Assembly (NCBI GenBank): GCA_035221665.1
Contig: CM069144.1
Location: 48,298,001-48,362,000 of the forward strand
DNA length: 64,000 nt
Direction: 5' to 3'
From: Okamejei kenojei
Taxonomy: Eukaryota
In this document: piece after piece, positions 1-64,000 of the stretch
Layout of the letters: each line of letters begins with the position of its first letter
How positions within the stretch are numbered: position 1 is the first letter of the stretch
Notes under the pieces: model-generated
The model's database searches: none
Told to the model about the DNA's origin: nothing
What the model saw: only the letters and a program-made list of their open reading frames with translations
Program-made: the position numbers and the translations under genes

Positions 1-11689: not shown

Positions 11690-12006
11690 GCAACTACTCC
11701 AGTGTGTAACACAAGCTGTTCCTGAAGATTGGATCCTGCGAACTACTCCAGTGGATGCTCCAGTGGACTCCAGTGGGTGGCACAGTGGCACAGCAGTAGA
11801 GTTGCTGCCTCACAGCACCAGAGACATGGGTTTGGTCCTGCGTATGGGTGCTTGTTCCAGCTGTATTTCTAAACTAAACTCGGATAAACAAGATGTGCCA
11901 GAAGATTGAATTATGTTAATAACTCCACTGGGTGGCACAAGGTGTGCCCGAATGTTGCATCTTGGTAACTACTCCACTGGGTGACACAAGGTGTGCCAAA
12001 AAGATA
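11690..12006. repeat. degenerate ~47-50 bp minisatellite interrupted by a SINE
   Basis: Recurring AACTACTCCA(G/C)TG..ACACAAG.TGT.CC..AAGAT units near 11692, 11741, 11920 and 11967. Confidence 0.65.
11774..11880 (+). mobile_element. internally deleted V-SINE (tRNA-derived head joined to tail)
   Basis: GGGTGGCACAGTGGCACAGCAGTAG (A-box region)..GGGTTTGGTCC (degenerate B box)..CTGTATTTCTAAACTAAAC tail. Confidence 0.65.
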
Positions 12007-12603
12007 ATATCCTGCTGCAAATGTAAAGAACATACACCAGATGTGAACGTTTTGGTGAACGAGCTAAATGGCCAAAGGTGTCCTTGATGAATGAGGGATG
12101 GAAGGAGCTCGAACTTGACGGTTGATGCCCGCAGCGCGCGGGTCATTTTGGCGGGAAGGCGCGGGTCATGCGCAGATCGGGACTGGAGCGGCGCCGCGTG
12201 ATTCAACCGTTATCGAGGAGTGCAGGGGTTACGCGATTAGATGGCGAGGCAGCAAGTGACCTGTACCTGGTCCAGGTGTTAGCCAGGGGCCACCACAGCC
12301 GACCTGATCTCCTCGTGCAGGTGGAAGCACAACAGTCTGCAAAAGAAACAAGTCTGCAAAAGAAATAAGTCATGCAAAATTGCATTCCGTTCATAACTTT
12401 AACATTGAGAATACTATTCAATGCCCCGTTAATGTAATTAATGTTAATGTAAATTAGCTGTGCACAAAAACAAAGAATCGAAAAATTCATTCGTAAAGTT
12501 TTCTCCACAATAAAACAATTAAAAAACAATATGCAGAGGGGATAGAAGCGAAGTGCACGTCGAGTGCAGGCAAGTGAGCTATTAAGGGTAATCTTTCACC
12601 CAG

Positions 12604-12950
12604 AATCACTAGGGAATGAAAAGAAACGCAGGGATGCAGATGTGCATTGGANNNNNNNNNNNNNNNNNNNNNNNNNNNNNNNNNNNNNNNNNNNNNNNNN
12701 NNNNNNNNNNNNNNNNNNNNNNNNNNNNNNNNNNNNNNNNNNNNNNNNNNNNNNNNNNNNNNNNNNNNNNNNNNNNNNNNNNNNNNNNNNNNNNNNNNNN
12801 NNNNNNNNNNNNNNNNNNNNNNNNNNNNNNNNNNNNTATCATATAATAACACTATATGTGATTGTATATATGTACATATATAGCGAAAGAGAGCTATACA
12901 GATCCAATGTGCATCTGCATTCATGCGTTTCTTTTCATTGCCTCGTGAAT
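12604..12950. repeat. 48-bp inverted repeat pair around an assembly gap (MITE/foldback-like)
   Basis: 12604-12651 AATCACTAGGGAATGAAAAGAAACGCAGGGATGCAGATGTGCATTGGA matches the reverse complement of 12903-12950, ATTCACGAGGCAATGAAAAGAAACGCATGAATGCAGATGCACATTGGA. Confidence 0.8.
12652..12836. other. assembly gap (N run); other gaps at 29411-29765, 29780-29960, 52678-52859 and 54227-54473
   Basis: Runs of n, several abutting dinucleotide or simple repeats. Confidence 0.99.
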
Positions 12951-15900
12951 ATCCATCTCTACAAACTACTTATTTCCTTTAAAACAACTCTAGTTTTCAT
13001 TTCCATTAAGTTATATGCAAAAGGTACTGAAATTCATTGTCGGTAACTGTAACATTTGCTTGTAGCTATTAATAAGTATCGTCGCAATCAATATTTGCAA
13101 CATTCTGCACACCCTTGGTGTAAAGTAGAAACCTTGCTTACCAACAAGCCAAGACGAAGTAGTTTCGTAATTTAACCAATGGACATCGCAGGGGGAATTT
13201 GTAGAAATTGCATTAATCTTTCGTTTATACATTAATTTTGGAATAAGAATCGCAAAATGAATTTTATAGCATAGAACCTCCTCGCAGTTTTCTTCCAAAT
13301 TTATGAAAATGCCAATGCAACATATAGTCAACAATATGCAAACAAAACATTTGCAAATATAATTGTGACAAATTTGGAAATAATTTAGTGGGAAATTAAG
13401 ATCAATTCCGTCATTTTTGCTATTACATTCAGCCCGTCATTTATCAATCGGGAAAAATAAAACACCCAAACTCGTGGCGCTTCACAATCTTCAGTTGGCT
13501 ACATAGTCATTGATTACCCAAACGGTTTTCGATTTCTATTTCTAACGTAAAGTAGTTTCTGTTTCTGCTGCCTAAGGATCACGTGGAGGGAATAATCTGA
13601 GCATTTGACAGCATACCCATGGCGTATATATCTGAAATGCGGCATAGGATTTATCATGTATAAAAGCAATAAACAAGGTTCTTCATGATAGGTGAAAATC
13701 TGATTGGTAAAGTGTTGTAGGTTTGCAATGTGGAACTTTTCGAAATGTTGGTTGGATACCCATAGAAAGACAAAGCTAGATCGTTTGAAAACTAGAATAT
13801 CCGTTATCAAATGCACATTCTATGTATATTATAAAACATGCGCAAATCTCATTGATGATTATAAGCACATTATCATCACGTCCGAATCCATAGATTATTA
13901 TCGTTCTTGGGATCAGTAGAAAATAAGCTTTTAGCACTTTATACGTCGTACTCACGTGTGTTTGTAATATTTGGACATAATGTGATATTTCAGCAAATAT
14001 ACAGTTCAATTACTAACATTCAATATTTACTATTGAAAATACGTTAATAGAGCAGCATCAATAATGAAACCTCAGACACCAGTCAGTAATAGCAATAGTA
14101 ATTTCTGCCGAATTTATAACTGTCTGTTGATTTTTGCACGACGCACTTATTAGTGTTACAACTGTTATTCTTAAATATTTACCTAATGCACGCGATAAAA
14201 TGCAATGTATTGGGTATTGGCTAATAGCTGCTCTGGGACCAAAATTAGCTGCTTAAAAGTAAAGAAAAATCAACTTACAACGTCAACGCTATATAATGTG
14301 GGTTTACCCCCAATAGATTCGTAATCCTGTCGAGGCAAACCGGCGGAAAATCCTACATTAAAATATCAAAACACCATAAATTCATCTTGCATGCAGATTA
14401 TTTACATGCGATCCCGTTGTTAACATTACGATGGTTATATATTCTCAATTCTTAGTAAAAAACGGTTTATAATATTACGACCACGGCAAACCAAACAACA
14501 CGGGTATATCCTGAAGGGAATTTCATATTATAACTTTTTAAAAAATCAAATAAAATCCACTTTAAGTCCTTGTGCGTCAATCAATTGCTTAATACAGTTG
14601 GAATCTGTGGTGTTCATTGCCAGATAGATTAATCGAAGGGGGAAATGCAACAAACAACAAATCACCGATTGGTTTTCTTTTTATATTGGTTGGAGTTGCT
14701 ATATTTTGCGGACTTACATTTATAGTTATTGCAACGGCATATTTCTTGGTCATACGACGAATAATAATGTTTCAATGTTCTCGCTGAAATCTATACTAAA
14801 CATAACATGAGAGCGTTTATAAAACACGACAATTGAAACTGAAATATTGTAAAACTATGTTATATTTATTAAATGGTTATTAAGAAAGCGAGTGTAAGTT
14901 GACGTATTACTTGAACTGGGCCTAGCAAACAGTCAATTTGAATAGGCCAGATTATTTATTGTTCTGACATATGATCTGCAATCATAGTTCCATAAAATAC
15001 CAATGATAATCGTATCATTATCATATAATCGTCAGCTATGTAAATATAATATATGGTCGCACATACACGCAAACAAATGAATATACAACATTAAAATTAT
15101 GGCTTAATGCATGATATAAAATCACACTTTATCAACCCATCGATAAAGTAGTTAGAATTAACATGAGGAATATTTATCTATCTGTCGTAGTTCTGTTTGA
15201 AATTTGCAATTGTAGATATCGGAAACGTTTTACCAAACTCTGATAAGGTCCAAATATGTTCTTCGCCAACATTTTTAAAATGCTGTTTTCACATGAGCGT
15301 TATTCCATCATGTATAAATATTTCAGGTCGGTGTTTTTGAACAGCCAACTGACGCTCATAACACTCTTGCGCAAACCAGCTGAAATGTTAAAATACGTAC
15401 ATCAATAAATTAAACCACTTGATCTGGACAAATGTTGTACACCGAGGAACTGGGGAAAGTAACATTTTAATTCTGCGTGAGTATCGACTGCGATTGTAAA
15501 TATCGATGCGGGATATTTAAAGTATCATAATTTATGCAGATTTAATTATTGTGGTATCATATTAACCTGTATTAATAGCTGCCGTAAGTGACTGGCAACT
15601 AATTTGTCCTGCACGGAATCAGTGGACAGCCTTTGCTATAAGGTCAGGAGATGCTGGTTGTAATAAATATTCACCAGCACGTGCAGCACAGTTGGCCAAG
15701 CGTACTGCGCATGTTCCACAACTCACGGTTACTCCACCAGACAGAAGTACCAGAAATATATTTTGGTTTACTAAAGCAAATTTCTCTGTGGGGCAAAAAT
15801 CATTTGGGATAAAAAGCGCGAGAAAAAAAAAATATATATATAGCGGCCAAACCATTTATTTTCCTTTAACTATCGCGTCGGCGAATCTGTTAATGTTAAC

Positions 15901-18900
15901 GTGGCAGGATTTAAAACGCGAATTGTAGCATGTTTTTGATTCTAATTCCACTTAATTCTTTTTTTGTGCAGAGTGCGTCATCTGGAAACTCCGTGCGATG
16001 GAATAAATATTACAAATTGATGACAGCTTCCAGCTGCATGTTAAAAATAGCAGCGATATTCCACAGGCTGATCGTGTTTCTTTAGTTATTGGATTGCACA
16101 GCTCTCAGGAGCCCATGGCAGCCAATTTGCTTCCTTCGATTAAGTTGGAAAATATAAAAGACAAAAAGTTCCAAGTGCGGTTTAAAAAGCCAGTCGCTAT
16201 TTACACGTTTTGCATACACTTATTTTGTATGTGACAATGTACACGGCGATATCTTTATATTTTACAAATACGTACCTATAATCTTATTTACCTGCATTGA
16301 TTCGAGTCGTCAACATGAAACAGGATGCTTTTGTGACTGTGGCACTACAACAGATACTAGCTGCTAAAATAGGAACAAGTGGAGCAACATAATAAGCCAG
16401 TGAAGACTTCTGATAGCCCGAACCCACCTAGATCCAAACTATACAGGCTAATCAATCCGCACAGACAAGGTTAGGACATTGCAATTATTATTATAGTATG
16501 CCTTCAGTTTTTTCGCCCCACCATATTAAGGATAGAACTCGTTAATTAGAAGCACCAACGTATTCGCTGTATGCAGAACGTTGCGAGCAGATAAACGTTT
16601 TCGATGAAATCCTGACCCTTTTGTTATTTCCCCTTTTCCAGTATTATATCAATAACATAAAATAAGTGTTGTGTTTGGAAAACCGAAAATGAATAGAGCT
16701 CCGAAAATGAAAACACCCCGCAAAAGTAAAAAGCACTGAGTACGTTCTAGTTACGTCTATATCAAAAAATAGGAGAGGATTGATATTTTCTTAAGCAGAC
16801 TATTGAAAACGGGCTCTACGGTTTCGGCTAAATAATGTGGCACAGTGCGTTCTATCTCAATACTTCATAGGCGTTAATAGTTGATAAATTATGAAACGAT
16901 AACAAAAATTATTTATGTACATTATAGAATTTAAGCAAGAAGGTTTAATATAGCTGGCCATTACGATTGGTCTTCAACGTCCAGACCCATTTGAGAGATG
17001 TCGTACAATTAAAAACAGCTATTTGGCTGTTGCTCGTAATAACCTGAAATTGAAAATATATTTGTTGGTACTTCATTTCTATTCAGATAAGTTACGCTTG
17101 CCAAACTTTGGTTTCAATCTACTCGCCCTACGGTCCTAATCTTCGACAAAATACCAATTGGTTTCGAACAGCGGCATAATGAATATTATATTTCGCATTT
17201 GCAACTGCCAAAAAAAAGGGGGTATATAGAGTGAGCTGGACGTGTATTGGACAGTTACCACGAGCTGGAACTTGGAAATCCGCTATCGTGTTAGGGCAAT
17301 ATCTCAACCTTCAGGCCGGATCCAAAACGCGTTGCGTCTTTCCCGCAATGTTTAGCTTGCCAGTGGTGAACCTCACACGGGCGCCAAACAGGAATCTGCT
17401 TCTGTTATTGATGTGTCAGAAATTATTAGGACAACACTTATAATTTGCAGTGGCAATGTCCTTTCTATTAACAGGCAGTGGAACCAGTTAAAACAAAAAT
17501 GTTTACAAACAGTAAGCTCCCCTGTACGATATGGCTGGGAGTTGGGGGAGGAGGAGAGGGGGTGGGGTGGGGAGCGGTATTGCAATGCTGTGCATTTACG
17601 TAACCCGTATTAAATACTTACACGAAACATTCATTGAATTGTTTTAAATGGGTTAGGTGGTTTTTTTTTTCGTGTACTTTTATTCCACATTCTGATTTTG
17701 ATGTTTCTAACACTCTGATCCACAAATGGGAAGTGGGGAATGCAGATATACGTGTGCCTGGATGTGAATGGCCTTTTGAATGCTATTGCTCTGTGAAGCT
17801 CCAACCCACTCGCTGCTCAATCTGCCTTCAGAAATCTCGCAAGCCTTCTCTCTGCAAGGTGGCGCTCTATGATTTGATTTTACTTTCAACACTGCTATGG
17901 CTGACTGTTACCAGCTGCTATAAAGATTATTTTCAAAAGTGCTATTATTCACTAACATGCCACTCGCTTTAAAAAAAAAAAAAACTAGTATGCAAGCTAA
18001 TTAATTACTAATAATATTGGATGAAGCTTATCTTCGCTGGGCAAAATCAGCATTCGGCGAAATGCCTATTAATAACTTAAGGCTATTTCATTACGATGTT
18101 ATAAAATACAAACATCATATTTCAGATTATGATTGCCGAACTAATGTTTTTGAATCTAATAGCATTTAATGCTACATTACAGTTCCTGGACCACATGAAA
18201 TTATATTTTCTGTCAAACCCGCCTACTTACCATATAGCCCTGGCCTTGCTAACTCTACTCTTAAAAAAACACAGTGAAACTATCAATCTCATCTCCCGGA
18301 AGGTCAGTTTCTGTTGTGTACTCCATGGACATCACGGGAATTCGTAACTTTAGCTAGCATCATGATTTGTGTTGTCTGTTGATATGTTGTCTGCTTAATG
18401 GGGCGGTCATGCAAGCTACAATGAAGAACAAAGCCTAACAGTTCCAACAAGCGTAGCTAAGTTAGTGGAAGCAATATAGCCTGCAAATCTATCAAAGTAA
18501 ATAGCAAAGAAGACAATCTGATTTAGTGAAACAGGCGTTCGGCTACAGTCATTAAGCATAAGTAATTTAGATTTTTATTTTTTCCTCATTTAGTAATTTG
18601 CTATCAGAGCATCATCGAATGGAACGGATTTTTTTTAGACTGGATGCGAATTAAATAAGTAAAGACGTACAAAGAAAATCAGATTACATAAAATAAATTG
18701 TCTTCTTGTAGATTTAATTTTACACTAAGTGGTTGGGTTTAGAACCATTGGTTATAATTCACAGTGAAGAACATAAATTAAGAATTATTTCAATTAATGC
18801 CAGCTATTAACGATTATAATCGCAAAGATATGAAGCTGCAAATGCCTTAGTTAATTGTAAAACCCATGCACTCACGTTGCACCTACCTTAGAAAAAGTTT

Positions 18901-19380
18901 GGGAAATCTGTCATAATTGAATAGTTAAAAGGGATGTGTAATCATTGTTGATCTTTTTAAACTAAAATGCCTTTCAAAAATTGCAACATTGATGGAAATA
19001 TTTATCAACGTATTCCCAGAAACAACAGCGTCCAAAACAGACGCATTATTCTTCCGCTAACTTCCTGTGAAGTCAGGCGGTTGCTTTTACACTACGCAAC
19101 AAATATATCTTGCGCCAATATTTACGTTGAATTAGGTTATTTTTATTGCCTCTAATAGTTTATGGCTCATAATGTTAATCGCAATGTTAATACAAACTAT
19201 TTTTATACAATGGTCCAAAATTTTGATTTAAAAAAAATCGGTATGAATTAAGTGATTTCAAGTGCTCAGAAGGGATATTTACGTCCATCATTTTTTTATA
19301 TCTCCAAATGCACTTTTGTTGTCGTTTGATAGAGAAGATTCCAGCAAATATATTTCAGTTACCCATGTTTCCTCCATTAT

Positions 19381-20312
19381 TTTATTCTGTGACGTCCAAT
19401 AATTTGCCGTATGAATAAAAATACTGAATGCAGCGAATTGGATTTTGGAATCTTTAATATTGTACGAAATGTTATGGAACAGTTTGTAAACTAGGTTTTA
19501 CATACGAATGCATTTTTCATAAATATCGAATATCTGTAACACGTAATACCGGTAATTTACGTACATGCGGATAAATATGGAGATTGGGAATATATACATA
19601 AATTTATCGCAACTGCGAAGGCAATGGACAGATAAATTTCTTATTTTGCTTTAATATCAAGTCTTACATAAAACAAAGTTACATTTTAACACGGAGTTCC
19701 AAGCTTGCACTACGATATTTTTTTGACATAACAAGCAACACTTTGAACACTTCACTACTCTGACTAGACTTTGGGACGAAAGGTTTGCACTGGATACAAA
19801 AAGCACATTAATAACAATAGTATCTGCTAACTTTCTGACGCTCAGTTGAGACAAATACAAAGTAATTCACATTTTGGTACACATCGACTATAGTAACTTT
19901 TTTGCCATCCATAAACAAATAATTGCATGTTTTCCAACCGTCGCCCAGATATGCAAATACCACGTTGACAAATCCCCTGTGATATGTCTATGTACAGGAT
20001 TCAAACATTAGACTCTTAAACTAGTAAATCTATATTTACAAAAAGGAAAGAAAAAGACCGCTGCCATAGAACACATGCAATTTCAGAGCTTTATCAGATC
20101 GTTCTCTATATCTAGCACTTGGCAATAGCTAGAGAAATAGCATCGTCCTACATGCATTTTAAGATTCGCTACTAAACCTGTGAAAGGTTTTGGTTTCTTC
20201 TTTTATTATTCCTTTCGGCGTCTATTGGCAGCTTTTTTTGTCTTTGATTCCTCGCGATCGTAACTTTGGAGTCTTTTTTGAAAAGTTTTTTTGTATTTTT
20301 ATGTAGGTTTAC
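19381..20312 (-). other. zic1: zic1 3' UTR up to a candidate polyadenylation signal
   Basis: Follows the stop codon. AATAAA on the - strand at 19381-19386, with an alternative at 19142-19147. The true 3' end cannot be fixed from sequence alone. Confidence 0.5.
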
Positions 20313-20510
20313 TTAAACGTACCATTCGTTAAAGTTCGATGAGAGCGTGCTGTGGTTGGATGTGTGGTGAACTGCAGATGATGTCGGGGACATTGAACTG
20401 TTGGTCTGGTTTTCTGTAGAGGGCGACACGATGGTAGGGGGTGTTGAGGATTCGTAGCCAGAACTTGCCGCAGGAGAAGGCTGTGACCCTTGAGAGGCTG
20501 CTTCGTGGAC
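20313..20510 (-). CDS. zic1: Zic1 coding exon 3 (Ser-rich C-terminus)
   Basis: Acceptor TTTTTGTAG|GTC. My translation is [68 protein letters not shown], ending in the Zic1-3 NFNEWYV motif. Spliced CDS is 1338 nt (445 aa). This frame is absent from the ORF track. Confidence 0.96.
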
Positions 20511-20824
20511 CTACAAAAACCATCCACCATATAAAAATAGCCTTATAGACAACTATAGCGTTTGTGTGAGGGCTTTCCCTTAAATTTGTAAAATGTATTT
20601 CTATATAATATATCGTTTAACACAATGAGACCTTTGCAAAATTCAGTTTCAAAAATGTAATCGCCAAAAGTTGCCAAGTAAACAAATGCAGCAAAAATAC
20701 TTGATAGATTTTTTTTCGTAACTAGGCGATATTTAAATTTGGCCTATAGTAGAGTAAAATATATTGACCATACAAGGTTACAAAAGGGATCTTGCTCCAT
20801 AATTTAATCTGCACGGAGCTGTCA

Positions 20825-21106
<282 letters not shown>

Positions 21107-21160
21107 TTAGGGTTTTTTTCTTGGAAATTCATTATTTACACATATATTGTGTACGTTACA

Positions 21161-21167
21161 TGTGTGT

Positions 21168-21211
<44 letters not shown>

Positions 21212-21240
21212 GTCTGTCTGTGTGTGTGTGTGCCTGTGTG
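21161..21240. repeat. imperfect (TG)n microsatellite in zic1 intron 1
   Basis: TG run ~90-170 bp from the exon 2 acceptor; it reads (CA)n in the pre-mRNA. Confidence 0.95.
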
Positions 21241-22672
21241 ACCGGGCATGTGCGTGAGTGTACATACAAAAGTACTAAACTTATTTTTTTTAAAACAAAG
21301 AAAAGCAGCCATCATGAAAACAAATACGTATTTTGGATCACCCTGCCTCACGATTTTTTCAGCTATGCCTCACGTCTCCTAAATATCTGCAGCATGATTA
21401 GATTATGTCCCCATCCTCACTGTTTAGAATTTTATGGCGGATGAATCACAGATTAATAATCGTTTACTTAATTTATATTATCGACACTGACTAGTTACAA
21501 GACATTGCAGCTGCCGTAGCGGCCTTACATGCATATATACCCACGAGTAATTGTTTTGTTTTAATTGCAATAATATCTCAAATAAAGTTGAAAATAGGTA
21601 CCTGACTAGTTTTTGGATTCAAATTCTTATTTAAAACATTGATTCTCCCTGACACAAGCATAGCTTCGCTAATAGACTAATACAGCCGTTGTAACGCAAA
21701 TGCTGAAATAGCATTTTAAACAGACAACGGAAATGATTATTTGCTAATTCTATTTGCATTTTCGCTTTAATTAAACCGTTTCCAATTCTGTTTATTTAAA
21801 ATAAGAGTTAGTGGACATCTCATGCAGTGAAGTGAATTGTTGTTAAGTGCCCCTGGTGGTTTTGCAGTCGAGAAAATGTTAAATCTCGACTTTGCTAAAT
21901 CTTTACAACAACCTCGCCATTATGTGCCACTAACATGGACATTGTTGTCGAGCGCATTTTTTTTCACAAACAAACTGTAAACCAAGTTTTAACAAGGCGA
22001 TAAACCCGGGAAGATCCCAATATGTATGTATCACAGTAGGAACATATTATACCCATATATACTCGGACACGCGCTCGTACACATATACAATCACGCACAT
22101 AATATTTACGCGCAAATATATTTACATGAATAGAATTTTGTATCGACGAAAGTTGATCTCGCGGCTTTATGTAATCCACTAACACATATATGTGTAAAAT
22201 AATTACTATCAATAAAGAAGCCAAACTAAAGGGAGTGAAAAAAAAAACATAAGTATATGCTCTTTCGGGTGTGAATTTCTAACGAAACCAAGCAACCAAA
22301 TGTATTCTCATGTTTAGATAAAATTGACTATTAAATTGAAAATAAACTCTACTACGACGTATATTAGGTAAACTGATTGTACTTGAATTTTTTTTTAATG
22401 TATAGTATTTCATGATTTGGAACCGCGGTAAATATATATTTTTCTTATTGTTTAAAGAACCGCAGCCACAACAAGGAACATCAAGAGTTAAGGAACATCA
22501 AAGTGCTAAACATGCGAATTTTATTCTGACATGATATTTATTTGCATATGTATTGTTAAAATTGTTACTGAATAAATAATCTGGGAGACCTGTTTATTAA
22601 TATGATAGAAACGATCATAAACGCTCCGTAATATTTAACTTCTCCTTGATTTTTAAAAATAATTCTCCATAC

Positions 22673-23648
22673 CTGTGTGAGTTCTTTTGTGGATCTTGAG
22701 ATTTTCTGATCGAGCAAAGACTTTGCCGCAGCCGGGAAATGGACAGGGAAAAGGTTTCTCGCCAGTGTGGACTCTGATGTGATTTACAAGTTTATATTTG
22801 GCTTTGAAAGGCTTTCCCTCTCTTGAACACTCTTCCCAGAAACAGATATGGTTCGACTGTTCTGGTCCCCCTACGTGTTCCACAGTTACGTGAGTAACTA
22901 GTTCGTGCATCGTGCTAAAAGTTTTGTTGCATGATTTTTTAGGATTCGTCAACTGTTCGGGCTCTATCCATTTACATATCAGTTCTTGCTTTATGGGCTG
23001 CCTCATATAACGAAAGAAGGCCCCGGCCCCATGGTGGGCCGCCATGTTCATGTTCATGGGACCATAACTGTGTAGCTGGGTCGAGGCGTAGTGGTCCGAT
23101 CTGGGACTAGTGACCTGGCTGTATTGGTCTGCTCTGCCATACATGTCCCCAGAAAAGCCTAAGCGCATTTGCCCGTTCATTACATGTGCATTTGGAGAAG
23201 CGTGGGTCGTCGCCTGCTCGTGAAGCCCCGGAAAGAGTAGATGCCCCGCAGCGTCGGTATGTCCATGGGGTCCGGCAAAACTGCCCGCAGCCGCGGCCGA
23301 AGCGAACAGGCTGTGACCGGCACTTGCCGCCGCCGCTTCCCCAAAGCCCCGATTGCGAAACAAGAAGTCCCGGGTCGAGTTGAAAGCAGCGCTGCTGTAC
23401 GAACTCACATGGCCGGGGTGGTGACCCAGAGCCGCGGCGTAGCCTGGTGCCTGCGACGTGAAGGCAGTTTGACCCGATGCGAGATCGTGAGTGCTGGGGC
23501 TGATTTTAAAAGCACCCATCCCGTCAGCGAAAGGATTTATCCCCAGTCCCACTTCTCGGTCGTTGACATCGCCTGTTGAGTGATGTCGGGATGATCCGAA
23601 GGTAGTCACTCCTAGAGTAGGATATTGAGGTCCAGCGTCCAGAAGCAT
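22673..23648 (-). CDS. zic1: Zic1 coding exon 1 (N-terminus, ZOC motif, ZF-NC, zinc fingers 1-3)
   Basis: Begins [24 protein letters not shown] (Zic1 N-terminus) at ATG 23648. Contains the ZOC motif [31 protein letters not shown] and C2H2 fingers up to HKRTHTG. Ends at a phase-1 donor CAG|GTATGG; 976 nt. Confidence 0.97.
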
Positions 23649-23989
23649 CGTCTGGCGATGGGGGTAGAAAGTGAATAATAATATATAGAAAGGCAAACTA
23701 CAAACAATTCACAACGAAACTTGCTTAATATAAAATAGTCTCTGAGTCTGTCTGCAGGACTTGCAAAAACTCCTTATTTTTCTCTCTTCTCTCTCTTCAG
23801 CGTGTGGGAATTTGCTGAAGATATTTTCCCCCTCTGCAAACGCAAATCATGCAATATTGTCTTTTGCGGTTTATCTTCCTGGGGAGAAACTTTCACCTCA
23901 TCAGCCGGGCGGTGAGCTCGAGAATGATAGCGGCAATCATTCCTGCAGATAAATGAATTGAAAAGACAACACCGTCCCCTTGATGAATG

Positions 23990-24130
23990 GGAGTTGGGGG
24001 AGGAGTCACGTGGCGCTTGGCGTCTCCACCCATTGGCCAGGCTGGCGCTGCCCCGTTGTGCCCTGGTGCCAATCACCAGCTTGGGGCGCACATCCCGCCT
24101 CATGATTGGCCCGCCCGCCTCATCAATCCC
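23990..24130. promoter_or_regulatory. zic1 proximal promoter, possibly bidirectional
   Basis: GC-rich block ~350-480 bp upstream of the zic1 ATG. E-box CACGTG at 24007-24012; CCAAT boxes at 24032-24036 (-), 24069-24073 (+) and 24105-24109 (-); GC box CCCGCCCGCC at 24110-24119. Confidence 0.7.
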
Positions 24131-27100
24131 AGGTATTGTGCACCCGTGACAGTCGCTCCTGATAAATTATTGCCGTCCGCATTTTCTTTCTTTTTCTCCC
24201 CTCTCCTTTTTTTTATATATATAATATGGAAAGAGGAGGAGGGAAAGGGGGTGGGAGAGAGAACAGAAGAAAACTCTTGTCTTCTTCGACTTCACAATTC
24301 AGTCACCCCTTGTCAGACTGTTTGAAATTCGTTAATGTGCCACAACTCCAGACTAGGAAAAAAAGCGGGCGGCTTCCTTTGTTGTTCAGTAGCTTTTTGA
24401 TCGCCGGTGAAAATTCACTTACCCAGATGAGTGAGCAAAAAGAGAAAGAACACTCTATTGAATTGGGTTAGGAAAATGCATATGTTTGGATTCAGTACAA
24501 ACATACAACACTCGGTTGTTTTCGAGACGAAACCCTTGATTAACCTGTCTTTCCACATGTAAAAGGCGATTGAAAACATCTTGCTTGGTCCTTTTTTTTT
24601 ACTATGGTGACGATGAATTGCTCTATACATATCTATAGGTCTTCACACAATCGCAGAATAGCTGGAAGTAAGGATTTCCCCCTTTATGTATAAAAAGTGG
24701 TGCGCTTTTCATTGATTGCGGACAATGAATGCGGAAATTGTTTATGCACATCGTCAGTAAAGGAAAATATAGCTTTTTACCACATCATCTTTTAGTTTAC
24801 ACTTTATGATCCGCTGCCCCAAATTTGTTAAAGTCTATTTACTGTGTCCCTGTAAAGTTTTTTTTTAAATGAGGCCAACGGTTTGCATATTCATTAAGTC
24901 TAATTACATTCAAGGAATATAAACGTAAAAAGCCAACAAAGAATCGGAATCGTTCAATTTACCTTTTGTTCACCACTTCAATGAACTTCCTTGAAGCTAA
25001 ACCTCCGAGTTAAAGTCTTATTTTATAACAAAGAGGTCTTACCGCATCCTTCAACTATTATCTCCGTTAGCAAACCATCACTTTGGAAGGGCACTGCTTT
25101 CAAATAGTTGTCTTGTTTCCCCCAATCTATGCTCTTTCCAATTCTGTTTTGTGATTACCCAGTTTACACGAACACGTTTGCACGCTTTTTTTTTCAAACA
25201 AACACTTTAAAAAAAAAGTATTCACTGTTAAAGTACAAGAGGTTAACTTCGAACAAAATATTTCGCGCGAAGGTAATGGAGTATGCGAAAGCCCGGCGTT
25301 TGATTGACCACCTTAGGACGTTATTCCGCAGCGAAGTTCTATAGATATTTTACAGTAGCGCTGTTGCTCAAGGAAACATGTTTATCATTACGGGGGTAGG
25401 AGCCTGACGACAATGTTCGCACTAAGAGCTTAAAGCAAAAACAAATTAAAATTCATGCCACTTGGGTTTCCAATTTACAACAATTTGAGGCTACGTGCTT
25501 ACTATGCTGAAAGCATGAGGCCGATGTGGGTATTGAATAGGGTATTAGTGTAATTTTAAGGTACTTTAATGGTCTAAAATTGCCTTATGAGAAGATACTA
25601 ATTGTGGTTAAACTGACTATTCTGGCCCCATATTTGTGCACAAAAAGAAATCTTATTTGTCTGCTTTGGTTGTGCACTGGATATCCTACGTTCTTAAAGA
25701 TTTAAGTAGAACATAATATTGTCTTGCTGGGTGATTACAATAGCTAGCCTCATAGCGTTACTTTAAATGATGCAATATACTGATAACATTGATATTAAAA
25801 TCACAGCAGTCTAGAAGCAGAAGCTGGAGCAATTTGATTCAAAAAGATTTACTGCTCATTGAGTGTGCAAATTCTAAAGGGACACTTTAGGAGTATGAAA
25901 AGTAAACGTTTCCCATAGCATTATCTTTAGACTACTTCTCCCAATATACAAAGAAGGACTGATTTTAAAATTTGAAGGATGATAGAAGTTATCAAGTGGG
26001 ATTTGCGGCGTTCTCCGCAGGAAACGCAGGCTGCTTGAGTTCAAAGCCGCATGCACCGACGTGACATATAAGCCATTAAAATATCATCCTGACGGCTCAT
26101 TTCTGCTTCATCATACATTCCCTAACTGCTTCCAGAAACCTTGAAAAGGCGAAATGAAGAATGACTACCTAGTTGCCGCTACAAAGTCGATTTTTTTTAA
26201 ACTTCAGTTACCTGAATTAAATGATCGAAGACATCTTCTTCAACAGGTGGCGGACGGTAAGAGAGGCACGTGTATTCAAGTGACTTATACTAAACGACTC
26301 CTGACCCCTGAATTTCCATCATCTTTCATGTAAATGCAATTGACTAAAAAGAGAATAGAGATATCAGTCAGATTTTTGTTTCCTCAGAATAGCCCTTGTC
26401 AGGAGCCATCATGTTCCAATAAAAGCAAAACTAGGTGCGAGTGGCTTTGAATTATGCATTTCCATTCGAAAGCACTTGTGTGTACCGATATTATCCCTCG
26501 GATTGTTTTCGGTCGATGGATAGCAAAGCATTTGGTTGTTCTATGAAGGGAGGAGCGGGGGTGGGGGGGGGGGGGGGGGGTATATGTCTGTAGACTGAAG
26601 TAATAGTTTACAAAAGGAATTGTTTTAACTTGATTCAAAATTCGATGTTTTCCATGAATTCAATTTAAAACTGAAATTTGATTTCTAATTTGAAGTTAAT
26701 CTTTCAATCGCTTATTTGCGACAAACATGTATTAACTGTTGCTCTCCTTAAAACGCAGCTACGCTCTTAAACCACACTCGCAACTAGAATTGTTTTGTGT
26801 TCCAATGTATGTTCTAGTAAGTGAGAGAGCTCTTCAACAATTGCGTCGGTCAACGCGTGTCATTTATCGGTGCTTTTCCTGCAAGCAAAACGGTTTAGAA
26901 TTCTAAGATAATTAACTGATAATTGCTTACTTGCTTCAAGCAAATAGTCCAAGTATTGGAATGGACATTGGAATTATTTCAAAGTTAATTTGAATGTTTC
27001 TGAGGCCGAATTTCTTCGAGTTGATCGTATTGTTTGATTCCTGAGCCAGTGTATTATCGTTTCGTTTATTATACTTATCTCTATTAAAACTGATTCAAAT

Positions 27101-30100
27101 GAAGTTAGTCAGTTGGTTTCTGCGCGCAAGGATAGCTCTGAAGTCGCCGACTTTTGAAATACCATATCGTTTGACCCATGACCCGTGACCGACCACATGT
27201 GCCAAAGCCACACAATGCCACATAATGTATACCTTCGAAAAATATTAGCTGTCCTAGAGCTAAAACGTCGAACTGGAAAACAATTGTTCAATATGGAATT
27301 GTTCTATATATAAAATGAATGCACATTGACGTTTTAATGTTTCCACACTAACATAAGGTATATCATAATAGTAGAAACAACAGGATTTTAGTCGTGGGCG
27401 CTTCTGTGATCTGCTTGCTATCTATTTGCTTTGTTTGAGAAAAAAAGACCAATAACCATGTAACCGGAAATATGTATGATTTGGACACCGGCACTAAACT
27501 AAAATGTCATCAAACCAAAGATAATTTCCAACTGGTATTTTGGTGATTTCTGGGTAAGGTCCAATATCATTTCAAATTGTTGTTTAAAATAACGTCCAGA
27601 AGCTGGAAGTTAGACAGATTTATTAGACTTTCGATAATGGACACGTTATTGAGATTTTCAGCAGATAGTTTTGTATTAAAATTGCAGCTATCAGAAGGTT
27701 GCCTGGGCTAGTTTAGGGGCGGGAAGCAGAACTTTGAAGGCCACCCTTGGCTTTACCCATTATCTGACTGCCTGCCTTGAAATCTGTGCATGGCATCAAC
27801 GTTGGAGGTGCGAAAAGTGTATTGGATAATTTGTCCATGCAGAGTTATTGCAATATTCTGGAATTATTTCTAGTATAGTTGCAATTAGACAGGAATTTCA
27901 CATTACGATATTCAAAGGGATTTTTTTTAATCCAATGCGGGATTGAAAAACAAAACAGGTCTTTATCACTTATTCTCTTTCCTTTTTTTCTTAATTTATT
28001 CTTCAGCTATGGATGCTGAAGGGTGCTCGAAGTCTTAAAAACTGGAGATTCTTGAATTACGAGAAGAGCGAGTTTGGTGTATTTGAACATAGAAAGGAAA
28101 CATAACTTTAGAAATCAGTGCGCTTTGTTGATGTCGATCTTTCATAGTTACCGAAAAATGACCTTAATGCACGACAAGGCGCAACATCCTTTTATGTTGC
28201 TCCCGAAAATTTACCAACAGTTTTGGAATACGAGTGAATGGAGGGGTAGACATTATGGAGAACATTGTAAGGATTATTCAACACTAAGATATTGAAATTA
28301 CGACACGAACTGCCTGAAATATACGTAGCAAATAAGATGTTATTAGGATTATTAGTATAAAGAACAAAATATACCTAAAATCATAACGGTATAAGCAATA
28401 TGCTATGATAACTAATTTATAGATAAATAATTTATTTGGGGGGAAAAATATGTGTATGCAATATGCATTTTACATTTGTAGCTTTTGAACTATTCAAAAC
28501 AAATGGAGTTTGCATTTCCTCTGCAATCATATCCACTGCGATACGAATGATGTAGCAGAAAATAATGGCATAAAGAAATTGAAAGGCAAACTGTAATTTC
28601 GCTGTGTATTATGTATTGTTAATATTATTTGCCGAATGAACACTTGTAGCCCTAAATGCATGCCCTATACGTTTAAACTTCACTTCTTTGTTGAAGCTTT
28701 TGTACCCGCAAAGTTATTTAGTAATATAAATATATATTTATCTGCAACATTGTTACAAAAAGTAACTACGATTGGACTTTTTATTTGGTTGTCAAAACAT
28801 CCCCATAGAGTTGCTGGTGCCTCCTTGGAGTAAAATGCATACTCACGGCGAAATATGACAATGAGCATTTTGCAGGTTAGTTACTTTTTTAATTGATACA
28901 CTTACACGTCTTTACACGTCTTTACTCGCCCCTACATACACTTGGAAAGAAATGACATCCAAAAAAACCACATATGTTGTAAAAATTATAGATATTCTCT
29001 CATAGTTTGTTTTAACTTCCTTTGAATTGACGTTCTTTACTTAAAACAATGACTGCCAGCTCTTGGATTATCTTCGGCATTGTTTAATACACGACGAACT
29101 CTGAACAAAACCAGTTCCAGTATCGGCGTGACATTTAGCATCATCGAATTTCTAACTTATATCAAAAATAGAAACCGAGCCACTAAGATGCAAGCTTGCA
29201 AAATGAATAATTCATAGAATTATAATTAATATAACTACAATTGAAACCGCGTGTTATACTAATCAAGGTATTTTTAAAAATCTTTCTATGGTATTATCGC
29301 GCTTTCAATGAAATACCAACAATAAACTAAATAGTAATTTGTTCATTTGATAAGCTGTTGACACAACATAATGTTGTCCTCATAACGCATGTCTGTCTGT
29401 CTGCTGCCTGNNNNNNNNNNNNNNNNNNNNNNNNNNNNNNNNNNNNNNNNNNNNNNNNNNNNNNNNNNNNNNNNNNNNNNNNNNNNNNNNNNNNNNNNNN
29501 NNNNNNNNNNNNNNNNNNNNNNNNNNNNNNNNNNNNNNNNNNNNNNNNNNNNNNNNNNNNNNNNNNNNNNNNNNNNNNNNNNNNNNNNNNNNNNNNNNNN
29601 NNNNNNNNNNNNNNNNNNNNNNNNNNNNNNNNNNNNNNNNNNNNNNNNNNNNNNNNNNNNNNNNNNNNNNNNNNNNNNNNNNNNNNNNNNNNNNNNNNNN
29701 NNNNNNNNNNNNNNNNNNNNNNNNNNNNNNNNNNNNNNNNNNNNNNNNNNNNNNNNNNNNNNNNNAAAAAGCCTAACTANNNNNNNNNNNNNNNNNNNNN
29801 NNNNNNNNNNNNNNNNNNNNNNNNNNNNNNNNNNNNNNNNNNNNNNNNNNNNNNNNNNNNNNNNNNNNNNNNNNNNNNNNNNNNNNNNNNNNNNNNNNNN
29901 NNNNNNNNNNNNNNNNNNNNNNNNNNNNNNNNNNNNNNNNNNNNNNNNNNNNNNNNNNNNCGTTTTCGACCTCTAGTCTGAATCGTGGTCATTTACATTG
30001 TTTTATGTCGTCGCTCACTGTATAAATTAGTGACAGTACATCCCGCAAGCAGCTGTTTGCTGTAGATCAATGTACCCTGCCTGAAAGTACCAGTATTAAT

Positions 30101-33100
30101 ATTTGACGACCATAGTATTGTAACGACAACCTTCGACCCAGTCTACGTAGATCCCATATTTTTCCATGACAGTTGCATTATTTTGTTCATTTACGGATAA
30201 TTTGAATATAATGTGATTTGGAAGAGTATATTAGACCAACTTTGGAGTGGAGCTTTGGTTTTCTTGGTGGGTTTCTATCTTCCTAAATATCGGCGTTACA
30301 GGTATCTACATAGAGATGTATAACCACAACCATAATTCTCCGATTTATTCCAGATAAAACTTTCCTGCATCACCACTATTTGACAATGATAATGTTAGCA
30401 AAACGCATTTTCGGACAAGTGTCACCAAGAATATTTTTTAGTGTAAAGTTAGCAGTAATTCGGCAACAACTTGAACGAGGAGATCTTTTCCTCCATAATT
30501 GCTCCGTGTTTGCAAAAAAAGAATGCAACGCACCACTAGTGGACGTGGTTACAGTTAAAGGTATAAGGACATTTTTCAGAACAATACAAAAATATATATC
30601 CTTCAAGTTGTAGACATTCATAGGCATCGATTCTCCAAATTTGGTATAAATGTGGAATACTTCAATATAATTCGCAAAAGAGTGCTGACATTAGTTGCTG
30701 AATTGCGATGACGATTTTAGACAAGGGAAGTATGGTATATCTTTAGATAGTATAACTTTCCTTACAAAGATACAATCGTAATGGTACAAGTTATCTGGTT
30801 TCTAGCTTCTTTCCATCGCTGCTTAATCAGTTCCAGTCATAAACTAATGGTGAGATATAGACTACGGTATCTATTCTCTGCGGTCAACGCAGCGGGTAAA
30901 TTAACTAATCACGTGTATCTGTTTCCGACATCGAAAAGTGTGTTGAATTCTCTCAAAATCGCGTATACTTTAGCATTTTATATGTAGTGTGTTTATATTG
31001 TAGCTACATTAAAAGTGCAACTAGTGATCTTAACTCTAATGAGAACTGTATAAGAGCTCCCATTTTTCTCTAGCATGGTGATAACCTGTTATTACATCCC
31101 AGCCTTCTTCAGAGAAACTAAAGCATATTTTGAAACAAATGCTTTCTTTCGTCTTTAAATACATCGAAAACAACTATACTCCCTCGATTCTGCATTGATA
31201 GCTTTTACTGTTTCAGTTATCAGAAGAAATGTATCATGATAATGTTTAACTGTTATTTTTTTTTAAAGTTGACGTCTGCAAAAAGACGCGTGAAAAGCAG
31301 ATATGGCGGAGATACTGATATATTGCTCAGGCAAAACCAAACAATGCAATCAATTGGTGCTGCTTGAAGATTATATTCAACAATATAATTAGCCAGACAA
31401 AAGTCTAAGACTTATTGGCACATGAAATTAATATCCTCAGTTACAAGGGGGTGGGGCCTGGATGTAGCATCGTATGTACGCCAAGTACAGAATAAACATC
31501 TCATTTTAAAATGCAGCAAAGGTAAAAAAGTAACTCTGCTTTCTGTATAAAGTGCACCACGCTGATGTTGCTAATTAACCGCGATGTATCTATCATTCAG
31601 TATGTTATAGTTGCTACTTTCTTTAATCTGGGATATTATTCTGGTTTTATTTAACATGGACAGTTTGCATATTTTAAACATAAAACATGTTATACCCGTC
31701 TTCATAATCAAACTTCTTTAATTAAATATTTGCAAAATGTATCTTGATAAGATAGAATGGCACGGAATTCCAACACCGCACATCACTAACGTAAACCACT
31801 CACAGCTTGAGTGTGCGCAGTCAATCCTAGCTATTAGACATACTATCCCATATTATGTTGCTTGTTAAAAATGCTGTCCAATGCTTCATGTTGCTCGATT
31901 TTAAGTTTTTGGGGGTGATTTAATGGACAACCTATTGCCCTTTGCCAGAAATATAATGGGTCCATTGTGTTTATTGGCAATATCAATCAGGATATCCTTA
32001 GATTATACCTTATGATTTAAACTGCAAACATGCACCAACTCACGCACTTGCAACAAGCTGAATTAAACTGTAGTAGAATGAAGAATTTCCTTCTTCATTA
32101 CGTTAAACGTTCAATGAGTGGGTTGAAAGAAAGGCGTATAATGCGTGGAATATTGGGACCCAAAATAGCGAGATTTTTCGCTACTTTTCATATCAAATTT
32201 GGTCAAAAAGGACATTAACACATTGCATCAAAATAACGCCACCACCGAGATGTTATCAAAAAATGTTATTTCCCTAATCTGTTCCCTTCCAATGCGTTCT
32301 TCGAAATACAATTTTGCGAGGAAATAATTAGGAATTTACATTGCTCAGTTGTATTTTAACTATGCGGAGTACCATGTCAATTTATTGCATTCCTCGTAGT
32401 GTTTTTTTTCCGCTGTTTTTCATACAACACAAAGGTATAATCAAAGTTCCTTGGCATCTCTGTTGGACTTCTTTCGTGTTGATCCTGTAGTCTACAGACC
32501 TGGAATTCTGAAATAATTTCCTGTTTATAATGGGGTACAGGAAGCTGTGAACTGCCGATCATAAGGAGGATATAAAATCCAGCTCGTTTTGTTATGTGAT
32601 GTTTTAATCACATTGGGAAACAATCTAATAAATGAATATAAGAGTAACATTCTAATTTCTAGACAATTTGGGGAAAATGTTGCACTTCTCTTCCAGAAAA
32701 GCAAATCTCACATAATTTAGCGATTTTTACATTTTATTTTTGAAATAAAACATATGATTGTGTGAAGGGATCAATTATATAACATAATAAAGTGAATTGC
32801 TGAATCACCTCAACCTTATTGTTAGGTATGAGTGCACGTCTCATCATATCTAATATATCCTATACTTAATGTAAAGAACAAAATGTTTCATCTGTCTAAA
32901 ATGCATTTATAATGTTGCATTAGTAACGTTAGCGAGGAGTATATCCCACTTTGACTATTTTTTTTATTTGAAAGTCTACCGTAATGGAATATTCTTACTG
33001 TCTAGTGCTTTTTACTTCAAAGACACGAAACAATACTGCAAAATTTGCAGCCCTCGATACTTTAGGTGTAATAGTGCATGCATACGTGGAATAACGTATC

Positions 33101-35974
33101 CACAGTGACAACGTGAACATGTTATTCAACATTATAATTTACTTGTATGTTTCTCGTATATTTACGTTTACGGAAACATTTATATATTGAAACATGCATA
33201 AGCAGTCTGTTCTTTTCTAGGAATTGACAATTGCTGCTGAAAAATTGCTCGGAAGACAGCAGGCAAACGGACACTAAGGTGGGGGCTCGATCAGGTAATG
33301 CGGACGCACATGTACAAATCCCATTTTAAGCCTGCAGTGTGAAGCCCTAGAGGCTAAGGTATAAACGTGTCAGCATTCACAGATCTACACTGCATCCTTC
33401 TCTGTTGCACAGCAGAGCTTTATTTGGGTGATAAATAAAAACACGCAAAAATCTATAGATTATTCACCCGCTTTGTGATTCCACCTGATGGTCAAAATAT
33501 GGTAGATGCAAATAGTCCGTGAATTAACAGAAATAAAAACGTCAACTATTGAAATATTTGCTGTTTATAAATATAAAGCATGCACCGTAGTGCAAGTATT
33601 ATTGCATGAGATATTCCAAAGCCTTTTAATACCCATATGTGAAATCATTGTTTGGCAGTGAATATGCGTTAATAACATTTTTTTTCTGAATTATCTTCCT
33701 GGCCCTCCTTGCGTTTTGAAGGTTAGTGTTTACAAATTGAGCAAATCTTTCATTATATTCAACATATTTGCCATGACTAAATAGAAATGTTTGAACAACT
33801 GTGTGATCTTTCTCCCCACCGCCATGCCTATATCCCTCCCCCACGTGTTCTCATCTGATCATACTTTTTAACCATTTTTTTCTTTCTTGATTCTCTGGAT
33901 ACATTCCCCACGCGTATAACGTTGCTTACGCCTTTTCTCCTTCTTATCTCACTCCCAGCTTAAATTTGGTATTTCTGTTTCTTCCCACCACCACCCCCGC
34001 CCCCACAAATTTCTCTCCACATTATAACTCCCACCTCCCTTTGAAAACCTACCTTTTTTTCTCTCTCTCTTGCACTGTAGGTCTGCTGTGTGCAGCAAGA
34101 CTGCAGCCTTCAAGCCCTGCCGTTGATCAGCTTAGAACGACGGCCTAAATCCACGGATATCGCAGCACTAGGTTTCCGTTCCCCTTTTGTACCCTTGGTG
34201 AATAATCTGAGGAGCCACAACGTACATGTTTGAGTTAGTAGCCCGTTTTGTCACCCTGGTCTTCTCTGAAAAATCAAAGTCTAAACTACTTTTCACTTAG
34301 ATGGCAGACGTCTGTACTCAAGGCGACGTACACAGACGATCTGCACTAAGAGCAAGTTACAGATGCAGACATAAGACTGTATGTTGGGGGAGGGATTGTA
34401 AGCAGCATTGCGTTCGGGTATTAGAATAAATATATGAAATCGTAAGGCTGATATGAAGACGGGAGATCGCTTTAAAAGTCTTTCATTCACGTGTGCCCGT
34501 GCAAAGATACAAGCACACGGTAATTTATCATCACGTTATCTTTCTGCGGGCCTCCCGCAACACGCTACACTTTACTTTCTTTTCCACCACAAGCGATGCG
34601 GGTTTCCTATTTGCGGATTACGCTGTGTGTAGCGGATCTCGAAGCACGGTCTGGGATCGCCTTCGCAAGCTGTAGTTTTGGAATTGGAAACACGTTTAGT
34701 TTTAAAACGAAACACGTTTGCTTCCATGTGAAGTAGGCAGTAATTCAAATCGCTTGCCAATCTGTAGAAAAACAGTACCGACCGGGGATTAAAAAAAAAA
34801 TACAACGCCTAAGAAAATAGAAGTATTCCCTCTCCCCCTCCCCCATCCCCACCTTCAAGTCTGATCCAACATCCTCCACCAAAAGCCAAACTTTCCCTGG
34901 ACTCTAGCTTACAGAATTACCAAGCCGGGACTGCGGGCAAGAGAACTCAGTAAGTTATTACATGCTGAGAAAGTTTCATACTCAGTCTCGGGAAGAAAAA
35001 AAAGTTAACAGATGCCTCTGACTGAGAATCTCTTTGATCGTCTGTGCCGCTAAGAACACCAGCCGTCTGATTTTGTCAAAAAAACATAACACGCCTGGCA
35101 GTCTGCGAGTGTCAGCAAAGATAAAAAATCACTAACTAATATCCGGCCGGAGTATAACAGGCCATAACCTCATTTTAAGGTTTAGTGCCGAACCTTCTTG
35201 CCCGCAAAAACTAAATTCTTGCATAAACCACAGGATCTGCTGTGGCTCAGTACAGCGGTGAGCGGGACACAGTGTTTGATGTTGCAAAACAGATACTGGT
35301 ATTTGACTGGCTCATACACCGGGTAAACTTTCCTACACGTCTAACTGTATATTTGTCCGTGAAACAAACACAGTTGTAACACCTCATATTATTTTTTAAA
35401 ATCCTGCAGCAACGCATAATCCCTGCTTTATTTGCCCTTTTAATCTCTCCAAAATAAAGTGAGATCCAGATTAATAATCAGCGCACATAATTTAATTTCA
35501 TAGTTGAGAATACTTTATATAGACTAGAATCTTAAATGCTTCCCAATTTATCGTTGGCGGAAGCTCCCGGCAACGACCAGATTTTAGCAAAAGTGAACAC
35601 AGAAAGGAGGTAACAAACGGCAAATATTCGCTATTTATAATATTTTCACACAAAAAACTCCCGCTCTGATCAACTTTTAAAGATGTACAGTGTTTGTTAT
35701 TCCCTTAGCTGATTACTCTTAAAAGAGCAGAAATAAGCGAAAACGGTTACAGATTTCTCTAATAAAATGAGTGTGTTTCAAGAAACTAGCAGAAAAATCC
35801 CACGCCCTTCAGCCAAAAAGATTTTTCCATGTTCCCATTCACCCCTCAACTCCCCCCCTCCCTCCCTTACCCATTGCCAGTGCCCTACCCTGCCCCCCAC
35901 CCCCTCCCCGCCACCCCATCAAACATCGGTCGGGTGTAATACGCATGTGTCCCGTCTGGGGTCCGTAACTGGCA

Positions 35975-36070
35975 CTGTCTATCATTGGGAACTCACCAAT
36001 GAGATGGCGTGTTGCTCGCGGAGCCCGACGGGCTACAAAGCTGTTCATGAATTTCAATTCAGTTTCTCAA
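35975..36070 (+). promoter_or_regulatory. zic4 proximal promoter
   Basis: Inverted CCAAT pair TCATTGG-n7-CCAATGA (35982-36002), YY1-like AGATGGCG (36002), TATA-like TACAAAG (36034) and Inr-like TCAGTT (36059-36064) ~27 bp downstream; about 150 bp before the ATG. Confidence 0.55.
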
Positions 36071-36211
36071 TGCTTCCTGCTGCTGCCATCCGTCTGCACT
36101 CTCTACACCGAATGGCTTTCCACGTTGGCAAAGGGCGAGTTTTCAAAGTTCGGTAACTTTTGAAAAAAAAAAGTTTCTTTTATTATTTTCCTGCAGTCAG
36201 GCATTATAAGC

Positions 36212-37358
36212 ATGGATGCTTTGGGGACTCCGATGGTGGACCCATCGTTCGCCAAGCGAAACCCAGCGCTGAGATTAGTAGACTTGGCAGGAGCGCACCA
36301 CCATCATCATCATCACCATCCCCCCCAGAGCATGACAGGCTTCCCGGGGCTCAGCGGCCATCCCCACTCAATGGCACACACGCACCCTGGGGAGAATACT
36401 GGAGAACCCCGCCTGGGGCCGAGTCCATTCGGGCCTGAACACATGGGGCACCCTGCAGCCGCCGCGGCACTTAAACTCAGCCCATCCCATCCCCATCACC
36501 ACCACCACCACCACCATCACCATCATATGGCAGGCCACGCTGATGTTGTCTCCAATCCAACGGCAGCGTATGGCCCAGCGCAGGCGGCAGCAGCAGTCAG
36601 TTATTCGGTCTCGCACTCTCACGCCAGCTATACTGCCCAGGCTATCTCGGCAGGTAGAGACTTCCTCATCCGCAGAGATCTGACATCCTCAGTCATGCCT
36701 GGCCTCACAGATCAATATCCTGGCACGAGTTCTCACCACGGAATGTTTGTATCAACAACAGGTAGCTATCCCGGACACCATGGTCACCCCGAGGCTGGAA
36801 ACCACTCTCTTTTCCCAGGACTCCATGATCAGACTCCCCATCCAGCCCCAACTGGACACCATCTGAACGGACAGTTAAGACTGGGGCTACCTGGAGATAT
36901 GTACGCCAGGTCTGAACACTACGGCCAAGTGGCAAGTTCCAGGAGTGATCCTTTTGCCTCTTCCCCTCTACATAGCTACGGTGGCATGAACCTAGCAGCC
37001 CACCACGGCCCAGGTGCTTTCTTTCGCTACATGAGGCAACCTATCAAGCAGGAACTGATCTGCAAGTGGACTGAGCCGGACCCTGTCACTAAAAAACCAT
37101 GCTCAAAAACTTTTAGCACGATGCACGAACTTGTTACTCACGTAACTGTGGAACACGTAGGGGGACCAGAGCAGTCGAACCATATCTGTTTCTGGGAAGA
37201 GTGTCCAAGAGAGGGAAAGCCTTTCAAAGCCAAATATAAACTTGTAAATCACATCAGAGTCCACACTGGCGAGAAACCATTTCCCTGCCCATTCCCCGGC
37301 TGCGGCAAAGTCTTTGCTCGATCAGAAAATCTCAAGATCCACAAAAGAACTCACACAG
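36212..37358 (+). CDS. zic4: Zic4 coding exon 1 (long His-rich N-terminus, ZF-NC, zinc fingers 1-3)
   Basis: [32 protein letters not shown] is the non-mammalian Zic4-type N-terminus. Also [26 protein letters not shown] and C2H2 fingers. Phase-1 donor CAG|GTCAGT; 1147 nt; head-to-head with zic1. Confidence 0.96.
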
Positions 37359-40300
37359 GTCAGTACCTTAGAAGGATCGTTATTGCATGTTTATTTCATT
37401 TCCGATGTGCAGAAGTTAACAAAATAATAAAATAAATCTGTCGGTTTATTACCAGTGGGACTTCAATACAAACGCAGAGTGACGCTGTTTTTGTTATGTG
37501 TTTTGGAATTTAGCCTAATTTTCCCAGCATATATATAAATGACGCAGCTCTGAGAACTTCGTAATGTTGTGGGTAATAAATAATCGACATTGTTTTAGCT
37601 GTAACTGGTCTTATAGGTTCAAATTATGAAGCCGCGCAGGATCAATTTCTGTAAAAAAATGAAGACACTATTTTTTTATATTTCAGGCGCAGTTAAAAGG
37701 CTTATTTTTGCGAAAGCATCATCCTCAAGTATCTGTGAACGTTGTTTTGATATAAACTAGCTTTAAATGAGAACTTTTGCAGATTTTTTAAAAGAGAAAG
37801 TAATGAGTATATTTCCTGTTAATTTTGCGAGAATCTAGAAACATAAACTTGATCATTTTAATGTTTTAATGTTCAATATCATATTTTGCATCTGTTCGGA
37901 ACTTATGAGAGTTTTACCGTCTCCACTGATTATTATTTATAGAGCCAAACATGTTATAAGCCTCAAGAGTAAAGAAAGCAAGTGTTCAGGCCTAGTTTTT
38001 CGAAAAATGCCTTTTTGCAGAACCATTTGTGAAACTTGGGCCTGTGTCAAAAACATCTGCTAGTTTTAGTTAAGCCGCAAGTAAATTGCGTAGATCGAAG
38101 CTTACTGAAAGCTGTTTTTGAACTTCCCAGGACAAGCTATAAGTAATGAAACTGCACGTAAAAATTTCACACTCTCGGGAACAGCTTCTATTAATTGGTT
38201 TTAAGCAGCGGTTTGACGCGTCGCTGGCACGTTCCTCGCACTGAGCTCTGCTTACGCGCGGCCTTGCTGGGGTACAAAATATTAAAGGGTAACGTAGACC
38301 CCTCGAAATCTACCCTCCCTCCCCCCCCCCCCCCCGCTCACCTCCCACCTTCCCATACTCTCAAGCCCTCACACCCTCTGCTCCCCACCCCCACCCAATA
38401 CCGGCTATCTCCTTAGACGCTGCACATATTTCAGTTCCATTATCTATTCGGCGGGCAGCAAAACATGTTTTGTTGGCCGTGGTTAGTCCAAGTATAGTTG
38501 GCGAAGGGAAATATGGGGGAGGGCCAGGGAACGAAAGCGGAGGAGGGGGGGGGGGGGGGGGGGGGGGTGATAGGTGGGGGAGGCGAATGTTTGGAGTGGT
38601 GAAAGAGAGAAGGATTCTCCGTGAAATCAATGGACATAATTTAAACGAGGCAGTATGCTGCACTACAACTTCCATTCGCCCCGTAATCGTGAAATGTGGG
38701 TTAGCTTTCTATCGATCGAAGTCCACTTTCAGTGTATATCGGATCAAGAGGTGGTTTGTGACCATTTTTGTTTACATGAATTATCATGGGTGCATATTAA
38801 GAACAAAATAAATGTTTCCTCTATATATTGTAAACGAGTCAGCACAGATGGCGCTGTATAATACTGCTTATGGGAGCGGGGTGGGGGGGGGGGGGGGGGC
38901 GATAAAATGCATAGACCATATTTCAGAAATGTATCAGGTCATGGCGTTATTCCGTCCTATATTTTTAAATGGTGGAGTATGTTACACATGCAAATGTTTT
39001 CTGTGTTGCAGGCGCAGGGCAGGCGCGCTGCCTATGCGTATCTGACACTTGATAGCATTGTATTGTGCTTGCCTAAACAAACTTTCCCAGCATTTCATCG
39101 ACTTCAGCTCAGCAGTTTAGAGTGCTGAGCACTTAATTTACAAGAGCTTTTCATTCGACCCACCGTATATCTATTTATTTAAACTAATATAGCAACCAAT
39201 GAAAGGGCCGAATGTTTTGCAGCGCCGAATGCTCACACATTTCCATATTTCAGTTAAATAGCGTTCTCCATATGTTGCAATTAATCACTGTAATTATGAT
39301 AAATATTGCATTTCTCTTTCAGTTTCAAATTGAAAATACTAATGTTGCTAAATTCTTAAATAAAAAATAGCAAGTATAGTAATTCTATTAACAAAGTAAT
39401 TATCTTGTAAAATATTCATGTCGTTTGATTGGCTTCAGTCCTTTATAGGCAGGTTTTATTGAATTGAAATCCCGTCCCTTTTACATTATTTATTTCAACA
39501 AGCATGAAAAGATCGCCTCTGGGTAAACAAAGGCTTCAGTAGTTCTGTCACCTCACTTATAAAATATTACCACTTAAGGTTTAAACCTGGAATTAAACGT
39601 AGATATTAAAATAATTTATTAGAATGTGCAAACAGCTTGTGGAGTTTATCACCAGGTAGCCATCTTCCCTTAAGTTATCTGATGCAAAGTTGAGGAAGGC
39701 CATTGAGACTATTTTTAAAATATTTCAGCCAGGGTTAAGCTAGCTGGTGAAATGACAGTTAACAAGGATTGGTCGCAGTTAATCTTACATTACTCACTCT
39801 TTTATACACAGCATTAATAGTAAAGAAGGAGAAATGTGTAGCCAGGAGGAGTTTAGAGCTCCCGGGAATTGTCAGAGCAGACTTCATGCTCGTAGTGTCG
39901 GACGCTCCAGACACGGCACAATAACAGTGTTTATGCGTCTGGGCTTCCCCATGGGCCCACTAACTTACTACTAGCTTGTACTACACTAATATCGTTGATT
40001 GGCCGTCTCAACCTAGCAAGTGAAGGTCAAATTATTCTAACGGCTTTCTGAACGTTTGGCTAATTACGGTGCAATATTAAATCGACATTTTGAGAGTTCG
40101 GGGAAAAGAACTCAGTTGCAAAGCACGTAGCTTTTCACTGTAGCTGCTTATATTGACTGCTGATGTCGTTCATTGTGTTAAGCTTAGATTTAATGAAGTT
40201 ATTTTTAAAATTAAGTTAATTATCAATATGATTTTTTTTTGCTATTTTCCGGTTTTGGTCCGCCAGGAGTTTATTGCAAACCACAAGAGCGTGGCTGAAT

Positions 40301-40523
40301 GATGGATACCAGCTAGATAGAATAACGTATATTGTAATCTAAAATATAGTGGCCGCAACATAAAACTATAATTCCTCACGTGGTTATTTCATTATTTATT
40401 AAAACACGGGTTAGTGACTAATGTGTACTTTTAATAGTGGAAGATAATACCTTATCGTCAATAATGAAAAATATACCTTAACGTTTGTGACTCATCATGC
40501 TGCCCCTTGTGGTTTCCTTTTAG

Positions 40524-40960
40524 GTGAAAAACCCTTTAAATGCGAGTTTGAAGGCTGTGACAGACGTTTTGCTAACAGCAGCGACAGGAAAAAGCACTCT
40601 CATGTGCATACAAGTGACAAGCCCTATAACTGCAAAGTAAGAGGCTGTGATAAATCGTACACGCACCCCAGTTCCCTCCGTAAGCATATGAAGGTCCACT
40701 GCAAATCTCCTCCTCCAAGCTCGGGCTACGAATCCTCCACCCCTTCGCTGGTATCTCCGTCCTCGGACTCAGGTCGGGACCCCCCGGCTCCAGCCTCTCA
40801 GCTTGACCCCATCACATCATCCCACGCAGCTAACCTGAGCGAATGGTATGTGTGTCAGAGCACGGGAGCAAGTGGAATTCCAACTCCTCCAAGCAATTCA
40901 TCATCGCCTGGACCAGGAGAACATTCTTACAGGAACTCTGATCCCAGAACTATTATCTAA
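40524..40960 (+). CDS. zic4: Zic4 coding exon 2 (zinc fingers 4-5 and C-terminus)
   Basis: Acceptor TTTCCTTTTAG|GT. Encodes [70 protein letters not shown]...NLSEWYVCQ...RTII-TAA. KHSH and CKVRGC are Zic4/5 signatures, and there is no second intron. Spliced CDS is 1584 nt (527 aa). Confidence 0.96.
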
Positions 40961-41688
40961 CGCGGATCGTAAACTATCTGGACATACCTTCGCTATAAGA
41001 ACTCTTAACTAAATATGTGTTCATTAGATGTTTGCAATCCCAAACGTACTGCAACATTTAAGTTGAAATACATGAATTTCTGGAGGCCCAGCGCCTAGGT
41101 TTTAGGTAATGTGAACATTATGTAATGCACTGGCATGCACAAAATGATACGGACGTGTATTAAAGAGGAAGTATCCTGAATTAAATCTTACATTAATTGA
41201 AGTCAATGGTCAGGAATAGCGCACCTTCAACTACAAAACATTTCCGATCGCAAGAGCCCCCACCTTACCCCTCTCCCACACCATTACCTTGTATAATTAT
41301 TTTCCATAACATTTTGCATATAAGGCCAACTACTTTTGATTTTTTGGGGTTATTTTCCTATTTTTGGGAGAAAATAAACCATTATATCGTTTTGGAGAGG
41401 GAGTATATTACATAGCCATTTGAACGAAAGGGGAGCGTTAGAAGATGCACCTGATGTGAATAGTAACGTACAGAAGCCTTTATAGGCCGAAACAAGATGG
41501 ATACTGTCTGGTTAAAAGCCTTCCTTGGCTTTAACATTTCACAAAAAAGCTTCGTATTGGACATTTTGCAGAATAAGCTTGTAAATCATATAAATATTGG
41601 TATTGATATGCACCGTCCGTCTTTGTTAAGTAATTCGTTCATGATTTCCTGTTTTGTTTTTCTTGACATAATTTATTTAAAATGTTAC

Positions 41689-41694
41689 AATAAA
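41689..41694 (+). terminator. candidate zic4 proximal polyadenylation signal
   Basis: AATAAA ~730 nt after the stop, followed by T/GT-rich sequence. Alternatives at 41373 and 41891. Confidence 0.45.
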
Positions 41695-43592
41695 ACACAT
41701 TTTGTATAAGTGAACCAAAGTGTTTTATTACAGGGCAGTTAGATAGTGTAAATTTTTTTCTTAGATTATTTTAAATCATTAGCGTGTGTTCTGTAAATTA
41801 TAGTGATTTATAAATGGAGGTTTTGATTAGGTAGGATAATTTTCTTTCTGTATTTTGATCCTATTTTGGTATACATGAGTACTGGTTTGTAATAAATTGA
41901 TAATGATATGAATACGGTTTAAAGACATTTTAGCTATTTACATATTTGTTGTTAATATGTATAGTAAAGCATTGGTTCTGTCCTATCTGTGACATATATG
42001 ATTAACCACATTTAAAGAACAGCTCCAACTCGTTGACCTGGTCATTTTGTTTGTCAGGAGCAGCACATTTCTTAATACATCGTTTTACGCCACAAACACG
42101 TTATTCAAAGCGCATTTTCCGTCCGAAAATAAGTAACATCGGCGACGCACATTTTCCTATTTGTGGAACCCTAAATATAGTTGGTGAAGAAGTTGTATGG
42201 CCGAGGTATTGTTACGGTGAAATGCTACTGTTTAAGCAGAAGTCGTTGGAATGTGTACTGAAACCACTTTGTATTTTGCCAATGTACGAATGAACTGTGC
42301 AGAGTTTCTGAATGTATTGTCAAATAACTCACCAATAAATGCGTCTTGGAAAATTAATAAATTTTGTAAAATAAGATTAAAACTGACTGTTTGCTGCACT
42401 TGGGATTGGAAATCGAAATTCACGTAGATGCCAATTATACAAATGATTGCCGATAAACAGAAGGGTAGTAATAAACCAAAGACATACAGATGTATAAATT
42501 CTTCGTGATTATAGTATTGCTGAAAACATTTAATCAGCACAAGAAACCATTGATTAATCGCCACCATGCACAAATTAATTCCGTATCAGTTTAGTGCAAA
42601 AGTCCCCCTGTGACACATTTGATGAATCAAAATCTATATTTGACAAAAATTATAATCCTTCGGGAATCCAATAAACTACAAAATAAACTTTGTTACATAA
42701 ACCCAAACTGCGATTAGTAATTGAAATAAGGACCTTTGTTTTTCTCTCTCTATTCTTCAAACATGTACACACAAAGACCAGGAGTGTAAGGATTGTCATT
42801 AGCAGTTATAGCAGCCTGGCCGTTTTCTCTTCACGTTTTCTGGTGAGGGGCCTACCAAATGGGCATATAACGTGTTGCACAGTAAGGGGACGAGGTTGCT
42901 ATGCAAGATAAATAATATGGGGTTAATATATTCGTTTCTCCCTTAGAGAAAGCCTAATCTACTATATATTCCAGTAAAGTCCGGACAGCTGTGAAAAGAT
43001 ATTAATAATCCAATCATCTTTTCCTCAGTTTGCTCTGTTGCACCGCCAGTGTGTAAGGCTGTCTGACCTCTTTCGCAGCTTATTAAATAAGTTATTGTTC
43101 TTTTTCCTTAATTACGTTTTCTTGAGAGATCTAGCGCCGAAAACCATTGCACGACAGAAAAAAATCTATTCATGAAACGAAATTTGAAAGTGAAGAAGCG
43201 CATTGTCAAAAAGTCATTGGCGGTATTTATGTCTTAAAGTGTTCAAATTCACGTGAAAAACACGGTGAGCAGCCGAACCTATTTTTTGACTAGTAATAGA
43301 CTCAGAAGAAGGGGAGGGGGGGGGGGGGCGGGGGGAGTTCTACTATAGTCCATAAAAGATGAATAATTGTAGGGAGAGAAAGTGTCCACATATTTATTTT
43401 ATTGCACTTTGCGGGAAAAAAACGCGAAAAACGCAGAAAAACGCAACAAGAAACGGTTAAAACGAATTCAATCAACATTTGGTTAATTTTGCAAACTTTT
43501 GGAGCCGCAGAGGTTACAACATTCTATTCAGTTTTATAAATGGAATCATTAGGCTGGATAGTTGTTCACCTTTTTTTATTTACTTGTTGCAG

Positions 43593-43716
43593 ATGTCCAC
43601 TCAGTTGCTATAGGTAATCCAGGGAGCCTCAACTCAAAAGCCTGAATATCCTCGTGGAAACATCAAAGCAGAAAAATCTACAAAGAAGTATTTCTTCGCA
43701 ACGGTGAATCTTCATG
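43593..43716 (+). other. zic4: probable alternative downstream exon of zic4; it completes a TG|A stop codon and may extend further as 3' UTR
   Basis: Strong acceptor CTTTTTTTATTTACTTGTTGCAG|ATGTCCAC and an internal donor ATG|GTGAGT at 43717. It pairs with donor ATG|GTATGT at 40846. From memory it resembles the start of the mammalian ZIC4 last exon (not searched). Confidence 0.65.
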
Positions 43717-44106
43717 GTGAGTTAGGCTTTCTATGGCAATAGACAAGTCATACTTAAATACTGAAAGCCAAGTCTGGAGCTGGTCCAGTCTTCTCATTAA
43801 GGACGGAATGCTTACTTCTTTAAGAGCCATATGTAAGCAAGTTTTTGTGTGCATTTATATGAGTGTATACATATATTTGTTTTACGGCGTTACTATTTTA
43901 GAGACCAAAGAAAGCCTCGTGCGAAGCATGACTTATAACAAACATAAATGAAACATCAAGTGTAACCCCACAACCTCTAGCGAAGAGAAAGGGACGGCTT
44001 GAGATAGAGTGTCAATTAACTTTTTTTATTTCTTATTCCTATTTGATATAGTTACTCAGGGAGTAAGTTCAACTTTCTGTAAACTTTAAAAAAACATTTG
44101 GAGATT

Positions 44107-44143
<37 letters not shown>

Positions 44144-47100
44144 CCACCCAAAAGAACGAGAGAGAAAATAAAAGACACAAGGACTCTAATCAGACTCGGG
44201 CTGTTCAAAGAGCCGGGTTTTAGAATTCCAAAGTGTGAGTTTTATGGTACATCAACACCGCACACTAGGATCGCTATGGTAATGAACAGAGCAATAGCAA
44301 ACTGCCTTCAAAGGAGGCACATTCGATTCGAGACACTCTATTAAGATACATTTGCGTTGACCTTTGGTTTCATGCTAGGTTAGTACAGTCAATCTTCACT
44401 TCATCATAATCTTTAATATTTTGGGGTTGGGACGAATTCTCAGGCGGATTAGGCATGGTCTGAATCGAACTAGTTTGGCTCCTCCGAGAGGGAGCACAGC
44501 GGGTTCGATCTGGGCCCCGTGAGCAGATAAGTTGGGAATTCGTCTTTTAGTAATTGTCTTGTTGTTTATTTTATACAAGTACCCAGTGAATGGCGAAAAA
44601 TAAACACGGTGAAAAATAACCAAACAGTCGAGTCCTCTTTAGTGAAAACCCTTGTGGCTGTATAAAAAGGATGGTACATTCTCTATTCAGGGCAAAATTC
44701 TTTGAAGTGGGAGTTATTATCTAAGAGATTCTTCCTCGTCGTCTTAACGACGCTGATGAAACGGAAAGCGTTCTTTGTCAGCGATTTGTTCTCCTCTCTG
44801 TCAAGCGTTTTCTGTCCGTTAGTTCTGAACCGTTCCTAAAGAGATAAAAGATAGAAGGACGTGTACAGACCGGACAGTGTTGGAATTGTTGATACATTTT
44901 AGACTACAGGACAATTGTGCGCCGATGTAAGGATGCTATACCTGTTCAAATCTGTATTCAAAAATGCTAGTCCATTCTTGAAAGTTCAAATGTATTCAAC
45001 TGATAAAATAATTGCTCTGGAAAGATTGCTGTGGCTTAAAAGGTCACAATCTTTGAGTGAAGAGTAGGACATTTGCCAAAGATTTTTCTAAAATGTATAC
45101 ATTCATTACGTGAATGTTCTCTGCATTAATAACGACCAATTCATGTTCTGGTAGTGATGCAATATCAGTTCGGAGAAACATTAACTCTCGGTCTTTACAT
45201 TTCAAACTACTACCCGGTCGCCATTTTGTTCAATGCGATTTTCTACAGTATTCTAGTGAGGTTTAGTCGCAGTGATCTCTATTACTCAAAGACCATTTTA
45301 TATTCCCCCTCCTCGTTTCATTTAATTTGCCTCGTCCAAATTCTATTAGCAACATACCCTTGAACAGCATTGCCTTTGGGGTCTTGTATTTAGCTTTAAT
45401 CGAAGATGGGGCAAACTTCATTGAACAAAGTGTTCACCTAATAAGTAAATGTAAAACGTAAGCATAATAATATGGGCTGCATTGAATGTACAACAGAATT
45501 GCCTATTACATGATGACCTTTTATATTGCAATTGTTAAACGGTCATATTGCATCTAACATAAATAAAAACACGATAAATGTGGATTTCTCTTGTTGTGTA
45601 CTATCCCTGAGCGGATTTAGGGCCGAGTTCTCCTGACTAAGTAAATGCACTTTCCCCACTCTCTTCAATCGCTTGTAATGCCTACATCTTTTGTTTGCTG
45701 TTCACTTTTTGATTATGTAGGGGTTTTTTTCTGAGAACACGGAAAATGGGCACTATACAATAAGTCCTAAGCATTACATTGCGCCTGACACCACTAAAAA
45801 AGGAATCTGTTAAAAAGCATTCAACCTGAAACAGATTCTTTCAGCAGATTTTTTTCACCAAACCGTGTTTAACAATATAAGCTAGTTTTAATTAAACTAT
45901 TCATAGCTCTATCCTTGTCGCCTTCAAAACTGGCCACAATTCCGTCCTGTTAGTTTTTATGTTAAAGTCCACGCTAAGTTAGGCCCACGGAAACAATAGG
46001 TATTAACTTTTAATCAGGAATTCTTTCGGATGAGATTATTATAGCATCGTGTCACAAATCGATCGCTTTCAAATGTGAGTACATTGGCAATGAAATAAGT
46101 TAGCAGGCTATTCGGTTAGCAAATAGCTGCCTCCCAACATGTCAGGCAAGTTGCAATTTGTAGGGAAGCAATCTTTTAATTAATTTGTTACAATTATTTC
46201 AAAAATTCGCCCAGGATAATCGCGTCCCAAGTCCATGAAACACTTTCTTATTTTGCATGGACATTCAGGGACCTGTAATTTAGACCTGGATCACAGATAA
46301 ATGAATTATTGGAAATACATTTCGATGGAATTATTGGGAACTGCATTAAGTATATTATGTTTCTTAGTGCCATATCATAATGGATACAGAAAATCACCTC
46401 GAAGTGCTGCCGGAGTGCGAGATATTTGTTGTAATCGATAGCCACCCACCCTCATTGTAAACTGTTGTGTTCTGCAGTGATCACATTTTCTTTCAATTGT
46501 TGCTCAAACAGCGCATGCTTACAGCAAACCCCTTAGCGTGGATCTTAAATGACTCGGGGTCATATTTCCCCCTGGTAACTAACAGATAAAAAATAAGCAT
46601 CACATCATGTCATGTTATGTCTGTGTAAATTGTACATGTCAAAATGTTGCGGTTCGCTGTTAAAATATTGCAAGATTACATAATTTAACTTGAATTGTTT
46701 CTGAGGTATGTGGTATTACGTCGGATGAAGTGCTTCCTCGAATCAGTCACGCGATGGTGAAATAGATGGCAAATTACCAAAATGATGGCAAGGTTTCAGC
46801 CAAGTTAATTTGGTTAGAGCTGGATTTATTTCAGTCGAATATCTCTGTTTTGGTAAACAAAAATGGTTAAAACATGCATGTGTCAGTACGAGCTACAAGC
46901 AAACTGACTTTATTGGGAAGGGTTCCCCCCTTTTCTGCACAAACAATCCAGTTCGGCCTATTTCTCGCTCAAAACACAATATAGTCTAAAAGCATACGCA
47001 TGCGCTCTCATTTGCGCTATGGTTGATGGTGAAATGAGCAAGCATTTTTTCCGGTGACTTAACAATTTTTCTGTCGTTTCTAATTTAAGAACCTTTAAGA

Positions 47101-49347
47101 ACCAAGTGGATTTCTAAGTGATAGGAACAGCGAAAATCGAAATTCAATCCCACATTCACCCTATGTTCACATACTTGCTTCCTTCGATATTTGTCCAAAA
47201 TGGTGGTCACAAAAAGTGAAGAGGTGACAACACTTACTAATTAATCCACACGGTGAAAGGCTATAATGCTTGACTGAGGATATGCAGTTATTACACTTGA
47301 CTATAGTCAACAAGAGATGGAAAGGCACGTTAGACAACATGGTGAGAGACGTGTGGCCATCATTAGTGGTTCTTTTATTGACACTGGCTTTTCTTTCTCA
47401 TCGTTGACAAACCATTTTGGAGGGATTCATCCCCTGTTGCTTCCTATCATCTACCCAATCCAAGCTTCTCGAGAGCATTAATTAACGTCCATTCACTGAT
47501 AAGTCGTGACAACAAAGCAATGCATGTATAAGGACTAGTATCCAAAACAACAAGACGACCAGAATACAAAACAATGTAAAAATTAATCAAGTCAAACATT
47601 TGTGCCCCATATTTCTGTCGTGCAAGTAGTCATTTCGCTATTCAATTATCGATTTTGCACAGAAATCAAAAACACGATATCTTATTCCTTGTGATTTTTA
47701 TTAGACATGGAACTTGACGTCAGAATTTATAATCAAAACTGAATTTCAGCAACAGATCGACTAGAACACAATCACCGCAAATCTCTGATCCAATACACTT
47801 ATGAAAAGCATAATGTGTTACGAGAGAAGAGACAAACTCCATTCATAGACATTATACATATTACGTGAAAATTATATGTGATCGATTATGAATAAATGCA
47901 TAAATTTAATCACCCCCTCCCCCCACCACACCCGCACACCACCACCACCCCACCCAGCGCCCCGTTGCGTCTCTTAAGGCTTGTTGAAGATTTTAACCGC
48001 TTCTTGTGGTACAGTATTTAATCGGCAACTTGAATAATAATAAAAATAAGATGGAGTTCTAGATGTATAAACTAATAATATCCGGGTTTAAAGTAAAAAA
48101 AGTCCACTGTGATTTCGAATGAATTTTACTGGGAAAAGCTGACTTCAGTAAAATGCAAGTAACGTTAACAGTAGAATGGCATCGTCGGGAATGAGAAACC
48201 TATTTCACATTATTCAATTCTAGTCTAAAGACCCATCAGATTGCAAAGCGAATAAATTATTGGTTCAAAAAATCATGTTCAGTGCGCCTCAGCTGAACGC
48301 CGTTTGATCCTACACCATTCACCCTGCCATTTATATTTCTTTAATGTGTGACAAGGGAATATTCGCAACTTGGTTAAAAAAACACTCGCCACAACATTAT
48401 TTCAATAATGTTGCTTAATAACTCTTGGTTATGGTGAAACTAATCAGGAGCAGAAATAACGGAAGTTCGCTCCAAGAAACAATATTTGTCCGAAGCAATC
48501 ACCCCTGGTAGAGAATCTGACGTCTTCAACGTCACCCACATGACTTATTAAAATCATACAGCTTCGGTCAGCCTTTGAAGCTGTGGACCATATGTTGATT
48601 TATACAATTCAAAATAAACCGTAGTAACGTCAGATATTATGTGGTGAATATGGTGCCTAAACACTAGATGTAAAGGCATACAGGCGAATAAAGACAAAGC
48701 AAGGCACTGTTTAACCAACGAGTAAGGCTGAATTGAGTCACCGTAGAATCCAAGTGATAGTTAAAATCTATTTACTCTCCCACACAGGCAATAAACATTT
48801 CAAAATCCTTTGTCATTTTATTTTCCTGTCATTCCAAAAGCACAATTAACGCCTTTACTTCATGAACTATTTTAAACATTATTCATGTGACTTATTTATA
48901 TTATAAGCATAAAAAGAGGCATGTCTCAAAAATATTGAACAATCCAGTATTAGTCCTTCTTTGGAACAATTCCTAAGATATCACACTCACAATAAAACGC
49001 GCCTTAACTTTTATTAACCTTAAGTTTATAATCCTGACCTTGAAAACATTAATGATTACGTAGATACTCAAAACAAATATCAAAGCGGAAAAATATTCAT
49101 TCAGTAAAGAACGGTTTGTAGTGTTAACAAACAATTATAGCGATATTTCAGTGTTTGGCTTTTCAGATAAAGGATGGGTATTGTTCAACTAGACTGGTTC
49201 TATACGTTTGCTCGCCCAGATTTGGCATAATACTTATTATATTCGTGAATTTCGATTATTACGGTAATAAATATAAATAATTTTGCTGCTCTAGCAAGAC
49301 CAGACCCGACCTTATTTTTAAAATTCCATTGAAAAGGAACCGTAACC

Positions 49348-49461
49348 TTCTCGACCGAAACGTCACCTATTCCTTCTATCCAGAGATGCTGCCTGTCCCG
49401 CTGAGTTACTCCAGCTTTTCTATCTTCGGTTTAAATCAGCATCTGCACTTCCTTCTTACAC
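49348..49461 (+). mobile_element. Penelope-like terminal fragment
   Basis: tcgaccgaaacgtcacctattccttctatccagagatgctgcctgtcccgctgagttactccagc; same family as 4253 and 6857, truncated within the hammerhead core. Confidence 0.7.

Positions 49462-64000: not shown

Follow-up and report, generated by a model that had tools for sequence, protein, structure and literature searches.

Probable ectopic gene conversion between the inverted zic1 and zic4 paralogues of the skate Okamejei kenojei

The zic1/zic4 locus and a shared tract

Our study reports on a divergently transcribed pair of Zic genes in a 64,000-nucleotide stretch of the Okamejei kenojei genome (contig CM069144.1; hereafter the window). The zic1 gene lies on the reverse strand, with the coding part of exon 1 at 22673-23648 (ATG at 23648), exon 2, which encodes zinc fingers (ZF) 4 and 5, at 20909-21072, and the coding part of exon 3 up to the stop codon at 20313-20510; the spliced protein is 100% identical to Leucoraja ZIC1 over 445 residues. 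The zic4 gene lies on the forward strand, with a large coding exon at 36212-37358, whose start ATG is predicted and may be preceded by an upstream exon, and a last coding exon for ZF4-5 and the C-terminus at 40524-40960; its protein matches a Scyliorhinus ZIC4-like protein at 94% and, over 296 residues, a Rajidae ZIC4 isoform at 99.7%. One gene belongs to subclass A and the other to subclass B, and both have five C2H2 fingers, which bears out the gene identities and the inverted head-to-head arrangement read in the first-pass annotation. The locus is within a CpG-rich domain of a gapped scaffold; the window contains five N runs of 181-355 nt, none of them in or near the genes' shared tract, the closest gaps being at 12652-12836 and 29411-29960.

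The reverse complement of 22671-22925 in zic1 aligns without gaps to 37106-37360 in zic4 with six mismatches in 255 nt, as had been claimed. Each copy comprises the second half of ZF1, ZF2 and ZF3, which are the last 253 nt of zic1 exon 1 and of the large zic4 exon respectively, followed by the donor GT. The mismatches (zic1/zic4 positions 22899/37132, 22860/37171, 22826/37205, 22752/37279, 22743/37288 and 22737/37294) are five silent third-position changes and one TCA/CCA difference that exchanges Ser for Pro, so that the encoded peptides agree at 83 of 84 residues. The excess at third positions (5/6, p=0.018) is the pattern expected of evolved coding DNA, and clustering of the mismatches is not significant (p=0.15).

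The tract is the longest unbroken block of homologous DNA in the two genes, and it is walled by an indel-bearing linker on one side and by the intron on the other. The 5' wall is the divergent ZF1 linker of zic1 (22926-22967, reverse strand), which differs by a two-codon indel from zic4 37070-37105; upstream of it a 17-codon stretch of zic1 (22968-23018, reverse strand) encodes the same peptide as zic4 37019-37069 with nine codons differing, again as claimed, and is not homogenised. Past the donor GT the loss of identity is as abrupt as the first reading held, with 23% ungapped identity over the next 60 intron bases; the extension of identity through the intron that marks long-term concerted evolution of the Carson and Scherer type is not seen. 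Sensitive BLAST matched only coding exons and low-complexity sequence, which rules out a wider duplication or shared flanks; it detected no intron or flank homology between zic1 and zic4 and no third copy of the tract within the window. That the tract includes no intron beyond the GT was counted against conversion. A spacer of 14,180 bp (22926-37105), with both 5' gene halves and the promoter regions inside it, separates the inverted copies, and the geometry of the sequence is such that a crossover within the tract would invert it.

Silent-site identity and the age of the pair

Among silent codons, 5/81 differ in the tract, compared with 9/15 upstream and 28/52 in exon 2 (tract versus adjacent coding flanks, Fisher p=1.8e-11). 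For the 34 same-residue codons that come first in exon 2, about 18 of which had been said to differ, the count of differences is 18 with the split Gly codon and 17 without it. A change-point scan of the 273 degenerate same-residue codons placed the best segment at codons 237-325 (LR 82), where 5/84 codons differ as against 114/189 outside this best-fitting segment. The significance of the sharp edges was assessed by our own change-point permutation test; 0/200 permutations reached LR 82 (maximum 24.7), and the pair contains a sharp-edged segment with a significant excess of silent identity. Four-fold sites differ at 48/73 positions outside the tract (JC 1.57) and at 2/34 inside it (JC 0.06), in agreement with the earlier claim that silent sites elsewhere in the two genes are saturated. 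The tract has a GC3 of 0.42/0.46 against 0.50-0.65 elsewhere. The raised GC3 that is a common, though not obligatory, companion of conversion is therefore absent from it, and nothing points to GC-biased conversion; neither GC3 nor the protein sites gave a polarity for the direction of copying.

In a tree of 45 chosen proteins built from the non-tract sequence, Zic4/5/6 are split from Zic1/2/3 (SH-aLRT 100). Since zic1 and zic4 belong to different Zic subclasses outside the tract, the pair is ancient, as the first reading supposed, and this is consistent with a tandem duplication that predates the vertebrate genome duplications according to the available portions of PMC7403390 and PMC6175831. 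The tree and the four-fold sites together make the paralogues much older than the divergence of the tract, which has a dS of 0.06-0.10 (upper 95% bound 0.27). Elasmobranch clocks are slow: the whale and zebra sharks have a median dS of 0.061-0.111 over ~50 My (PMC13100897), and for the epaulette shark the accessible part of PMC10587355 gives 7e-10 mutations per base per generation. At shark rates the tract would be ~30-80 My old (range 14-217), and these rates, with a Ser34 that is common to stingray Zic1, do not sustain the description of the conversion as recent. The last homogenisation probably took place in the cartilaginous-fish lineage, tens of My to ~200 My ago.

The tract in other species

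The Ser/Pro difference is also seen in named RefSeq proteins of Leucoraja, Mobula and Hypanus; Ser34 is found in the Zic1 of Mobula and Hypanus, and Pro in 15/15 chondrichthyan Zic4 sequences. Unless it arose twice, the Ser34 codon has been spared by conversion since the skate/stingray split; the site is homoplastic. Across 316 Zic proteins 63/84 tract positions are more than 98% invariant, one and the same tract peptide is common to nine Zic1 and Zic4 rows that range from sharks to amniotes, and the amino-acid changes seen in other lineages fall at positions 3, 13, 24, 27, 32 and 34. A protein tree of the 84 residues gave no resolution; when it was set against a subclass-B clade, with the placement of identical rows unconstrained, the AU test returned p=0.049. 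Zic1 also stands nearer to Zic4 than Zic5 does where exon 2 begins, a part that is not converted (Zic1-Zic4 2.9% vs Zic5-Zic4 5.6%), so protein identity in other species is not evidence of conversion; with a near-invariant tract, an exon 2 start that is equally close and a borderline AU result, we rejected protein trees as proof.

The check proposed for zic2/zic5 revealed no matching homogenisation at the protein level, the two being 7.1 residues apart in chondrichthyans, and in ray-finned fishes zic1 and zic4 are 5.3 residues apart in ZF1-2. Hymenochirus, Ranitomeya and Lissotriton have substitutions common to Zic1 and Zic4, at homoplastic sites. Support for the claim that conversion has been recurrent is indirect and comes from birds, where Zic1 models of 2/19 species (Accipiter and Nipponia) run on into the Zic4 intron just past the tract. 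Fixed full-length Zic1/Zic4 chimeras were absent from 174 proteins classifiable at both ends and from 109 further Zic4 proteins. Antisense shadow ORFs, used as a view of silent sites in other species, gave 118 hits, the best at 62% (table values, from records clustered at 50%), and a named-database search of proteins longer than 126 residues (44 candidates) gave none.

It is possible, though we would put it at somewhat below an even chance, that ZF1-3 exchange between zic1 and zic4 has been repeated independently across several lineages of jawed vertebrates (elasmobranchs, reptiles including birds, and possibly marsupials together with some amphibians) since the duplication that preceded genome doubling, that it stopped for ZF1-2 in ray-finned fishes and in the sister pair zic2/zic5, and that the tract also serves as a point of inversion or mis-assembly giving rise to Zic1/Zic4 chimeras. 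If true, vertebrate transcription factors would here have undergone partial concerted evolution of exceptional duration, across the Zic A/B boundary and with built-in escape controls.

Gene conversion, its alternatives and comparable systems

We consider it probable that zic1 and zic4, inverted and 14 kb apart, underwent ectopic (non-allelic) gene conversion, with DNA-level evidence from one genome; confinement of the silent identity to the tract, together with the exclusion of chance and codon bias, upholds the first-pass annotation in its choice of cause. An explanation by chance, or by codon bias that converged on a fully conserved peptide, would draw on the near-identity of the two peptides (83/84), and yet whole-gene codon usage predicts 48.8 differing codons in the tract where 5 are observed, and exon 2 behaves normally, with 28 observed for an expectation of 30.6; 20,000 synonymous-codon shuffles within the tract gave a mean of 37 differences and a minimum of 20. 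These expectations and shuffles refute it, and its probability is vanishingly small. Exon 2 is the internal control here, as its protein is equally conserved (53/56) yet its silent sites are saturated, and protein constraint alone therefore does not yield silent identity. It is also highly improbable that an exonic regulatory or splicing element has been frozen at the nucleotide level in both genes since their duplication, with no exchange. Such an element would suit the conserved enhancers at Zic loci described in the available part of PMC6175831, a tract that ends at a splice donor, and a low GC3 contrary to the prediction of biased conversion; but it would have to have kept silent sites 94% identical since before the vertebrate genome duplications while amino-acid changes were tolerated at the six tract positions listed above. 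The window has no Rfam match, the folding z-scores of the tract (0.53 and -0.33) are unremarkable, and codon bias and RNA structure are both excluded as explanations. The best antisense-frame hit has only 62% identity to the skate antisense peptide, which is weak evidence against such an element because the records are clustered at 50%, and our literature search, at the level of titles and the opening lines of abstracts, returned no paper on an element of this kind.

An assembly or polishing artefact, in which one copy was filled or corrected with reads of the other, is very unlikely. The scaffold is gapped by the five N runs of 181-355 nt, and the chimeric bird gene models indicate that assemblies do join at the tract; however, a copied segment would be identical, whereas the six differences leave runs of at most 73 nt, are codon-patterned and include a Ser/Pro change that agrees with named RefSeq batoid proteins. 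Both genes retain their native 5' and 3' halves, and cross-filling itself presupposes near-identity. Also unlikely is a single ancient conversion on the stem of the jawed vertebrates or of the chondrichthyans, with no recurrence and with silent sites in the block evolving unusually slowly ever since. It accords with the slow shark clock (7e-10 per base per generation in the accessible part of PMC10587355), with mismatches not significantly clustered (p=0.15), with a Ser34 common across batoids, with the tract peptide shared by nine Zic1/Zic4 rows from sharks to amniotes, and with a CpG-rich domain that may lower mutation rates. Against it, the upper dS bound of 0.27 translates, at published shark rates, into ~120-220 My, less than the chimaera split at ~421 Ma (PMC3692497), and the chimeric bird models would, indirectly, require renewed identity in a lineage with a faster clock.

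Under gene conversion, purifying selection that holds the ZF1-3 protein near-invariant would keep the block similar enough to act as a repair template; a copy that suffered a double-strand break and was mended on its partner, with no crossover, would have its silent sites reset. The remaining stretches of homology, one of 108 nt upstream and two of 114 and 54 nt in exon 2, may be too short or interrupted for copying. In the inverted orientation a crossover would produce a spacer inversion and chimeric genes and not a deletion, and none is fixed. No function need be invoked for the homogenisation, which most likely results incidentally from protein constraint together with proximity.

Zic phylogenies and the definition of subclasses A and B are built on the zinc-finger domain, and if ZF1-3 of Zic4 has been overwritten by that of Zic1, or the reverse, trees, dates and selection tests there mix two histories. 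The skate is a developmental model, and probes across the tract would cross-hybridise. The first reading warned of practical confusion between the genes, and this holds for guides, with 13/24 NGG guide sites the same in both; it does not hold for reads of at least 75 nt, which are assignable to zic1 or zic4 as no 75-nt window is identical. Zic1/Zic4 chimeras joined at the tract are already present in public bird gene models. The family offers a natural experiment on when ancient duplicates escape conversion, by comparing zic1/zic4 with zic2/zic5, elasmobranchs with ray-finned fishes, and the 253-nt block with blocks of 108-114 nt.

No earlier report of zic1/zic4 gene conversion was found in the open-access literature, so the case seems to be new, while copying of this kind is known from other gene pairs. 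PMC13431155 names zic1/zic4 solely in a reference title, a chick paper (PMC2908108) remarks, in its available portion, only on high finger homology, and a conversion case under "ZIC and GLI family" in PMC2724270 proved to be ZXDA/ZXDB.

Drosophila Hsp70 and Amylase form palindromic pairs in which, according to the accessible part of PMC3924832, inverted orientation likewise favours conversion over copy-number change; whole genes are kept alike there, in contrast to one block in diverged proteins in the skate. Mosaic homogenisation in part of a linked pair is seen in mammalian BMP8A/B (also inverted), DDX19A/B and TUBG1/2, where, in the available text of PMC2720389, the duplications are older than 100 My and identity of >97% covers two exons together with an intron; the filter of that screen would overlook a single-exon tract, and Zic is not mentioned in this text. 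The Zic duplication, by comparison, is older than the vertebrate genome duplications. Hexapod engrailed and invected are likewise an ancient linked pair of developmental transcription factors with conversion in the DNA-binding domain. Their concerted evolution is reportedly based on multi-species data, whereas the evidence for skate zic1/zic4 is at the DNA level and from one genome only. The engrailed/invected case is cited in PMC3199776, the available part of which describes homeobox gene conversion between Dlxa and Dlxb of Capitella teleta and does not see comparable identity in any further inverted Dlx pair that was aligned, mammalian ones included. Like the skate pair, the Capitella genes are transcription-factor paralogues in inverted orientation and close linkage (18 kb). 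They have diverged over most of their length, near-identity, silent sites included, is confined to that portion of the DNA-binding domain which the 5' exon encodes, and the GC of the tract is not raised either. The annelid genes are arranged tail-to-tail and their 150-bp tract runs into the intron, while the skate tract is found in a vertebrate, between head-to-head genes, extends over 255 nt, ends at the donor GT and crosses the Zic A/B subclass boundary.

The zic1/zic4 tract and its silent sites

The reverse complement of zic1 at 22671-22925 (minus strand) aligns with zic4 at 37106-37360 (plus strand) with six mismatches in 255 nt and no gaps; five of these are silent, all at third positions, and the sixth is a Ser/Pro difference. 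This realignment reproduces the first-pass annotation, and our recounts agree with its controls, in which 9 of 17 codons differ upstream of the tract and 18 of 34 in exon 2. The tract comprises the final 253 nt of the large exon of each gene followed by the donor GT. The coding exons of zic1 (minus strand; 23648-22673, 21072-20909 and 20510-20313) encode a 445-residue Zic1, while those of zic4 (plus strand; 36212-37358 and 40524-40960) encode a 527-residue Zic4. The source animal is a skate, since this Zic1 is identical to the named Leucoraja erinacea ZIC1 over 445 residues and this Zic4 matches a Rajidae isoform with 99.7% identity over 296 residues. The CpG observed/expected ratio is 0.25-0.45 in 1-12 kb and 0.64-1.18 across the remaining window (12001-64000); a CpG-rich domain of more than 50 kb, probably unmethylated in the germ line, surrounds the pair. 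An open stretch of 202 codons at 2656-3261 (minus strand) resembles a LINE reverse-transcriptase remnant.

Among degenerate codons encoding the same residue in both genes, 5/81 differ in the tract, 9/15 directly upstream of it, 28/52 in exon 2, 61/94 in the N-terminus and 13/24 in the C-terminus. An unconstrained change-point scan returns essentially the same segment, with a likelihood ratio of 82 against a permutation maximum of 24.7 (n=200). Codon usage predicts 37-49 differences in the tract, where 5 are observed; the exon 2 prediction is correct (30.6 predicted, 28 observed). Four-fold divergence is 0.06 within the tract and 1.57 outside, and comparison of the introns and flanks of the two genes found nothing in common. 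In exon 2, which is otherwise saturated, a 20-nt exact match (21013-21032, minus strand; 40564-40583, plus strand) is probably due to chance but might be a small patch of conversion. With the tract excluded, a tree built by a quick method from 45 selected named Zic proteins (333 columns) separates Zic4/5/6 from Zic1/2/3 (SH-aLRT 100); the two genes of the window lie on opposite sides of this split, so that the pair is ancient.

Origin and age of the similarity

Silent divergence that is 15- to 25-fold lower in one block therefore requires exchange, constraint or artefact. The scaffold contains five N gaps, none of which lies near the tract. The tract is split by six codon-patterned differences (identical runs of no more than 73 nt), and the Ser/Pro difference recurs in named RefSeq batoid proteins; we consider it unlikely that an assembler wrote one copy from the other. 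Constraint acting on the silent sites at the nucleotide level is disfavored by the tolerance of the tract to residue changes in other lineages. The tract RNA has no Rfam match and its fold is not unusual. In the antisense frame that keeps register with its codons, the zic4 tract stays open for 72 codons (37106-37321, minus strand); at least 118 look-alikes of this frame occur in protein libraries (best identity 62%), with no match among the longer named proteins, and most likely they are Zic shadow ORFs. The tract is real, and we are confident, though short of certain, that ectopic gene conversion, older than the first-pass annotation supposed, is its best explanation, on DNA evidence from one genome.

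Tract dS is 0.06 at four-fold sites and 0.10 when every silent site is counted (95% interval 0.03-0.27). Passages of PMC13100897 give a median dS of 0.061-0.111 for whale shark and zebra shark, which split ~50 My ago; scaled in this way the tract dates to about 30-80 My (range 14-217), possibly an underestimate, given that a genome-wide rate from sharks is applied to a developmental gene of a skate. Residue 34 of the tract is Ser in zic1, as in Leucoraja and Mobula/Hypanus protein, and is not Ser in Heptranchias or Callorhinchus; it is Pro in the Zic4 of 15/15 chondrichthyan sequences. Either this codon has escaped overwriting since the split of skates and stingrays, more than 100 My ago, or Ser was gained twice or selected at a homoplastic site. 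The first-pass description of the conversion as recent is thus unsupported, because of both the shark-rate dS age and the presence of Ser34 across batoids, including stingray Zic1.

Zic proteins of other lineages

The labeled set of 337 named Zic proteins combines top matches and cluster members rather than a systematic sample and holds zero eutherian Zic4; labels follow source names (7 corrected from sequence), and the tract is ungapped in 316, with 21 gapped, truncated or pattern-unmatched proteins excluded. Within the tract, Zic1 and Zic4 are on average 0.2 residues apart in birds and 0.6 in other reptiles, against 1.0 in chondrichthyans, 2.8 in amphibians and 5.3 among ray-finned fishes; chondrichthyan Zic2 and Zic5 are 7.1 residues apart. 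At the protein level these values are compatible with conversion restricted to certain lineages and to the zic1/zic4 pair, but are not proof of it, because the tract protein tree lacks resolution and exon 2 shows comparable Zic1-Zic4 closeness at its unconverted start. Recurrence across lineages is possible, if somewhat doubtful.

The residue immediately before the tract (equivalent to 37103-37105) is Asn, the Zic1 type, in Zic4 of 6/6 marsupial genera (P0024, P0597, P0602, P0606, P0609, P0610) and Ser in most other Zic4; the tract could be one codon longer 5' in marsupials, or this could be one-step convergence. In Hymenochirus and Ranitomeya (P34A) and in Lissotriton (I27V), a tract substitution at a homoplastic site is common to a species' own Zic1 and Zic4 (pairs P0305/P0038, P0304/P0026 and P0380/P0073); Xenopus Zic4 retains Pro34. 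An Anas protein named ZIC4 (P0052) is of Zic5 type and carries a duplication of ZF1-3. An unnamed Callorhinchus family member (P0106) belongs to subclass B, is divergent and probably represents Zic6.

The intron starts of zic1 and zic4 differ, a difference kept from skate to birds. Bird Zic1 models enter an intron in 23 of 39 cases: the Zic1 intron in 17, the Zic4 intron in 3, with 3 unclassifiable. The three Zic4-intron joins, from Accipiter nisus (P0125, with 99 residues of Zic4 intron sequence) and Nipponia nippon (P0200 and P0202), represent 2 of 19 classifiable species; each 'ZIC1' model fuses a Zic1 5' half at the tract to Zic4 intron 1 (equivalent to 22673/37358). All 16 classifiable Zic4 read-throughs enter the Zic4 intron, and no reciprocal chimera occurs in these or in 109 further Zic4 proteins. 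The joins are probably assembly errors; alternatively, they may reflect a genuine inversion or a conversion that ran on past the exon into intron 1. They suggest an exact stretch common to both exon ends in birds, and no more than suggest it because the strong codon bias of GC-rich bird genes could provide a short one.

Block length and known systems

Indels and introns divide the homologous coding DNA of zic1 and zic4 into blocks of 108 nt (upstream), ~270 nt (exon-1 finger, first codons divergent), and 114 and 54 nt (exon 2). Homogenization is confined to the longest, and its walls are the points where homology ends. Passages of PMC3199776 cite a minimum homology length of at least 50 bp for conversion; block length may decide what converts, with a skate threshold that may differ from this figure. 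Across the 316 proteins, 63/84 tract positions are >98% invariant, and through such protein constraint the block may remain able to template DNA repair. Its silent sites would then have been reset by non-crossover repair that copied the paralogue, 14,180 bp distant. A crossover between the inverted copies would flip the spacer and exchange 5' halves; neither change is present in the window, whose arrangement is native, and no full-length Zic1/Zic4 chimera occurs among 174 and 109 classifiable proteins.

Open-access PubMed Central and bioRxiv contain no report of zic1/zic4 conversion that we found, though subscription papers on Zic evolution or their supplements may. Among published systems, the inverted Dlx pair of Capitella comes closest (PMC3199776, which also cites engrailed/invected conversion); palindromic pairs in Drosophila are reviewed in PMC3924832, and mammalian pairs have been converting for >100 My (PMC2720389), in a screen whose two-exon-plus-intron filter would overlook the single-exon skate tract. 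Beside these systems, the skate zic1/zic4 tract stands out by the age of the gene pair and as a vertebrate case.

Follow-up and report, generated by a model that had tools for sequence, protein, structure and literature searches.

A block downstream of skate zic4 homologous to a mammalian ZIC4 exon, and a latent splice donor within the EWYV motif

INTRODUCTION

Can one zic4 gene end its product in two ways, with and without the EWYV motif of its C-terminal tail? The question arises at the zic4 locus of the skate Okamejei kenojei (genome size, 2.76 Gb), in a 64,000-nucleotide stretch of DNA that was analyzed as a whole and is called the window here. A sequence-only reading of this window had proposed that a donor inside the Trp codon of EWYV is spliced to an acceptor at 43593, that the block behind this acceptor resembles the last exon of human ZIC4, and that the resulting tail-less form already existed as a switch in the gnathostome ancestor. 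The motif, written NEWYV, is described in the available text of PMC4564895 as conserved in all ZIC proteins but ZIC4 and as having no known function. That text also reports that removal of the last 11 amino acids of ZIC1 raises its activity, which bears on craniosynostosis, whereas the accessible part of PMC13328068 reports that a ZIC1 exon-3 truncation cut luciferase transactivation by 48%, so that the direction of the ZIC1 tail effect depends on the assay.

RESULTS

The zic4 gene and its long form

Within the window, zic1 (minus strand) and zic4 (plus strand) form a head-to-head pair. The plus-strand gene encodes a five-finger ZIC protein, adjoins zic1 in this arrangement and has its best matches among ZIC4 proteins, as a ZIC4 orthologue would. 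Its exon 2 product is 97% identical to catshark ZIC4, and by protein similarity the nearest relatives of its tail are skate models (Rhinoraja and Leucoraja). The long form consists of the following parts.

36212..37358, plus strand: zic4 coding exon 1, from the ATG to a phase-1 donor; best matches are ZIC4 of sharks and rays.
40524..40960, plus strand: zic4 coding exon 2, long form through LSEWYV and RTII to the stop; from the sequence and from contigs of runs X4 and X7.
40961..42374, plus strand: 3' UTR of the long form; contigs of four runs end at 42292-42374, with AATAAA at 42334 and 42356.

Transcript evidence came as contigs from 4 of 24 runs, all of related species and with an RNA origin that is guessed. 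In contigs of X4 and X7, exon-1 sequence is joined at 40522 and continues through 40845, which shows a spliced long transcript in these relatives, and a contig bridges 40845 unspliced in 4/4 runs. The long-form cleavage site would lie near 42.36 kb. No 40845^43593 joint is listed among the contigs, which leave 43500-43623 uncovered and cannot show absence. One X4 contig at 43687-43849 has a depth of 2.9, similar to that of an X4 contig in intron 1 (2.8) and of an X1 contig at 42765-42922 (3), and it may therefore be background. X1 and X4 contigs also run into 40400-40523, the last part of zic4 intron 1, and represent a retained intron, precursor RNA, or DNA.

Two further observations were made by eye. 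The zinc-finger DNA of zic4 at about 37050-37360 (plus) and that of zic1 at 22670-22990 (minus) look near-identical, synonymous sites included; this suggests gene conversion. Elsewhere in the window, a 202-amino-acid frame at 2653-3261 (minus) resembles what we take to be a fragment of a LINE-type reverse transcriptase.

A latent donor within the motif

40843..40851, plus strand: latent 5' splice site in the Trp codon of EWYV; from the sequence, forced by the spellings of E-W-Y-V, with the same word in zic1, zic5, and zic3.

The proposed donor, GAA TG/GTATGT (the slash marks the cut), is found as described, with GAA at 40841-43 and the cut at 40845/40846, and its predicted consequence holds as well: joining 40845 to 43593 turns TGG into a TG/A stop, so that the 527-amino-acid protein read through from the ATG at 36212 becomes one of 489 residues that ends in ANLSE and lacks 38 residues. 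The 3' UTR is predicted to be replaced in full. The donor agrees with the consensus at 6/9 bases, and 488 of the 6,851 GT sites in the window match at least 6/9. Moreover, every spelling of E-W-Y-V reads TG/GTAYGT. Because the W-Y-V codons force this word, its conservation is no evidence for splicing; the codons would supply a built-in donor. The same word is indeed present in zic1 in the window (minus, 20317-20327) and at the zic5 and zic3 loci of this genome, the former named by identity to protein P0077 and the latter, like zic6, by its sequence end and arrangement. For the zic6-like gene, a search of L004 and L008 turned up no codon string for EWYV. This zic6-like gene is paired with zic3 in the skate genome; according to the accessible part of PMC6771876, zic6 is retained only in teleosts.

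Homology of the acceptor and the downstream block to a mammalian ZIC4 exon

43570..43592, plus strand: pyrimidine tract (16/20 pyrimidines) and CAG acceptor, at the position of the inferred mammalian acceptor.
43593..43716, plus strand: block of 124 nt with homology to a downstream exon of mammalian ZIC4 (123 nt); it begins with the A that TGA would require.
43709..43745, plus strand: motif common to the zic5 downstream region, containing the donor-like word CATG/GTGAGT (cut at 43716/43717).

The acceptor, too, is present where it had been placed, as a pyrimidine tract with CAG/ATGTCC at 43592/43593, and the interval 40900-50000 contains seven acceptors of similar quality. Since donor and acceptor are each ordinary on their own, it is homology to a mammalian exon that singles out 43593.

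This mammalian exon was reconstructed from the predicted proteins of eight ZIC4 gene models, not from DNA. Downstream of the EWYV motif all eight translate a common stretch of 41 amino acids, with differing flanks. The residue at its start is D, N, or H, each with A as second codon base, and the stretch is followed by G, D, E, or A, whose first codon base is G. Together these define a 123-nt exon with A as its first and G as its last base, so that acceptor and donor fall in register with 43593 and 43716. When a codon-degenerate profile of this exon was aligned end to end to 43593-43716 (124 nt), 47 of the 61 codon-fixed bases were identical, and the global score was 30.5, compared with -37.6 +/- 7.2 in shuffles (0/2000 reached 30.5) and with -14.7 for the best of 143 pseudo-exons of the window having another start. 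With the profile left unanchored, the block was the top match in 128 kb, and 3 of 300 shuffled profiles scored as high; tblastn gave E values of 0.003-0.013. A search with the mammalian peptide returned eight matches among 14 candidates, with seven named mammals among them and no intermediate taxa. The proposed likeness to the last exon of human ZIC4 is thus supported indirectly, through homology of the block to a mammalian ZIC4 downstream exon with both ends in register, as seen by way of predicted proteins from eight mammalian models. Given that TG needs an A to become TGA, an exon starting with A is likely the one that ends mammalian ZIC4, and this exon likely supplies the A of the ZIC4 stop codon.

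Other roles for the block were considered. A coding role for 43593-43716 was rejected on account of four indels in the alignment and a stop in the skate frame, and a protein search with the translated skate block yielded no candidate. A structured RNA element was likewise rejected (no Rfam match with E<=1 across 40800-50000; folding z = -0.8). Downstream of 43593, candidate poly(A) signals (AATAAA) occur at 44167, 44599, and 45562.

Short and long ZIC4 forms across species

The exon-2 search gave 1,091 matches, ranked by the long-form query, of which the best 120 were examined; further members came from cluster look-ups. Classified by pattern, 194 ZIC4-like proteins comprised 140 that read through EWYV, 46 that stop at ..SE, and 8 others. 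Among the matches listed, all 46 short-form models are from tetrapods (caecilian, toad, turtles, lizard, birds, marsupials, and placentals), and the short form is represented by 0/15 cartilaginous-fish rows, 0/2 coelacanth rows, 0/1 lungfish row, and no ray-finned row. These counts cover 15 of the 32 shark-and-ray cluster members and come from mostly predicted models, in a listing that the query biased toward long forms.

Nine of the short proteins, including those of mouse and rat, are identical to a long protein of the set truncated at the motif. As to the ..SE ending that the sequence-only reading had given for human ZIC4, the tetrapod short form is in these nine pairs an exact cut of the long form at the Trp codon. 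Exact look-ups with long forms truncated at the motif gave 0/9 for cartilaginous fish, 0/1 for coelacanth, and 0/5 for lungfish and ray-finned fish, in a test that depends on the N-terminus and is weak, since it also missed 4/4 other tetrapods (Xenopus tropicalis, Pelobates, axolotl, and Mauremys); the toad control was found (1/1).

Models from mouse, rat, bat, and opossum (P0204, P0211, P0213, P0215, P0197, and P0183) read through the donor. Mammalian read-through models of ZIC4 thus still encode EWYV, a motif reported to be absent from ZIC4.

Duplicated non-coding elements downstream of zic4, zic5, and zic6

44150..44423, plus strand: non-coding element with a copy downstream of zic5 (74% over 280 nt, E 4e-49).
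44537..44799, plus strand: non-coding element with copies downstream of zic5 (76%, E 6e-44) and zic6 (68%, E 3e-27).
45771-45895: element common with the zic5 downstream region.
49349-49458: element common with the zic6 downstream region.

The elements downstream of the three genes are colinear at 64-76% identity (compared on the minus strand of L007 and L008). Colinear similarity near paralogues, as expected of duplicated conserved elements, is strong for 44150-44799 and modest for 43709-43745, which matches the zic5 downstream region at 81% (E 0.004). From the Trp codon to this motif at the 3' end of the block, the distance is 2,864 nt in zic4 and 2,949 nt in zic5. At zic5, the match to the block itself is modest (local score 67 versus a shuffle maximum of 62; E 0.003-0.004), and the mammalian profile picks out no clear counterpart there, its top score being 20.7 against 32.9; downstream of zic6 the block is not matched, 273 of 300 shuffles scoring equally well. 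The pyrimidine tract that precedes 43593 has not been retained at zic5, which makes the acceptor look specific to zic4 and favors the earlier proposal.

X-box (RFX)-like words cluster at 43604, 43708, 43727, and 44270, those at 43708 and 43727 falling in the region of the 43709..43745 motif, and two are also retained downstream of zic5. Their count, 3 in 171 nt against 13 in 64 kb (0/1000 shuffles reach 2), serves only as a lead, because the consensus was narrowed after the sequence had been viewed.

To judge from their sequences, the elements are older than the split of the zic paralogues. By analogy with the tested enhancer elements around Zic gene pairs that are described in the available parts of PMC6175831 and PMC6771876, those downstream of zic4, zic5, and zic6 are likely candidate enhancers.

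DISCUSSION

The reading that we prefer, and hold to be somewhat probable, is that the block is an ancient enhancer-type element and that skate uses the splice from the Trp codon little or not at all, whereas in tetrapods it likely leads to a regular last exon. Exon 2 would then be of the composite type: the 527-amino-acid form would result from cleavage near 42.36 kb, a point 1.2 kb short of the acceptor, and where splicing to 43593 prevailed, TG and A would make the stop and remove 38 residues including the EWYV tail. In mammals, the homologous exon would contribute the A of the stop, and loss of the tail may alter the activity of ZIC4 as it does that of ZIC1. Two features count against this explanation, namely, the strong acceptor at the exact homologous base and the tract that is not kept at zic5; both would be in keeping with zic4 splicing having been under selection in the two lineages.

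These features form the core of the case for a bolder claim, which we regard as possible yet doubtful: that skate makes the 489-amino-acid isoform at a meaningful, regulated level, by a switch dating from the gnathostome ancestor. The acceptor and the first base A are kept at the exact homologous position, the pyrimidine tract looks peculiar to zic4, annotated short forms exist in toad and caecilian besides amniotes, and ZIC1 lacking its last 11 amino acids has a changed activity in Xenopus (PMC4564895, available text). However, the donor is forced by the motif and requires no selection on splicing, the paralogous elements at zic5 and zic6 imply that the block is likely conserved for another reason, and the weak look-up shows no short model beyond tetrapods. 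What is left of the proposed ancestral switch is thus the homology and the tetrapod short forms that end at this codon; a switch to the short isoform in skate or in the gnathostome ancestor stays hypothetical. Possible yet doubtful, too, is a wider reading in which the EWYV motif has served zic4 as its own donor from the gnathostome ancestor onward, together with an acceptor in an enhancer predating the zic4/zic5 split, to switch between tail-bearing and tail-less proteins. Mammals would then have shifted the ratio instead of losing the motif, and an EWYV-bearing ZIC4 that has been overlooked would still be made in them.

Alternatively, the block might be an internal poison exon, entered at 43593 and left at 43716, with the stop about 120 nt before the junction and nonsense-mediated decay as the outcome. 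Decay is expected of a transcript whose stop precedes a junction by more than 50-55 nt, and 8/8 mammalian models exit at the base corresponding to 43716, which in skate is followed by GTGAGT. Nevertheless, we consider this improbable: the donor word overlaps an X-box-like word and sits inside a motif that zic5 has kept as well, the eight models run into eight different sequences, like ab initio guesses, no further exon was found downstream of the block, and the tetrapod short forms are annotated as coding. Finally, although sites of this quality are common and the unanchored significance is only about 0.01, a chance resemblance between two unrelated sites is very improbable in view of the end-to-end alignment with both boundaries in register, which none of the 2,000 shuffles equaled, and of a matched base that had been named in advance.

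A literature search found no paper on a zic4 splice of the 40845/43593 type, older subscription papers on Zic4 structure lying outside its scope, and the available parts of PMC6175831, PMC6771876, PMC2908108, and PMC6158797 make no mention of it. For human cerebellum, many ZIC4 isoforms are reported in the accessible text of PMC10807796, and in that of PMC7403390 human ZIC4 was assayed as a 1005-bp coding sequence. Assays with the 334-amino-acid human ZIC4 would, we suggest, test only the tail-less form. ZIC4 genes from shark to mouse encode EWYV and the short form stops exactly at the motif, which provides a natural protein pair for tests of the motif; in addition, the locus presents a case, one that can be dated, of a last exon likely recruited from an enhancer. 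The reach of these results is limited to ZIC biology and exon evolution.

Among known systems, the IgM heavy chain has a composite terminal exon in which polyadenylation competes with an internal donor. The arrangement at zic4 is alike in that cleavage past an internal donor, as opposed to splicing to a distal last exon, sets the C-terminus, but at zic4 the junction itself makes the stop. The closest counterpart of the 489-amino-acid form is the mammalian ZIC4 short form (334-335 amino acids, ending ..SE; mouse P0205), which likewise stops at the codon before Trp and has a downstream exon homologous to the skate 43593-43716 block. This short form is annotated in tetrapods, whereas only the long form was found in cartilaginous fish. 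The skate elements also resemble the conserved elements, shared from human to fish, that flank Zic pairs as enhancers in the available parts of PMC6175831 and PMC6771876; there, Zic3-ME has a paralogous copy near Zic2 that overlaps with a coding exon, while those in skate lie 3-9 kb downstream of zic4, zic5, and zic6 and were matched to no tested Zic enhancer. An alternative last exon of ZIC3 is described in the accessible text of PMC11470249 as well as in that of PMC3157443, where the exon of ZIC3-B was found as a conserved downstream block and replaces the NEWYV-bearing C-terminus, as in the zic4 case. In ZIC3-B, however, a coding exon 4 replaces exon 3 from the normal exon-2 donor, whereas in zic4 the donor lies within EWYV itself, the new exon contributes a single base but no residue, and the zinc fingers stay as they are.
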